Position numbers and translations under genes: made by a program. Shown in pieces: positions 1 to 64,000 of a stretch of 64,000 bases of DNA (positions are counted from its first letter, which is position 1; each line of letters begins with the position of its first letter). The DNA comes from Minisyncoccia bacterium. Lineage in GTDB: Bacteria > Patescibacteriota > Minisyncoccia > Phycocordibacterales > UBA9973. The stretch covers positions 946 through 64,945 of the forward strand of contig JBAQFC010000009.1 in assembly GCA_049287045.1 (NCBI GenBank). The letters are read 5' to 3'. The notes below the pieces were generated by a model, which searched no databases, was not told where the DNA came from, and worked only from the letters and a program-made list of their open reading frames with translations.

Positions 1-2
1 TC

Positions 3-161
3 ATTGTTACCCAGGGCAAAACTTTTGAAGAACTGTTAAGCAATATTAAAGAAGCTACTGCACTTTATATGGAAGGCGAAAACTCCGCAGAGATCGGACT
101 TTCCGCAACTCCATCACTTTTAGCAAACTTCGAAATTCCACAACAGGTATATGTCTCATAA
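3..161 (+). CDS. HicB-like antitoxin (UPF0150 domain), N-terminally truncated by window edge
   Basis: Frame-3 translation ...VTQGKTFEELLSNIKEATALYMEGE... matches HicB N-domain consensus (FTQGDTLEEALENAKEALELHLEG); overlaps hicA start by 11 nt. Confidence 0.5.
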   Translation: MVTQGKTFEELLSNIKEATALYMEGENSAEIGLSATPSLLANFEIPQQVYVS

Positions 162-393
162 ACTACGCCAATTGTCAGGCAAACAAGTGGTCTCCATTTT
201 TGAAAAATTCGGATATGAAGTCAGTAGCCAACATGGAAGCCATATAAAAATGAAAAGAGCAGAAAGCAGGATTGTTTTAATCCCTAACCATTCAATTACT
301 GACAAAGGAACACTCAAAGCCATATTCAATCAGGCTTTAGCAATAATTCCCGAAAAAGAAATAAAAAAATATTTTTACTCGGAAGACCGTTGA
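151..393 (+). CDS. hicA: HicA-family mRNA interferase toxin
   Basis: 80 aa; GSHIKMKR...VLIPNHSITDKGTLKAIFNQA matches HicA (GSH..K...VP.H...GTLK.I..QA). Confidence 0.65.
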   Translation: MSHKLRQLSGKQVVSIFEKFGYEVSSQHGSHIKMKRAESRIVLIPNHSITDKGTLKAIFNQALAIIPEKEIKKYFYSEDR

Positions 394-551
394 GAAATTT
401 AGAAAACACACTTGACAAACCCATTATTCTTATGATAGACTTATTGTATTATTATTTAATATAGCCAATTATATATTTCCATTTATGGCATACAGCCATT
501 GATTTCCGAAAGGGGATTATCCTTACAGATAAATGGGTTTTTAAAAAGGTA

Positions 552-578
552 TTGACATTTCAGCAAATCTGCTATAAT
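552..578 (+). promoter_or_regulatory. sigma70-like promoter upstream of recombinase (TTGACA-15nt-TATAAT)
   Basis: ttgaca at 552-557, tataat at 573-578; followed by ~110-nt leader with several hairpins. Confidence 0.45.
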
Positions 579-603
579 GCCAGTGTCAGCATCTGCTGAT
601 CGT

Positions 604-684
604 CCCCAATAGTATATTTGGGACACGAAACCGCCTATTGAAACCCACAAGGTCTGTAAGCCGAGTGGACGTAAATAGGCGGTT
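604..684 (+). other. Structured leader / possible att-like site: 12-bp perfect inverted repeat aaaccgcctatt...aataggcggttt flanking 37 nt, plus two small hairpins
   Basis: seen directly: cgaaaccgcctattgaaaccc...gtaaataggcggttttgcg immediately 5' of recombinase start. Confidence 0.4.
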
Positions 685-1572
685 TTGCGTTTTATGCATG
701 AAAGAATACAAGAGTATTTAGAATGGAAGGGGACTTATGCTCACAGGGCAAGCATCAATTATAAGATATGGCTGAATCATTTCCTGGCTGTTTGCGGTGA
801 TAAAACCATAGAGGAATATAATTCAGGAGACATTGTAAAATATCACAGGTGGCTTGAAGTGCATTATAGCTCCTATAGCATTCAGTATGCGATGGTTGTT
901 TTGAAAAACCTCTTTAAGTTTTTCAAACTCCGTGACTGCAAATGCCTTTCACCCGAACTGATACGACTGCCAAGAATTAAAATCAAATCTCATCGAGCTG
1001 TGGCAGAAATCGAATACAAAAAAATCATTGATGTGATTCCAACCAAAGAATTTCTTCAATTAAGAGATTCCATCCTGATCCGTTTGCTATGGGACACGGG
1101 AGTGAGAGTTTCAGAGCTATGCGATTTAGACACTTCTCAAATAGATGAAAACAAAACCTCAACTATTATCTTCACCAAAAAGACCGGAAATAAACGTGCT
1201 ATCATGTGGTCGGCTGAAACGCATCGCCTCCTCATGAAGTATATACCAATGCGTATGGAATTAGAAAAGATCAACGGAGCATCCGCCTTGTTTGTCGGCA
1301 GAAGCCGCAACAATAGATGGAGTCTGAGATTATCTCCCAGAACCGTTGAACGGATGACTAGGCACTATGTTGATCAGGCAGGTATCAAAGAAAGAATCAC
1401 TCCGCATAGCTTTCGACATGGTTGGGCACATAAACGCAGGGATAATAATGCACCTCTTGCATTTATCCAAAAGGGCTTGGGGCACAGCAACCCAATATCC
1501 ACATTTGTTTATCAGCAATATGAAGACAAAGAGTTTATGAAAAATGCCAGGCAATATTTAGAAGCGGCATAA
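685..1572 (+). CDS. Tyrosine-type site-specific recombinase/integrase (XerC/D-phage integrase family)
   Basis: 295 aa; LLWDTGVRVSEL, HSFRHGWA, LGHSNPISTFVY (R..HxxR..Y catalytic signature); ORF track start is TTG at 685, first ATG at 694. Confidence 0.8.
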   Translation: MRFMHERIQEYLEWKGTYAHRASINYKIWLNHFLAVCGDKTIEEYNSGDIVKYHRWLEVHYSSYSIQYAMVVLKNLFKFFKLRDCKCLSPELIRLPRIKIKSHRAVAEIEYKKIIDVIPTKEFLQLRDSILIRLLWDTGVRVSELCDLDTSQIDENKTSTIIFTKKTGNKRAIMWSAETHRLLMKYIPMRMELEKINGASALFVGRSRNNRWSLRLSPRTVERMTRHYVDQAGIKERITPHSFRHGWAHKRRDNNAPLAFIQKGLGHSNPISTFVYQQYEDKEFMKNARQYLEAA

Positions 1573-1793
1573 ATGTTTTTCCACATGGAATAACTTGCAT
1601 AGCTAAAATCTATATGATAAGATTTTAGAAGAAATTGAACTTTCATTTACAATGTTTTAGAGTATTTTATAAAAGAGCTAACGCTCTTAAAATTTTTCAA
1701 TGTTGATTACCGCAAAGATATATTGTGCGACGTACCTATAATATAATCCCCTTTGAATATATACTTCAAATATAGAGATTATAAAGAGACCTT

Positions 1794-2237
1794 TTATTTA
1801 CACGAGCTTGAGAGCTCATACCCACTCTGTTCAGCCTCAGTTGATGAACTAAAATAAATTCTATTTTCTTCTTTAATAGTTTTTCCTGCAGAGCACCCGA
1901 TTGAATAATATTTTTGTCCCCTTTTGGAAGCAAAATAATTTTGAGAGGTTTTTTGTACTATATTAGAATTAGGAGTTTTGGGTGTTGTAGACTCTGTTGA
2001 TCTTATGACGCTAGCTTCCTGGTTTTCGTATGATATTTGTACACCAGAAGATGTGCTATCCTTAGATAATCTACCTATTCCAAATGAGCCTAGACCTACT
2101 AAAACAACGATAATAACCGTTAAAATATCCTTTCCATTATCACTTTCTATAAAATACTTGATTTTTTCCATAGAATTGTTTATACTTGATTTACATTTCT
2201 TATAGAAGAATTTTAGCATTAAATAACATAAAAGCAA
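1794..2237 (-). CDS. Hypothetical membrane-anchored protein; C-terminal Cys-containing motif ([32 protein letters not shown]...C) reminiscent of Ada-type metal-binding domain
   Basis: ORF; single TM ([17 protein letters not shown]); probable true start at internal Met (MEKIKYF, ~2171). Confidence 0.35.
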
Positions 2238-2241
2238 TTAT

Positions 2242-2517
2242 ATGGCACATAGAAAAGCCGGCGGAACCGCCAAAAATTTAAGAGACTCAAACCCACAATA
2301 CCTAGGTACTAAACTTGCTGATGGCCAGAAGGCTCAGCCTGGTTCTATTATCATCCGCCAAAGAGGTACAGCTATCATGGCTGGTACTAATGTCGGTATT
2401 GGTAAGGATCATACCCTTTTTGCTCTAAAGACTGGTACAGTCAAATTTGGATCTAAACGAAAGACATCCTTCAATGGTAAAACTGTTGTAAAAAAAGTTG
2501 TAAATGTAGTCTTGTAA
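2242..2517 (+). CDS. rpmA: 50S ribosomal protein L27
   Basis: [24 protein letters not shown]...IIIRQRGT typical L27 N-terminus and core. Confidence 0.9.
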
Positions 2518-2530
2518 ATATTAAATAAAA

Positions 2531-2558
2531 AAATTCCCCGAAAGGGGAATTTTTTTAT
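2531..2558. terminator. Bidirectional rho-independent terminator between convergent rpmA and rplI
   Basis: aaaaaattccccgaaaggggaattttttt. Confidence 0.7.
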
Positions 2559-3001
2559 TATAACTTTTCGATTATGAGCTTAAAAGAAGATTTTTTACCC
2601 CTTATCTGAATAGGGATTTCGAACTCCCCTATTTCTTTAATTGGTTTTTCTAGGATAATAAATTCTTCATTTATTTCAGCGCGATGTTCTATTCTCATTG
2701 CTTCTGCAATTTCTTTTTTATGAATTGCAGAAAAGAGATTTCCTTTTTCATTTGATTTACCTTTTATAGTAATTACTTTTCCTTTTATTTCTTCAAGATT
2801 TTTTTCCAAGAGTTCCTCTTGGATTTCTCTTTCAACTATAATCTCTTTTTTACGTTTTTCAAGTTCAAGTGCTGCTTTTGGTGTTGCTATAACAGCAAGT
2901 TTTCTTGGTAATAAGAAGTTTGCAGCATAACCATCGTTCACTTCTTTTATATCGTGTCTTTTTCCAACCTTTGGAACATCACTCAATAGAATTACTTTCA
3001 T
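2558..3001 (-). CDS. rplI: 50S ribosomal protein L9
   Basis: MKVILLSDVPKVGKRHDIKEVNDGYAANFLLPRKLA typical L9. Confidence 0.85.
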   Translation of the reverse strand: MKVILLSDVPKVGKRHDIKEVNDGYAANFLLPRKLAVIATPKAALELEKRKKEIIVEREIQEELLEKNLEEIKGKVITIKGKSNEKGNLFSAIHKKEIAEAMRIEHRAEINEEFIILEKPIKEIGEFEIPIQIRGKKSSFKLIIEKL

Positions 3002-3028
3002 TTTTTTTATTTCGTTTATTTAGTAATA

Positions 3029-4237
3029 CTAATTATTTAATAAATTAACTGCCTTCTCTAATTGTGGATCTTTTTTAAGTTCAGCGTCTTTTTGAGTATA
3101 TTCAACTTTATAATCCGGTGTTAATCCTTTTTCAGAGATTGAGTTACCTTTTGGTGTTAACCATTTTGCTACTGTTATCTTTAAAAGAGTATCTGGTGTT
3201 ATGTTTATTACTTCTTGTACTGATCCTTTTCCATAACTTTGTATTCCGACCAATTTTGCTTTTCCATAGTCTTGCATGGCACCAGCAAGAATTTCTGAAG
3301 CCGAAGCTGAACCACTATCCATTAATATCACAAACTTTAATTTATCAGTAAAAACATCATAACCAGCACTTCTATATTGTTTAGCTTTTTCACTATTTCC
3401 ATAATCTTCAGTAACAACAACTTTTCCTGATGGTAAGAACCAACTTGCCATACTTACGGCAGCATCAAGATACCCACCTGGGTTACCTCTTAGGTCAAGA
3501 AGCATTTTATCACTTTTTGAATCAGCAAACTTTTTTATAGCATCTCGGAAAAGATCAGCAGAAGTTGCAGAAAAGCTATAAAGTTTTATTACGAAAATTC
3601 CATCAGGACGTAGTTCAGTATCAAGTGTTGGTATATTGATGGTGTCACGTACTATTTTTATTTCCCTTGGTGCTTTTTCACCATCTCGAAAAATAGTAAG
3701 TGCAACTGTTGTACCTTTTTCACCACGAATAAGTTTTATTGCTTTTTCAATACTTAAATCGGAAGTTATTTTAGCATCAATTTTTAAAATTCTATCTCCA
3801 GGCTTGATATTTGCTTTGTACGCTGGAGTATCTTTAAGTGGAGCAATAACCGTCAGTATTTTATCTTTTATACCAACCTCCATTCCAACACCACTGAAAT
3901 TACCGGCAATATCATCTTGAAACATTTTTGCTTCTTCTGGGGCAAAGAATACGCTGTATGGGTCATTTAAAGAGCCTACAAGGCCTGAAATGGCTCCATA
4001 AACTCTATTTTGGTCAGTTATCTTGCTAGCGTTTGGTGACTTTTCATTTATTGTGTTCCATGCTTTCCAAAATGGTGAAAAATCCGCTTGAGTTGCAACT
4101 TCAGTTTCTTTTCCTAGGACGGATGCTTTACTTATCTCAGTGCGGTTATGGAATCCTATATAAATACCAAATGCAAAAAAAATTGCAACTAGTAAAATTA
4201 TTGAGCTATTTTTTCTTATTTTAAAATATTCAAACAT
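3029..4237 (-). CDS. Carboxyl-terminal processing protease (S41 peptidase with PDZ)
   Basis: GVGMEVG...KPGDRILKID (PDZ), LDLRGNPGGYLD, SGSASASEILAGA...YGKGSVQ (S41 motifs); N-terminal TM. Confidence 0.85.
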   Translation of the reverse strand: MFEYFKIRKNSSIILLVAIFFAFGIYIGFHNRTEISKASVLGKETEVATQADFSPFWKAWNTINEKSPNASKITDQNRVYGAISGLVGSLNDPYSVFFAPEEAKMFQDDIAGNFSGVGMEVGIKDKILTVIAPLKDTPAYKANIKPGDRILKIDAKITSDLSIEKAIKLIRGEKGTTVALTIFRDGEKAPREIKIVRDTINIPTLDTELRPDGIFVIKLYSFSATSADLFRDAIKKFADSKSDKMLLDLRGNPGGYLDAAVSMASWFLPSGKVVVTEDYGNSEKAKQYRSAGYDVFTDKLKFVILMDSGSASASEILAGAMQDYGKAKLVGIQSYGKGSVQEVINITPDTLLKITVAKWLTPKGNSISEKGLTPDYKVEYTQKDAELKKDPQLEKAVNLLNN

Positions 4238-4273
4238 ATTGAAGTTATGATATTAGATTTTTATTAATACAAA

Positions 4274-4555
4274 CTATTCGTTAAGGTTATTTTGTGATTC
4301 TTCTGTATTTTGGTTTTGATCTTCGGTTTGATTTATTTTTTTCTTAAAATTATGGTTTTCAGAAAAATTATCGAAAGATGTCTGTTTTTTGCCTTTTTCT
4401 GTCATTTTAAACTCTTTATATAAAATATAAGAAAAATACATGAGTACCAAGCCTGTTAATGTAAATAAGGTATTTTTCCAAGCATATGGAAAACCTAAAT
4501 AAGGCAGTACTGTTACCCAAATACCCAACGTTAAAAGTGTTCTTGCTTTTTGCAT
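4274..4555 (-). CDS. Hypothetical small membrane protein (2 TM)
   Basis: ORF only; hydrophobic N-terminus. Confidence 0.3.
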   Translation of the reverse strand: MQKARTLLTLGIWVTVLPYLGFPYAWKNTLFTLTGLVLMYFSYILYKEFKMTEKGKKQTSFDNFSENHNFKKKINQTEDQNQNTEESQNNLNE

Positions 4556-4619
4556 TTATGCATTATACCGCGCGAGTATATAAATTTGCAACAAATTTAT
4601 TGTTGACTATTTTCATTTT

Positions 4620-6338
4620 TTACTTGAAATATTCCGGTGTATTTAAAGACATCCAGTCTAAAAGTTGGCGCATCACATATGGAGCCCCTACACCATTGGT
4701 GGAAGGACCAGATTCCATAAGAATAGTAAAAGCATATTTTGGATTTTCGTAAGGAAAGAAACCCATTACCCAAGAGTTAACTTTGTTTTTTGCGACACCG
4801 AGCTGGGCAGTACCAGTCTTGGATGCGACTTGAACATAAGGGACATTTAGTGCAACAGAAGTACCAACTTGAACACCTCTTCTCATTCCTTCGTGGACGA
4901 CATCAAAGTATTCTTTCTTTAAATCTATTTTTGTAACTTCCGCTTCTCTTATTGTATCTCCCAAAATAAAATGAGGAGTAACAAGTTTGCCATAATTCGC
5001 GATAGCTCCAGCAGCTCTTACCATTTGAAGCGGTGTTACTTGAAATCCATATTGCCCAATAGCGGTATGATAAGTGTCTCCGATACGCCAGGGGTCATTT
5101 TGAAACTTTCGAAGTTTCCATTCAGGGCTTGGTATGGTTCCTCCTATTTCATCTGGTAAATCAACATTTGTTTTTTCACCTATACCAAAAAGTTCGGCAT
5201 ATTTTTCAATATTACCAATACCAAGTCCTTTTTGACCTTCAAAACCACCACCAATTTCATAAAAATAAACATCAGAAGATACTGCGAGTGCCTGTCTCAT
5301 ATCTACCCAGCCATGGGCTTTCCAGTCTTTGAAAACAGTTTTTTGATCAGGGAAATATGGATTTGGTATAGATATAGAACCAGTAGAAAGTATTTGTTTT
5401 GTAGGATTAATAATTTCTTCGTTTAGAGCCCCTATAGCGAAGAATGGTTTTACGATTGATCCTGGTACATAAAGTCCAGAAATAATTTTATCAATAAAGA
5501 CTCCTCTTTTGTCCGTAAGATAACCTTTGATTGTTGTAGCGTCTTTTCCGAGAGAAAGTATTCCTGAATCGTATTCAGGGAAACTGACAGATGTTATGAT
5601 CTCTCCTGTATTTATATCCATAATGACGCCAGCACCACCTTTAAAAGAATTACTTTCAGATAATTTTTTAATAAAAGTAAATAATTGACCTTGGATACGT
5701 GAATCGACTGTTGTTATAAGATCCGCACCTCGTATTGGAGCGTTTACAGTATTTTCTGACTGCACAGTCTTGCGAGCATTCATTTCGACTATCTTTGTCC
5801 CATTTTCACCTTGTAATATATCATTATATTCTTTTTCTATTCCATCCTTACCGGTAAATTCATTACGCCAATAATTTCCAGATTTGTCCTTGGCTGGGTA
5901 ACTTACGTACCCTAGAATGTGTGAAAACCCTGGTGTTAGATACACACGACTAGAAAATTCTTCACCATCGTTGCTTTGTAGTGTAGTGTCTCCTGTTTTT
6001 TTATTCCAAACTAATTCCTTTTTGTTTCTATCATAAATAATTCCTCTATCAGCAAAAATTACTTGCTTTTTTAATGTATTGTTTTCACTTCTATTGAAAT
6101 ACATTTCACCTTTATGTATTTGTAGATAGATTAGTCGTGTAGAAAAAATAAGAGCACAAAATACAAAAGAAATACTTAGAAAAGTAATAGTTCTTTTTGA
6201 AATTGGTTTTTCAATTCTACCTTCGAACTGTTGACTATCAAAATTTTGAAAATTCTTCGAATCAAGAAAAACCTCATCTGGTTCAACAAAAAAGTTTGCA
6301 TTTTTTATTCTTTTTTTTCTTAATATTTTACGAATCAT
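4620..6338 (-). CDS. Penicillin-binding protein 2 / class B peptidoglycan D,D-transpeptidase
   Basis: 572 aa; N-term TM; SIVKPF (SxxK), SSD, KTGTA motifs. Confidence 0.85.
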   Translation of the reverse strand: MIRKILRKKRIKNANFFVEPDEVFLDSKNFQNFDSQQFEGRIEKPISKRTITFLSISFVFCALIFSTRLIYLQIHKGEMYFNRSENNTLKKQVIFADRGIIYDRNKKELVWNKKTGDTTLQSNDGEEFSSRVYLTPGFSHILGYVSYPAKDKSGNYWRNEFTGKDGIEKEYNDILQGENGTKIVEMNARKTVQSENTVNAPIRGADLITTVDSRIQGQLFTFIKKLSESNSFKGGAGVIMDINTGEIITSVSFPEYDSGILSLGKDATTIKGYLTDKRGVFIDKIISGLYVPGSIVKPFFAIGALNEEIINPTKQILSTGSISIPNPYFPDQKTVFKDWKAHGWVDMRQALAVSSDVYFYEIGGGFEGQKGLGIGNIEKYAELFGIGEKTNVDLPDEIGGTIPSPEWKLRKFQNDPWRIGDTYHTAIGQYGFQVTPLQMVRAAGAIANYGKLVTPHFILGDTIREAEVTKIDLKKEYFDVVHEGMRRGVQVGTSVALNVPYVQVASKTGTAQLGVAKNKVNSWVMGFFPYENPKYAFTILMESGPSTNGVGAPYVMRQLLDWMSLNTPEYFK

Positions 6339-6598
6339 TTGGGGTAAAATTTGAGTTTCTTTTTTAAGAATTCAACCAAAATTAAAACAAAAAAAGAAAT
6401 TATTAAAGATAAAAATATGGTCTGAAAGAGTCTAGCTTCCCTCGCCCCAAAAAATAGATCAGAAATTAAAAATAAAAAAACAACCTCCCAAAAGAAAGAA
6501 AAAATAATAATTCCTAGGAATGCCAAAATGCAAGAAAGCCAAAAAGGCATAAACAGGATTGAGAGCAGTAATACGAAAAAAGATAAAATTCGAAGCAT
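6335..6598 (-). CDS. Small polytopic membrane protein (MreD-like position upstream of PBP2; speculative)
   Basis: 87 aa entirely hydrophobic; 4-nt overlap with PBP2 start. Confidence 0.3.
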   Translation of the reverse strand: MLRILSFFVLLLSILFMPFWLSCILAFLGIIIFSFFWEVVFLFLISDLFFGAREARLFQTIFLSLIISFFVLILVEFLKKKLKFYPK

Positions 6599-6636
6599 TA
6601 TGTTCTTATATTACACGCTTGGTAGAAAAAAACAAA

Positions 6637-7494
6637 CTAGAAGATCTTATGCCATATAAAACGGACAAGAAAGAAAACGATAATACTTAAAAGACTGTAA
6701 AATATGAGTTTATTATTAAAAATAGCTGAAGATAAAGTAAGAAAGAAAAGTTCTACATATTTAAATGGTTTTAAAAATTTACTTTTATTTAATTTGGATG
6801 TAGTACTATTTTCTACTGTGGTACCACCACTATCTAGTGTTTTAATTTCAGTTTTAGTTATTTCTTTTTTATTTGCTGAATTTGTGCCCATATATTCTCT
6901 GAATCCATCAATCGCACTTGCTGTCATTGATATAGGTTTAGCGATAAAATCAGGAGTTTTTTCGGCTATTAGTTTTTGAATATTTTGTATAGCTCCTATG
7001 CTTGAATTATCTGCGGTATTATCTGTATTAGAGTCAGGATTAGTAACTATTTTTATTATTTTTTCTACAGTACGTTCACTCTTTTCTGTTTCATTCTCGG
7101 TAAGAAGGATATCTTCATATTTTCCTTTTGATATTAAAAATTTAGCATTTTCAATCTTGCCATAAATTAAATGGTCACCAGCTGTCACTGTCCAATCGAT
7201 AAAAATATCTTTTACTCCATTTGCTGGCACTGTAAAATTTTTAGTACCTAGAAAGGTGGTTTTATCAAAAAAGATTACAGTACCCGAAATTTCTTTACTG
7301 TCTGGGTTGATAACTAGAGTATAAATTTTAATTTTATCACCATCTAGAAATGGGTCTTTAGAATATCTAATATTGGCAGATGCAAAGCCTACATTGGGTG
7401 AACTTTGTGCTTTAGCTATTCCACACAAAAATTTTACAGGGGCAAAAGAGATTAAAAGAATAAATAGGAATAAAATTATTTTTCTTTTTCGCAT
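6637..7494 (-). CDS. Hypothetical secreted/membrane-anchored protein
   Basis: N-terminal signal peptide, C-terminal TM helix; no recognised motifs. Confidence 0.4.
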   Translation of the reverse strand: MRKRKIILFLFILLISFAPVKFLCGIAKAQSSPNVGFASANIRYSKDPFLDGDKIKIYTLVINPDSKEISGTVIFFDKTTFLGTKNFTVPANGVKDIFIDWTVTAGDHLIYGKIENAKFLISKGKYEDILLTENETEKSERTVEKIIKIVTNPDSNTDNTADNSSIGAIQNIQKLIAEKTPDFIAKPISMTASAIDGFREYMGTNSANKKEITKTEIKTLDSGGTTVENSTTSKLNKSKFLKPFKYVELFFLTLSSAIFNNKLIFYSLLSIIVFFLVRFIWHKIF

Positions 7495-7560
7495 ATAGAT
7501 ATTCTAACATATTTTAATAATATATTTATGTCCGTGTCGTTTAATATTCAAGTGTATTTT

Positions 7561-8832
7561 TTATTTGTTTGCGGCTGATGTTCCTGCCACAAAACCTGTT
7601 GTCCAGCATAGTTGCAGGCCATATCCACCTGTGGGACGATCAACATTCAATATATCTCCAATAAGATAAAGATTAGGAAATATTCTAGAACGCATTGTTT
7701 TGAAATCAACTTCATTGAGTGGTACACCTCCACTAGAAATAACGGCCATATCTAGACCTAGAAGTTTATCAATATGAATTGGTATATTTTTAAGTAGATT
7801 AACAAGCTTCATACGTCCTTCTCGTGTGACACTATTACATTGCATTTCAGGATCAATACCAGAAAGATCAGTAATCACAGGTATTATTGCAGAAGGTATT
7901 AAACTAGATAGACAATTTTTAAATTTCTTTTTATCATTTTCTTTAAATATTTCTAAAAGCTTAAGATTAAGTTTTTCTTGATCTAGATTTGGTAAAAGAT
8001 CAAGAGATACCACAACATCACCAAAACTAAGAATATCACTGACATCTTTGCTCATATTTAAGATAGTAGGTCCACTAATACCAACATGAGTAAATAATAT
8101 TTTTCCAATTTTTGCAGATGATTTTTTTCTAAAATTTTGTTTAACACCATTAAGAAAAATAGTAAGTTTAATATCATTAAGACTGACTCCAGCTAATTTC
8201 TTGATCCACTTGTCTTTTGCAGCTAGTGGTACTAGAGATGGTGCTGTTTCTATGATTTTATGACCAATATACTTAAGCCATTTATATGCATCCCCTGTTG
8301 AACCTGTTTCTGGATGAGAAGTACCACCAGTTGCAACAATCACGGAACAAGCATAAATATTTTTATTTTTTATTTTTATGCCTGTAATATTTTTTTTATC
8401 ATCGGACATAATTAAATCTGTAACTGGAGAATTTGATAATACTGTGACATTATTTTTTTTAATATATTCCACCATCACATTCCATACCGATTGAGACCTG
8501 TTGCTCACAGGAAAGACACGTTGCCCCGGTTCTGTTTTCGTTTCCATATTTCGATTATGAAAAAAATCTAGTGTTTCTTTTACACTCCATTGTGAAAAAG
8601 CGGAAAATAAAAATTTCCCATCATCTTTGAATTTTTCAAGTAGTTTTCGGTTGTCGAATTCAGCATTTGTTATATTGCATCTGCCTCCACCAGTAATAAG
8701 GAGTTTTTTGCCTAGTGAATCATTTTTCTCTAGCAAAATAACCTTTGCGCCGAGTTCAGCTGCACGCCCTGCGGCCATCATCCCTGCCGGACCTCCACCA
8801 ATTACCATTACATCCCAAACAAAATCTTTCAT
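7561..8832 (-). CDS. BaiN/HI0933-family NAD(P)/FAD-dependent oxidoreductase
   Basis: VIGGGPAGMMAAG...GGGRCNITN typical HI0933 family N-terminus; ~420 aa. Confidence 0.8.
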   Translation of the reverse strand: MKDFVWDVMVIGGGPAGMMAAGRAAELGAKVILLEKNDSLGKKLLITGGGRCNITNAEFDNRKLLEKFKDDGKFLFSAFSQWSVKETLDFFHNRNMETKTEPGQRVFPVSNRSQSVWNVMVEYIKKNNVTVLSNSPVTDLIMSDDKKNITGIKIKNKNIYACSVIVATGGTSHPETGSTGDAYKWLKYIGHKIIETAPSLVPLAAKDKWIKKLAGVSLNDIKLTIFLNGVKQNFRKKSSAKIGKILFTHVGISGPTILNMSKDVSDILSFGDVVVSLDLLPNLDQEKLNLKLLEIFKENDKKKFKNCLSSLIPSAIIPVITDLSGIDPEMQCNSVTREGRMKLVNLLKNIPIHIDKLLGLDMAVISSGGVPLNEVDFKTMRSRIFPNLYLIGDILNVDRPTGGYGLQLCWTTGFVAGTSAANK

Positions 8833-8864
8833 AATTTATATGTTAGCATAGAAAAATTTTTTTT

Positions 8865-9836
8865 CTATTTTATCTCACAATTTACCTTAAGCTCTGCAAT
8901 GTCTGCCTCAGTCAAAGTTTGATTGTTACTTTGGTTCAATTTGTACATTATTGCTTTTGGATCATTTACATGTCCGAGACCCAATGCGTGTCCTAACTCG
9001 TGAGCGAGTACTCTCACTAGTTTTTCTCTATTACTAAATTCATAAATATCTATTTTTTTATTTACACCATCACTTTGATACACACCTTCTTCGAAACTCT
9101 CTCCTAGAGTGCCATTGATTGAATTATATTCCTCCACAGAAAGATTGAGTGTATTTACTAGGCGATTTAAAACAACAACAAGAGCGTTAATCTCATCAAC
9201 AATTTCATTAATATGAGTTTGTAAATTATTTAATTGTATTACTTCAGCATCTAGTATAGATTTATCTGTTTGCAGGGTATTATATTCTTTTTTTGGTGCA
9301 CCTCCTTGTTCATTCCAATATTTTACCTGTTGTTCATAAACTTTCTGTTTTTCATTAAAAATAATTACACGTTTTTCATAACTATTTTTAGCTGTAGCGA
9401 GCTGTGTTTTTAGGTCTGTAAATTTAATTTTAAGTGAATCATAAGATGCTTTGTTGTTCTCAACAACAATACCCACACTTGCGAGTTTACTTGTTGCTTC
9501 TTGTCGGTAATCGTAAACAAGATTTATTTTTAAATCTCCAGTATCGGATACATAAGTAAACAATTCCTTTCCAAAAGGTTTTTCCCATATGTTTTCCGCT
9601 TCAGATAAAGCACTTAAAAAATATTTTTCAGAAATACCAAACTTAGTATCGAAGGAATCAATCTTGTAGGTAATAGGTTTAGAACAAGGAGTACTTAATA
9701 AGCTAATATTAGTATTTATTTGACTAAAAATATTATCAAGGGGCGTTTCGATTTTAGTCCTTATGCTGTCTCCATATTGATACAAAATCATACTGATAAT
9801 TGCAATAGGAATAAAAATTTTTAAAAATTTTTTCAT
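8865..9836 (-). CDS. Matrixin-like zinc metalloprotease (metzincin), membrane anchored with coiled-coil region
   Basis: HELGHALGLGHVNDPKAIMY (HExxHxxGxxH + Met-turn); N-terminal TM. Confidence 0.7.
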   Translation of the reverse strand: MKKFLKIFIPIAIISMILYQYGDSIRTKIETPLDNIFSQINTNISLLSTPCSKPITYKIDSFDTKFGISEKYFLSALSEAENIWEKPFGKELFTYVSDTGDLKINLVYDYRQEATSKLASVGIVVENNKASYDSLKIKFTDLKTQLATAKNSYEKRVIIFNEKQKVYEQQVKYWNEQGGAPKKEYNTLQTDKSILDAEVIQLNNLQTHINEIVDEINALVVVLNRLVNTLNLSVEEYNSINGTLGESFEEGVYQSDGVNKKIDIYEFSNREKLVRVLAHELGHALGLGHVNDPKAIMYKLNQSNNQTLTEADIAELKVNCEIK

Positions 9837-9842
9837 AATTAT

Positions 9843-12026
9843 CTAATTAGCATTACGTACTAAAAAGTATTCGTTATATGGTTGATCATCAGTTACTTCA
9901 ATTTTTTTATTAGAATTTAATAACTGATTAATATTAATTTTGCCACTTATAATTCTTTTAATGAAACTTAAAATATTAGGATCGTTGTAATCATTCCATT
10001 CCATTAAATCGTCTTGTGCAGATAATGGCATGTTTTTTACAATTTGTTCTGGATTTGGAATATTAATAGGTTCATTTGAAGCAAAAAAGTGATATCCCCA
10101 CTGTCTAACTGATTGATAGACTTCAACATAAGGAAAAACGTCAACTAGTGATCTTGCTACTGCTTGTAGGGCTTTGTCATTTTCATTTCCTCCTGGGTAC
10201 CATTGGGCCAGAATACCATTTTTAGATAAATGTGTTTGAGCGATTTCATAAAATTCTTTTGAATACAATAAACTTGATCCAGCCGCTTCTACTGGTGGTG
10301 GTGGATCAATAGCAATCAAATCATACTTTTCTGAAGTACGTTCTAGAAATCTACGCCCATCGTCTATAATTATTTGGTTGTTTGATTTAGCTAAAACCTG
10401 ATTCGCATCAGAAAAAAAATATGAAAAGAATTCCTTAACACTTGGTGTCAGTTCAACTGCTGTTGTGTTAAAGCCCCAACTTGCTGCAGAACGGAAAGTT
10501 GTACCCATACCGAAACATATTACTAATGCTTTTTTTGGATTTTGAGGTAAACTGGCTAAGGGTAAATGCGCCATTATTTTAGTAATAGGTGTTAATGTTG
10601 TCATACCAACACCATTAACCATTAAGTACTTAGATCTCATATCAGTTTGATCTAGAGTTGCAGCTAAAACCGTAGCATTATAATCGTTTTTAATAATTTT
10701 ATTAGGTGCTATCATATACTCCTCAAATGTTGTGCTAAATTTAACAGTGAGTAATAATAAAACAAACACCATAATTAATATTGGTTTACGAAGGTATGAT
10801 TGTAGAGTACTTATTTCACTTTTACGAATTAAAAACCAAATTAAAGGTAAACTAAAAAATATAATTGATAATTTTGAACCAATTAACGGCAGTAATATAT
10901 ATGAAGCCACAATTGGACCAATAATACAACCTAGTAAATTAATTGCATATGCCACTCCAGCAGTATTTGGATTTCCTTGTGATAATTTGTCAATTTGTTT
11001 CGGAGTTAAATAACCCAAAATATATGAAATTAAAAATACACACAAAATTACTCCAATAACTCCCCAACCTATGCGTGGATCTACAAACCAAATTTGTCCA
11101 ATAGAAACTATACACAATAGTTGTAATAAAATTTTAGTTGATAAAACTTTCCCTTTTTGAATATTATTTCGATAATGTAATAGCCCAACACAAGTTCCGA
11201 GTAAATATAAAAACAATATGAATGCAAATGCATAAACTGAAGTTTCTAAAATAGGTGTAAATAATCGATTCCATACTACTTCAAAACCAACAGATGAAAA
11301 TCCAGTAATAAATAATAAACCTAAAATAAACTTATCTTTTATGTTTATTTCCTTTAAAATAAAAGATTTAAATTCTTCTTTCTTTTCTTGTCGAAGAGGA
11401 TTTAATTTTAAATTTTTAGCAATTTTAATACTGATTAGTGCAATTAAAAAATTTAAAAATGAAGCGAATAATAATGTTTTTTTAAAACCTAATAATTCAA
11501 TTAATACTCCGGCAGTTAAAAATGTACCAACCATAGCACCAAATGTATTAGCTAAATATAAAAAACTAAAAATATTTTTATCCCAAGTGAAATGCTTATT
11601 TAAGAACTCCATTATTAATGGAATTGTAGTACCCATTAAAAAACACCAAGGTAGCATAGTTAAAGACAGAACTAGTGCTGATAAACCTAAGTATGCCCCC
11701 GAATTTGTTTGACCGAAAGTAAGAAGCCATAAATGTCCCATTAAAAAAAGTTTTGGTATAATTAATGCTCCTATTCCTATTCCTATTTCTGCAATACTGT
11801 AAAAATACAAAGATTCTATCTTATATTTTTTAGCTAACTTTATTAAATATTTACCAGAGATCCATGATCCTAGCACTAGTCCTAACATAAATACAGATAC
11901 AACTATTGAGATCACTTGAGCATTTATACCAAAATTTGCATAAGCTAATCTTAACCAAACAGTTTGATATAATAATGCACAAAATCCTGAGATAAAAAAT
12001 AAAAAGAAAAAAAGTTTTTTGATCAT
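9843..12026 (-). CDS. Fused polytopic membrane domain / spermidine synthase-like aminopropyltransferase
   Basis: ~470 aa of TM helices followed by LIAIDPPPPVEAAGSSLLYSKEFYE and GxG methyltransferase-like fold motifs of spermidine synthase. Confidence 0.7.
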   Translation of the reverse strand: MIKKLFFFLFFISGFCALLYQTVWLRLAYANFGINAQVISIVVSVFMLGLVLGSWISGKYLIKLAKKYKIESLYFYSIAEIGIGIGALIIPKLFLMGHLWLLTFGQTNSGAYLGLSALVLSLTMLPWCFLMGTTIPLIMEFLNKHFTWDKNIFSFLYLANTFGAMVGTFLTAGVLIELLGFKKTLLFASFLNFLIALISIKIAKNLKLNPLRQEKKEEFKSFILKEINIKDKFILGLLFITGFSSVGFEVVWNRLFTPILETSVYAFAFILFLYLLGTCVGLLHYRNNIQKGKVLSTKILLQLLCIVSIGQIWFVDPRIGWGVIGVILCVFLISYILGYLTPKQIDKLSQGNPNTAGVAYAINLLGCIIGPIVASYILLPLIGSKLSIIFFSLPLIWFLIRKSEISTLQSYLRKPILIMVFVLLLLTVKFSTTFEEYMIAPNKIIKNDYNATVLAATLDQTDMRSKYLMVNGVGMTTLTPITKIMAHLPLASLPQNPKKALVICFGMGTTFRSAASWGFNTTAVELTPSVKEFFSYFFSDANQVLAKSNNQIIIDDGRRFLERTSEKYDLIAIDPPPPVEAAGSSLLYSKEFYEIAQTHLSKNGILAQWYPGGNENDKALQAVARSLVDVFPYVEVYQSVRQWGYHFFASNEPINIPNPEQIVKNMPLSAQDDLMEWNDYNDPNILSFIKRIISGKININQLLNSNKKIEVTDDQPYNEYFLVRNAN

Positions 12027-12063
12027 ATTTGAAGTATTTTATTTAAAATAATAATATGTAAGT

Positions 12064-13758
12064 TTAATAAGTTTGAATAAGTTGTAAAAATTCTGGTGGG
12101 AGTTGAAATCCTCTTTTGTAAAGTTCTCCTGCATAAAATGCAGCATCTTTGTAATTCTTTTGGTCATAGTAATTTGCAGCCAAAGCTTTCAAGGCATCAA
12201 TATGGTTAGGATTAATTTCCAGTGTTTCTTTCCATTTTATTTCAGCTTCTTCAATTTTTTCTTGTTTCCAATACAATAATCCTAAATTAAAATACGCATT
12301 ATCATAATTTGGATTAATTTCTATTTCTTTTTTATATTCAATTTCAGCTTCTGTAAATTTATTTAAATTAGCGTAAGTAAGACCTAGATTGTTGTGGGTC
12401 ATTGGTTCATTAGGGTTAAGTTCTAGTGTTTTTTTGAATTGAATTTCTGCCTCCAACATATTCCCATCCAAAAAATTCATTGCGCCTAAATTATTACTAC
12501 TAAAAGCATAACTTGGTGATGTTTCTGTCGCATTTTTCCAAAACGCTAGTCTATTAACAAAATTTCTACTGTGCACCATTGTAATTACACTAAATATAAT
12601 TATTATGCTACTAATGATTATTAGTATACTTTTCTTTTTCAAGTCAATTTTTTTAATGAAATCAGTTTCAAGCAGGATTATAAAAATCCCAATTATAGGT
12701 AAATACAATCTGTGTTCACTAAAATTAGCAACAGAACTAGGATCTGGGCGGATAAATGAAGGCAACAAAAAAAACATAAACCACATTAATCCAAACAAGA
12801 TATAGTTCCAGCGTTTACCCTTGGTAAGGAATAATATTATAGTTAATAAAATTATTGAAACAATGCCATAAACAAATGTCGTGTCTTTCATTATGGGTAA
12901 TACGCTTAAGTTAAATGGAAAAAATATTTTACCTAGGAGTTGAACTAATGCAGGAAGACTAGAGAAAACTGATTTAATCATATTGATTAATGTTGCAGGC
13001 ATAGAACCTTCAAGGGCAAAATATCTAAGTAAAACCCAGATTCCAACTGCACCAGAAGATCCAATTAATAAATAAAATTTATTATATGTCTTATTTTCTT
13101 TATTCATAAAGAATAAATACCAAAATATTATTGGTAAAATGAATATTGCTGATTCTTTTGTAAAGAGAGCTAAACTAAAAAATAATAAAGACCAAAGTAA
13201 ATTACTTACTTTTTTTTCTTTAATTTCTTTAATAAGAAAAATAAAACTTGAAAGGATAAAAACTGCTAATAAAGAGTCGTTTCTTCCTGGAATCCAAGCG
13301 ACAGCTTGAGTTAAAACAGGATGAACTAAAAATATTATAGAAAAAAGTAATGCAAGTTCTTTGCGATAATCTAGTTTTTTTAGGAAACTAAACAGTAAAC
13401 ATGTTGCCAAAATATGTAGCCAAATATTGGTAAAATGATAAATAAAAGGAGAAATTCCACCAATTTGGTAATCAAATAGAAATGATAGAGTTAGAATTGG
13501 ACGATAATAAAAAGCGAGTATTTTTGTTGAGTTAAATACATCAATTTGAAAAAAATGCACAATATTTGAAAAACTACTGAGAAGATTCGTATTACCTAAA
13601 ATTAATGCGTTATCATCTAAATAAGAAAAATCAAAAAAAATCGCCTGAAAATAAACAAATAATCCCAGCGAAATAATAATTCCAAATGGAATCCAATTTA
13701 TTGAAAATATTTTATCTATAAAACTAACTGAATAATTTTTTAATGATTTGTTTTTCAT
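12064..13758 (-). CDS. TMTC/PMT-like GT-C membrane glycosyltransferase with C-terminal TPR repeats
   Basis: N-terminal ~400 aa multi-TM (DUF1736/PMT-like), C-terminal 4-5 TPR repeats ([41 protein letters not shown]...). Confidence 0.55.
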
Positions 13759-14483
13759 TTTTTAATACCAAAAATTCTTTTTAAAAAAAACTTGATTGCA
13801 ATAAAAAGAGTTGAAAATCCATATTTTAAACTCCTAATAAAATTTATCGAAGAGGCTTCTTTGAAATATCTAACTGGAACAGGAATTTCACCAATACGAT
13901 ACCCTTTTTCTATTATCTGGAATAAAACCTGTGTATCAAAAACAAAGTCATTTGAATTCTTCGTAAAATCAATATTTTCCAATACCTCTCTTTTATAAGC
14001 TCTCATACCTGTGTGCCATTCGGATAAATTATATCCACTCAAGACATTCTCCCAAAAAGTTAGGAAACGGTTCGCAAAATATTTATACATTGGCATCCCT
14101 CCTGCCAAAGCTTCTTTTCTGGATCGGATTCTAGAGCCCAACATCACATCACAATATCCTTCTTCAATGAAACCTACTAAATATTTTATTACTTTAGGGT
14201 CATATTGATAATCAGGATGAATCATTACGATAATGTCTGCGCCTTTCGCTAAGGCCATTTTGTAGCAAGTTTTTTGATTACCTCCATAACCTTTATTTTT
14301 ATCGTGACAGAATACAGTGAGGTTAAGTTTTTTTGCTAAAAAAACTGTCTCATCACTACTATTATCATCAACTAGGATTATTTCACTGACAATATCCCTC
14401 GGTATTTCTGATACCGTTTTTTCTAAAGTCTTCTCTGCATTATATGCAGGCATTATAACGATAATATTTGATTTTTTAGTCAT
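13755..14483 (-). CDS. GT2 family glycosyltransferase (polyprenol-phosphate sugar synthase, DPM1/ArnC-like)
   Basis: [18 protein letters not shown]...[10 protein letters not shown]; 242 aa; 4-nt overlap with downstream GT-C gene. Confidence 0.8.
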
Positions 14484-14547
14484 ATTGTCTTGTTTGAAAA
14501 CTTCTAAAGTTTAACACAATAGAAAAATGGCGGCAATAATATGATTT

Positions 14548-15579
14548 TTATAAAATTCTCGCAAAAAATTGGAATAAATGTGCCCAAAAATAGTCCAACA
14601 TATTTGGTTTGTAATTTTTTTGGTCAAAAATAATTGACTCCCCTTTCCACTTGTCTGTTATTTCAACAAGTTTACTTACCGTCGCAAGGTCACTAAAAAA
14701 AACTCCCAGCTCTGTATTTAGTTCAAATGATAAAAAATCTAAATTTTGTGATCCTATTATTCCTTCCTTCTCATCAATAATCATAACTTTTGCATGGTTC
14801 ATTTTTGGTTCGAGATAAAAATTTACTCCAAGTTTCGCCAATTTATTCATGTAAAAATAATTTACACGATCAATCAAAGCATGGTCAGTTGTTTTTGGAA
14901 CTAGAATATCTACTTTAACTCCACGTAAAACCGCTTGGTGAAGAAGTACAATAAACCAACGTTTAGGCATGAAATATGGAGTTGCGAGTATTACGTGTTT
15001 TTTTGTTTGATTTAAATATTCTTTGTAAACTCTTTTTAGGAAAAATTTATTTCTATGTGGAAAATTTTCAACGAGCCAGATCTGTGTTTTATGTAAAAAG
15101 TTCTTTTTGCTTTCAGAAAGAATTAGTGGATCTTTACCTCCGCATTCTACATATGATTTAGCAAAAGATTTAACTATTTTTTTAATAAATGCACCTTTAA
15201 CTCTTACCACTAAATCATCCCACAACCTTGCACTTTGATGAAAATTGACACCCCCTATAAAACCAATAGAATTATCTATGACAAGTATTTTCCTGTGTGC
15301 ACGATGAAATAAATAACTAATAAATAAAACTTCTACTCCGGCTTCTTTCATACTACTAAGTGCATTTTTACTGAGTTTGGAGCTACCAAAATAGTCTAGT
15401 ATTACACGGACTCTAAGTCCTTGTTTTGCTTTTTCTTTTAAAAGTTCAGAAAAATTAAACTTTTCCATGTCATCTTGAAAAATGTACATTTCTAGATATA
15501 CAGATTCCTTGGCTAGTTTTATTGCTTCAAACATGGCCTGCCATGTCGTTTCTGAGTTAGTAAAAAATTTATACTGCAT
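14548..15579 (-). CDS. Phospholipase D family protein / cardiolipin synthase-like (two HKD motifs)
   Basis: HRKILVIDNSIGFIGGVN and HAKVMIIDEKEGIIGSQNLD. Confidence 0.8.
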   Translation of the reverse strand: MQYKFFTNSETTWQAMFEAIKLAKESVYLEMYIFQDDMEKFNFSELLKEKAKQGLRVRVILDYFGSSKLSKNALSSMKEAGVEVLFISYLFHRAHRKILVIDNSIGFIGGVNFHQSARLWDDLVVRVKGAFIKKIVKSFAKSYVECGGKDPLILSESKKNFLHKTQIWLVENFPHRNKFFLKRVYKEYLNQTKKHVILATPYFMPKRWFIVLLHQAVLRGVKVDILVPKTTDHALIDRVNYFYMNKLAKLGVNFYLEPKMNHAKVMIIDEKEGIIGSQNLDFLSFELNTELGVFFSDLATVSKLVEITDKWKGESIIFDQKNYKPNMLDYFWAHLFQFFARIL

Positions 15580-15651
15580 TAAACTATATTATACACGAGA
15601 TAATAATAAAAAAAGCCACAAATTATATGTGGCTTTAAAAATAAAACAATA

Positions 15652-16236
15652 CTATTCTTCACTCTGATAAATATCAAAATGAATTATACCCATAACCATA
15701 GTATGGTCTACAAAATAGTCTTTGATATGGACAAAAAATTTTGATGATTGCTCCGGGGTGATTCCCTTAAGGGTAAAAATACTTGTAATCTGAGTTACAA
15801 CAGCTATTTGGTTGTTTATGTCAGACTTAAAAGGAAAGGATTCAGTAAAAGCATCCTTGATGAATATTTTTACTAAATTATTAGGTTTAATATTTGAATA
15901 ATAAGGCTTAAATGAGTTCAAATCATTATTCTCAGAATATTTAAATAATTTCTCTAATCCTTCTTTTGAAGCAGCTTGAAATATTTCATCCTGAAGTGTT
16001 TGCCATATAGCCAATAGTACTTTGATTTCAGATTTTTGATTAAATGGAATTGAAACAAAGTGTCCTTCATGCATCTTTGAAATATAAACAAAGTTTTTTG
16101 TTGCAAGTTTTCTTTTATAAATTCTACTTGCAATTTCAGCTGTACCAAAGAATGTAAACAATAAGCCGATAATGAAACATCCCATATAAAAAAGGATTTG
16201 TTCGCCTGTTGAGGAAAAAGTGAAAAAAATCATCAT
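15652..16236 (-). CDS. Hypothetical membrane protein
   Basis: ORF; two N-terminal TM helices. Confidence 0.35.
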   Translation of the reverse strand: MMIFFTFSSTGEQILFYMGCFIIGLLFTFFGTAEIASRIYKRKLATKNFVYISKMHEGHFVSIPFNQKSEIKVLLAIWQTLQDEIFQAASKEGLEKLFKYSENNDLNSFKPYYSNIKPNNLVKIFIKDAFTESFPFKSDINNQIAVVTQITSIFTLKGITPEQSSKFFVHIKDYFVDHTMVMGIIHFDIYQSEE

Positions 16237-16308
16237 AATCTTAGGTGTTTTAAGTTGTTGAGAACTATTTCTACTTTAGTAGAGTAACAATTAATTCATA
16301 TTTTGTCA

Positions 16309-16342
16309 ATAAAAAAGCCTCTCAGTTGAGAGGCTTTTTTAT
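16309..16342 (-). terminator. Rho-independent terminator after Cys-rich repeat protein gene
   Basis: aaaaaagcctctcagttgagaggctttttt. Confidence 0.7.
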
Positions 16343-16355
16343 TGACTAGCTTATT

Positions 16356-18506
16356 TTAATCGTTACCTTTGCATTGTTCACATTGAGATCTGACACCTTC
16401 TGGTACATAGGAACACGACGGTACTGCAGCAAAGTTACTACAGTTGATACTAGGCACTGCGCCAGATGGTGGCGTATATATACCAGTAGGAGGGGTAATT
16501 CCAGCTCCTGTTGGGATATCATCTCCTGATGGACCAAAACCACCTGTAGGTATCTTGAAATCAGATCCATCTGGAATATCACTTTGTTTAAATCCTTCCG
16601 GAATATTTTCTGGTTTAAAACTCTCTGGCATTTTCGGTTTAAAGTTGGCCATACAAGCAGTAACAAGTGAAGTAACTACTTCCTGACCAGCTGCACCACT
16701 TTGGATTTTAGCCATCATCGCATCATTAATTTTATTTTTCACACAATCACGAATTTCTTGAGGAGCTTGGCTTAGTTTATCTTCCATCATTTTTAGTGCT
16801 GAACTTTTTAGCACACCAGCACAATCCTGCATAGCCTTTCCTACTTCTTGTCCAGCTCCTGCATTTTCACCTTTTTCGTATGCTGCTACTTTTTCTTTTC
16901 CTAGTTTTTCTTCCAAACATGCTCGTGCTTCAGGAGGCATTTGGCCAATACCAGTTTGGAATTTTTTCATACCTTCTATTTTCATGTTTTCAAAACATTT
17001 TTTGAAAACATCACCTTGTTCTGGTGTTGGAGCAGTACCTTCTTTTATTTTTTCTAATCCCCCATCACCCAATTCTTTATTTAAGCAAGAGATGGTCTCT
17101 GGTGATGCCTGTTCTAATGCACCTTTCATCTGTTCTACTAGCTTACTCATATTTTTTTCAAAACAATTTTTTATTTTCACGCCCATTTCTGGTCCAGGCA
17201 TAAATTTACCACTTTCAATTTCGCCTATTATATTTTCACCAAAGTTATCCTTTAAACATTGGATTACTTCTTTTGGTGATTGATCAAGTCCTGATCGTAA
17301 TCTCCCCATTCCGTCTTCAATCTCTTTTAGTTTATCAGCCGGGATAATATCGTGTTCTTTCGCAAACTGGAAACAAGCTTCTTGGTTGGCTGAATCATTA
17401 CAAAATGATGCACAAGAATCCTTAGAACGACATCCACCTGGTCCTTTACCACCAACCTTTTTAGCTAAAACTGCATCTTCTGGACTAATAAGTCCTGCTT
17501 TTTCAGCAAAGGTTAAACATTCAGTTATATTGTTTTCACTGTCACAATATTTCTGACAATCGGCTTTTGTTTTACATCCGCCTGGTGATTGACCAGAATT
17601 TATAAGAGGCAATACTTTTCGTGCAAGAGCTGCATCTTCTGCGTTGACGAATCCTGCTTTCTCAGCAAAACCTAAGCACTCTTCAACATTAGCTGGAACA
17701 GCACAATAACTTGAACAGGAAACTTTATCCTTACACCCTCCTGGCATAGTAGCACCAGATTTCAGTGCACTGGCTACTTGTTTAGCCTCTTTCAAAGCTC
17801 CCGCCGGAATAAGATCATGCTTCTCTGCGAAAGTTAAACATGAATCAATGTTCTTTAAGTCACTACAGAAAGCTTCGCAGGAATTTTTGTCTTTACAAGC
17901 TCCTGGACCTTCTCCTTTTAATACATCTGCAAACTTTTTGGATTGTTCAGCTTGGTCTTTTGTAATCAGACCACTTTTTTCTCCATAAGAAATACAAGCT
18001 GAGATATTTTCTTGTTTAGCACAAAAGGATTGACAATCTGATTCACTTTTACAACTACCAAGTTCAGCTATTGGAAATTTTGTATCTGGTTTTGCTGTTT
18101 TTCTTAAATGACCTACAAGGCCAAAAGAACTATCTGTAACTACACCATCAGTAGAAAAAGTATAAACTCTACCCCAAAGATTTAGTTTATTATCGTTGGG
18201 GCTGATTGTTCTGTAGTTATAAGTTCCGATTGTGCCTGAGCCTTCATTAAAACCGGTCACTGACCAGTTTGTGGTAGAAGGGTTGTATTTAACAGTATAT
18301 GTCTCACCAGCCTTGAGTGTACCCATTGGATCCTTAATACTCGTCCAACCGGAGTCATCAAAGGTCGCAGTATCAAAGGCTACATAGAAAACTTTACCGG
18401 AATTTATATATGCAGACCAATCATTGGCAGTCGATTGCGCACTTACTTGAGACACACCTAAAAGACAAAGTAAACTCAGCACCAGTGTAAAAATATTTTT
18501 TTTCAT
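16356..18506 (-). CDS. Large secreted Cys-rich tandem-repeat protein (signal peptide, beta-rich N-domain, 5x ~50-aa C-x5-C-x3-C-x9-C repeats, 4x two-Cys repeats, Pro/Gly-rich Cys-containing tail)
   Basis: Start taken at MKKNIFTLVLSLLCLLGVSQVSAQS (18506) rather than ORF-track 18587; repeats read directly in translation. Confidence 0.6.
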   Translation of the reverse strand: MKKNIFTLVLSLLCLLGVSQVSAQSTANDWSAYINSGKVFYVAFDTATFDDSGWTSIKDPMGTLKAGETYTVKYNPSTTNWSVTGFNEGSGTIGTYNYRTISPNDNKLNLWGRVYTFSTDGVVTDSSFGLVGHLRKTAKPDTKFPIAELGSCKSESDCQSFCAKQENISACISYGEKSGLITKDQAEQSKKFADVLKGEGPGACKDKNSCEAFCSDLKNIDSCLTFAEKHDLIPAGALKEAKQVASALKSGATMPGGCKDKVSCSSYCAVPANVEECLGFAEKAGFVNAEDAALARKVLPLINSGQSPGGCKTKADCQKYCDSENNITECLTFAEKAGLISPEDAVLAKKVGGKGPGGCRSKDSCASFCNDSANQEACFQFAKEHDIIPADKLKEIEDGMGRLRSGLDQSPKEVIQCLKDNFGENIIGEIESGKFMPGPEMGVKIKNCFEKNMSKLVEQMKGALEQASPETISCLNKELGDGGLEKIKEGTAPTPEQGDVFKKCFENMKIEGMKKFQTGIGQMPPEARACLEEKLGKEKVAAYEKGENAGAGQEVGKAMQDCAGVLKSSALKMMEDKLSQAPQEIRDCVKNKINDAMMAKIQSGAAGQEVVTSLVTACMANFKPKMPESFKPENIPEGFKQSDIPDGSDFKIPTGGFGPSGDDIPTGAGITPPTGIYTPPSGAVPSINCSNFAAVPSCSYVPEGVRSQCEQCKGND
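16736..18059 (-). repeat. In-frame tandem coding repeats (~150 nt units) within Cys-rich protein gene
   Basis: repeat units GGCK.K..C..FC........C..FAEK.GLI...A...K visible 5 times, then a related 2-Cys unit 4 times. Confidence 0.6.
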
Positions 18507-18516
18507 TTTGTTTAAA

Positions 18517-18771
18517 TTATTTAGCAAAAGGATTTGTATATCCTGATTTATAAGGATTAGTTTCGACCGAATTAAATACATTAACATTTGGAATCTTTTC
18601 TAATGGCTGTTCTTCTCCAACAGCATCCGAGACAACTCCTCCAAAAGAGGCAGCTTGTGTTTCTGTTTTTATTTCTTCAGCTGTTTTTGTTTCTTGTTTT
18701 TTACCAACAAAAAACCAAGCTGCTAAAATAATTAAAATTACTACAATAATTGCTATTATTATTTTCTTCAT
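18517..18771 (-). CDS. Small membrane-anchored protein immediately upstream of Cys-rich repeat protein
   Basis: 84 aa; N-terminal TM IIIAIIVVILIILAAWFFV; stop 11 nt before downstream start. Confidence 0.4.
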   Translation of the reverse strand: MKKIIIAIIVVILIILAAWFFVGKKQETKTAEEIKTETQAASFGGVVSDAVGEEQPLEKIPNVNVFNSVETNPYKSGYTNPFAK

Positions 18772-18863
18772 GTAATTCTATTTATAAACTTATAATAAAT
18801 TCGACGACATGTTTTTATTATAACAAATTAGTAAGACGCAAATCTCTATAGATTGTGGATATT

Positions 18864-18900
18864 AAAAATAAAAAACCCAGCCTTATTTTTAAGGCTGGGT
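18864..18900 (-). terminator. Rho-independent terminator
   Basis: cccagccttatttttaaggctggg flanked by A/T runs. Confidence 0.65.
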
Positions 18901-18984
18901 CAGTATGTTCATTAGAATCAAAACAATTATGTTAAGCGGTTAACCAAACGTTTGTTTTCTAAACTAATGTTTTTAAAAACATAC

Positions 18985-19413
18985 CTATTCTAGAGGTTCG
19001 TTATCAATCCAATCAATTTCTTTTAAGTTGTTGATAGGAAAAATTATTTGATATCTCTTAGCAAGAGTTATTACTTCTCGCTTCAAGATAGTCTCATAAT
19101 CAAAGTCATAATCAGCGAGTTTTTCAAACTCTTTTTTTTCTGAGAAGAAAATTACCGCTGATTCTGCTTCTTCATCAAAACTAAAAGTAATTCCTCTCGG
19201 ATCATTTATTATCAATTCCCTCTTTTCCTGAATATTTTTTTTGAAACCAATTCGTCCCATAAATCCTTCAGCCTTAACTTTCTTTTTTTCTGAAAGATAA
19301 CCGATCTTAACAGATATAATGTTTTTTTTGACTATTTCTGTTAAAGAAATATTTTTGTTTTCTTTATTTTTGAAAACTGGAATTTCTGGGAACACTGCAT
19401 TATTTCTTTTCAT
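18985..19413 (-). CDS. Hypothetical protein
   Basis: ORF 142 aa, no motifs recognised. Confidence 0.4.
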   Translation of the reverse strand: MKRNNAVFPEIPVFKNKENKNISLTEIVKKNIISVKIGYLSEKKKVKAEGFMGRIGFKKNIQEKRELIINDPRGITFSFDEEAESAVIFFSEKKEFEKLADYDFDYETILKREVITLAKRYQIIFPINNLKEIDWIDNEPLE

Positions 19414-19584
19414 ATTTATTAGTTTTAATTATTTTTATTTAAATTACTTCAAATTCCTCTGAAAATACAAAGTAATTTAAACAAATAAAATTAAACTTTC
19501 CAACAAAGAACCATAACTACAGTATGTATAGTAGCATAATATATCAGTATGTCAATTTAATTTAGGTATAATCGTAACAAAAAA

Positions 19585-19625
19585 CATAAAAGCCCGCCAG
19601 GTTAACCTGGCGGGCTTTTATTATT
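19585..19625 (-). terminator. Rho-independent terminator
   Basis: agcccgccaggttaacctggcgggct + T-run on minus strand. Confidence 0.7.
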
Positions 19626-19633
19626 AGCTTAGA

Positions 19634-20263
19634 TTATTTATTCTTTTTTGTTGCTACAGTTTTCTTGACTACTACTTTTTTTGCAGGAGTTTTTGCTACA
19701 ACAACCTTTTTTGCAACTGTCTTGACAGCTAATATTTTTTTTACTTCTATTTTTGGTGCTGTCATTTTAGGTGCCATGATTACAGCTGGAGTAGTTTTAG
19801 CAATAGGGGCTGATTCTTTAGTTTGAGAAAGTCTTTCCATTACGGTTATAAGACGATCAAGTTTCATACCTATTTCTCTTAATTGTTTCTTTGTATCATC
19901 TTGTGCGAACGCAGGGGTTGATGTAGGTTTTGAAAAAGAACTAGTTGAACTAGGTCTGTCACTACTGTATTCTCTTCTTGGTTCACGACTTTCAAAATCT
20001 CTACGTGGAGCTCTTTCTCCTCCATCTTCTCTTTTACTACTAAAACAATCGGAACAGTAAACAGGCTTATCACCTGTTGGGCGAAAAGGAACTTCACAGT
20101 TCTTGCCACATTCACTACAGACAGCTTTGTGCATAACAACTTCTCTATCACGAAAACCTCCACCTCCAAAACTCTTTTTCTGAAAGTTTGGTCTTCCTCC
20201 GCTACTATTACCACCTCTAAAACCTCCACCTCCTCTTCTGTCTCCTCCTTGAAAATTTCCCAT
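19634..20263 (-). CDS. Nucleic-acid-binding-like protein: RGG/Gly-Arg-rich N-terminus, CxxC-x18-CxxC zinc ribbon, Lys/Ala-rich histone H1-like tail
   Basis: GGDRRGGGGFRGG..., CSECGKNCEVPFRPTGDKPVYCSDC, KKVVVAKTPAKKVVVKKTVATKKNK. Confidence 0.5.
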   Translation of the reverse strand: MGNFQGGDRRGGGGFRGGNSSGGRPNFQKKSFGGGGFRDREVVMHKAVCSECGKNCEVPFRPTGDKPVYCSDCFSSKREDGGERAPRRDFESREPRREYSSDRPSSTSSFSKPTSTPAFAQDDTKKQLREIGMKLDRLITVMERLSQTKESAPIAKTTPAVIMAPKMTAPKIEVKKILAVKTVAKKVVVAKTPAKKVVVKKTVATKKNK

Positions 20264-20434
20264 AAAATATTTTGTTTGTATGTCTATATACTAGACAAGT
20301 TATAATAAATATTTCATAACTATATGCTTTTTAGCAATAAAAAGCAAGAAAAAAGCCTTAATCTCATTATTCATGATAAATTTAGAATAAAAAAAGCCCA
20401 TCATTACGATAGGCTTGTTTATTTTTTAAATTAA

Positions 20435-20797
20435 TTATTTTATTAATTCAGCTTCTTTTTTTCTAATATCAACATACTTAAACCAAGTATCAATAGAGTA
20501 ATTCATTTGACGTCTGAATTCTCTTTGGTAATATTGTTCTCTTGATTCTTTGTCCAGTGTAAATGAAGGTATTTCTCGTGCTCTCTCTTCTCTTTCCAAG
20601 TCATTAATCCTTTGGTTATACAGACGTACATAAAAATTTTTATCTGTCTCCATTTCCAATTCAGCAGTTGCTATGTCCTTAATTATAGCTTCGTCTTGAG
20701 GTGTTTTCATCTCCTCTTTTTGTTTAGCCCAATTTTGGTTAATAATTTCTTGGAACTTTTTAAGTTCTTTTTCTAGGTACTCCGCGTTTGTTTCCAT
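20435..20797 (-). CDS. Hypothetical coiled-coil protein
   Basis: ORF 120 aa, charged/heptad-like. Confidence 0.35.
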   Translation of the reverse strand: METNAEYLEKELKKFQEIINQNWAKQKEEMKTPQDEAIIKDIATAELEMETDKNFYVRLYNQRINDLEREERAREIPSFTLDKESREQYYQREFRRQMNYSIDTWFKYVDIRKKEAELIK

Positions 20798-20802
20798 TTC
20801 TC

Positions 20803-21165
20803 TTAGTTTTTTAATTGTGAATTTTTATTTAATTTTTCTTGTTCAATTCTTCTATTAAATTCATCTCTAATCAATATAGATTTTTCATAATCTTCTTCAT
20901 TGATTGAAATTTCTAATAGAGATTGTAATTCTTTGTTTTCTATTTTTTTATAATCAATTTCTGATTTAAATTTAAAATAGTCAATAAAATTTTCAGAATT
21001 GGCACCAATTTTTATCAAGGAAGTAGATTTATTTCTCTGCTTTTCCTTTTTAATTTCCTTTTGTATTTCTTTTTTGTTTTCTTTAGGTCCTCTCGAATAA
21101 AACAAAACGAGCAAAAGAAGTATTAGTACTTCTAGACCAGTTTCAATAAGATAAGACATATTCAT
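20803..21165 (-). CDS. Hypothetical membrane-anchored coiled-coil protein
   Basis: ORF 120 aa; N-terminal TM. Confidence 0.35.
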   Translation of the reverse strand: MNMSYLIETGLEVLILLLLVLFYSRGPKENKKEIQKEIKKEKQRNKSTSLIKIGANSENFIDYFKFKSEIDYKKIENKELQSLLEISINEEDYEKSILIRDEFNRRIEQEKLNKNSQLKN

Positions 21166-21244
21166 ATGACAAAGATTTATAGATTATTACTATTTTCATT
21201 AAAATACCATAGATTAGTTAAAAAAGGAAGAGGGTGTAATTAAA

Positions 21245-21283
21245 ATAGAAAAATAAAATGCAGCCCATTTTTAGGGCTGCATT
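21245..21283 (-). terminator. Rho-independent terminator
   Basis: tgcagcccatttttagggctgca. Confidence 0.65.
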
Positions 21284-21301
21284 GGATGTAAAATATTTTT
21301 T

Positions 21302-21724
21302 TTATTTTAATGGTTCGAACCCATATCTTGGGATACTGACTTTTTCACTATTTTCCTTATCGTCAAAACTATCTGACCACTCTTTTATTTTAAATCCGGC
21401 ATCTTTTAGTTCTTTAATATAATCAAAAGGTAGAAATTCTGTTTCAGTATTATTTTTCGGAAAAATAAGAGCAATCTTATCATTTTTTCTTTCTGTTTCA
21501 CTTTGAATATACTTAAAAAGTTTTACTGCGAACTCAAGTTTGTATTTTTTCCTTAAATTAATAAGGTTAATACCGTACGTAAGAGCCTGATTTAGTAGCA
21601 TTCGGTGGTGCTTGCTAATTTTTTTAATATAGATAGGAGTGTTAGTTTTACCAACACCGTCTCTCAATTCCTTCATCCTTATGTGGAGATTCAGAATCTT
21701 TTTTCTGTGTTTTTTGCTACTCAT
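21302..21724 (-). CDS. Hypothetical protein
   Basis: ORF 140 aa, basic N-terminus. Confidence 0.4.
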   Translation of the reverse strand: MSSKKHRKKILNLHIRMKELRDGVGKTNTPIYIKKISKHHRMLLNQALTYGINLINLRKKYKLEFAVKLFKYIQSETERKNDKIALIFPKNNTETEFLPFDYIKELKDAGFKIKEWSDSFDDKENSEKVSIPRYGFEPLK

Positions 21725-21903
21725 GTTCTGTTTTTTTGAGGTTTATAAAAATCAATTATTAGTTCTTCCAAAAATCTGTAAAGACCCTTGGATCAACCAA
21801 CAATTAATTAAAATAAAGCAGAATATCAAAGAACCACCATCCTTGGGATGATAGAATATTTACACTTGACTGTCAATTCATATTTATTTGTAATTTTAAA
21901 AAG

Positions 21904-22107
21904 CTACAAACATTTGCAATTACTTTCTGCTTCTTTGCATTTTTTGCACTTTACTTGCACCATAGATTTTTCATTACATGCTTGAAAATGTAAAGGATTG
22001 TATTGCATTGTGGTGTATCCACACTTAGGGCATTTAAATCCATCACCTTCACCATGACAAGTACTGCAATTTTTGGGAGACAAATGTTTTGTTATGTTGT
22101 AAGCCAT
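21904..22107 (-). CDS. Small Cys-rich protein (11 Cys / 67 aa; rubredoxin/zinc-ribbon-like CxxC...CPxCG)
   Basis: CSTCHGEGDGFKCPKCG ... CKKCKEAESNCKC; 9-nt spacing from upstream peroxiredoxin stop. Confidence 0.45.
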   Translation of the reverse strand: MAYNITKHLSPKNCSTCHGEGDGFKCPKCGYTTMQYNPLHFQACNEKSMVQVKCKKCKEAESNCKCL

Positions 22108-22116
22108 ATATATAGT

Positions 22117-22680
22117 TTAAATTTTTCCAACCAAATCAATCCCTGGTGTTAATACCTCTTTTCCTGGCTCCCAGTTTGCGGGACAGACGTTTTCACTATG
22201 TTCTCTGACAAATTTAGCTGCTTGTAGTTTTCTTAACATTTCCTTTGCACTTCTGCCAATATTATTGGCATGTATTTCGATTGTTTTTAAAACTCCATCA
22301 GGATCAATAATAAATGTACCACGTAAAGATAAACCCTCAGCTTCAATATAAGTTCCAAACATCATTGATACACTTCCAGTCGGATCAGCTAACATTGGAT
22401 ATTGTATTTTACTTATGGTCGGTGAGCTATCATGCCACGCTTTATGAGCAAAGGCGGTATCAGTACTAATGCTCATTATCTCCCCTCCTAAATTTTTAAC
22501 TTCTTCATAATACGTAGATGCATCTTCTAATTCTGTCGGACAAACAAAAGTAAAATCAGCTGGGTAAAAAATCAAGATTACCCATTTACCCTTGTATTCA
22601 GAAAGTTTTATTTTCTTTATTTCATTATTTTGGTATGCATCTACTTCAAAATCAGGCACAATTGAATTTATATTTATCAT
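22117..22680 (-). CDS. 2-Cys peroxiredoxin (AhpC/Tsa family)
   Basis: FTFVCPTELE peroxidatic Cys motif, 187 aa. Confidence 0.85.
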   Translation of the reverse strand: MININSIVPDFEVDAYQNNEIKKIKLSEYKGKWVILIFYPADFTFVCPTELEDASTYYEEVKNLGGEIMSISTDTAFAHKAWHDSSPTISKIQYPMLADPTGSVSMMFGTYIEAEGLSLRGTFIIDPDGVLKTIEIHANNIGRSAKEMLRKLQAAKFVREHSENVCPANWEPGKEVLTPGIDLVGKI

Positions 22681-22696
22681 AATATGATTATATCAA

Positions 22697-23062
22697 TTAA
22701 AAACCTGAAGCACGAGTTACGCTATCTAGGTTGATTTGTTTAGAATCATCTTTGTCTTTTATTAATTCTTTTAGAAGAACATAAATATCCTGTAGCTCTG
22801 AATTAACTATTCGTGCTTCCAAAAATATTCCATCCTCATGAGGAGTCCTTTCTTTTGAAATAACTTTTTCTATTTTTAGAACTATTACTTCACTAAAGAA
22901 TGGTTTATAAATATTCAGCATATCCTCAATACTATATTTAGCAGTGTAAAGTTCATCTGATTTTAATAACTCCAAATTTCCCAATGTGAGCATTTTTCTT
23001 ACCTTCACAAAATGTGACATTAAATTTTCTACCAATTCCTTGTTTGTCATATAAGTACACAT
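22697..23062 (-). CDS. Hypothetical protein
   Basis: ORF 121 aa. Confidence 0.4.
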   Translation of the reverse strand: MCTYMTNKELVENLMSHFVKVRKMLTLGNLELLKSDELYTAKYSIEDMLNIYKPFFSEVIVLKIEKVISKERTPHEDGIFLEARIVNSELQDIYVLLKELIKDKDDSKQINLDSVTRASGF

Positions 23063-23210
23063 CTTAACATTTTAATTATGGAAATAGTAAATTTATATAT
23101 TTGACATACCTAGAACTATAAGCTATTGTATACATGAATCGTTTAACTTTGTTCCGTTAAATAAATTCCGAAAATTAACTAATTATTTAACCATTTAAAA
23201 TTAAAAAACT

Positions 23211-23486
23211 ATGGGAAATCTTATTTACCACTCATTGCCGTTTATTTTGGCTATCATTATCACTTTGTACACTATGTATCTATTTTTTACAAGAGGTATA
23301 ATTGTAAACGTAGTTGGGCTATTAATGTTAGCTTTCAATTTAACAATTTGGGGAGCCTGGTTTTTACCAAATGTCCCAAATAGTCCATTAACAATATGTA
23401 CAGTTCTTGTATTTACTGCATCAACAATTTTAATTTTTGTTATTGCTAAATATTTTATTGATGGCACGAAAAAAATTCAACAATAG
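23211..23486 (+). CDS. Small membrane protein (3 TM)
   Basis: ORF 91 aa hydrophobic; followed by terminator. Confidence 0.35.
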   Translation: MGNLIYHSLPFILAIIITLYTMYLFFTRGIIVNVVGLLMLAFNLTIWGAWFLPNVPNSPLTICTVLVFTASTILIFVIAKYFIDGTKKIQQ

Positions 23487-23498
23487 TATTTAATCATC

Positions 23499-23531
23499 AA
23501 AAAAAACACTTCAATCGAAGTGTTTTTTTTA
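23499..23531. terminator. Bidirectional terminator
   Basis: aaaaaaaacacttcaatcgaagtgtttttttt. Confidence 0.7.
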
Positions 23532-23564
23532 ATTTTAAATTAAAATCATACAACAATAAAAGAA

Positions 23565-24191
23565 TCAATTAAACGTTAAGGTGTGACGAATTTGATCAAA
23601 CTGATCTAAAAGTGCTTTTTCGTTAAATTGTTTTATTGTCCCCTCTGGATAGTTTTCAAGAACTCCATAATGAATAAAATAACGTACTGCTATACATGAG
23701 TTTGTTCCTGGAATTGCGTATATTTTTTCCTCGTATCTATTTCCTGCTGCTGCGCCGGTAGATGAAGCATACGAATAAGTCATATTTCCATCAATCAAAC
23801 TACTAGCTTTAGCTTGATCTAGAAAAAGATCCGCTGTGCAATTTTTACTCTGTTTGATATTTTCAATACTTATATATGAATCATTGCTTAGGTTTGTTCC
23901 ATCTGATATTGATTTTGGAATAGCAAATTTTATACCTTCTATGTCTTTGCCAGGTCCTAGCATTTGGTATTTATATGTATTATCAATAATAAAATTTTCT
24001 GGATATGTTACAGACATATGCAAAGCAATATCTGTATAAGTTTTGTATTGCGTCATTTCTAGTTTGATTGGCAAATAATATATATTTATTTTTCGCTCCC
24101 CTATCACAAAACCAACAAAAAAAGTTGAAACAAATAAAACAACCGCAAGCAGTTTAGAATACCAAGTTACTTTGTAAAATTCTATTTTCAT
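23565..24191 (-). CDS. Hypothetical membrane-anchored extracytoplasmic protein
   Basis: ORF 208 aa, N-terminal TM. Confidence 0.4.
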   Translation of the reverse strand: MKIEFYKVTWYSKLLAVVLFVSTFFVGFVIGERKINIYYLPIKLEMTQYKTYTDIALHMSVTYPENFIIDNTYKYQMLGPGKDIEGIKFAIPKSISDGTNLSNDSYISIENIKQSKNCTADLFLDQAKASSLIDGNMTYSYASSTGAAAGNRYEEKIYAIPGTNSCIAVRYFIHYGVLENYPEGTIKQFNEKALLDQFDQIRHTLTFN

Positions 24192-24285
24192 AAATTAATT
24201 ATACTACTTCTAAGTTTATACGTTCAATTTTAATTTAAAATAAAAAAACATCCCTTACAAAGAGATGCTTTTACTGACATTTTTA

Positions 24286-24873
24286 TCATATTTTTTTATT
24301 AGCTTGTGCCAAAAATAATTTATAGCTACAGTTTACAATCTTGTCATCCATGTATCCAGCATACCCATGTTGAAAGAACGTGATTCCTGTTGGATTAATC
24401 CAATACTGTGCAAAAAAATTTCTTGGATCGTTGTCGTCATTTTTATATACATCAACAAGAATAGATATTATCTTACTTTGATCATTTTTAAATGTATGAA
24501 AATGATGTATGTTATTCAGACTATCACGAAGAATATAATCGTGTTCTGTCCAAAAACGATATTCTCTTTCAGTAAAATCAGGAGTTCCATGTTTTTCAAC
24601 ATAGTTGGCTAGCCTGTTAAACTTTCTTTTACTCATTGCTAAGGTCGGTACAGATATTTCTTCTTTAGGATCTAAATAAAAATATTCATCCATAGATGTT
24701 GAAATATTTGTATTACTTGTTTGAGTAACTTGCGATTGTTTTACTTTATTAGAACAACTAACAAAGATAAAAATAAATAAAGTTAATACGAAAACTGAGA
24801 TTACATTTTTCATGATATATAGTTTTAATTGGGTTACCACAAACCCCTTATATTTAGGATCTTTGGTAACCAA
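24286..24873 (-). CDS. Putative lipoprotein (probable start at internal MKNVISVF..., lipobox FVSC)
   Basis: signal + L-x-x-C lipobox-like motif. Confidence 0.4.
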   Translation of the reverse strand: MVTKDPKYKGFVVTQLKLYIMKNVISVFVLTLFIFIFVSCSNKVKQSQVTQTSNTNISTSMDEYFYLDPKEEISVPTLAMSKRKFNRLANYVEKHGTPDFTEREYRFWTEHDYILRDSLNNIHHFHTFKNDQSKIISILVDVYKNDDNDPRNFFAQYWINPTGITFFQHGYAGYMDDKIVNCSYKLFLAQANKKI

Positions 24874-24945
24874 TCAAAACATTTTTAAGGAGCTAATTAA
24901 CTAACTTAAGTATAGCATAATTATATTAAAAAGTCAATAGATATA

Positions 24946-24963
24946 AACCTTATAAAATAAGGC
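24946..24963. repeat. Minimal R1-type hairpin CCTTAT-aaa-ATAAGG (followed by gcttata) upstream of bcp
   Basis: aaccttataaaataaggcttat; same stem arms as the long R1 elements. Confidence 0.4.
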
Positions 24964-25024
24964 TTATATAACTTATTAACTTTTTTCATATGGTACACAC
25001 ATATATAAGTGATATAGTTTATAT

Positions 25025-25474
25025 ATGCTCAAAGTAAAAACTCTAGCTCCAAATTTTAAACTTTTAGACCAAGATGGAAAGGAACATTCACTTGTTTACC
25101 ATCGTGGTTCTTATGTTCTTATTTATTTTTATCCCAAAGATGATACACCTGATTGTATAAAAGAAGCTTTCAGTATACGTGACTTATATAAGGATTTTAA
25201 AGCTAATGATATTAAAGTTTTTGGTATAAGTCCTGATTCAATAGAAAGTCATAAAAAATTTGCAGAAAAATATAATCTTCCATTCACTTTATTATCTGAC
25301 CCTGAAAAAAAAGTTATCCAAATGTATGAAGCAGATAGTATTATTTTCTGTAAACGAATTTCATATCTAATAGGCCCTGACGGAACGATAGAAAAAGTTT
25401 ATCCCAATGTAGACCCCGCTAAACATGGCATTGAAATACTTAACGACTTTTATGATTTACATTTTAAACGGTAA
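25025..25474 (+). CDS. bcp: Thiol peroxidase Bcp/PrxQ (peroxiredoxin)
   Basis: LIYFYPKDDTPDCIKEA matches Bcp FYPKDDTPGCT. Confidence 0.8.
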   Translation: MLKVKTLAPNFKLLDQDGKEHSLVYHRGSYVLIYFYPKDDTPDCIKEAFSIRDLYKDFKANDIKVFGISPDSIESHKKFAEKYNLPFTLLSDPEKKVIQMYEADSIIFCKRISYLIGPDGTIEKVYPNVDPAKHGIEILNDFYDLHFKR

Positions 25475-25507
25475 GAAAAAATATAAAATAGATGACAATG
25501 ATAGATT

Positions 25508-25975
25508 CTATTTATTTATCACTGTGACAATAGCCGATTCAAGTTTTGTTGGTTCATCAGTTCCGATTCGATAGATTTTTCCGTTCTTCATAATTAATTC
25601 AACCGCATCAAAACCTGAAACACTATATATCCACATTTTGGGCCACAGCCACAATTTTATTCCCCATCCATAATACCAATGATTCTTTACTGTTCTAACT
25701 GAAGCTATTTGATTAAGTGCGAACTTCCTGGTAAAAATTCCGTAACCAAATTTGATCCGGAGGTAGTTTTCATCAGTCGAAACCGTCAGCGTGGCAAACG
25801 ATGCAAGAATAAACACAATCAACACCATCACAGCAGTAACGAGAAAATTTGTGCCGGAGTCGACTGAAGGAGGTTCGGCCCTGGCCGTAAGATGAGCCCA
25901 TGTGAAAAACACCAGCACGGCTAGCGTAATAACCAGCATCAGATATCCAATTTGAGTGTGTTTATATGAAACCAT
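25508..25975 (-). CDS. Membrane protein with C-terminal bacterial PH-like domain (tentative)
   Basis: 2 TM then beta-rich ~90 aa region; weak resemblance to bPH_2. Confidence 0.35.
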   Translation of the reverse strand: MVSYKHTQIGYLMLVITLAVLVFFTWAHLTARAEPPSVDSGTNFLVTAVMVLIVFILASFATLTVSTDENYLRIKFGYGIFTRKFALNQIASVRTVKNHWYYGWGIKLWLWPKMWIYSVSGFDAVELIMKNGKIYRIGTDEPTKLESAIVTVINK

Positions 25976-26012
25976 AAATATATTATATCAAATAAAGTTA
26001 AAAATACGAGTT

Positions 26013-26067
26013 GACCTTATTGGACAATATTGGAGGCATTTTTAATGCAGAATGAGGTTTAAATATC
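26013..26067. repeat. R1 intergenic element copy A (gaccttattggac...ttggagg...tttttaat...gaggtttaaa)
   Basis: aligned by eye with copies at 26607, 27343, 28051. Confidence 0.55.
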
Positions 26068-26155
26068 TTATTTATATTTCTTTAACTTCAATAATATCTT
26101 GAGTGATAATCTTTGAAGAATATTAAGAATCAGAATGTTAAAATCTTTTTCATAA

Positions 26156-26560
26156 TTATTTATTTAGATAAGTTATAGTTAATTGTAATACTGTTGCAAA
26201 TGACACCCACAATAAATAAGGGATATTTATATAAACAACCCATCTAAGTTCTGGTAATGCATTCCAGACAACAAAAAGAGCCCATATAAGAGTTGTAAGA
26301 ACTAGAACAATATCAACAGCTGCAAGAAGATTATTTTTCAGCCCAAATTGGATGGGGGTAAAAGCTAAATTAAAAATAAGATTTAAAATAAAAGGTAATA
26401 CTATTATCCAAGAAAGTTTGGCATTAAAAGCCTTATAAAAAACTGCCCCAAAAGAAACAAAAATAATAGCGTATAAAAGAGTCCAAACAGGACCAAAAAT
26501 CCAGCTAGGTGGTGCCCAGGTAGGTTTGATTAGATGTTGATACCAATCATATGTGTTCAT
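26156..26560 (-). CDS. TspO/MBR-family tryptophan-rich membrane protein
   Basis: WYQHLIKPTWAPPSWIFGPVWTLLYAII matches TspO N-terminal signature (W..L.KP.W.PP...F.PVW..LY). Confidence 0.55.
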   Translation of the reverse strand: MNTYDWYQHLIKPTWAPPSWIFGPVWTLLYAIIFVSFGAVFYKAFNAKLSWIIVLPFILNLIFNLAFTPIQFGLKNNLLAAVDIVLVLTTLIWALFVVWNALPELRWVVYINIPYLLWVSFATVLQLTITYLNK

Positions 26561-26606
26561 AATAAAATTATATCATAGTTGATATCCGATATTTGGATTT
26601 AGTGCT

Positions 26607-26649
26607 AACCTTATGGGACGCTGTCGAATCTATTTTAATAAATAAACAA
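26607..26649. repeat. R1 intergenic element copy B
   Basis: aaccttatgggacgctgtcgaatctattttaataaataa. Confidence 0.5.
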
Positions 26650-26680
26650 TAAAAAAGGGCTTCACGTTACATGAAGCCCT
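26650..26680 (-). terminator. Rho-independent terminator
   Basis: gggcttcacgttacatgaagccc + T-run on minus. Confidence 0.65.
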
Positions 26681-26689
26681 TAATAAACA

Positions 26690-27193
26690 TTAATAAATTC
26701 TACGATGCTGTCGTATTGGTTTAGTCAATTCAATACCATCATCATAATGTCTGGAATTAAGATTTTTAATTTTTTCATAAAGCTTTTCGGAATTATATAA
26801 AACATCAACTGGTGATTCCTGATCTTTAAAAAGATGTCCGAATAAACCAACATAATCAGAATTTGTTTTCCCATAAAGTTTTATATAGGACTTAGTTTCA
26901 AGCGAGGAAAAAGAAATTAATCCACCCAAATACACATAAGAATATATAGGTAAATCTACAAAAACGATTGCTCCCGGATTATTATATTCAATCAAAACTT
27001 GATTGTTCTTTGTTTTAGTAATGCCATTTTCTGGTACATCAATAAGTTTGTAACAATTATAATTTGGGACGAACGAAAAGTGTATTGTTTCATCAAAAAT
27101 TAATAGTTTGTCACCCGCGAGAATATCCTTTACCTGTTTCTTGATTATAAAACTATTTGAATCAGGTAATAAGAAAGAATTTATTTTTTTCAT
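26690..27193 (-). CDS. Hypothetical protein
   Basis: ORF 167 aa. Confidence 0.4.
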   Translation of the reverse strand: MKKINSFLLPDSNSFIIKKQVKDILAGDKLLIFDETIHFSFVPNYNCYKLIDVPENGITKTKNNQVLIEYNNPGAIVFVDLPIYSYVYLGGLISFSSLETKSYIKLYGKTNSDYVGLFGHLFKDQESPVDVLYNSEKLYEKIKNLNSRHYDDGIELTKPIRQHRRIY

Positions 27194-27267
27194 ATTTTAT
27201 AGATTTAAATTGTTTAATTGATTGATTTACTTTATTCTCCATTTAGAAGCACAAGGTAAATCAATCA

Positions 27268-27437
27268 TTAACAAATAAACCAAATATCAAAGAGCTATTA
27301 TTGTTTGGATAATAGAGTATTTATATCAATATGTCAATTACTGACATTATGGGACAAAATTGAAACCTTTTTGATACAAAATAAGGCTTAAATTCAGTGC
27401 TGTTTGTCTAGTGCGACGTTGGAACATTTTTGAAATC
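27268..27437. repeat. Composite R2+R1 element (R2: aaataaaccaaatatcaaagagctattatt-hairpin-...tgtcaattactgaca; R1: gacattatgggac...ttgaaacctttttgat...aaaataaggcttaaa) plus partial second R1 core (cgacgttggaacatttttgaaatc)
   Basis: direct sequence comparison with 28768-28871 and other R1 copies. Confidence 0.55.
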
Positions 27438-27448
27438 TATTTAACTCT

Positions 27449-28018
27449 CTAACGTGATTCACCCTCAAAATCAGGCACGACAATCCCCCATTGCATTGTT
27501 GCTGGATTAAGTTTTAAATATGTACTTTTACCGACAGAAGGGATGGCCGTCATCGGTTCATTCGATTTACGTTCTGTATAGTTAACCACGATTACATTTT
27601 TATGCTGCGAATTAGGGCTAATTTCAGTAGTTTGCGGAGCTATCCTATCTCCCAATAAATATCCATCAGAGCCGGCGTATCCAGTGTCTGTTTTTAGAGC
27701 AGCCATAACATAAAAGAAAGTGCCTGAGCCACCGCTGTTCTGGGTGAGAAGAAAAACGACATCTTCTTGGCCATCATTGTTTAAGTCTGTTTTTAGTTCG
27801 TTACCAAAATATTGAGTGGTAAGCTTCGAAACAGAACCTGGTGTAATATCTGTTTGAGCGGCACCGTCTTGCAGTTTTATTTTTTTGCCTTCGATGACAT
27901 ACTCTATATTTTTGTAGCCAATTTCCACAACCGTTTGTTTGCGTACATAAGCATTTAACATAAAAAATCCGACAACAATAACAACAATCATCAGAAAAAA
28001 TAAAAAGGTTTTTTTCAT
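27449..28018 (-). CDS. Hypothetical secreted/membrane-anchored protein
   Basis: ORF 189 aa, N-terminal TM. Confidence 0.4.
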   Translation of the reverse strand: MKKTFLFFLMIVVIVVGFFMLNAYVRKQTVVEIGYKNIEYVIEGKKIKLQDGAAQTDITPGSVSKLTTQYFGNELKTDLNNDGQEDVVFLLTQNSGGSGTFFYVMAALKTDTGYAGSDGYLLGDRIAPQTTEISPNSQHKNVIVVNYTERKSNEPMTAIPSVGKSTYLKLNPATMQWGIVVPDFEGESR

Positions 28019-28024
28019 GTAAAC

Positions 28025-28033
28025 ATTATAGCA
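28025..28033 (-). promoter_or_regulatory. Extended -10 (TGcTATAAT) 6 nt upstream of ATG: leaderless-type promoter
   Basis: minus-strand reading cgTGCTATAATgtttacATG. Confidence 0.4.
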
Positions 28034-28050
28034 CGCAGGAACAATTTGCT

Positions 28051-28102
28051 GACCTTATGAGACGATGTAGGAAACTTTTTGATGGAAAATAAGACCTAAA
28101 CC
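28051..28102. repeat. R1 intergenic element copy D
   Basis: gaccttatgagacgatgtaggaaactttttgatggaaaataagacctaaacc. Confidence 0.55.
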
Positions 28103-28124
28103 CCATATCTTTCAATAAATCGAA

Positions 28125-28166
28125 TAAAAAAAGCCGTATCTTTAGAAAATCTCTAAGGATACGGCG
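28125..28166 (-). terminator. Rho-independent terminator
   Basis: gccgtatctttagaaaatctctaaggatacggc + T-run on minus. Confidence 0.6.
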
Positions 28167-28187
28167 TTCACTATTTGTATAGTGTAT

Positions 28188-28688
28188 TTATTTTGAAATA
28201 GTATAAGCAATTCCTGTATTACACGGTAATTGTTCTGATAAATCTAAGCCCGAATAGAAGTATTGATCTTCAATTTTTTTAAGGCAAATAGTTGTTAACC
28301 AATAACCTTGAGGGTCGTAACAAAGTTTACCGATTCTTGGTATTACAACTTGTTTAAAGTTACCAAAATTTAATTTTTCAAAATTATCAGCTATCAAACA
28401 GGCAATTTCAAAGTAAGGTTTCTCTAATTTAACATTTAAGAGTTTTTCAACTTTTTGTTTATTCATTGGCTTGATTATTATAATCTCAGTATCACCACGA
28501 AATGGTGAATTGAAATTATTGTCATTATTTAAAACAAATTCAAAGACCCCGTTATTATTACTAGATGTTTTCTTAGTAACAATATTGAAATGTTTATTTT
28601 TTAAATAATTCAGCCATTGTTTTCCAGACCTATCTTGTGGTTTAATTGTGAGACGAATAAATTCATCATTAGATTTAATACTATTCAT
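28188..28688 (-). CDS. Hypothetical protein
   Basis: ORF 166 aa. Confidence 0.4.
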   Translation of the reverse strand: MNSIKSNDEFIRLTIKPQDRSGKQWLNYLKNKHFNIVTKKTSSNNNGVFEFVLNNDNNFNSPFRGDTEIIIIKPMNKQKVEKLLNVKLEKPYFEIACLIADNFEKLNFGNFKQVVIPRIGKLCYDPQGYWLTTICLKKIEDQYFYSGLDLSEQLPCNTGIAYTISK

Positions 28689-28767
28689 TTTTATTTTTGA
28701 TTTAAATTAGTTTGCAATATTGCTCTGTAGAAATCAATAAATGACGTCCAGAGAGCAATACACAAAA

Positions 28768-28871
28768 AAATAACCAAATATATCAAAGAACTATTATTAC
28801 ATAAAATAATAGCATATTTTATTCATTTGTCAATTACTGGCAGTCTGGTATGAAGTTGGAACTTTAATGAC
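28768..28871. repeat. Composite R2 + partial R1 element (aaccaaatatatcaaagaactattattacataaaataatag...tgtcaattactggcagtctggtatgaagttggaactttaatgac)
   Basis: ~70% identical by eye to 27268-27345; internal 8-bp hairpin ctattatt/aataatag. Confidence 0.55.
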
Positions 28872-30120
28872 TAGCGAGAAGCTTTGTTAATTCAACTATT
28901 ATTCCTTGAGCAATAACATTGCCAGCAACTCCTTCAAATATAGTCTTTAGAGAAGTAAGGGTTGTTTTAATTTTTGATTGATTGGGTGTATCTTTATAAA
29001 TCTCCTTTTTTAATTCTATTGCTAGTGTTTCGATGTTTTCTTTTTCTTCTGTTCTAAGTTTTATTTTAGTAAGAAATTTTTGCATTTGACCGACTAGATC
29101 AATAACTTTTTCTTGAGAAAATCCATTTACTTGTTTAATAGAAACATACGCTTGGTCAGTAATACTTCCAATCGATCCTGCAAAATTTTCTATATGGCCA
29201 ATACTATATGATGATGATGATGTTTGTTGGACAAACATAGCAACAGAACCCTGTATATTTTTTAATGCTCTTTTAAGTTCAGAGACTGTAGTAATAATTC
29301 TTTTATCATCATTTTTTGTATTTGGGTCAAATATATATTCCATCAGTTCTATCGCTTCGGTAGTTTTTACAGGAAGTTCTTTTTTTATTTCGGGTAATGC
29401 TTTCTCAACTTCCTTTGTTTTTATTATTCTTGGCTCAAAAATAAAAGGTGAAGTAATAGTTTCAGAATCTACGTATACAGGTACATGATCAGAGATTTTT
29501 CCTAGAGAGATAGAACTATCCATAAGAACAGTCGCTCCATTTTTAAATATCTCACTGTCTGCAAGAATACTAAATTGATTTTGAACAGCTTGTCCGTATG
29601 CCAAAACTGTCGTTATGCTTTCTGACAACTTGATTACTTCGTTAGCTTTGATGTGGTATTCCGTAGCCAAACGAAGACTTGAAGTAACTGATGGGATGTT
29701 TATTCTATCTATCGCTTCTATAGTAAGTCTGCCGTGAGTTAGAGCTATAGCTGATGCCGATTCTATTGATTTGAGTAGCCCGTTATTTTCAGAAAATACT
29801 GATGCGACATTATTGACCCCAACCATAAAATTTCTGGCATCGCTGATAGTTTTTATTTTCATCTCCAAAAGATTTTCTCCTAGAGCATTTACTCCCAGTA
29901 CTCCTGCTTGTGTGGCGAGTGTGAGCGATTGATAATCACTCCTTGCGGTTATTCCTACTATATCTACAGTAGATGCTCCACAAGCCAGGTCCAAGGTACT
30001 CTTATAGCCAGTATTTACAAAACTATCAATAGACCTAGCAGTGCTTATATTCTTTGGGATTTTTATGACACTAGGGTCAGTTTCCTCATCGTTCTTCTTT
30101 TGTTCATTATTATCTGCCAT
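28864..30120 (-). CDS. Hypothetical protein (418 aa, no recognisable domain)
   Basis: long ORF with consistent codon usage. Confidence 0.45.
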   Translation of the reverse strand: MADNNEQKKNDEETDPSVIKIPKNISTARSIDSFVNTGYKSTLDLACGASTVDIVGITARSDYQSLTLATQAGVLGVNALGENLLEMKIKTISDARNFMVGVNNVASVFSENNGLLKSIESASAIALTHGRLTIEAIDRINIPSVTSSLRLATEYHIKANEVIKLSESITTVLAYGQAVQNQFSILADSEIFKNGATVLMDSSISLGKISDHVPVYVDSETITSPFIFEPRIIKTKEVEKALPEIKKELPVKTTEAIELMEYIFDPNTKNDDKRIITTVSELKRALKNIQGSVAMFVQQTSSSSYSIGHIENFAGSIGSITDQAYVSIKQVNGFSQEKVIDLVGQMQKFLTKIKLRTEEKENIETLAIELKKEIYKDTPNQSKIKTTLTSLKTIFEGVAGNVIAQGIIVELTKLLASH

Positions 30121-30230
30121 AGTAATTGTAATTTATGCTTAAAACATAGTGATTTTAGCATATTTTGCTTTGAAAATAAAGATTTTTTGTTATAGTTACA
30201 TTGTTTAGTCACAATAAAACACTTTTAACG

Positions 30231-30273
30231 TTTGATACGAAGTTGGAACCGTTTTATTGGAAAATAAGGATTA
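30231..30273. repeat. R1-related element copy F (gatacgaagttggaaccgttttattggaaaataaggattaa)
   Basis: shares ttggaac-N5-tt..t.g and aaaataagg with other copies. Confidence 0.45.
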
Positions 30274-30358
30274 ATTACCTTAAAATTTTTCTGTTTTAAT
30301 TTATCTGGTCATATTGAACTATCTTTTAGTTTTTATAAAAAAGAGTATACTTATAAAT

Positions 30359-30631
30359 ATGATTTATCTTATAACGTATGATTTAAATAAACCTGGAAAG
30401 GATTATAATTCTTTATATACAGCACTACGACAGTGTCAATACATAAGGGATACTGGATTAGATTCTGTCTGGTTTGTTTCTGTTGCGACATGGAATTCCA
30501 CACAAATTTATGAATATCTCCGTGTTCATCTTGATGTAAACGATAGACTTTTTATTACACAAATTACGCGTGGAACCAATTATGGCTGGATGAATAAAGA
30601 AGTCTGGGATTGGATTAACGCTCGTGTTTAA
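30359..30631 (+). CDS. VapD/Cas2-fold endoribonuclease-like protein (tentative)
   Basis: MIYLITYDLNKPGKDYNSLYTALRQCQYIRDTGLDSVWFVSV...NDRLFITQI aligns by eye with VapD (YALAFDL...DLRQEL...GSVYV...RDIRAFKV) and Cas2 (LVLVTYDV...SVFEC...DSLRIY); ORF track starts at 30314. Confidence 0.35.
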   Translation: MIYLITYDLNKPGKDYNSLYTALRQCQYIRDTGLDSVWFVSVATWNSTQIYEYLRVHLDVNDRLFITQITRGTNYGWMNKEVWDWINARV

Positions 30632-30640
30632 ATAAAAAAA

Positions 30641-31195
30641 TTAAACCATGTTGTAAGCAATTGTACGATAATCCATCACAAGAACATACGGTAATAGTTT
30701 GTATTTATCTTTAATTCTTTCATCTTTTGTAAGTATTGCTATTTTTTTCTTTTTATCTGTAAAATCATCCGCCATAACAAATATTGATATATCTCCAGAT
30801 TCTATTATAGGTTTTGCTTTATCAATTTGTTTACAAAAATCTATTTTAGATACTGAATATTCACTCATTCCTTCTAGTATCGGAAATACTTCTTCAACTA
30901 TGTCTTTGTAATCTAAACGATTATTATAATTTACTTCAAGATGGCGACATGTCTCAGTGAGAATATGTGGAGTAACGTAAAGCTTATTAAGATGTTGAGT
31001 TACATGTAGCAAATCAAATACAACATTAATTTGTTCGAATTCCGACAATATATCTAGTTTTTTTTTACTGATTCTTGTTTCAACTAAACCATTGATCAAT
31101 TCATAAAGAACACACGTGTCGATAATTATCCCATTTCTTAAAAAAGGTTCTATTGTTATACCGTAATCTTCTAGTCTTATATTATCTAAAGTCAT
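30641..31195 (-). CDS. PIN-domain (VapC-like) nuclease
   Basis: GIIIDTCVLYELI N-terminal PIN motif; start taken at MTLDNIRL (31195), 1 nt after stop of upstream ORF. Confidence 0.5.
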   Translation of the reverse strand: MTLDNIRLEDYGITIEPFLRNGIIIDTCVLYELINGLVETRISKKKLDILSEFEQINVVFDLLHVTQHLNKLYVTPHILTETCRHLEVNYNNRLDYKDIVEEVFPILEGMSEYSVSKIDFCKQIDKAKPIIESGDISIFVMADDFTDKKKKIAILTKDERIKDKYKLLPYVLVMDYRTIAYNMV

Positions 31196-31196
31196 T

Positions 31197-31559
31197 TTAA
31201 CTCTTCGAGAGTATTGGCGGTGTCGTTTTTTCTTCTGGGGTTGTGGCTGTATCAATTTTATTTTCAGCCCCTCCTTCTCCTTCTTCTGTAACAGTAAATT
31301 TTCTGTCAGGTTCATCTCCTCCAATTTTTTTTATAGACACTGTTTTATTTTCTGTATTTACTACTGCAATATATTTGCTAGGAGTTGGATTTCCTAGGTT
31401 CTCATAGAAACTGCAAGTTAAATTCCATATTTTAGAATCTGTACCTTCTACTGGAACTAGTTCCTCCACACTAAATTTTATTAAACCCAATTGTCCTTGG
31501 GCGCTAGAAAATGCAGCTCTTGCTAGTGTTATTGCTTCAACAGATAAAGAATCACTCAT
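31197..31559 (-). CDS. Hypothetical protein translationally coupled to PIN gene (possible cognate partner)
   Basis: 120 aa; stop codon abuts PIN start. Confidence 0.35.
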   Translation of the reverse strand: MSDSLSVEAITLARAAFSSAQGQLGLIKFSVEELVPVEGTDSKIWNLTCSFYENLGNPTPSKYIAVVNTENKTVSIKKIGGDEPDRKFTVTEEGEGGAENKIDTATTPEEKTTPPILSKS

Positions 31560-31647
31560 ACTTTTGATTATATCACATTATTATAATAATAAAATCCTTC
31601 AGTATTTTCCTTAATACATCCAGGAACAACGAACCTATTTCAAGTTT

Positions 31648-31665
31648 GCTGGGAGACATGGACTC
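31648..31665. repeat. 18-bp direct repeat of tRNA-Gln 3' end (gctgggagacatggactc): att-like
   Basis: identical 18-mer at 32050-32067. Confidence 0.6.
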
Positions 31666-31727
31666 CCTTCGGTAAACTCAGGGTTAACTCCATATCTAAA
31701 TCCAAATCTTATAGCACTTCAACATAC

Positions 31728-32015
31728 TCAGTGTAAGCCTTTCAGTTCTTCAAGACAAGTATTAATACCTAACTTACCATCAATGAGCATTTGCTTCTTT
31801 GTGCGACTCCATCTTTTTAATTGTTGTTCTCTTTTTGCTGCTAAATCCTTACTTTGATATTTTTCACAATATACAATTTTTATCTCAGAAAACTTTTTTG
31901 TAAAAAATGATTCTTTATTTATATGTTCAAACAACCTTCTTCTTAAATTATCAGTTATTCCGATGTAAAAAGTTTTCTGGTCGCAAAGAAGTATATAAGT
32001 AAAATGTTCTTTCAT
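31728..32015 (-). CDS. GIY-YIG nuclease family protein (UPF0213-like)
   Basis: FTYILLCDQKTFYIGITDNLRRRLFEH; ORF-track N-terminal extension is read-through of tRNA-Gln. Confidence 0.65.
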   Translation of the reverse strand: MKEHFTYILLCDQKTFYIGITDNLRRRLFEHINKESFFTKKFSEIKIVYCEKYQSKDLAAKREQQLKRWSRTKKQMLIDGKLGINTCLEELKGLH

Positions 32016-32050
32016 TATTACAAATCGTTTACACTGAGCCTGCCGAAGTG

Positions 32051-32121
32051 CTGGGAGACATGGACTCGAACCATGATTCACGGCTTCAAAGGCCGCTGTC
32101 CTACCATTAGACGATCTCCCA
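32051..32121 (-). tRNA. tRNA-Gln (anticodon UUG)
   Basis: Cloverleaf folded by hand: acceptor TGGGAGA/TCTCCCA, anticodon stem GCGGC/GCCGT, loop cuUUGaa, T-arm CATGG-TTCGAGT-CCATG. Confidence 0.8.
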
Positions 32122-32203
32122 ATGTTTTTTAAACTCTATTAGACTACCATTTAAATATGGTCTCCCAATATTCTTTTTAACGAGGTTAAAGCCCTCAAAC
32201 CTT

Positions 32204-33241
32204 CTAATCCTTACTTATTATCTCAATAAGTGCAAGTTCTAGGGGTAATTCTGACACAAATGCTCTATCTATGTTTTGGTACGCTTCGAGCAATACCGAA
32301 AGCTGTGTTGACCTGAGCATTCCTATCTTATCCTTTTTTACCAATTCTTTCAAGAAGTCCAAGTCGACAGTAGATAAAGACCCCATCATTTCTTCTTCAA
32401 GCTTGGGCGCGTATTTCAAAATAATCGCCATGCGGAATTTCTGAATGATGAGCTTCAAGTACAATTTCATATCCAAATTCTCACCTGAAGCTTTTTGCAC
32501 ACTCATAATTCCCTCTTCTAAATTTTTATCAGCAATTGCAGAAATAAAATTATTTACAAGAGTTGTTTTTGGCGCGCCGGTTATTTTCTCGACGTCTTCT
32601 CTATTCACCTTTTTACTTTTCGAGAAATTCAAAACTTTCTGCAAAGCTCCTTCGGTATCACGGAAAGATCCATCACCAAGTATTGCGATTAATTCTGCGG
32701 AACCAGCATCGAGCTCAAAACCTTCTTTCTTTGCAATATCTAAGATAACATTTTTCAAAATAACATCAGACGGTTTTCTGAAAGTAAAAACTTGGCAACG
32801 AGAAACAATTGTCTCAGGGACTTTGTGTAGTTCTGTCGTCGCTAAAATAAATATCACATGCGCTGGTGGTTCTTCTAAGGTTTTCAATAATGCACCCCAA
32901 GCATCTTTGGAAAGCATATGTACCTCGTCGATAATATATATTTTATATTTTGAATCAAAAGGAAGAACTCGCACTCCATCGCGCAGTATTCGAATATCCT
33001 CAATACCTCTGTTTGAAGCGGCATCTATCTCATATAAGTCATTTTCAGAAACTCCGATCTCTGCAGCAAAGATTCTGGCGACAGAAGTCTTGCCTGTACC
33101 GCGAGAACCTACAAAAAGGTACGCATGAGAGACCTTTCCAGTCTCAATAGAGCTTTCTAGCACTTTCACGATATGGTCTTGTCCTAGCACCTCCTTGAAG
33201 GTTTTAGGGCGATATTTACGATATAAAGCTAAGTCATGCAT
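32204..33241 (-). CDS. dnaX: DNA polymerase III subunit gamma/tau (short form)
   Basis: LYRKYRPKTFKEVLGQDHIV...HAYLFVGSRGTGKTS. Confidence 0.7.
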   Translation of the reverse strand: MHDLALYRKYRPKTFKEVLGQDHIVKVLESSIETGKVSHAYLFVGSRGTGKTSVARIFAAEIGVSENDLYEIDAASNRGIEDIRILRDGVRVLPFDSKYKIYIIDEVHMLSKDAWGALLKTLEEPPAHVIFILATTELHKVPETIVSRCQVFTFRKPSDVILKNVILDIAKKEGFELDAGSAELIAILGDGSFRDTEGALQKVLNFSKSKKVNREDVEKITGAPKTTLVNNFISAIADKNLEEGIMSVQKASGENLDMKLYLKLIIQKFRMAIILKYAPKLEEEMMGSLSTVDLDFLKELVKKDKIGMLRSTQLSVLLEAYQNIDRAFVSELPLELALIEIISKD

Positions 33242-33248
33242 AGCGAAA

Positions 33249-34316
33249 TTATACTCCTGATTGAATTAATTTCAAAGAATTTTTAAGGAACTCATTTACT
33301 ATCTTTTCTATCTGTTTAGCATTTTCTGCTTCCATAAGTTTTATACGCAATTCTTTCGCGCCTTCGAAACCATTACAGTAGGCTTTGTAATGTTTTTTCA
33401 TGATTGCAAAATTTTTATGTTTGCCTAAAGTTTTTTCAAAAAGTTTTGTGTGTTCTATTAGGACTTTTAATTTTTCTTTTATGGTTGGAATATGAACTTC
33501 ATCAAGGTCGGACCTTTTTAAATTCTTAAGATCCGACCTTTTTGGGGCAGAATCAAAAAGCCAAGGATTCCCAAAAATAGCTCGTCCGAGCATCGCTCCG
33601 TCACAACCACTTTTTTTAACTTTTTCTTTAGCATCAACTAAATTCAAAACATCACCATTACCGATGATTAAAGTATCTTTGTTTATTTTATTTCTTAGTT
33701 CGACAATTCTAGGCATCAAGTCCCAATGTGCAGGTACGAGAGACATTTCTTTGCGCGTACGCAGATGCACAGTCAAAGCTGCTAAATTTTCTTTTAGTAA
33801 TTCTGGAATCCAAGTTTCAATTTCATTTTTGTTGTAACCAATGCGAGTCTTTACGGATATTGACAATCCTCCACTGCCTTCTTTTGCGGCACGAATTATT
33901 TGTAATGCATGTTTCGGATCTTTGATTGATGCTGCACCAGAACCTTGTTTCTCGATAGTTTTATCTGGACAACCCATATTGATATCAATACCATCAAAAC
34001 CAAGCTTGGCACAAAGGGCTGCTGCTGAGCGAATATTGTCTGGATTGGATCCGAAAATCTGTGCAACTATCGGATGTTCATTTTTACTGAACTTCAAACC
34101 AATAACAAGCTTTTTGCGTGCTTCAGGATGAGCAAGGCCATCAGCTGAGACAAACTCAGTCCAAAACACATCTGGGCCACCACCGACCTTGCCATGACGT
34201 GAATATTTAGCGATTATTTGTCTAAAAGCACAGTCCGTGACATCTGCCATCGGAGCCAGACAAAAGAATGGCGCTTTTAATTCATTCCAGAAATTTTTAA
34301 CTTTTTTAGTTCTCAT
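33249..34316 (-). CDS. dus: tRNA-dihydrouridine synthase
   Basis: FCLAPMADVTDCAFRQI Dus signature. Confidence 0.8.
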   Translation of the reverse strand: MRTKKVKNFWNELKAPFFCLAPMADVTDCAFRQIIAKYSRHGKVGGGPDVFWTEFVSADGLAHPEARKKLVIGLKFSKNEHPIVAQIFGSNPDNIRSAAALCAKLGFDGIDINMGCPDKTIEKQGSGAASIKDPKHALQIIRAAKEGSGGLSISVKTRIGYNKNEIETWIPELLKENLAALTVHLRTRKEMSLVPAHWDLMPRIVELRNKINKDTLIIGNGDVLNLVDAKEKVKKSGCDGAMLGRAIFGNPWLFDSAPKRSDLKNLKRSDLDEVHIPTIKEKLKVLIEHTKLFEKTLGKHKNFAIMKKHYKAYCNGFEGAKELRIKLMEAENAKQIEKIVNEFLKNSLKLIQSGV

Positions 34317-35215
34317 TGGAATTTGTAATATACCTTATTACCAAACCTTAAATCAATATATAATAGTGACGAATATTTTTTTTGAAAATCAGATTTCAAA
34401 GGCTCCTCAGTTATGACTGCTTGTAAATTTTCTGCAATTCGATCAAAATCCGCGTCGGATTTAAAAATTATTTTAGGAGTATTCGGTAAAGCAGAGTTTA
34501 ATGAAAGATAAAGTTCCATATCACCATCAGATTTTACTAAAAGTGAAGACAATTTGAATCCCATTTTTTCGAGATTATTTTTGAATATTAAAATTTTTTC
34601 AAAAGTGTTTGGTATAAAATAAGACCCAGCTACACTTTCACTGTTAAGTTCAGTTTTACCAAAAAATTTAAAGTAAACATCACCAGAGAAATATGGTGCT
34701 TCGTCAAAAATATACCCACTTCCGTCCATAAAATAACATTGAGTTTCTTTAGGCATCATATTATTCACTTCAACTAAATCATCTACAGGTAAACTTTCTC
34801 CGCACCAAGTATATTTACTATCTCGCTCTACAATATCAATAACGAGGTTGTTAAAATTTTCTCGATTAATATCAAAAGATTTAATACGTGGAATACTAGA
34901 CAGAATTTTTTCTATTTTACTTTTTGAGTAAAAGAAAACATTGCGCTTAGAAAAAACGATAAATTTTTCGTTCAAGACACTCTCAATATTTTCTTTAAGA
35001 TTTTTAGGATCTAAAATATTGGCCCCACGTACTTCGACAGATTTTATCGAAAGAGCAGGTATTCTTGAAAGTAAATTCAAACCAACCAAAATAATTAAAA
35101 AACCTAAAATATAAAGAATTATTTTATTTCTTAAAACACGTTTTCTTTTTCTTTTAAGTTCATCGAGACGTGGAGAACTTAAAATATTCCGCTCTTTGGT
35201 ATGAAGCGTAGCCAT
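34313..35215 (-). CDS. FtsQ/DivIB-like cell division protein (TM + POTRA-like; tentative)
   Basis: single N-terminal TM then LSIKSVEVRGANILDPKNLKENI... POTRA-like pattern. Confidence 0.4.
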   Translation of the reverse strand: MATLHTKERNILSSPRLDELKRKRKRVLRNKIILYILGFLIILVGLNLLSRIPALSIKSVEVRGANILDPKNLKENIESVLNEKFIVFSKRNVFFYSKSKIEKILSSIPRIKSFDINRENFNNLVIDIVERDSKYTWCGESLPVDDLVEVNNMMPKETQCYFMDGSGYIFDEAPYFSGDVYFKFFGKTELNSESVAGSYFIPNTFEKILIFKNNLEKMGFKLSSLLVKSDGDMELYLSLNSALPNTPKIIFKSDADFDRIAENLQAVITEEPLKSDFQKKYSSLLYIDLRFGNKVYYKFQ

Positions 35216-35222
35216 TTTTTGT

Positions 35223-36488
35223 TTATTTTATAAACTCTCTATCACCCATATATCTCCTCAATACTTCTGGAATTTTTACAGTACCATCTGCTTGTTGGTA
35301 GTTTTCAATCAAAGAAACGAGGATTCTAGGAGTTGGAATAGCTGTGGAGTTCAATGAGTGCACATAATGCATTTTTCCTTCTTCGTCTTTATAACGAATA
35401 CCTAGACGACGAGTCTGGAAATCATGGAAATATGAAGCAGAACTGATCTCACGATACTTACCTTCTTTAGGAACCCAAAGTTCAACATCATATTTTTTAA
35501 CTGGTCCTGCACCCAAATCTCCTCCACAGTTTATAACTGTATGATATGGAATGCCGAGTGACTCGATAAATTCTTCGGTGTTTCTATTTATCTCGTCGTG
35601 TAGTTTTACAGAAAGTTGATGATCAGCTTCACAGAAAATAACTTGTTCTAGTTTGAAAAATTCATGGACACGAATAAGACCTTTCACATCTTTACCATGA
35701 CTTCCCGCTTCACGTCGGAAACATGGAGAAAAACCAAGGTATTTTATTGGGAAAGTACTTTTGTCTAAAACTTCTCCAGCATGCATACCCATAATAGGTA
35801 CTTCGGCTGTACCAGCAAGAGCATCTCCGTCCTGAGTCATATAAAAGTCGTCTACGTCACCTGGAAGATGTCCTGTACCGTATAGATTTTGTTTTCTCAC
35901 AATAACTGGAGGAATGATTGGAGAAAAACCACGATTACCAAAAAATTCCATCGCGTAATTCCAAATAGCAAAAGATAATCTAGCACCATCATTGGTCAAA
36001 AAATAACCACGGAAACCGTGTACCTTTGCTCCACGTTCAAAGTCACACATCTTTAATGCAGTCATTATTTCAACATGGTCTTTTGGTTCAAAATTAAAAA
36101 CTGTCTTCTCGCCCCAACTTTTTATTTCTTGGTTATCAGCATCAGACAATCCATCTGGTACAGACATATCTGGAACGTTCGGAACTTGAAGCATTAAAGT
36201 CTGCCATTCTTCAGTAATCTTTTTAAGATTTTCTTCTTTGGCCTTAATATCGTCTTTGACCAAACGCATCTCTTCAATCAACTGAATTTTTAGAGCTGGA
36301 TCTTGGTCACGAGCTATATCATTAGAAACTCTATTTACCTCACTTCTTAAATCTTCGACTTCTCTCAACACCTTTAGACGTTCGTCATCAAGTGTGACTA
36401 ATTTTTCAATATCAATATTAATAAGCTTCTTTTTAGCGCCTGCTTGCACTATATCTTTGTTTTCTCTTATAAATTTTATATCTAACAT
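35223..36488 (-). CDS. serS: Seryl-tRNA synthetase
   Basis: MLDIKFIRENKDIVQ... N-terminal coiled coil and class II core. Confidence 0.9.
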   Translation of the reverse strand: MLDIKFIRENKDIVQAGAKKKLINIDIEKLVTLDDERLKVLREVEDLRSEVNRVSNDIARDQDPALKIQLIEEMRLVKDDIKAKEENLKKITEEWQTLMLQVPNVPDMSVPDGLSDADNQEIKSWGEKTVFNFEPKDHVEIMTALKMCDFERGAKVHGFRGYFLTNDGARLSFAIWNYAMEFFGNRGFSPIIPPVIVRKQNLYGTGHLPGDVDDFYMTQDGDALAGTAEVPIMGMHAGEVLDKSTFPIKYLGFSPCFRREAGSHGKDVKGLIRVHEFFKLEQVIFCEADHQLSVKLHDEINRNTEEFIESLGIPYHTVINCGGDLGAGPVKKYDVELWVPKEGKYREISSASYFHDFQTRRLGIRYKDEEGKMHYVHSLNSTAIPTPRILVSLIENYQQADGTVKIPEVLRRYMGDREFIK

Positions 36489-36494
36489 GTTGAG

Positions 36495-36502
36495 ATTATA
36501 TA
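36495..36502 (-). promoter_or_regulatory. -10 box (TATATAAT) 6 nt upstream of serS ATG (leaderless-type)
   Basis: minus strand attaTATAATctcaacATG. Confidence 0.4.
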
Positions 36503-36645
36503 ATATTCTTATTATAATTACAAAGCTAGAAAATTACGAAGAATATATTTTATAAAACACACATATTTTCTTGCTAGAAAATTGCTATACTCGGCCCGTC
36601 GGCCTGTGTAATGTTTTCTAAAACATATTCTTCGTAATTTTCACT

Positions 36646-37506
36646 ATGCAAATAAAAAAACTACCAAAAAATAAATTTCCAAAAGGTCTTTTAGAAATTC
36701 CTCAGCCTCCGAAAGATCTTTGGATCGTGGGTGATCTACCAGATCAAGATCTTATACATTTATGTGTTGTCGGTTCTCGTAAATTTACTTCTTATGGACG
36801 TGAGACTTGTGAAAAATTAATTACCGGACTAAAAGGCTACCCAATAGCTATTGTTTCTGGTTTTGCAATGGGCATCGACACTATTGCTCACAAAAAAGCG
36901 ATGGAAGTAGGTCTCAAAACTATAGTTTTTCCTGGCTCAGGTCTTTCTAAAGAAGTGATGTATCCAAAATCAAATATTCAGATGATGGAAGAAGTCCTCA
37001 GAAATGACGGATGTTTAATTTCAGAATATGAACCAAGTTTCAGAGCAACACTTTGGACTTTTCCAAGACGCAACAGATTGATGGCAGGTATTTCTAAAGC
37101 AGTACTCGTAATAGAAGCGGAAGAAAAATCCGGTACCTTAATCACAGCTCGTCTCACAACAGAATACAATCGAGATTTACTCGCAGTACCAGGCTCAATT
37201 TATTCTTCGAACTCTAAAGGTACAAATAGACTAATACGCCAAGGTGCAACACCGATAACCTGCGTGGAAGATGTTTTAGAAGCACTTGGTTTCGAACAAG
37301 AAAAAGATGAAGAAAGACAAATGAAACTTTTTGCAGATACATCACCGGAAGAAAAAAAGGTTATAGCTTTATTGCGTGAACCAGTAGAACGTGATGAATT
37401 AGTGAGGACAATGAAAATGCAAACTTCCGCTGCTAATTCTCTACTTTCAATAATGGAAATAAAAGGATTAATAAAAGAAGAATTAGGAGAAATTCGACTT
37501 GCATAA
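36646..37506 (+). CDS. dprA: DNA processing protein DprA (SMF family)
   Basis: VVGSRKFTSYGRE...IVSGFAMGIDTIAHKKA. Confidence 0.8.
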   Translation: MQIKKLPKNKFPKGLLEIPQPPKDLWIVGDLPDQDLIHLCVVGSRKFTSYGRETCEKLITGLKGYPIAIVSGFAMGIDTIAHKKAMEVGLKTIVFPGSGLSKEVMYPKSNIQMMEEVLRNDGCLISEYEPSFRATLWTFPRRNRLMAGISKAVLVIEAEEKSGTLITARLTTEYNRDLLAVPGSIYSSNSKGTNRLIRQGATPITCVEDVLEALGFEQEKDEERQMKLFADTSPEEKKVIALLREPVERDELVRTMKMQTSAANSLLSIMEIKGLIKEELGEIRLA

Positions 37507-37532
37507 AACAAGGTTGAACCTTGTTTTAAATT

Positions 37533-39371
37533 TTATTCTACTGTTACAGATTTTGCTAAATTACGAGGCTTGTCTATATCACAACCACGTAGGACTGCAA
37601 TATGATATGCAAGAAGCTGCAAAGGTATTGTAGCAACAAAAGGCATCATAGTTTCTGAGGTTTCTGGAATTTCTATAGAATAGTCCGCAATCTTTTTGGC
37701 TTCAGTGTCACCTTCAGTAACAATAGCGATAATGATTCCTTTGCGTGCTTTTACTTCCATCATATTACTGATTACTTTTTCATACGAAGGTCCGTGAGTC
37801 GCAATAAAAACAACCGGCATATTTTCATCAACAAGAGCAATAGGTCCGTGTTTCATTTCTGCTGCTGGATAGCCTTCTGCATGTATGTATGAAATTTCTT
37901 TCAACTTAAGAGCTCCTTCGAGAGCTAAAGGAAAAGCATACCCTCGTCCAAGATAAATAAAATTTGTGGCGTCTTTGAATTTTTCTGCGATTTTTTTTGT
38001 AACATCATCAACCAAAAGAACCTTTTCAACTTTCTTAGGAATATTTTCAAGTTCCGTAAGAATCTTTTTCATTTCTTCTTTATTTAAAATTTCCTTCGCC
38101 TCTGCGAGCCATAAACACATCAACATCAAAACTGTAAGCTGAGAAGTAAAGGCCTTAGTAGAAGCGACACCAATCTCTGGTCCAGCATGGGTATACACGC
38201 CAGCATGAGTCGCACGAGGAATAGATGAACCGACAACATTACAAACTCCAAAAACAGTCGCGCCTTTTTCTTTAGCAAGATTGAGAGCAGCTAGAGTATC
38301 AGCTGTTTCTCCTGATTGAGAAATGGCAATAACTAAATCATTTTCATAAACCACAGGATTGCGATATCGAAATTCAGAAGCGTACTCGACAGAAACTGGC
38401 ATATGAGCAATATCCTCAAAAAAATATTTTGCTTCGAGTCCAGCATGCCAAGAAGTACCGCAAGCCAAGATTATTATTCTTTTTGCATCTAAAAATTGTT
38501 GTTGGTAATTCTCTATGCCCCCTAACTTTATCATCCCGTCTTCAGAACTTATTCTTCCACGCATAGAGTCATGTATTGAACGTGGCTGTTCAAAAATTTC
38601 TTTCAACATAAAATGTGGAAAGCCTCCTTTCTCCAGATCTTCTATTTTCATTTCCAATTTTTGAATGTAAGGATCTATGATTTCATTTTGAATTGTCTTT
38701 ACGACAAGTTTGCCATTTTTAATAACAGCCATCTCTCCGTCTTCTAGATAAATAACTTTATTTGTATATTCAATGATTGGAGTGGCATCAGATGCAATAA
38801 AATATTCTTCATCTCCAATGCCTAGAACTACCGGACTTCCTTTTTTAGCAATTATTACTGTCTCAGGTTCTTCTTTACATAACACTACTATCGCATACGC
38901 ACCGACAACCTTGGACAACGCAAAACGTACAGCTTCATCTATAGAAGTATTTGTGTTCTTTTTAACATCTTCGATCAAATTTACTAGAACTTCTGTATCT
39001 GTATCACTATCAAAGTGATAACCTTTTTCTATTAGGACTTTTTTAAGAGAAGCATAATTTTCTATTATACCGTTATGAACAAGAGCAATATTACCAGAAT
39101 TTGAAAGATGAGGATGAGCATTTCTGTCAGAAGGTTCTCCGTGAGTCGCCCAACGAGTATGCGCGATACCAACTGCGCCTGAAATATTTTTGTCCATTGC
39201 GAACTTTGAGAGTTCAGCGACTTTGCCTTTTTTCTTGTAAACAGATAAAGAATTTTGTCCTAAAAGTGCAATACCTGCACTATCGTATCCACGATATTCA
39301 AGACGTTCTAGACCTTTAATTAAAATAGGCCAAGCTTCCCTTTTTCCAATGTATCCAACTATTCCACACAT
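37533..39371 (-). CDS. glmS: Glutamine--fructose-6-phosphate aminotransferase
   Basis: MCGIVGYIG N-terminal nucleophile; SIS domains; 612 aa. Confidence 0.9.
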   Translation of the reverse strand: MCGIVGYIGKREAWPILIKGLERLEYRGYDSAGIALLGQNSLSVYKKKGKVAELSKFAMDKNISGAVGIAHTRWATHGEPSDRNAHPHLSNSGNIALVHNGIIENYASLKKVLIEKGYHFDSDTDTEVLVNLIEDVKKNTNTSIDEAVRFALSKVVGAYAIVVLCKEEPETVIIAKKGSPVVLGIGDEEYFIASDATPIIEYTNKVIYLEDGEMAVIKNGKLVVKTIQNEIIDPYIQKLEMKIEDLEKGGFPHFMLKEIFEQPRSIHDSMRGRISSEDGMIKLGGIENYQQQFLDAKRIIILACGTSWHAGLEAKYFFEDIAHMPVSVEYASEFRYRNPVVYENDLVIAISQSGETADTLAALNLAKEKGATVFGVCNVVGSSIPRATHAGVYTHAGPEIGVASTKAFTSQLTVLMLMCLWLAEAKEILNKEEMKKILTELENIPKKVEKVLLVDDVTKKIAEKFKDATNFIYLGRGYAFPLALEGALKLKEISYIHAEGYPAAEMKHGPIALVDENMPVVFIATHGPSYEKVISNMMEVKARKGIIIAIVTEGDTEAKKIADYSIEIPETSETMMPFVATIPLQLLAYHIAVLRGCDIDKPRNLAKSVTVE

Positions 39372-39453
39372 AGGTAAAATGTAGCACGAAAATGATTATA
39401 AATAAATAACTAAATTTGCCAAAAAAATAGTTTTCGTGTAATACTGTTACGTA

Positions 39454-41661
39454 ATGAAACTTTTAATTGTGGAATCACCTTCAAAAGCAAAGACTATCGA
39501 GAAGTATCTTGATGGCGCATTTACTGTGCGCGCATCTGTCGGACATATTCGTGATTTACCAAAATCAAACAAAGCTGCGATAGATATCGAGGCCGGATTC
39601 GTACCTCATTATGAGATATCAAAAGGCAAAGAAAAAGTTGTACATGAACTTCAAAATCTTGCAGAAAAAGCGACAGAAATAATGTTGGCGACTGACCCCG
39701 ACCGTGAAGGAGAAGCTATCGCTTGGCATATTGAAGAATTATTGAAACAAGATAAAAAAGTAAAAGCTCCAATGCAACGTGTGGCTTTTCACGAGATTAC
39801 TAAAGAAGCAGTAGAAGAAGCATTACTGCATCCTCGTGCAATTGATACAGATTTACGTAAAGCTCAAGAGGCTCGTAGAGTATTGGATAGACTCGTAGGT
39901 TATGATTTGTCAGGACTTATCTGGAAAAAAGTACGTTACGGCCTTTCAGCTGGACGTGTTCAGTCCCCGGCTCTTCGTATCATTATGGAACGTGAAAGAG
40001 AAATTCGTGCTTTCATTCCGGAAAAATATTGGAGATTACATGGACTTTTTGAAACACTAAAAAAAGAAAAAATAGCTTTGGAATGTTCCAAAGAACCTAG
40101 AGACCAAGAACTCGTTGAAAAAATTCTTGAAGAAGGAAATAAAGGTATTTGGAAAGTTGCCGGAGTAAAAGAATCAGAACAAAAACGTTCACCTCGTGCG
40201 CCTTTTACTACTTCCACTTTGCAACAAACAGCTAGTTCACGCTTGGGATATTCACCATCACGTACTATGCAAATAGCGCAGAAACTTTATGAAGCAGGAC
40301 ATATCACATATATGAGAACCGACAGTACAAATCTTTCTGCAACAGCTCAAGCCCAAATTATCGCACTTATTAAAAAAGAATACGGCGACAAATACGCAGA
40401 GGCTAGAACTTATAAAACAAAATCAAAAAATGCACAGGAAGCCCACGAAGCTATTCGTCCGACTCATGTCGAAGTTTTTGAAGCTGGTACTGATGAACAA
40501 CAGAGACTTTACAAACTAATCTGGGAACGAGCAGTTTCTTCTCAAATGACAGACGCAAAACTTCTAAAAACAAAAGTCTCAGCTCAGATTGAAGGCCATG
40601 AAGACTTGCCTGATTTCACTGTCGTTGGTTCTAGAGTTCTTTTTCCTGGTTGGCTTGAAGTAGACAAAGATGCACGAGGAGAAGATGTCGAACTACCAGA
40701 AGTAAAAGAAGGTGAAAAATTAAAACTTCTTGATCTGGTCAGTGAAGAAAAATTTACCGAACCACCAAATAGATATTCTGAAGCAGGGCTTGTGAAAGAG
40801 CTTGAATCTCGCGGTATCGGACGACCTTCGACATATGCTGCTATTATGCGCACTCTAGAAGACCGTGAATATGTCCGTAAAGAAGGAAAAACATTGTTCC
40901 CTACTGATACCGGTGAAGTTGTTTCTGATTTCCTAGAAAATAATTTTGCAAATTATATCAGTGATACTTTCACTGCTGAAATGGAAGACAAACTTGATGA
41001 AATTTCTCGAGGTGAACGTGAGTATGAAAAAACTCTTAAAGATTTTTACGGTCCTTTCTTAAAAGAAGTAAAAGAAAAAGACAAACTAGATAAAGCGACA
41101 AACCTAGGCGAAGCGCCTGATAATATTAAGTGCCCTAAATGTGGTGGCAAGATGATAATTAAATTATCCAAGAATGGTAAGTTTTATTCTTGTGCAAATT
41201 ATCCAGATTGCGAAGGAGCATTGAAACTAGATGGTACAGAAATGGCAGGCCCAGTAGAAACTGGAGAGATGTGTCCAAAATGTGGCGAGAAAAAAGGCAA
41301 ATCCGGTGGCGGTAAGCTTGTAGTACGTGAAGGAAAATTTGGAACCTTTATTTCTTGTTCACGTTATCCAAAATGTAAATTTATAAAACAAGATGAAGAA
41401 GAAGTTAAAAGAAAAATGACTGATGTCACTTGTCCTACTTGTAAAGAAGGAAAAATGATGGAACGCCGCGGACGCTTCGGTATTTTTTATTCTTGTTCAA
41501 ACTATCCTGATTGTAAAAATGCTATCAAAGCAAAACCTACCGGACGTATCTGTGCAGAATGCGGATCACTGATGATGGAAGGCACAAAAACGATTCCGGA
41601 ACGATGTAGTAATAAGAGTTGCCCAAACCATAATCCACACAAATTAAACAAAATGCAATAG
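39454..41661 (+). CDS. topA: DNA topoisomerase I with C-terminal zinc ribbons
   Basis: MKLLIVESPSKAKTIEKYLDG TOPRIM start; multiple C4 ribbons at C-terminus. Confidence 0.9.
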   Translation: MKLLIVESPSKAKTIEKYLDGAFTVRASVGHIRDLPKSNKAAIDIEAGFVPHYEISKGKEKVVHELQNLAEKATEIMLATDPDREGEAIAWHIEELLKQDKKVKAPMQRVAFHEITKEAVEEALLHPRAIDTDLRKAQEARRVLDRLVGYDLSGLIWKKVRYGLSAGRVQSPALRIIMEREREIRAFIPEKYWRLHGLFETLKKEKIALECSKEPRDQELVEKILEEGNKGIWKVAGVKESEQKRSPRAPFTTSTLQQTASSRLGYSPSRTMQIAQKLYEAGHITYMRTDSTNLSATAQAQIIALIKKEYGDKYAEARTYKTKSKNAQEAHEAIRPTHVEVFEAGTDEQQRLYKLIWERAVSSQMTDAKLLKTKVSAQIEGHEDLPDFTVVGSRVLFPGWLEVDKDARGEDVELPEVKEGEKLKLLDLVSEEKFTEPPNRYSEAGLVKELESRGIGRPSTYAAIMRTLEDREYVRKEGKTLFPTDTGEVVSDFLENNFANYISDTFTAEMEDKLDEISRGEREYEKTLKDFYGPFLKEVKEKDKLDKATNLGEAPDNIKCPKCGGKMIIKLSKNGKFYSCANYPDCEGALKLDGTEMAGPVETGEMCPKCGEKKGKSGGGKLVVREGKFGTFISCSRYPKCKFIKQDEEEVKRKMTDVTCPTCKEGKMMERRGRFGIFYSCSNYPDCKNAIKAKPTGRICAECGSLMMEGTKTIPERCSNKSCPNHNPHKLNKMQ

Positions 41662-41666
41662 TAAAC

Positions 41667-41700
41667 AAAAGAGAGCATTGATGCTCTCTTTTAGATTTTT
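41667..41700 (+). terminator. Rho-independent terminator after topA
   Basis: aaagagagcattgatgctctcttttagattttt. Confidence 0.7.
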
Positions 41701-41732
41701 GCGGAAGTGCGGAAGTCCGACTTCCGCAAAAC
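41696..41732. repeat. GC-rich palindromic repeat copy 1 (ttttgcggaagtGCGGAAGTCCGACTTCCGCaaaac)
   Basis: 19-bp perfect palindrome gcggaagtccgacttccgc flanked by T4/A4; partial tandem duplication of left arm. Confidence 0.7.
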
Positions 41733-41790
41733 CTGTTAAAAAAATAACATAAAAAAAGCCTCATTAATTTGAGGCTTTTTGCTTTTTTTA

Positions 41791-42249
41791 TTAAGCAACA
41801 TTATTTTTTAGATAACGTTCCTTCCAAATTTTCCATTTCCAGGGTGTTGAGTGATAGGCATTTTCACCGTCTTCATTTTTAAGTTCAATCATAATCTTCT
41901 CAATGTCTGAATCTTCAAGAACAGGGGCATAATTCTTTACATAATCATCCTTTGATTCAAAACCATTACATGTAAGCGATTTAAGTAATCCATATTCAGT
42001 ACTGGTAAATATTTCATCACCAAATTTTTTTGCTGCACGTAATTCTTGTTCAATTATTTGCCATACTGTTGACTTTGTAAGGTTTGATTTTTCATTTGAC
42101 GTAATAAGTAATTTAAAAGGATGTCGATCCAATCGTGGTCCACGACTTATTACTAATCCCCAAATATCTTTTTTGTCTTTTTCCTCACCGACATATAACT
42201 CAATATCATCAGGATTAAAATAAATTTCCAGTGCTGTTCTACCTGTCAT
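41791..42249 (-). CDS. Hypothetical protein
   Basis: ORF 152 aa. Confidence 0.4.
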   Translation of the reverse strand: MTGRTALEIYFNPDDIELYVGEEKDKKDIWGLVISRGPRLDRHPFKLLITSNEKSNLTKSTVWQIIEQELRAAKKFGDEIFTSTEYGLLKSLTCNGFESKDDYVKNYAPVLEDSDIEKIMIELKNEDGENAYHSTPWKWKIWKERYLKNNVA

Positions 42250-42335
42250 AACTTTATATTTTAATGTACTTCCAGAATCTGCTGGGTCAGTTTTCTTCTT
42301 AAATTACCACAATAATTAACTATTAACAATAACAT

Positions 42336-42362
42336 CTCGCGGAAGTCGGACTTCCGCAAAAC
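42336..42362. repeat. GC-rich palindromic repeat copy 2 (inverted orientation: gcggaagtcggacttccgc)
   Basis: central triplet cgg vs ccg in copies 1 and 3. Confidence 0.7.
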
Positions 42363-42436
42363 TACAGCTGTTAATAAAATGGAATAAAAAAAGCCGTAAG
42401 AAATATAAATGTATATATTTCTTACGGCCTTACTTT

Positions 42437-42952
42437 TTAATTCAATATTAATCCTTTTGTAAGTTCTTTTTCTAATTTTAAATTAAGAATTAACATTTCT
42501 CCTTCAGCTAATACACGCCAAACGAATGAATCTTCATTTGCGCCTATTATCAGGTTACTTAAACCGATTGTATAATCCAGATTCGTAACCAATACAACAA
42601 TATTTGCTTCTTTTTCTTTAGCTCTTTTTTTAATTAAAGCCAAAGCCTTTGGATTGTCTTGTTTGTGTTTGTAAGAAATATTACTCCAAAATTCAGGATG
42701 AACTTCACAAGGAATATTTAATGCATCACTTAACATTTTCGCAGACTCTTCAGCATGAGGTGCGGAAGAAGATAATAACAAAACTTTTTTCTCATTCATT
42801 AAACTCTTTACAAGTTCAGGAATAAGATCATTTGTTTGCTTTTTACCTTTTTCGGTAAGACATTGTCCCATGGTGTACTCACCATGACGAATAATTATTA
42901 TTTTTCTTAACATAAGAATTTTTTTAAATGAACATTTCAGGCTTAACGGCAC
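42437..42952 (-). CDS. Histidine phosphatase superfamily protein (SixA/PGAM-like)
   Basis: IIIIRHGE (RHG catalytic motif); likely start at MLRKIIII (~42913). Confidence 0.55.
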   Translation of the reverse strand: MPLSLKCSFKKILMLRKIIIIRHGEYTMGQCLTEKGKKQTNDLIPELVKSLMNEKKVLLLSSSAPHAEESAKMLSDALNIPCEVHPEFWSNISYKHKQDNPKALALIKKRAKEKEANIVVLVTNLDYTIGLSNLIIGANEDSFVWRVLAEGEMLILNLKLEKELTKGLILN

Positions 42953-43053
42953 CTTTTACGAAGTCAAACTAATCTGTTTAACATTTCCATATATTGTCAT
43001 ATTTTTATGAATATGTCAAATCTTTAAATCAAAATGAATTAAAAATAGATACA

Positions 43054-43080
43054 TTTTGCGGAAGTCCGACTTCCGCAAAA
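43054..43080. repeat. GC-rich palindromic repeat copy 3 (ttttgcggaagtccgacttccgcaaaa)
   Basis: identical to copy 1 core. Confidence 0.7.
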
Positions 43081-43119
43081 CTGATGCATCAGTGGTAAAA
43101 AAATGTTAAAATTATCAGT

Positions 43120-44589
43120 ATGACAGACGTAAAACACATAATTAACCTAATCGAAGGAAAAATCCCAAAAAAAGATGAAGAGCTTATAATTAAAGCTTAC
43201 GAATTTGCTAAAAAAGCTCACGAAGGACAAAAAAGAATGAGCGGTGAACCTTATTTCATTCACGTTTTTGAAACTGCCAAAATTATTGCAAAACTTGGTA
43301 TGGATGCTCAGACTATTGCCGCAGGACTTGTGCATGATGTCTTAGAAGACACACAAATCAAAGAGGCAGAGATGGAAAAAGAATTCGGCAAAGATGTCGT
43401 TTTCTTGGTTAAAGGTGTTACCAAACTTGGAACCTTGAAATATCGCGGTCATGAGAGGCACGTAGAAAGTCTACGTAAATTTTTTGTCGCAATGGCCAAT
43501 GACTTACGTGTAGTCATTATTAAATTTGCTGACCGAATGCATAACCTTAGCACCTTACAGCATGTGAGAGAAGATAAACAAAAAAGAATAGCGATAGAAT
43601 CAATCGAAGTTTACGCACCGCTTGCAGACCGTCTTGGTATGGGTAAATTGAAAGGTGAAATCGAAGATGCTGCTTTTCCTTATGCTTACCCAAAAGAATA
43701 CGCTCAGGTAGAAGAAATAATAAAAGAGAAAAAAGATCTATATGAAAAATATTTGACAGAAGTACGCAATGAACTTCAGAAAGAATTAAATAAAAATAAA
43801 ATTAAATATACTGAAATTGATTATCGAATGAAGCACAAGTATAGCCTTTACAAAAAGCTTGTTCATTATGATATGGATATAGAAAAGATATACGATATTG
43901 TCGCTCTTCGTGTTGTTGTAGATACTGTTGAGGATTGTTATCGAGTTTTAGGTATTGTTCACTCTACTTGGAGACCATTACCGGGTAGAATCAAAGACTA
44001 TATTGCATCACCAAAATTAAACGGTTATCGTTCTATTCATACTACTATCTTTACTGGTTCTGGAGGAATCGCAGAAATACAAATCAGAACCAAGGAAATG
44101 CATGCTGAAGCGGCTTATGGTATCGCTGCGCATTTCGCATACAAAGAACAAGGTAATAAAAAAGCTCAAGACGACAAATCAAAATTCAAATGGATAGAAG
44201 AACTCAAAAATTTAAAACATATTTCAGATAAACCAGAAAAATTTATTGAGAATTTGAAAATGGATGTTTTCAATGATCGTATTTTTATCTTCACTCCTGC
44301 AGGAGACGTTGTAGATCTACCAGAAGGCTCTAGCTCAATAGATTTCGCTTACACGATTCACTCTGATATTGGCAGTCATATCTCTAGTGCAAAAATCAAC
44401 GGTAAAATGATACCAATCAGCACAAAATTAAAAAATGGTGATATTGTGGAAATAATAACCAAAAAAGATGCTCACCCTTCAAGTAAATGGCTAGAATATA
44501 CTAAAACAGGTTTAGCAAAAAAACATATTAAAGCTTATTGCGAAAAAAATAGCCTACTTGCAAAACTAAAATCATTCGGACATTTTTAA
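43120..44589 (+). CDS. rel: Bifunctional (p)ppGpp synthetase/hydrolase Rel (RSH; HD + synthetase + TGS, no ACT)
   Basis: HD: IAAGLVHDVLEDT; synthetase: DYIASPKLNGYRSIHTT; TGS: IFIFTPAGDVVDLPEGS. Confidence 0.85.
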   Translation: MTDVKHIINLIEGKIPKKDEELIIKAYEFAKKAHEGQKRMSGEPYFIHVFETAKIIAKLGMDAQTIAAGLVHDVLEDTQIKEAEMEKEFGKDVVFLVKGVTKLGTLKYRGHERHVESLRKFFVAMANDLRVVIIKFADRMHNLSTLQHVREDKQKRIAIESIEVYAPLADRLGMGKLKGEIEDAAFPYAYPKEYAQVEEIIKEKKDLYEKYLTEVRNELQKELNKNKIKYTEIDYRMKHKYSLYKKLVHYDMDIEKIYDIVALRVVVDTVEDCYRVLGIVHSTWRPLPGRIKDYIASPKLNGYRSIHTTIFTGSGGIAEIQIRTKEMHAEAAYGIAAHFAYKEQGNKKAQDDKSKFKWIEELKNLKHISDKPEKFIENLKMDVFNDRIFIFTPAGDVVDLPEGSSSIDFAYTIHSDIGSHISSAKINGKMIPISTKLKNGDIVEIITKKDAHPSSKWLEYTKTGLAKKHIKAYCEKNSLLAKLKSFGHF

Positions 44590-44590
44590 A

Positions 44591-44631
44591 TACAAAAATA
44601 GCTAGGTATATTACCTAGCTATTTTTGTATT
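44591..44631. terminator. Bidirectional terminator between convergent rel and parB
   Basis: aaaaatagctaggtatattacctagctattttt. Confidence 0.75.
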
Positions 44632-44634
44632 TAA

Positions 44635-45648
44635 TTAGACACTAAAATTTGTAATATCGTATAAATTAGGATCATCTTCTATCTCTCTTTTTTCTTCCTT
44701 GGTTCTGTCATCAAGAGGCACTTCTACATTTTCTTCAGTTGAGATATCTGAGGCTGGAACATTTTGAGCTATATAATTTTCAAGCATTCCAGATTGTGCA
44801 GGTAGATCAACTGATATTTTATTACCCGTCTTATTGATTAGATCCAAAATAGCTCGTAAGTCTTCAGTAGAAAAGAAATCTATTTTTATTTGTCCACCTA
44901 ATTCTTTTCTATCTATATGCACACGAGTACCGAGCTTGTCCTGAAATTCTTCTTCTAGTTCAGTAATTTCAGGATCAGGCATAAACTCTTTCTTGCGTAC
45001 ACGATCAAAAGCAATTTTTCTAGCAAGTCTTTCAGCTTCACGGACAGTAATTTTCTTATATAAAATTTCTTTGAACAAAACCATTTGTTCTTCAGGGTGA
45101 TCTGTCAACATTAATATTGGTCGAGTATGACCTTCTGTAATTCGTCCTTCAGAGAGAGTATTTAAAATTTCATCAGGCAATGCAAGAATACGAAGAGAGT
45201 TCGAAACATATTCTCGACTACGTCCCATTTTCTTGGCAACTTCAAGGTGGGTGAATTTAAATTCACTAACTAAACGTAAAAATGCTCTTGCTCGATCAAC
45301 AGAATTCAAATCTTCACGTTGCAGGTTCTCAATGATCGCAAGTTCGAGCTTCATAATAGAAGTATCACCTGTGCGGATAATAGCAGGTACCTGAGCAACA
45401 CCAGCGAGCTTCGCAGCACGTAGTCTGCGTTCACCGGCGATGAGTTCATATTCAGTTACAAGTCCCCCATCTTCTTTTTGGACTTCAACACGAGAGACTG
45501 TGAGTGGCTGAAGGATGCCGTATTGTTTTATGGAGTCAGCAAGGTCTTGAAGACGTGCTTCTTCAAATTCCCTTCTTGGTTGATATGGGTTTGGTTTAAT
45601 TTTATCGGTCTCGATCCAGAAAATTGAATTGGAATAAATGTTGGACAT
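44635..45648 (-). CDS. parB: Chromosome partitioning protein ParB/Spo0J
   Basis: GERRLRAAKLAGVAQVPAII, AIIENLQREDLN ParB box. Confidence 0.85.
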   Translation of the reverse strand: MSNIYSNSIFWIETDKIKPNPYQPRREFEEARLQDLADSIKQYGILQPLTVSRVEVQKEDGGLVTEYELIAGERRLRAAKLAGVAQVPAIIRTGDTSIMKLELAIIENLQREDLNSVDRARAFLRLVSEFKFTHLEVAKKMGRSREYVSNSLRILALPDEILNTLSEGRITEGHTRPILMLTDHPEEQMVLFKEILYKKITVREAERLARKIAFDRVRKKEFMPDPEITELEEEFQDKLGTRVHIDRKELGGQIKIDFFSTEDLRAILDLINKTGNKISVDLPAQSGMLENYIAQNVPASDISTEENVEVPLDDRTKEEKREIEDDPNLYDITNFSV

Positions 45649-45762
45649 TGCATTATTTTAGCATACTTTTTAAAAAGTAAATTATTGATTTTTGTCGCAA
45701 TGTGAAGTATTATTTAGAAATTGCTTAACTAAGCAATAAATACGAAGTGTATTATAAGAATT

Positions 45763-45846
45763 GCCCAGATGGCGGAATTGGTAGACGCGATGGACTCAAA
45801 ATCCATTGATGGCAACATCATGAGAGTTCGATTCTCTCTCTGGGCA
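45763..45846 (+). tRNA. tRNA-Leu (anticodon CAA), type II
   Basis: Hand fold: acceptor GCCCAGA/TCTGGGC, anticodon stem ATGGA/TCCAT loop cuCAAaa, long variable arm, T-arm GAGAG-TTCGATT-CTCTC. Confidence 0.8.
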
Positions 45847-45849
45847 CAT

Positions 45850-47175
45850 ATGCAAAAAACAAAAAGCAAGATAGTAAATTTTGAAATAGAAGGTGGACAC
45901 AAACTTCATGGGTCAATTACTACTAACACTTCCAAAAATGGATCAGTGGGTCTCTTGTGTGCTTCTCTTTTAAATAAAGGAAAGACAACTCTTCATGGTA
46001 TTTCTCGTATCGAAGAAGTTTTTAGAATTATAGAAGTTTTAGAAAGTATTGATGTAAAAATAAAATGGATTGGTGCACAAACCCTTGAGATAATTCCACC
46101 CAAAAGATTCAAACTAGAAAATCTAGATGCAACTTCTGCAATCAGAACTCGCAGTATTATTATGTTTGCAGGACCGATGATTCATCACATGGGATCATTT
46201 TCTTTACCTCATGCTCAAGGGTGTAAACTTGGAAAGAGGACAGTCAACGCACATATCTACGGCCTAGAAGAAATGGGTGTAAAAATAAAAGTTACAAATT
46301 CAACATATGAATTTTCTAGTAATAAATTAAAACCTACTACTGTCGTCATGTATGAATCAGGTGACACTGCTTGTGAAAATATTCTTACTGCAGCAGCTCT
46401 AATTCCTGGAAAAACAATAATTAAATTCGCCACAGCTAACTATATGGTGCAAGAAATTTGTTTTTTCTTGGAAAAATTAGGCGTAAAAATCGAAGGTATT
46501 GGTTCGACCACACTCACTGTCCACGGTATAAATGAAATAAATCAAGATATTGAATACTACAATAGCGAAGATCCTATTGAATCAATGATGTGGATCACAG
46601 CAGCCATTGCTACAGAATCAACCCTTGAAATCAAAAGATGCCCGATAGATTTCCTAGAACTTGAACTCTATAAATTAAAAAAAATGGGTTTCAAATACAA
46701 AACACTCAAAAATTATAAATCAAAAAATGAGCGTACAAGCTTGGTAGATATAGTAGTGCAACCTTCCAAATTGAAAGCCTTAGAAGACAAAATCGAACCT
46801 AGACCATATCCTGGCATAAACATAGATAATCTACCTTTCTTTGGACTTATAGCTGCTTGTGCTAAGGGCCAAACACTTATCCATGATTGGGTTTATGAAA
46901 ATCGTGCTATTTACCTAACAGAATTAAATCGTTTTGGAGCAACCGTCCTTCTTGCTGATCCACATCGTGTTTTTATACAAGGTCCAACGGAATTTAAATC
47001 AGGAGAAGTCGTCTGTCCACCAGCATTACGTCCATCAGTTGTTATTATGCTCGCAATGCTCGCAGCAAAAGGCACTTCAGTCCTTCGCAACGTCTACATG
47101 ATCAATCGTGGATATGAAGATATCGTAAATAGATTTAATAGTATTGGTGCAAAGATAACATCTTCAGAAAGCTAA
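45850..47175 (+). CDS. murA: UDP-N-acetylglucosamine 1-carboxyvinyltransferase
   Basis: IEGGHKLHGSITTN...; start moved to MQKTKSK since ORF-track 5' extension is the tRNA-Leu read-through. Confidence 0.85.
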   Translation: MQKTKSKIVNFEIEGGHKLHGSITTNTSKNGSVGLLCASLLNKGKTTLHGISRIEEVFRIIEVLESIDVKIKWIGAQTLEIIPPKRFKLENLDATSAIRTRSIIMFAGPMIHHMGSFSLPHAQGCKLGKRTVNAHIYGLEEMGVKIKVTNSTYEFSSNKLKPTTVVMYESGDTACENILTAAALIPGKTIIKFATANYMVQEICFFLEKLGVKIEGIGSTTLTVHGINEINQDIEYYNSEDPIESMMWITAAIATESTLEIKRCPIDFLELELYKLKKMGFKYKTLKNYKSKNERTSLVDIVVQPSKLKALEDKIEPRPYPGINIDNLPFFGLIAACAKGQTLIHDWVYENRAIYLTELNRFGATVLLADPHRVFIQGPTEFKSGEVVCPPALRPSVVIMLAMLAAKGTSVLRNVYMINRGYEDIVNRFNSIGAKITSSES

Positions 47176-47176
47176 A

Positions 47177-48022
47177 ATGAATAAAGTTTTTGTAATACTC
47201 GGTCAGACTGCCACTGGCAAAAGTAATTTAGCAGTGAAAATTGCCAAGAAAATAAATGGTGAAATAATCTCTGCCGATTCACGTCAAGTTTATAAAGATC
47301 TCGATATTGGTTCTGGTAAAATTACAGAGAAAGAAATGAGGGGTGTTCCTCATCATTTACTTAGTGTTGCAAACCCAAAACGTAAATTCACTGTTGCTCA
47401 ATATAAAAAACTCGCAGATAATGAAATAAAAGAAATAATTAAAATAGGTAAAATTCCAATAATTTGTGGAGGTACAGGATTTTATATTGATGCATTAACT
47501 AAAGGAATCATTTTCCCAGAAGTTCCTCCAAATACCAAACTTAGAAAAGAATTAGAGAAAAAAACACCAGAAAAACTTTTTAAAATACTTAAAAAACTAG
47601 ATTCAAAAAGAGCACAAAATATTGATGCAAAAAATAGTGTGCGTTTAATTCGTTCGATTGAAATCGCAAAATATTTAGGAAAAGTACCACAACTTACGGA
47701 GGCAACGCCTCCGTATCAGTTTGTAAAAATTGGTCTTTTTCTGCCTGACGATAAATTAAAAAAGAATGTGACTAAAAGAGTAAAAGGAATGTTTAAGAAT
47801 GGCTTATTGAATGAAATAAAGAAATTAAAAAAGAGTGGAATCTCTGAAAAAAGGCTCAAAGAATTTGGCTTTGAATATTTCAATCCGACAGAAGAAAGTG
47901 TGATAAATGGGACGATTAAATATGCAAAAAGACAAATGACTTGGTTCAAGCGTGACCCAGAAATCAAATGGTTTGAAGCTTCAAATAAAGACCAGAGTGA
48001 AATAATAAAACTAATTAAATAA
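47177..48022 (+). CDS. miaA: tRNA dimethylallyltransferase
   Basis: VILGQTATGKSNLAV...ISADSRQVYKDLDIGSGK. Confidence 0.85.
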   Translation: MNKVFVILGQTATGKSNLAVKIAKKINGEIISADSRQVYKDLDIGSGKITEKEMRGVPHHLLSVANPKRKFTVAQYKKLADNEIKEIIKIGKIPIICGGTGFYIDALTKGIIFPEVPPNTKLRKELEKKTPEKLFKILKKLDSKRAQNIDAKNSVRLIRSIEIAKYLGKVPQLTEATPPYQFVKIGLFLPDDKLKKNVTKRVKGMFKNGLLNEIKKLKKSGISEKRLKEFGFEYFNPTEESVINGTIKYAKRQMTWFKRDPEIKWFEASNKDQSEIIKLIK

Positions 48023-48062
48023 CTAATATTCCCACATGTCGGACATGTGGGAATATTAGTTA
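48021..48062. terminator. Bidirectional terminator (long palindrome)
   Basis: aactaatattcccacatgtcggacatgtgggaatattagtt. Confidence 0.75.
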
Positions 48063-48632
48063 TTAACGAATCCTCGAACCATTCTTTTTCAAATCCTTTC
48101 TGATTTCATGATGATCCGGAATAGTCTGAGCCACTAAACTCCAAAAGTTTTTAGAATGATTGAATTGTCCGAGGTGACATAATTCATGCACAATAATATA
48201 ATCAGCCATTTTTTCTGGAAGCAATGCAATCTTGTAATTAAAATTTAAATTTCTTCTCTTGGAACAACTCCCCCATTTAGTTTTCTGATTTTTTATACTT
48301 ATTTTATTGTAACTAAAATTATAAAATTGATTGAAGTATTCGAGTCGTGTCTGTGCTAGGATCAATGCTCGTTCTTTATGTTCAACATATTCTTTCTTGG
48401 TACTTTTCATGAAAACCATACCCGAAAAACCTTTGAAGTATTCCAACTTTTTAATAATCCATTGAGATTTCTGAATAATGAACTGCTCGATAGTATTCTC
48501 GCTCATCGTCCGAGGAACTGTCACCACAAAATTACCATCACGAAAAATAGAAAGTCGTAACCGTCGTATACGTGGACTTACTTTGAGGGTGTAAGGTATT
48601 TTTCTATCCTGAAGTTCTATGTTTTTTTCCAT
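48063..48632 (-). CDS. YgjP-like (DUF45) / M48-type zinc metallopeptidase-like protein
   Basis: YIIVHELCHLGQFNHSKNFW (HExxH...NHS..FW). Confidence 0.6.
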   Translation of the reverse strand: MEKNIELQDRKIPYTLKVSPRIRRLRLSIFRDGNFVVTVPRTMSENTIEQFIIQKSQWIIKKLEYFKGFSGMVFMKSTKKEYVEHKERALILAQTRLEYFNQFYNFSYNKISIKNQKTKWGSCSKRRNLNFNYKIALLPEKMADYIIVHELCHLGQFNHSKNFWSLVAQTIPDHHEIRKDLKKNGSRIR

Positions 48633-49207
48633 TACTTCATTAACTCAATTTTTTCCAATATTTTTTGCAAATCATCAGCTAAAGGACTTTCGGGCCATTT
48701 AATTAAAAGTTCTTTTGCAACATTTTTATATACTTCCAAAGTTCTTTCTTTTGAAGCAAAAAATCTATCAAACATTTTATTTCCATCTTTATCAAAATCA
48801 TCTTTAATCTCAGAAACATTTGAAATAATATCACCTGACTTTAACATAACTGAATCATTGGAAAAGTTTTTAATATGTTCCAGAGCTTCCTTTTTTCTTT
48901 CTTCCCAAGTTAAAGATATTCCTTGTTCTGTAACACTGAGTACCAAGTCAGCAACATTTTGACCGAATTTTTCTGCTAGAATTTCTTTTGTGACTTTATT
49001 TGTTTCAATACTATCCTCAACAGTATCATGAAGTATTCCAGCTGAGACAAGGTCCTCATTTGCCCCTGCAGAAGCCAATATAAGCCCCACAGTGAGTGGA
49101 TGAGTGATATAAGGGATATCTTTACCTTTTCGCTTTTGCTTCTGGTCTAGCTCGTGGGTTTTGATGGCAAAAACTATCGCATCTTTTATTTTTTGTGTGT
49201 ATTTCAT
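48632..49207 (-). CDS. Stand-alone HD-domain protein (small alarmone hydrolase-like)
   Basis: YITHPLTVGLILASAGANEDLVSAGILHDTVED resembles Rel/SpoT hydrolase HD motif. Confidence 0.55.
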   Translation of the reverse strand: MKYTQKIKDAIVFAIKTHELDQKQKRKGKDIPYITHPLTVGLILASAGANEDLVSAGILHDTVEDSIETNKVTKEILAEKFGQNVADLVLSVTEQGISLTWEERKKEALEHIKNFSNDSVMLKSGDIISNVSEIKDDFDKDGNKMFDRFFASKERTLEVYKNVAKELLIKWPESPLADDLQKILEKIELMK

Positions 49208-49467
49208 AGCTTTTTAATAGGTACCTTTTTATTAATTAAATCTAACTTTTCATCCCTTGTTAACTGTTTAATTCGAGATTCTTCTTTAGAAGCAGTAGAC
49301 CGATTCCTAAATTTTTTAGAAAAGACTACTTTGACCGGCCGTCGAGCAGAGGTGTATTTTGCCCCAAGCTTTGTATTATTGTGTTCCAAAACTCTACGAT
49401 CTAAATCGGTAGTAATTCCAGTATATAGAGTTTTATCAGCACATTCAAGAATGTATAAGTAATACAT
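49204..49467 (-). CDS. GIY-YIG nuclease family protein (UPF0213)
   Basis: MYYLYILECADKTLYTGITTDLDRRVLEHN. Confidence 0.7.
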   Translation of the reverse strand: MYYLYILECADKTLYTGITTDLDRRVLEHNNTKLGAKYTSARRPVKVVFSKKFRNRSTASKEESRIKQLTRDEKLDLINKKVPIKKL

Positions 49468-49469
49468 TA

Positions 49470-49667
49470 TTAATCCTTCCTAATATCTACCCAAAGAGAT
49501 ATCAATCCTAAAGCTAAAAAGAGTACAGCCTCAAGCCAATTTTGTTTTTGAAAAGCTTCAATAAGACTAATACCAAAAAATATTATAAATACTGCTAGAT
49601 TTGTAAATTTTATTTTTTTCATATTAACATTATAACCTTTTTCACCGACAAGGTCCGACCTTGTCAT
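49470..49667 (-). CDS. Small membrane protein
   Basis: 65 aa, 2 TM. Confidence 0.3.
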   Translation of the reverse strand: MTRSDLVGEKGYNVNMKKIKFTNLAVFIIFFGISLIEAFQKQNWLEAVLFLALGLISLWVDIRKD

Positions 49668-49735
49668 TACTTATCAGTACCAGGAATATAGATTAAAAGA
49701 ATCTATATTCCGTCTTCACTCGGACGAAAAGAAAG

Positions 49736-50110
49736 CTAGCTTTCTTTTCGCTCCTCCCTAGCCGGAATAAACTTCATCGATATCGAATTCACACAATATC
49801 TCATATTTTTCGGAGTTAAATTTTCACCAATAAATAAATGTCCTAGATGCGCTCCGCAATTTGCACAGGTAATTTCTGTTCTCATACCATCGGCATCCAA
49901 GCTTTTGTGAACTGCACCCGGTATCTCATCATCAAAACTCGGCCAGCCGCAATCGGACTCAAATTTATCTTTAGAATTATACAGTGGTGCACCGCATTGT
50001 CGGCACACATACACTCCAGTTTCTTTCGTATTCACATATTCACCGGTAAATGGTGCTTCGGTGCCTTTATCAAAAATTACTCTTTTTTCTTCAGGTGTTA
50101 ACATATTCAT
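49736..50110 (-). CDS. msrB: Peptide-methionine (R)-S-oxide reductase
   Basis: CGWPSF, HLGHLF, RYCVNS; start at [12 protein letters not shown]-track Ser-rich N-extension rejected. Confidence 0.85.
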
Positions 50111-50132
50111 ATAAGTATTATACAATGAGCGA

Positions 50133-50375
50133 ATGGAAACAGAAAATGAAGACGAAGAAGTAGTTATTACTAAAGACGCGCATGGCAATATCTTGGCCAA
50201 TGGTGATAGTGTTATGGTTATTAAAGATTTAAAAGTTAAAGGAACGTCAGTCACACTCAAGGGTGGGACAAAAATTAAAAATATCCGATTAACAGAGGAT
50301 GAAGAACTCATCGAATGCAATGCTGATGGTATGAAAGGTCTTGTATTACGAACTGAATTTTTAAAGAAAGCCTAG
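50133..50375 (+). CDS. PhnA-like C-terminal domain protein
   Basis: [39 protein letters not shown]...[11 protein letters not shown] matches PhnA/YjdC C-domain. Confidence 0.5.
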
Positions 50376-50389
50376 TTTTAAAAAAATAA

Positions 50390-50424
50390 ACAAAAAACTC
50401 CAGCGTATTGCTGGAGTTTTTTGT
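50390..50424. terminator. Bidirectional terminator
   Basis: aactccagcgtattgctggagttttttg. Confidence 0.7.
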
Positions 50425-50447
50425 TTGTACTAAATATTATTTTAAAT

Positions 50448-50798
50448 TTATTGTACTGGTATTGGTATCAATATTTGTGCACCAGTAGTTATGTCTGAAG
50501 CACTATTAGAATAGTTACTATAACCACGCATCATTCCACTTCCATAACTATTACCAAACATCATTCCACCTCCAAATTCTGTTCTGATAGAACCAGTTAT
50601 TTCACCAAGCTTAAATCCACACCAAAAAATAAGAACAACAATAATAAGCATTAAAATCATTTTCTTTAAGCCATGTTTTCCTCCATGACCATAACATTCA
50701 CCCATCATTTGAGTACCACCACAAGTACCACCATGACAAGAATTTTTAGATTCACCACCTCCACAATTTCCACATTCTTTTTTCTCAAAATTTTCCAT
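50448..50798 (-). CDS. Cys/His/Gly/Met-rich membrane protein (putative metal-binding)
   Basis: CGNCGGGESKNSCHGGTCGGTQMMGECYGHGGKHG + TM + GGGMMFGNSYGSGMMRGY. Confidence 0.4.
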   Translation of the reverse strand: MENFEKKECGNCGGGESKNSCHGGTCGGTQMMGECYGHGGKHGLKKMILMLIIVVLIFWCGFKLGEITGSIRTEFGGGMMFGNSYGSGMMRGYSNYSNSASDITTGAQILIPIPVQ

Positions 50799-50879
50799 AA
50801 AATATATTTACAAAAATTAATAATGATTAATAATGACCTCTATGTATCTATTGTACACCTTTTTAAAAATGTTAAAAGA

Positions 50880-51395
50880 TTACACACCGACCAAACATGT
50901 TTTTACTGTATCTATTTCAGATGCAAGCAATGAAAGGAAATCTTTTTGTTGGAGCATACCAGAGAGATCAACAAGAGGATATTTTTTTTCTTCTATTATC
51001 ACTGAATTATTCAGATAATGACTGCGTATTTTAGAAGATAATATTGATAATAATGGCTTTACTTCAGAAATAGGCACATTGAGTACTTCAATAACTTCAT
51101 CGACAACTATTCCAAATTTATTTCCCGCAATCTCAATAACTATAATATGGCGAAGGAGAATCTTATTTGTACATGATAGATTGAATTTCTTTTCTAGATC
51201 TATAATTATCACAACATTACCGTTTAAATTTAGAATTCCAAGGACAAAATCAGGCAGGTCCGGAATAAATTTTATTTTAGTCATATCAATGACTTCTTTC
51301 AAGTCAGGAATAAGTGCACCATATTCTTCTTCATCAATCATAAACAAAACAACTTGAACTAGGTCTATCTCTTTTTTTAGATTTATATTATCCAT
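50880..51395 (-). CDS. CheW-like coupling domain protein
   Basis: EEEYGALIPDLKEVID...FVLGILNLNGNVVIIIDL...GNKFGIVVDEVIEVLN CheW pattern. Confidence 0.55.
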   Translation of the reverse strand: MDNINLKKEIDLVQVVLFMIDEEEYGALIPDLKEVIDMTKIKFIPDLPDFVLGILNLNGNVVIIIDLEKKFNLSCTNKILLRHIIVIEIAGNKFGIVVDEVIEVLNVPISEVKPLLSILSSKIRSHYLNNSVIIEEKKYPLVDLSGMLQQKDFLSLLASEIDTVKTCLVGV

Positions 51396-51597
51396 AATAT
51401 TTTTAATTAATAAATATTCAATCGATAGTACGTAGAATGATAAATTTAATCGTGTCTATAATATTTACGCGACACGATTCCGTAGAATCCAAATAAAAAA
51501 CCCGTAACCTTACGGTCGCGGGCTTCTAGAGCCTCAGTTCTTTATACGAAGAAATTATAACACAATATGCTGTGTCATAATAAAAGTTATCCACATA

Positions 51598-52527
51598 TTA
51601 CTTTTTCTCCAACCAAACTAGTACACAATAACCAAAAAATTTCCCTGTATCATTATATTTCGGTGCAAAATACATTTCACATTCAGTATCTTTTCCTTCT
51701 ATATTTATAAAAGTTTTATTTGTTATGCGGTATGGCTGACCATTAATAGAAAAATTATCAAAAATCTTTTTAGCCTCATCTTTATTCTCAACTGAAATAA
51801 AATCAAAATATTTTTTACCAACAGAAACTTCTTGAGGAACTCCAATAAATTTTTCTGCTGATGAACTGATATGTTCAACAATCCCATTCTTGTCTATATC
51901 AAAATAAAAATCACAAACATTGTTTAAATATTCAGAATTATTTGTTTCAAAAATCTTTTTATCATTTATAATATTTTTTAGTTCTGACGATAACAATACA
52001 TGTCTATCATGATCATTCAAATGATACAATTTTAAAAGAGCAGTTATTGGAATATTCTTTCCATCCTTTGTTTGATGGACAGTATCTAATTGAAAATAGT
52101 TATCTTCACTCAAGATTGAATCTGGTCCAAAAAACTTCTCACCGGTTTCTTTAGAAAGTAAAGGACTAATATCAGAATAATGTTTACCAATAAGTTCCTC
52201 ACAAGAATAGCCCAAAATAACACAAGCTGAATTACTGACCATAGTGATCTCTCCTTTATCATTAAACATCAATAGATAGTGTGTATCATCATCTGCAAGT
52301 TTAATACTACCTATCTTATTTATTGTTCCACATTTCTTGCATTTTATCTCGAGAGTGCCATCAAAAAATAAACCCTTTAGAAGAAGTTTACCACACTGAC
52401 ATCTTTGCTCATTTAAAAAAAGTGTATCCATAAAAACAATCAAAGACAGAAAGATATACTTGAGCTTCATGAGCTTCTTAAAAAAGTACTGAAGTAAGTA
52501 TAACACATAACACCTTTTAAAAAGCAA
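51598..52527 (-). CDS. PAS-domain sensor protein with N-terminal zinc-ribbon-like CxxG...CxxCG
   Basis: two PAS-like segments (SNSACVILGYSCEELIGKHYSDI...; ...GIVEHISSSAEKFIGVPQEVSVGKKYFDFI). Confidence 0.5.
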   Translation of the reverse strand: MLFKRCYVLYLLQYFFKKLMKLKYIFLSLIVFMDTLFLNEQRCQCGKLLLKGLFFDGTLEIKCKKCGTINKIGSIKLADDDTHYLLMFNDKGEITMVSNSACVILGYSCEELIGKHYSDISPLLSKETGEKFFGPDSILSEDNYFQLDTVHQTKDGKNIPITALLKLYHLNDHDRHVLLSSELKNIINDKKIFETNNSEYLNNVCDFYFDIDKNGIVEHISSSAEKFIGVPQEVSVGKKYFDFISVENKDEAKKIFDNFSINGQPYRITNKTFINIEGKDTECEMYFAPKYNDTGKFFGYCVLVWLEKK

Positions 52528-52673
52528 ATATTTTAAGTAATATACATTTGCTAGTTTGACTTAAAACTAATTCTATTATATTATAATATTAAATTCGTTG
52601 AGATTAATTTCTCGTTAAATAACCCCGATATATATCCCCTAAAAAAATTATTTAACCCTTAAAAATTATTCAT

Positions 52674-53186
52674 ATGGAAAATATATTGAACCACCTGATA
52701 GCCAGCGAGGATGGCAAGTGCGTCTGGATACAATTTGTAAACGGAAAAGAGAGCACTAATTATGAAAATAAAGAAGATGCGATAAACGATATACTAAACT
52801 GTTTTTTAGAAAAAAGAATTACAGAAATGGAATTTTTTCTATTTATAAGAGAAATTCTTTTTGAAAGCGAACTTGAAGCTTATTCTGTTTTTAATCTAAA
52901 ATCTATAGAAAAGTATGCTGGTATCGAAAGACAGAAAATAGAAAGTCCGGTTTTTAAAAGATGTGATTGTAAGAAAATAAAACAACCTCATGGTTATTTC
53001 TATAACCATGATGGTCAAAAACTTTTACCATTACGATTTAAATACCAATATGAAGCTAACTATATGGCTGATTTACTTCTTAAATCTGGAGAAATCAGTG
53101 ACGAAACATGTAGTTCTCTGAGAGTTCTGATAGAAATTTCTAAAATTCCATCTGAACCAATAAAAAGAGACTATAATCTGAATTAA
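52674..53186 (+). CDS. Hypothetical protein
   Basis: ORF 170 aa; terminator follows. Confidence 0.4.
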   Translation: MENILNHLIASEDGKCVWIQFVNGKESTNYENKEDAINDILNCFLEKRITEMEFFLFIREILFESELEAYSVFNLKSIEKYAGIERQKIESPVFKRCDCKKIKQPHGYFYNHDGQKLLPLRFKYQYEANYMADLLLKSGEISDETCSSLRVLIEISKIPSEPIKRDYNLN

Positions 53187-53195
53187 ATATAATTC

Positions 53196-53230
53196 AAAAA
53201 ACTACCCAATAAATCGGGTAGTTTTTTATT
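53196..53230. terminator. Terminator
   Basis: aaactacccaataaatcgggtagtttttt. Confidence 0.65.
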
Positions 53231-53420
53231 TGCGGAATTAGATTCGCCCGCGAATAAACTTTTTTCGTCAAAAAAGTTTTTCTGGGCACCAGCTCATCTA
53301 TTTTTTCTACTGAAAAAATATGATTCCGCTGTTCGAACCTCACACAGACATGAAGCAGTTCATGTCCTCGCTCCGCAAATAAAAATGGCCCGACTTTCGT
53401 CGAGCTCATTTTTATTAATG

Positions 53421-53505
53421 CGGAGGCGGTGAGATTCGAACTCACGGTCCGGTAAGGGACGACGGTTTAGTAAACCGTTGATTTAAACCACTCATCCACG
53501 CCTCC
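53421..53505 (-). tRNA. Type II tRNA, Ser-like architecture; anticodon reads ACU (unusual A34)
   Basis: Hand fold: acceptor GGAGGCG/CGCCTCC, 3-bp D-stem GAT/ATC with GAGTGGTTTAA loop, anticodon stem ACGGT/ACCGT loop uuACUaa, 16-nt variable arm, T-arm GTGAG-TTCGAAT-CTCAC. Confidence 0.65.
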
Positions 53506-53625
53506 ATGGTTTATTTTTCTTTCGAACTCAAATATTCTAGCATATTGTCCTAAATTCGACCACAAGCCGATTTATTTTTCAAAAATAAAAAAATCACCTC
53601 ATAATTCAAGGTGATCTTTATCTTG

Positions 53626-53703
53626 TGCCAATGAGAGGATTCGAACCTCTAAGAGATTATTCGTTCCTCTTCCTGTTTTTCTGCATGATGCAGGTACACT
53701 GGC
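53626..53703 (-). ncRNA. Atypical tRNA-like gene (canonical acceptor + T-arm, aberrant D/anticodon region) or tRNA pseudogene
   Basis: GCCAGTG...AGAGG-TTCGAAT-CCTCT-CATTGGC-A; internal palindrome ctgcatcatgcag; AAGAG/CTCTT stem closing 11-nt loop; terminator hairpin downstream at 53591-53620. Confidence 0.35.
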
Positions 53704-53740
53704 TCTAGTTAGATTATAACATTTTTTTATAATTTATAAT

Positions 53741-53772
53741 AAAAAAAGCTTTCGTATTACGAAAGCTTTTTA
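53741..53772 (-). terminator. Rho-independent terminator
   Basis: aaagctttcgtattacgaaagcttt + T-run on minus. Confidence 0.7.
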
Positions 53773-53789
53773 AAAAATTTATAACTTTG

Positions 53790-54203
53790 TTATGGTTTCT
53801 GGTCAGTAATTTTATATTCAGCAACTCTTTTTTCCCAATCATCGAGAGGTATAGAGGTCAGATGCCATCCGCTACATTTATCGCACTCATACGACCTAAT
53901 AGGTTTTTTTCTAGATTGATCTAAAATACGAATTCTAGCAAGCTCTTCTTTCGCATCTTTTTCACACGGAAATACTCTTTTTTCACAAACTATTTCAAGT
54001 TTTGGGATAGCTATTGTGCCATTTTTCCAGCCTTTGATTTTTTCTAAATTTTTTGCAACATAAGCAACCAAAGCTCTATCGGGATGCTTTTCGCTTTTAT
54101 GTAAACTTAATAACCAATCGGGGGGCACCCTGCAAAGAGAAGTATATCTGTATTTTCCAGAAGTTAATAAAGTATTATCGGTATAAACTATATCCGGTTC
54201 CAT
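53790..54203 (-). CDS. Hypothetical protein with C-terminal Cys cluster (CEKRVFPC...CDKCSGWH)
   Basis: ORF 137 aa. Confidence 0.4.
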   Translation of the reverse strand: MEPDIVYTDNTLLTSGKYRYTSLCRVPPDWLLSLHKSEKHPDRALVAYVAKNLEKIKGWKNGTIAIPKLEIVCEKRVFPCEKDAKEELARIRILDQSRKKPIRSYECDKCSGWHLTSIPLDDWEKRVAEYKITDQKP

Positions 54204-54331
54204 AACTGTATTTTTTTATTAAAAAACATTTTATAAGGCTGTCTTTTGTTTGCCTTTCTACACTGTATATTCTTCTACATACTACTATGATTTACAAAAA
54301 TGTCAAGAAAGTGAAATAAAATAATACTATT

Positions 54332-55579
54332 TTATTCATATCTCAAGGCATCAATAGGATTTTTCTTGCCAGCTTTACGAGCTGGATAAATACCGAAAGC
54401 AATACCAGAAACACCAGAGACTACAAGACCCATCACCACAGCAGAAATTGGAAAAGCAAATACCCAACCAATAGAAAAGAAAGTAGAGAGAACAAAATAT
54501 ATGAGAATTACTATAATAGCCCCCATTAAAATACCTATTACTCCCCCTACAAAAGTCAGTAAAACCGACTCGATAAGGAACTGTTGCAAGATGTCATTGT
54601 TTGTCGCACCGACTGCTTTACGAAGCCCAATCTCTCTAGTTCTTTCTGTAACAGATACAAGCATAATATTCATGATACCAATACCACCAACCACGAGAGA
54701 AATAGACGCAATCGCAGCTAAAAATATAGTAAGAATTGAAGTGATGTTACCTAGAAGAGACAAAATATCTGCTTGTGTTTGTATTGTAAAATCATCTTTG
54801 TTTGGGTCAGTAATACCATGATTCTGACGTAATGAAAATGTTATACGTGATTTCGCAAAATTAATATCATAATTTGGGTTTGCTTTTGCAATAATAACGT
54901 TGAAATAATTCATACCTAGAAGTTGTTTCTGAGCTACTGTTATTGGAAGGATTACGAGATTACCCATATCAACACCGAATGCACCAGTACCACCTTTACT
55001 TAAAACTCCAACAACACGAAATGAAATATTTTTAACTCTTATTGTTTTATCAATAGGATTAAGTGAAGGACCAAAAAGAGTGTTCGCAAGATCGGGACCA
55101 ATAACCGCGACATGATTTGCAGAATCAACATCTGATTTAGAGAATTTTTGACCTTTACCTATTGTAAGATTACTAACTTCAAAAAGATCAGTAGTCGCAC
55201 CAGCATAACCGACAGAAACATTATTATTTCCATATACAACACTCGCCTGTCCGCGTACTTCAGGAGCCACAGCCATTACAGATGGCTCACGTTGTAAATC
55301 ATCAACATCTCTTTGTTGTAAGCTAGTTATAATTATTCCTTGGGAAGAAGCAGGAGAAGAAAATTTACCATTTGTCGGAGCACCGGGCATTATAATAATA
55401 AGATTTGAACCAATACTTTGAACCTGTCCTAAAATCAGATTTTGAGCTGATTGTCCGATAGACATTAAAATAATAACTGAAGCAATACCGATAACAATAC
55501 CAAGCATAGTCAAAATCGAACGCATTTTTCCATGAGTTAGACTACGAGTGGCTGTTTTAAATGCATCTTTATATAACAT
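54332..55579 (-). CDS. ABC transporter permease, MacB/FtsX family
   Basis: N-terminal TM, large periplasmic domain, C-terminal FtsX 3-TM bundle; 415 aa. Confidence 0.8.
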   Translation of the reverse strand: MLYKDAFKTATRSLTHGKMRSILTMLGIVIGIASVIILMSIGQSAQNLILGQVQSIGSNLIIIMPGAPTNGKFSSPASSQGIIITSLQQRDVDDLQREPSVMAVAPEVRGQASVVYGNNNVSVGYAGATTDLFEVSNLTIGKGQKFSKSDVDSANHVAVIGPDLANTLFGPSLNPIDKTIRVKNISFRVVGVLSKGGTGAFGVDMGNLVILPITVAQKQLLGMNYFNVIIAKANPNYDINFAKSRITFSLRQNHGITDPNKDDFTIQTQADILSLLGNITSILTIFLAAIASISLVVGGIGIMNIMLVSVTERTREIGLRKAVGATNNDILQQFLIESVLLTFVGGVIGILMGAIIVILIYFVLSTFFSIGWVFAFPISAVVMGLVVSGVSGIAFGIYPARKAGKKNPIDALRYE

Positions 55580-55580
55580 A

Positions 55581-56288
55581 TTATTTTAAATTATTTCGAT
55601 GATGTTGGTTTGCAATAATAGCTTTATCACTTTCAACCATCCCGTCTTTTATTCTAATAATTCTATTTGCAAATTCAGCAGTTTGAGTCTCGTGGGTTAC
55701 CAATATCACAGTCCTACCCTTTTTATTTAGAGCTTCAAATATTTCCATGACTTGTAAACCAGATTGTGAATCAAGATTACCTGTAGGTTCATCAGCAAAT
55801 ATAACATTTGGGTCAGTCACAAGAGCCCGAGCAATAGCGACGCGTTGTTTTTGCCCTCCAGAAAGACGAGCAGCTTCAGTGTAAATTTTATCTTCAAGAC
55901 CTACCGATTTGATCGCTTCTTCAACAAGATTTTTTCTTTTTGGTGAAGGAATCTCTGAGTATAAAAGTGGAATTTCAACATTATCATAGACAGTCAAACG
56001 AGAAAGTAAATTGAATGATTGAAAAACAAAGCCCATATCACTGTTTCGAACATGAGCAAGTTCACGGTCTGTCATATCGTCAATACTTTTGCCTTGAAAT
56101 TTATAAGAACCTCCAGTGGGTCTATCCAGAAAACTCAAAATATGAAGCAAGGTTGATTTACCAGATCCAGAGGGTCCCATAATTGAAACAAATTCTCCTT
56201 GTTCAATAGAAAAAGTAACTCCACGCAAAGCTTTTGTCGTAACCTCTTCTTCTAAATATTCTTTTTTTAAATTATTTACCTCAATCAT
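55581..56288 (-). CDS. ABC transporter ATP-binding protein (MacB/LolD-type)
   Basis: [14 protein letters not shown] Walker A; [15 protein letters not shown] signature; ADEPTGNLD. Confidence 0.9.
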
Positions 56289-57901
56289 AATGCCTTGAGA
56301 CCAATGTTGAGAACCTGCTCACCTTCTATAGTACCTGAGACTATTTCAACATTACCTTTTTGATCTTGAATACCGAGAGTCACTGGATTTTGTTTTATTT
56401 TACCATTATCAATGGTCTCAATAAATGTGCCTAAGTCATTTTGTAATATTGCATACTGGGGTAAAATTAGTACTTGGTCTTTAAAGTTTGTCTCTATATT
56501 TATATTGGCAGTAAGTCCACTTTTAAGTCTAGCATCAGGTTTACTAAAAGATATTTTTATTTGATAAGTAATCACTCCTTGTGTGTTTGTCTGAGCAGGA
56601 GCTATATAAAATACTGATCCTAAAAATGTTTCATTTGGGAAAGCATCGAGGGTCATAGAAACTTTATCTCCAACTGAAATTTTTCCGACGTCTATTTCAG
56701 AAACACCTGCATCTACTTCATAACCATCACTAGACATTATAGAAACAAGAGGCGTACTTGGAGATGCGAGTTGACCTATCTTTGCATCAAATTGTGTAAC
56801 AGTACCACTGATAGGAGCAAGAATCTGAGCGTTTTGAATCTTGGCAATTGCACTCTCGACACTTGCACGCGCTTGTTCGACTTGTGCCTGTTGTACAGCG
56901 ACATTTGCTTGTGCTTGTTCTACTTGTGCTTGTTGAGCAGAAATATCTGTAGGAAGAGCTCCGGCGAGCGTTAAATCTAGTTCAGCTTGTTTTTGTGCGA
57001 CAGTAGCTTCACCTTGAGAAACTGCAGTACTCTGTGCTGTTAAGGTATTATTATAAAGATTTAAATTAGTAATATAATTACTTGCTTGTGTGTTTGGTAT
57101 TGGAATACTCCATACTGCCCAAGAACTAGCAGTAAAACCTGATGGGAAAGAAACATAAAGACCACTATTACCAAGAGGAACTGAATTTGTTGTTACAGGT
57201 CCTGATGCAGAAAAAAGACCAGTAACATTAAAATATTCACCGTTTCCTGTTTCATATGTACTCATCAAAGCCATACCTTCTTGTGTCCCTAAATAAACTC
57301 CTGAGATGGTCGGCGCAGTTACTGTAGAAGTTGAGTCTGTATTTGTAGTTATGTATGCACCAAGTGTCGAATTCAAAAGTGCACGATGAGCATTTGCGAC
57401 GAGCATTGCTTGTTGAGTTTTTGTATTCTCTAGATCAGTTTTAGCATTATTAAGGGAAACCTCTGCGAGAGTAATATCTTCAGGTCTTGATCCAGCTTTT
57501 AATCCTTCAAGTTTTGCTTGCTGAGTTGTAACATTGGCTTCTGTTTGGTTAAGTTGAGCTAGTTGTGCAGTGACATTGGCTTGTGCCTGATGAAGTTGAG
57601 CCAAGAGATCATTTGTGTTTAATTCTACCAATACTTGTCCGACATGCACTTTATTTCCAAGAGCCGAATATATATGGGAAATAGTACCGCTTGTACCCAG
57701 TGTAAGTGAAACACTTTGTGAAGGTGTGGTATTACCAGTAAGTGAAACTATTTCAGTGACAGAACCACGTTGAACAGTGATAAATTGGTATGTTGGAGTA
57801 CGATGAAAAAAGATAAAATAAATACCTACACATACAGCCAGTATACCTATCACACTAAATATGATTTTGTACTTTTTAATAATCGAATGGATTAATTTCA
57901 T
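56285..57901 (-). CDS. HlyD/MacA-family periplasmic adaptor (membrane fusion protein) with long coiled coil
   Basis: N-terminal TM, extended Gln/Ala-rich coiled coil, beta-barrel/lipoyl-like ends. Confidence 0.7.
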   Translation of the reverse strand: MKLIHSIIKKYKIIFSVIGILAVCVGIYFIFFHRTPTYQFITVQRGSVTEIVSLTGNTTPSQSVSLTLGTSGTISHIYSALGNKVHVGQVLVELNTNDLLAQLHQAQANVTAQLAQLNQTEANVTTQQAKLEGLKAGSRPEDITLAEVSLNNAKTDLENTKTQQAMLVANAHRALLNSTLGAYITTNTDSTSTVTAPTISGVYLGTQEGMALMSTYETGNGEYFNVTGLFSASGPVTTNSVPLGNSGLYVSFPSGFTASSWAVWSIPIPNTQASNYITNLNLYNNTLTAQSTAVSQGEATVAQKQAELDLTLAGALPTDISAQQAQVEQAQANVAVQQAQVEQARASVESAIAKIQNAQILAPISGTVTQFDAKIGQLASPSTPLVSIMSSDGYEVDAGVSEIDVGKISVGDKVSMTLDAFPNETFLGSVFYIAPAQTNTQGVITYQIKISFSKPDARLKSGLTANINIETNFKDQVLILPQYAILQNDLGTFIETIDNGKIKQNPVTLGIQDQKGNVEIVSGTIEGEQVLNIGLKAL

Positions 57902-57906
57902 AAAAT

Positions 57907-57915
57907 TATTATATC
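57907..57915 (-). promoter_or_regulatory. Extended -10 (TGTGATATAAT) 6 nt upstream of adaptor gene ATG
   Basis: minus strand ctgTGATATAATaatttt ATG. Confidence 0.4.
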
Positions 57916-57947
57916 ACAGTAATATACTAGGCTCGAATAAATTTTGA

Positions 57948-57984
57948 ATAAAAAAAAGGAGATAACTTATAAAGTTATCTCCTG
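57948..57984 (-). terminator. Terminator between small ORF and exporter operon
   Basis: ggagataacttataaagttatctcc + T8 on minus. Confidence 0.65.
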
Positions 57985-58269
57985 TCAGATTGATTTGATG
58001 ACTGACCAAAAACAGAGTAAAAAAAAGAAAAAAAATCCAATAATTGATATTACCAACCCAAAGACACATTTTGTGCCATTATGTGGTGCGTAACCCAGAT
58101 GACGAGTGTGTAAATTTGTAAATTTACCAAACATCCATACAGATTGTTTCCATACCCATTTAGTTTGGATTATAATGTTTTTGATTAAACGTTCGATGAA
58201 TCCTACACCGTAACGAAAGTAGTGAGTAAAGCCCTTACTACTACCTTTTTTTGAAGAACTTGCGCTCAT
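57985..58269 (-). CDS. Small Trp/Lys/His-rich protein with C-terminal hydrophobic helix
   Basis: 94 aa; ...WVWKQSVWMFGKF...VFGLVISIIGFFFFFLLCFW. Confidence 0.35.
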   Translation of the reverse strand: MSASSSKKGSSKGFTHYFRYGVGFIERLIKNIIIQTKWVWKQSVWMFGKFTNLHTRHLGYAPHNGTKCVFGLVISIIGFFFFFLLCFWSVIKSI

Positions 58270-58540
58270 GTCTTTTGTTATTAGTGAATATTTAAATGAA
58301 TTACTTTTATCTCCAAAATTTGAAAAGCAAAGTAATTCATTTAAATAATATAAAAATACAAAAGATTACTAAAAAAGTATAGCATATATATGCTAAAAAG
58401 TCAATACAAATAGGTATATGCATATAATATAAGGCCTGATTTGGACAATACCTAAATACCAGGTATTGTCTTTTTATTTCTTTTAAATGGTATAATTTGT
58501 CTAGATAGAATATTCTATTGAACCTTAATAATTAAATAAA

Positions 58541-59701
58541 GTGAAGACACAAAAAGAAATAGATGATTTTATTAAGAATAATTATCATCTAAGTTATCCA
58601 GTATTAGCGGATAAAACTGGATTATCTAAAGGAAAAGTAAAAGATATTTATCGAAGATTGAAATTACCTCCAAAGACCATAAATAAAAAGAAACTTACTG
58701 AGGAGCAAATTCAAGAAGATATAAAATCTTATTTTTCTAAAGTTGAGAAAATCTCAACGGACAAAAAATACAAATTCCTTATTGCTAAAAACGAAAAGTT
58801 AACTAAAGATTTAGATGCTGCCTTAGAGATTAAACACAATATTCATCCTCATGAAATTGTACAGAAAGTTATCACAGGTAACACAGAAGCTACAGCCGTT
58901 GTTTTGGCTTCTGATTGGCATATTGAAGAAAGAGTCATTAGTGAGAGAGTAAATGGACTTAATGAATACAGTATACCGATTGCCCGCCAGCGTTGTTATG
59001 AGTTTTTTCAAAACACATTAAGACTTGTAGAAAAAGAAAGACACGCAGTAAAAATTGATACTTTGGTTTTAGCTTTATTGGGTGATTTTATTTCCGGTAA
59101 TATTCACGATGAATTATTGGAAAACTGCAGTCTTCAACCGATTGATGCAATGATTGAAGCTCAAAATATTATTGTTTCTGGAATTGAATTTTTACTTAAG
59201 AACTCTGATTTAAAATTAGTAATTCCCTGCCATGTCGGCAACCATCCTCGTATTACAAAAAAGGTACACATCTCAACAGAGAATGGTAATAACCTCGAGA
59301 CCTTCATGTATCACAGCATGAAGAACTATTTTAAAGATAACAAGAGAGTTAAATTCTTAATTTCAGCAAGTTATCATAGTTATTTAAAAATCTATGATTT
59401 CACAATCCGTTTTCATCATGGTCACCAAATGCAATATGGTGGTGGTGTTGGTGGTATCTTCATTCCTGCTTTCAAAGCAATTTCTCAATGGAACAAAGCA
59501 CACCGGGCAGACTTAGACTGTTTTGGACATTTCCATAACAGGAAAGATGGTGGAAACTTTATTTTAAATGGTTCAATCATTGGACACTCTGCTTATGCTA
59601 TCAGCATAAAATGTGATTATGAAAAACCAATGCAAACTTTCTTCTTGGTAGACAAAAAAAGAGGAAAAACGATGGTAACACCCATCTGTTTTAAAATATA
59701 A
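58541..59701 (+). CDS. HTH-containing calcineurin-like metallophosphoesterase
   Basis: N-terminal LSYPVLADKTGLSKGKVKDIYRRL (HTH-like); MPP motifs VVLASDWH, ALLGDFISGN, CHVGNHP, RFHHGHQ, DCFGHFH; GTG start. Confidence 0.6.
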   Translation: MKTQKEIDDFIKNNYHLSYPVLADKTGLSKGKVKDIYRRLKLPPKTINKKKLTEEQIQEDIKSYFSKVEKISTDKKYKFLIAKNEKLTKDLDAALEIKHNIHPHEIVQKVITGNTEATAVVLASDWHIEERVISERVNGLNEYSIPIARQRCYEFFQNTLRLVEKERHAVKIDTLVLALLGDFISGNIHDELLENCSLQPIDAMIEAQNIIVSGIEFLLKNSDLKLVIPCHVGNHPRITKKVHISTENGNNLETFMYHSMKNYFKDNKRVKFLISASYHSYLKIYDFTIRFHHGHQMQYGGGVGGIFIPAFKAISQWNKAHRADLDCFGHFHNRKDGGNFILNGSIIGHSAYAISIKCDYEKPMQTFFLVDKKRGKTMVTPICFKI

Positions 59702-59702
59702 T

Positions 59703-59738
59703 TTTAAAACTCTATTCATTATGAATAGAGTTTTTTAT
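59703..59738 (+). terminator. Terminator
   Basis: aaaactctattcattatgaatagagtttttt. Confidence 0.7.
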
Positions 59739-59774
59739 TTCTTAATTATTCTATTTATATATTTAAATTTTTTA

Positions 59775-59810
59775 TAAAAAAAAATCGCCTCATTTTTAAA
59801 TGAAGCGATG
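59775..59810 (-). terminator. Terminator
   Basis: atcgcctcatttttaaatgaagcgat with T-run on minus. Confidence 0.6.
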
Positions 59811-59860
59811 TTGATATGCATTTTTACAAGAAGGTAGCATATTCATTACCCTTTTGACTT

Positions 59861-60412
59861 TTATATTTTTATTGCTAGTCCAGCAATTAATCTTTTCGCC
59901 TTTGATTCTATATCGTAGGCTGGTGATAACCAGATTGTTACATTACTCTTTTTCGGAGTGTAACTAACAATCGGCCCTACTCCGTGAAATCTCCACGCGA
60001 TAGCACCCAGTGTAAGATGGTCAGAGGTTTTATAGGCTAATACTGTTTTATACCAGTAATTGTCTTTTCCACTCCCTTGTTCACCAAGAATAAGTAAGGA
60101 TGTTTTTCCTTTGCCAATCCAGATGCTTCCACCGAAGCGTAAGATTGCTGGGTTGTGTTCAACTCCAGCACTTAATCCAAGTTCCAACCAACTCTTTGGA
60201 GCGTATGAAAACCCGATTAGTCCTTCTGACCATTGCTCTTCAATCAGAGCAAAATAGGTCAAATTAAATTTTTCGGATATTTTCTTTGTTCCAAAAATAT
60301 TGATATCTGGTTCAACTTTACCGTCGAGGGTATAGCGACCAAAAATTTCAACTTGTGAATGAGCAACAACTGCAGTAAAACTGCAAATTAAAACCATAAT
60401 TAACTTTTTCAT
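59861..60412 (-). CDS. Secreted beta-rich protein (signal peptide; alternating-hydrophobic strands, possible beta-barrel)
   Basis: MKKLIMVLICSFTAVVAHSQ signal; amphipathic beta pattern, C-terminal ...GLAIKI. Confidence 0.4.
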   Translation of the reverse strand: MKKLIMVLICSFTAVVAHSQVEIFGRYTLDGKVEPDINIFGTKKISEKFNLTYFALIEEQWSEGLIGFSYAPKSWLELGLSAGVEHNPAILRFGGSIWIGKGKTSLLILGEQGSGKDNYWYKTVLAYKTSDHLTLGAIAWRFHGVGPIVSYTPKKSNVTIWLSPAYDIESKAKRLIAGLAIKI

Positions 60413-60698
60413 ATCTGTGTTTTTAATTGTTTATATATAGGATTTTCTAAACCTCCCAACCAGAGAAACTTAGAAAATCCTATATTTTTCAACCAAAAAC
60501 TAAATATCAAATAGCTTATTACTAGGTAAGTATAGCATTTTAAACATATTTTGTCAAGTCCATCTCTAATACATTCAAAAAAGGGATATTTTCATGTTTA
60601 TATTGACTTTTCAAAAATATATTATATTATTCACACAGGAATTACTGCACACATATTCGACCCGAAATTCATAAATTGAACCTTAAAAAATTAAAAAC

Positions 60699-60959
60699 AT
60701 GCAACCACTAACTCCAGAAGAAATAGTAACCTTAAAATCTCAAGGTCTTAAGGAAGATATCCGTAACCAACTCTATAACGCCAAGAACATGGCGTGCGAT
60801 TTAGAAAATTGGGAAAAGGAAAAAGATTCAAAAATTAAAGAAATATTGTTTAGACGTCTCAAAAGAAATGCTATGCAATTAGAAAAAAACGTAGATCATA
60901 TTTGTAATTCACTTGATTATTTTGATTGCATTGAAAAACCAAAAGAGACCAGCACATAA
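60699..60959 (+). CDS. Hypothetical protein
   Basis: ORF 86 aa with terminator overlapping stop. Confidence 0.35.
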   Translation: MQPLTPEEIVTLKSQGLKEDIRNQLYNAKNMACDLENWEKEKDSKIKEILFRRLKRNAMQLEKNVDHICNSLDYFDCIEKPKETST

Positions 60960-61076
60960 GCTGGTTTTTTTATTTTCAGATAAGATTATTTACAAAATAT
61001 TAATTTCATGATATTGTACGAAAGAATAAATTTCAGATTACTAACGGAGCCATTGGTTCATTAATAAATTAACATT

Positions 61077-61559
61077 ATGCGAAAAGCAACCATTTTCTTT
61101 CCTATGGAAGACATTAGCGAATACATTCATTGTATTTTTGAAGGAGAAAAAAGTCTTATTCTTAAATCCTTACCCCATGCAGATATACAACATGTCGGTG
61201 GCACATCCATTTCTGGATCAATTACAAAAAAAGAATTGGACATCCAGATAAGAGTAGAGCCGGGTAAATTTGAAGAAACAATTTTGTTCTTTAAAAAAAG
61301 TTCTCACAAACCACACCACAAAGAACTATGGACTGAAACATTTTTTATTATGACTGGTGAAATAAATCGAATACCGATTGATTACATTATTACAGTTATT
61401 AATTCCAAAGAAGATCATTACTTCAAATCTCGTGATTATTTAAGAAACAACAAAGAAGCCTTAAATAAATACAATAACTTAAAGCTCTTGTACGCTGGCA
61501 AACCTTACAATGATTACCGGAAAGCAAAACAAAAATTTTTTTGTGAAATGGAAAAATAA
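61077..61559 (+). CDS. GrpB family protein (UPF0157, nucleotidyltransferase-like)
   Basis: IQHVGGTSISGSITKKELDIQI matches GrpB ieHIGSTsvpGl.AKpiiDi. Confidence 0.55.
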   Translation: MRKATIFFPMEDISEYIHCIFEGEKSLILKSLPHADIQHVGGTSISGSITKKELDIQIRVEPGKFEETILFFKKSSHKPHHKELWTETFFIMTGEINRIPIDYIITVINSKEDHYFKSRDYLRNNKEALNKYNNLKLLYAGKPYNDYRKAKQKFFCEMEK

Positions 61560-61567
61560 AATCTTAA

Positions 61568-61597
61568 TCAAAGACTCTCAAAAAGAGTCTTTTTTAT
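61568..61597 (+). terminator. Terminator
   Basis: aagactctcaaaaagagtcttttttat. Confidence 0.7.
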
Positions 61598-61690
61598 TTA
61601 CTAAACCTTGACAATTATTAACCATTATGTTAGTTTACAGACAAAGAACGTTGGCAATATTGCCGTAAATGCACATTAATAATTGAAAAC

Positions 61691-62911
61691 ATGAAAAGAA
61701 TAAGTTTATTCCTGATTTACGCACTAATCCACACTCAGGCTGCGGCACAGTTCCGCAACAAAGAAACAAACAAAATTTGTTCGGAAATAAAAAATGGTAA
61801 GTTAGATGAAGCATCAAAAGCATTGTCAAAAACCAAGAAGCCAGAGTTAAGCAACAAAAGTTTAAAACCTTTTATTTCTTATTACTATTTGAAGTTTACT
61901 TTAAAAGAAAACGAAGATTTTTCACAGACTGAAGCACAAAATTCTTTGGATACAATTTTGGTTATCACTAATCTATTTAGTGCAATGCCCGAAAGAGGAT
62001 TATTTAACAGAAACACTAAAAATAAATTAGTGAGAGACTGTCCGTTGATTGATGTTAATGGTAAATGTTTTGTTAAGCTCGAAAAGTATTGGAATGATAC
62101 TCTCGCTCAACTTAAAAATGGACCTGTAAATAAAAACAAAATCAACGGTGGAGAAAAAAATAATTTAATTACTAAGGATGACCCAAAAAGGGACTCGATT
62201 TTAGTTGTTCTTAATCAAGCAAGAAGAGATTCTGAACAATATAAAATAATGCTTAAAGATTCTTTTAAAAAATCGACAATAAAAGCTACTGCCAAGGAGC
62301 TAAAAGAAAAAAAGTCACCAGCGGTAAATGATTCTGTTTTTGTTGATTTTGTAGTTCACAGTGTTGATTCTATAGAATTGGAAGTTTATTTTGTTTCTCA
62401 CGAATCTTTTGGACCAGATCAAACAATATCAGGCAAACATAAAATTGCTGAGTATTGCAATGAAAAAGTTAGTTCTTTGATTGAAAACGGGGTCTTCGAT
62501 ATAACAAGAAGATGGTTTAGTCTTTACAATAAAGACACCTTAAATATCTCAGCAACCATCATTGGTGAAGCTGACGATATTTGGGCCGACACAAGCAAAC
62601 TACAAACTTTTACAAATGATTGCTGTGGAATTGGATCAGAAATAGGTTTAAAAACCGGTGACAAGATCAACAATGAAACAATTGCAACATTAAGATCATT
62701 GAATGCAAAAACTTTCTTGAAGTCTGGTATTAAAAAAACTGAATCTTACTTGAAGAATAATTCAAAAAATAAAACTGGGTATGTTAGTATGAAATCCCCT
62801 GTTTTATACTCAAAGGATTGGATGAAAAATAAAAGTATTGATGAAGGACCGGAATTCAGAAAAGAAACAATCATATTAAAATGTGATTGTAGCGAAAAAG
62901 CTAAAACGTAA
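61691..62911 (+). CDS. Hypothetical secreted protein
   Basis: signal peptide MKRISLFLIYALIHTQAAAQ; 406 aa. Confidence 0.45.
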   Translation: MKRISLFLIYALIHTQAAAQFRNKETNKICSEIKNGKLDEASKALSKTKKPELSNKSLKPFISYYYLKFTLKENEDFSQTEAQNSLDTILVITNLFSAMPERGLFNRNTKNKLVRDCPLIDVNGKCFVKLEKYWNDTLAQLKNGPVNKNKINGGEKNNLITKDDPKRDSILVVLNQARRDSEQYKIMLKDSFKKSTIKATAKELKEKKSPAVNDSVFVDFVVHSVDSIELEVYFVSHESFGPDQTISGKHKIAEYCNEKVSSLIENGVFDITRRWFSLYNKDTLNISATIIGEADDIWADTSKLQTFTNDCCGIGSEIGLKTGDKINNETIATLRSLNAKTFLKSGIKKTESYLKNNSKNKTGYVSMKSPVLYSKDWMKNKSIDEGPEFRKETIILKCDCSEKAKT

Positions 62912-62957
62912 AAAAAACTTTACGTTTAAAGCCCCACAAATTGTGGGGCTTTTTATT
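62903..62957 (+). terminator. Tandem hairpins / terminator
   Basis: aaacgtaaaaaaaactttacgttt and aagccccacaaattgtggggcttttt. Confidence 0.65.
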
Positions 62958-62985
62958 TTAGACAAGGAGTATTAAAAAATTTAAT

Positions 62986-63780
62986 CTAAGCACCAAAGGT
63001 CATAAAATTTGAACTTTCATATTTTTTAACTGCTCTTTTAAATAACCAAAAAGAAAAAAAGAGCCAAAAAATTGAAATGATTCCAACTAAAGCAACCTTT
63101 CCATATGACAAATGAGACACAGCCTCAACAGGAAGTGTACCAATAACGAGTGACGGTATAATGAAGGTAAAGAAAAAACGCGTTGGTCCTTGAAATGCAC
63201 CACCGTGAAAAAGTGACGGTGAAAAAAATAATTCAAAAATACTTCTTGTAACAGAATCAGGGTCAGTAAAATAAAAACTTATTGATTGTATTGATATAGT
63301 TACACCAATAAAAGCAAAAACAGAAAAAATAGTGAGAAGTAAGGTTAAAAGTATCTGTGGTATACCTGCACTAATCATCACAAGATAAACAATTAAACAA
63401 ATAATACCAAAAAATACATCACCGATAGCAGAAGCTGAAAATGAAGAAGTCGCTGTTCTTACCAATAAACTCTTTGGTGACAACAAGAATTGATCAAAAA
63501 TACCAGAACTAACCAGACGAGGAATATCTTTAAGGCCAGCACCAAAGGAAAACACAAAACCATAAACAAGTGCAACAAAACCTTGAAGACCAAATACATC
63601 GGCAGATGTCCATCCACCTATATCACCTGCTGTTTGAACAAGAAAAACCCATATAATAACGAACGAGATATTATTTATGGTCATACCAAAAATATTCATC
63701 AAAAAACTAGTGCGAAGTTCAGCACTACCAGCGAGATTCTTTTTTATTGCATATAAAGCAAAATTAATTTCTTTTTTCAT
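62986..63780 (-). CDS. ABC-2 type transporter permease-like membrane protein
   Basis: 6 TM; 264 aa; adjacent to another polytopic membrane ORF. Confidence 0.45.
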   Translation of the reverse strand: MKKEINFALYAIKKNLAGSAELRTSFLMNIFGMTINNISFVIIWVFLVQTAGDIGGWTSADVFGLQGFVALVYGFVFSFGAGLKDIPRLVSSGIFDQFLLSPKSLLVRTATSSFSASAIGDVFFGIICLIVYLVMISAGIPQILLTLLLTIFSVFAFIGVTISIQSISFYFTDPDSVTRSIFELFFSPSLFHGGAFQGPTRFFFTFIIPSLVIGTLPVEAVSHLSYGKVALVGIISIFWLFFSFWLFKRAVKKYESSNFMTFGA

Positions 63781-63783
63781 ATA

Positions 63784-64000
63784 TTAACCACCATTAACAG
63801 AAACTTTTTTGTGTGCTCTACTAAATATGTAAACAACAGACACTCCAAGTATAATAATCCAAAATAACTGTATGCCAAACATTTTCAGATATTCATATTT
63901 CCATGATTCATAAACAGTATGAGTGATAAATTGAGATGCACCAAATGGACTCCAGATTGCAACTTGATACATAGCTTTAGGAAAAAGAGCCACAGGTAGA
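63784..64000 (-). CDS. Membrane protein, C-terminal fragment (gene continues beyond window end)
   Basis: ORF open at window edge; hydrophobic. Confidence 0.3.
   Translation of the reverse strand, partial: LPVALFPKAMYQVAIWSPFGASQFITHTVYESWKYEYLKMFGIQLFWIIILGVSVVYIFSRAHKKVSVNGG

Follow-up and report, generated by a model that had tools for sequence, protein, structure and literature searches.

A GIY-YIG nuclease cassette with inverted ends in the 3' part of a tRNA-Gln gene: a probable nuclease-driven mini-element

The 64-kb stretch of DNA analysed here (hereafter the window) carries an intact tRNA-Gln(UUG) gene that is followed by a short GIY-YIG nuclease gene and then by a second copy of the tRNA's own 3' end, in a neighbourhood that includes dus, dnaX and an ftsQ-like gene. 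Nomurabacteria/Paceibacterota MAGs are the best genome matches, which places the host among CPR (Patescibacteria) bacteria. The last 18 nt of the tRNA, GAGTCCATGTCTCCCAGC, occur in two exact copies at 31648–31665 and 32050–32067, both on the minus strand and spaced 402 nt apart. This repeat had been reported in the initial annotation and is confirmed here; one further base is identical, which extends it to 19 nt (31647–31665 versus 32049–32067). Shuffled sequences give a chance expectation of 0.01 for matches to the 18-mer, and no third copy occurs in the 64-kb window, even when up to three mismatches are allowed. The sole credible open reading frame (ORF) between the copies is the GIY-YIG gene, so the earlier statement that they bracket only this gene holds as well, with a product of 95 amino acids plus a stop codon. 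A 117-aa ORF with a GTG start, which reads back into the tRNA, was rejected as an ORF-calling artefact. In the direction of the tRNA, the features are as follows.

32050–32121, minus strand: intact tRNA-Gln(UUG), called by ARAGORN and matching Rfam RF00005 at 64.2 bits; its last 18 nt (32050–32067) are the 18-nt repeat of copy 1
32049–32067, minus strand: direct-repeat copy 1, 19 nt (GAGTCCATGTCTCCCAGCA), which begins at position ~57 in the T-loop and extends 2 nt beyond the discriminator
32029–32052, minus strand: left inverted-repeat arm (AGCACTTCGGCAGGCTCAGTGTAA), which begins at the tRNA 3' end and has the conserved core CTTCGGCAGGCTCAGTG at 32032–32048
31728–32015, minus strand: GIY-YIG nuclease ORF (95 aa plus stop; Pfam PF01541), a predicted stand-alone catalytic domain of the SLX1/UPF0213 type
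31713–31736, minus strand: inner right arm R1 (TTACACTGAGTATGTTGAAGTGCT), a pairing partner of the left arm that runs across the stop codon of the ORF
31666–31683, minus strand: terminal right arm R2 (CCCTGAGTTTACCGAAGG), which repeats the left-arm core in inverted orientation and adjoins repeat copy 2
31647–31665, minus strand: direct-repeat copy 2, 19 nt, the displaced original 3' end of the tRNA
31630–31647, minus strand: native tRNA-Gln trailer (AAACTTGAAATAGGTTCG), similar to the trailer of the intact tRNA-Gln in contig L002 and to those that follow copy 2 in L162 and L166

The left arm, which reads ACTTCGGCAGGCTCAGTG on the tRNA strand from 32049 to 32032, is separated from the ORF by 16 nt, and about 30 nt lie between R1 and R2. 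Together, the left arm, the GIY-YIG ORF and the right arm(s) form a cassette of about 400 bp that is present once in the window. The locus recurs with 100% identity over 1467 nt in L161, an independently assembled Logan contig, and the arrangement is therefore real rather than an assembly artefact.

The GIY-YIG assignment of the protein is secure (Pfam PF01541, 54.8 bits against a cut-off of 22.6 bits, E=1.2e-14), and its sequence also matches the UPF0213 structures PDB 1YWL and 1ZG2 (E about 5e-8). A Foldseek search with the AlphaFold model (pLDDT 82) ranked 1ZG2 and 1YWL first, followed by SLX1 (4XLG and 6SEH), well above UvrC and I-TevI. The 95-aa protein has no auxiliary domain, fails the group I intron endonuclease model TIGR01453 (20.1 bits against a cut-off of 56.05 bits) and has no match in PHROG. 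Across 40 homologues, with a mean column identity of 65%, residues Y17, G19, R27, E51 and E63 are invariant, and at least 90% of the homologues keep Y7 and H31; by analogy with I-TevI and UvrC, we take the conserved Tyr, Arg, His and Glu to be the catalytic residues. Estimates of dN/dS range from 0.1 to 0.26, with dS above 1 between elements at different tRNAs, and the noncoding left arm is near-invariant although synonymous sites are saturated. The low dN/dS, together with this invariance of the left arm despite dS above 1, indicates that the protein and the ends are both under selection, and the saturation of synonymous sites between elements at different tRNAs means that there is no sign of recent jumping. 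Judged from its sequence, the product is a stand-alone SLX1/UPF0213-type nuclease under purifying selection.

The wider family comprises 6196 clusters at 50% identity (E≤1e-3), and many of its annotated proteins carry 30–50 additional N-terminal residues, as would be expected if gene callers read into an upstream tRNA. The window holds a second GIY-YIG gene (49204–49467, minus strand), whose product is 36% identical to the first and which is packed in an operon. The initial annotation had raised the possibility that this gene, too, sits beside a repeat; no tRNA, repeat or terminal motif was found there.

Comparison with relatives identifies the cassette as an insertion. The order dus-dnaX-tRNA-Gln is kept in two contigs with 78–79% identical DnaX (L001 and L007), in which the cassette is absent after tRNA-Gln; relatives lacking the insertion, with which the initial annotation had suggested a comparison, thus exist. 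Downstream of the tRNA, these contigs have nothing in common with the window and no GIY gene at this position. The intact tRNA-Gln of L002, L001 and L007 is followed by AAACTTGAGC or AAAA (in L002, the sequence directly after it is AAACTTGAGCTAG). In the window, AAACTTGA comes after copy 2 and the left arm after copy 1, and similar trailers stand after copy 2 in L162 and L166. Because these trailers match those of the relatives' intact tRNA-Gln, copy 2 and its trailer are the original end of the tRNA, and the cassette with copy 1 is the insertion. The best reading is that the tRNA gene was left whole, with copy 1 completing a functional tRNA and the native trailer still in place after copy 2. 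In a sister species (contig L180), the tRNA, the cassette and its right end are all present as in the window. Nucleotide identity is ~92% in dnaX, against 99–100% in the tRNA and in the first ~300 nt of the cassette, which take in the left arm and the initial ~240 nt of the ORF. The comparison found no empty and filled pair at near-identical sequence, the cassette-free relatives being at the DnaX distance given above, and exact-protein look-ups for an empty allele returned only L161, the same genome, for a 120-aa neighbour and no record for DnaX.

The association with tRNA genes extends well beyond this locus. A metagenome scan with the GIY-YIG protein yielded 80 loci, 71 of which had at least 200 nt of upstream sequence and were used for the tRNA count. 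A co-oriented tRNA lies within 400 nt upstream in 33 of these 71 homologue loci, and a tRNA downstream or on the opposite strand in none of them. Among homologues with at least 47% identity, the tRNA 3' end repeats 40–100 nt past the ORF, with a longest exact shared run of 11–19 nt, compared with 5–8 nt in upstream controls. Close homologues follow tRNA-Gln, tRNA-Asn or tRNA-Glu, each flanked by its host tRNA's own segment. The duplicated segment measures 17–19 nt and runs from tRNA position ~57–59, right after the T-loop TTCRA, to 1–3 nt past the discriminator. In its extent, it matches a target duplication of fixed geometry that essentially takes in the coaxial acceptor/T-arm helix on its 3' strand, with a few flanking bases. 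Copy 2 has diverged in L081, L084, L086 and L092, where the exact run is shorter. The suggestion of a tiny GIY-YIG mobile cassette at a tRNA 3' end, made initially for this one locus, is thus supported and extends to a whole family. A GIY-tRNA-Gln-GIY arrangement was seen in L165. The GIY gene after tRNA-Gln in L006 was set aside as belonging to another clade (43% identity), with no repeat.

Imperfect terminal inverted repeats with the core TTCGRC-n3-5-GCTCA adjoin both direct-repeat copies in the window, and the same arms, with the same core, adjoin the duplication in every close homologue. The initial annotation had missed these repeats, whose conserved motif measures 17–24 nt. Inverted arms are present in all 17 elements with sufficient sequence (17/17) and form 16–27 pairs; in the window, the left arm together with the last three tRNA bases makes 23 pairs with R1, three of which are G-U/G-T. 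R1 lies inside the coding sequence in many homologues, where it encodes the conserved C-terminus CTE[FL]AE[AV]L. The arms fall into two subfamilies, TTCGGC (the window, L081, L084, L086, L087 and the P0006 and P0089 loci) and TTCGAC (L088–L093, L099, L100 and L124), and in our reading 15 of 16 distinct elements show the same base, G or A, in the left and the terminal right arm. Gln, Asn and Glu tRNAs are all occupied by the TTCGGC subfamily, so targets have been switched. In 841 kb of unrelated loci, the end motif occurs only five times, never beside a tRNA. L084 contains, after copy 2, a second left/right arm pair without an ORF, as if it were the remnant of an older insertion.

The strongest challenge to a nuclease-driven element comes from the distribution of the arms outside the cassettes. 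The left-arm motif CTTCGACAAGCTCAGGG has at least 131 exact matches in viral contigs, none of which adjoins a tRNA or is followed by a GIY ORF within 200 nt, and a GIY homologue of any kind was found in one of 120 viral motif loci (L294). Many of these matches form hairpins that stand alone and carry the two arms in exchanged order, CCGTTCG-TGGTGAGCCTGTCGAACCAT...CC-CTTCGACAAGCTCAGGG-CGAACGG. In L122 and L123, a 44%-identical GIY gene lies within such a palindrome, with 35-nt arms (94% complementary) and nested arms. No member of the window's GIY clade was found in the viral contigs examined, and annotated phage records hold only homologues with 34–38% identity. The hairpins were also considered as circle junctions of the cassette, an idea rejected on their outer flanks (CCGTTCG/CGAACGG), which differ from the cassette interior. 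No Rfam family matches the cassette or the stand-alone hairpins, and the repeat motif is unmentioned in the literature searched, the coverage of which was incomplete. The arms are thus part of a broader repeat family with a putative link to the GIY nuclease. The cassette could accordingly be pictured as a passive passenger, its arms belonging to a REP/MITE-like palindromic family that is moved or maintained by another enzyme or by a host process, with the GIY-YIG protein acting elsewhere, for example as a structure-specific nuclease on hairpins, as a RAYT-like domesticated partner or as a toxin. However, the arms flank almost every GIY gene in the clade with at least 47% identity and co-vary with the GIY subfamily, the cassette offers no other candidate enzyme, and neither additional arm copies nor stand-alone hairpins occur in the 64-kb window. 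On balance, we regard the passenger reading as unlikely, although it is the most serious of the alternatives.

Selection on the protein would also suit a resident GIY-YIG gene tied to tRNA metabolism, in which case the inverted repeats and the second, partial tRNA would act as signals at the RNA level for the processing, stability or termination of a tRNA-mRNA co-transcript. The pairing of the left arm with R1 closes the minimum-energy fold of the predicted cassette RNA and encloses the ORF (z = -4.4), and no promoter-like or terminator-like site was found between the tRNA and the ORF. In addition, there is a report of a TrmH tRNA methylase fused to a prokaryotic Slx1-like domain (PMC1564403). 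Yet the gene is absent at tRNA-Gln in close relatives, the host tRNA varies among family members, copy 2 has decayed in several lineages, and tandem or ORF-less arm pairs occur, as in L084. Moreover, the sense and antisense duplex energies of the arms are similar, with no consistent strand asymmetry, and RNA-specific selection on the arms was rejected on this ground. A resident gene with RNA-level signals is, in our estimate, decidedly improbable.

Integrase-mediated islands classically betray themselves by a duplicated tRNA 3' end, and synteny with the relatives stops at tRNA-Gln, but an attL/attR scar left by a tyrosine or serine recombinase, whether as a cis-mobilisable remnant or as the edge of the ~23.5-kb island that the initial annotation had envisaged, is very hard to sustain here, since no recombinase domain occurs between the repeats or in the 14 downstream ORFs tested, the repeat has no third copy in the window that would support an island boundary, att sites come without inverted arms, and the tRNA ends on either side of one and the same cassette subfamily differ with the host tRNA (Gln, Asn and Glu), which an element-borne att core cannot yield and by which it is ruled out. 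The same reading could draw on the flanks of identical elements elsewhere, which diverge right after copy 2 and include genes with HEPN_AbiV and DUF5343 Pfam matches; the identical P0006 protein occurs in at least five flank contexts. PADLOC returned only weak AbiTi/PDC-M14B matches, at the C-terminus of a 418-aa ORF.

The explanation that we favour, and consider probable, is a selfish mini-element, driven by its nuclease and directed at tRNA 3' ends, which became inserted in the 3' part of the tRNA-Gln gene. It builds on what comparison of the sequences has established, namely the anatomy of the insertion, the absence of the cassette in relatives, the recurrence at Gln, Asn and Glu tRNAs and the selection on both the protein and the ends. 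In the mechanism we propose, the nuclease, probably structure-selective like SLX1, would pick out a tRNA gene either by the T-loop box or by the architecture of the acceptor/T-arm; the ends of the arms (TTCGAC/GTCGAA) are similar to the TTCGA of the T-loop. The enzyme would then nick the tRNA gene at two staggered points ~18 bp apart, one in the T-loop and the other just past the 3' end. Host repair or replication may copy or join the cassette between the two overhangs, both of which would retain the 18-nt segment and so give rise to the duplication, and the flanking repeats of a donor copy could act as short homology for both overhangs. Either homing-like copying or cut-and-paste would be compatible with this scheme. 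Because there is neither a promoter nor a terminator between the tRNA and the ORF, the GIY gene is probably read through from the tRNA promoter.

Several observations weigh against a nuclease-driven element. The protein is a 95-aa catalytic domain without evident DNA-binding or joining function, and the end motif is widespread without a GIY gene, so that the arms could serve something else. The cassette encodes no transposase of a known class (DDE, HUH, serine, tyrosine or Cas1), its only product being a GIY-YIG hydrolytic nuclease, and we know of no GIY-YIG enzyme that acts as a transposase. The purifying selection on the protein would also fit a role that benefits the host. The single copy of the cassette in the window, the decay of copy 2 in some relatives, the saturated synonymous sites and the distance of the cassette-free relatives count on the same side.

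A bolder extension, which we put forward tentatively and hold to be doubtful, is that stand-alone SLX1/UPF0213-type nucleases are the engine of an unrecognised class of prokaryotic mobile DNA, made up of palindrome-bounded mini-cassettes that would spread through a structure-selective nuclease and host repair, without a transposase or an integrase, and generate a duplication of ~18 bp at the tRNA acceptor/T-arm. The 'VVSLSNH / PFDKLRANG'-type hairpins would then be ORF-less relatives of the cassettes, comparable to REPINs and their RAYTs.

If the nuclease-driven reading is correct, it would provide a testable function, self-propagation at tRNA genes, for one clade of the UPF0213/Slx1-like proteins, a widespread family that is annotated merely as "GIY-YIG nuclease family protein". 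It would also define a minimal mobile element, consisting of one 95-aa nuclease and two short arms, that produces a long, structure-defined target duplication without a transposase, and would account for the annotation artefact of GIY ORFs with N-terminal extensions into tRNA genes. The 3' ends of tRNA-Gln, tRNA-Asn and tRNA-Glu would be hot spots of insertion and rearrangement in CPR genomes, and a small nuclease that recognises tRNA-gene architecture would be of interest to builders of targeting tools.

The closest functional parallels are the free-standing phage GIY-YIG homing endonuclease genes such as T4 Seg and Mob, among which SegB lies in the T4 tRNA gene cluster. As in those systems, the cassette carries a nuclease-only selfish gene that is intergenic, adjoins tRNA genes and presumably spreads by host-repaired cuts. 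The phage homing enzymes, however, have ~200–270 aa and a C-terminal DNA-binding domain, and their genes show neither target duplication nor inverted terminal repeats, whereas the window protein, of the SLX1 lineage, consists of nothing but a catalytic domain of 95 aa, with I-TevI only a weak fold match. By size, sequence family and fold, it resembles the UPF0213/Slx1-like proteins (1YWL and 1ZG2), a group of stand-alone GIY-YIG proteins to which we take E. coli YhbQ to belong. Dunin-Horkawicz et al. (2006, PMC1564403) characterise the Slx1-like group as the GIY-YIG domain in its minimal form, with no auxiliary domains; no function is assigned to the UPF0213 family. In the literature searched, with incomplete coverage, there is no report of UPF0213 members as repeat-bounded cassettes at tRNA genes, nor any description of tRNA-linked, repeat-bounded GIY cassettes in general.

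Among larger elements, tyrosine-integrase islands and prophages at tRNA genes likewise insert in the 3' part of the tRNA, duplicate its 3' end and leave the tRNA intact; unlike them, the cassette has no integrase, its repeat is target-derived, host-specific and 17–19 nt long, and its ends are inverted terminal arms. Casposons, which are Cas1-driven transposons with terminal inverted repeats and target duplications of 14–15 bp, some of them at tRNA 3' ends, resemble the cassette in having inverted repeats at their termini, a target duplication of unusual length and a preference for tRNA ends, but they measure 8–20 kb and code for both a Cas1 integrase and a PolB polymerase, in contrast to the ~400 bp of the cassette and its single hydrolytic nuclease. 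As in REP/REPIN-RAYT systems, an enzyme gene lies between inverted short palindromic repeats that also occur as stand-alone hairpins elsewhere, here in unrelated viral contigs; RAYTs, however, are HUH tyrosine transposases, and no GIY-YIG partner for REP-type repeats is described in the literature searched. Insertions in the rRNA genes of CPR bacteria encode GIY-YIG proteins and are unlike introns of group I or group II (Tsurumaki et al. 2024, PMC11270868). By description, they share with the cassette the CPR hosts, the structured RNA genes and the GIY-YIG proteins, but they lie inside rRNA genes, and tRNA targets, direct repeats or terminal arms are not reported for them (PMC11270868). The combination of features found here thus appears, from sequence, to be matched by none of the homing genes, integrase islands, casposons and REP/RAYT systems, each of which has some of them.

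Among the loci that share the cassette, identical copies of the element stand in dissimilar surroundings. At the loci encoding the identical protein P0006 (L162-L169) and those encoding P0089 (L170-L179), the cassettes are identical and share one version of copy 2 (copies 1 and 2 being the direct repeats of the host tRNA 3' end on either side of the cassette). They are followed by at least five different downstream flanks, which part directly after copy 2 and include genes with HEPN_AbiV and DUF5343 Pfam matches. On the left, five of the P0006 loci (L162-L164, L168 and L169) carry, in place of tRNA-Gln, a short stretch containing a T-arm-like hairpin, suggesting that copies of the element have recombined with one another. 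At the P0089 loci, copy 1 has decayed and the cassette is abutted by no intact tRNA. Another cassette-bearing locus, L084, holds a second left-arm/right-arm pair without an ORF immediately after copy 2; the pair looks like the remnant of an earlier insertion at the same tRNA-Asn.

L084 3346-3395, ORF-less arm pair: ACTTCGGCAGG-TTTAT-CCTGAATTAATCGAAGG-ACTCAGTG

In the window, the region downstream of the tRNA (22000-31600) is not syntenic with the closest relatives and yielded no integrase. Its ORFs are mostly unannotated, with TspO, two peroxiredoxins and the following two proteins among the contents:

28864-30120, 418-aa protein with weak C-terminal matches to AbiTi/PDC-M14B defence models
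30641-31324, weak PIN-like protein

In the closest relative, the cassette-free L001, tRNA-Gln (7066-7137) is oriented opposite to dnaX, unlike in the window and in L007, the other relative without the cassette. The difference is a local inversion and lies at the break in synteny seen in the window.

Two further genes of the window bear on the GIY-YIG and tRNA inventory:

49204-49467, minus strand, second UPF0213-type GIY-YIG gene (87 aa, 36% identical to the cassette protein)
53420-53505, minus strand, tRNA-Ser with anticodon ACU, that is, A at position 34 (ARAGORN)

The second GIY-YIG gene is tightly packed: a 65-aa membrane-like ORF adjoins it on one side and an HD-domain-like gene on the other, and stop and start codons overlap. 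Arms, repeat and tRNA are all absent there, and the gene therefore looks like a resident paralogue. The tRNA-Ser folds into a regular-looking cloverleaf and scores 57 bits against Rfam; the normal anticodon of bacterial tRNA-Ser for AGY codons is GCU. Many database homologues of the cassette protein (for example, P0028 and P0122-P0124) are called with 30-50 additional N-terminal residues, and the 117-aa GTG-start ORF of the window likewise extends into the tRNA. These extensions look like a systematic gene-calling artefact of tRNA adjacency.

Both cassette arms are also present, in swapped order, in stand-alone palindromic hairpins of seven viral contigs (L181, L189, L193, L208, L210, L216 and L221). 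The CTTCGACAAGCTCAGGG motif has at least 131 exact matches in IMG/VR, predominantly in GC-rich contigs, and the layout around the viral matches is as follows:

CCGTTCG-TGGTGAGCCTGTCGAACCAT-loop-CC-CTTCGACAAGCTCAGGG-CGAACGG

No match lies directly against a tRNA or is followed by a GIY ORF in the next 200 nt; of the 120 motif loci, only one (L294) contains a distant GIY homologue. The hairpins matched no Rfam family, and a literature search on them returned nothing.

GIY-YIG genes are associated with tRNAs or palindromes in other ways as well. In a more distant Parcubacteria genome (L006:9144-9592), a GIY-YIG gene of a different clade (43% identity) follows tRNA-Gln by about 115 nt, with neither tRNA-end repeat nor arm motif at the locus. 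At L145:2581-3268, a 333-bp unit comprising a tRNA and a 39%-identical GIY gene forms 2.1 tandem repeats (97% identity), the two tRNA copies differing in anticodon (Met CAT versus Leu TAA; ARAGORN). Finally, at L122:1160-1843, and also in L123, a 44%-identical GIY-YIG gene is enclosed, in reverse topology, by a palindrome from the repeat family of the cassette arms. The 35-nt arms of this palindrome are 94% complementary and are accompanied by two further nested arm pairs; on the right, the arm also forms a 21-nt tandem array. The arrangement is reminiscent of the REP clusters that surround RAYT genes.
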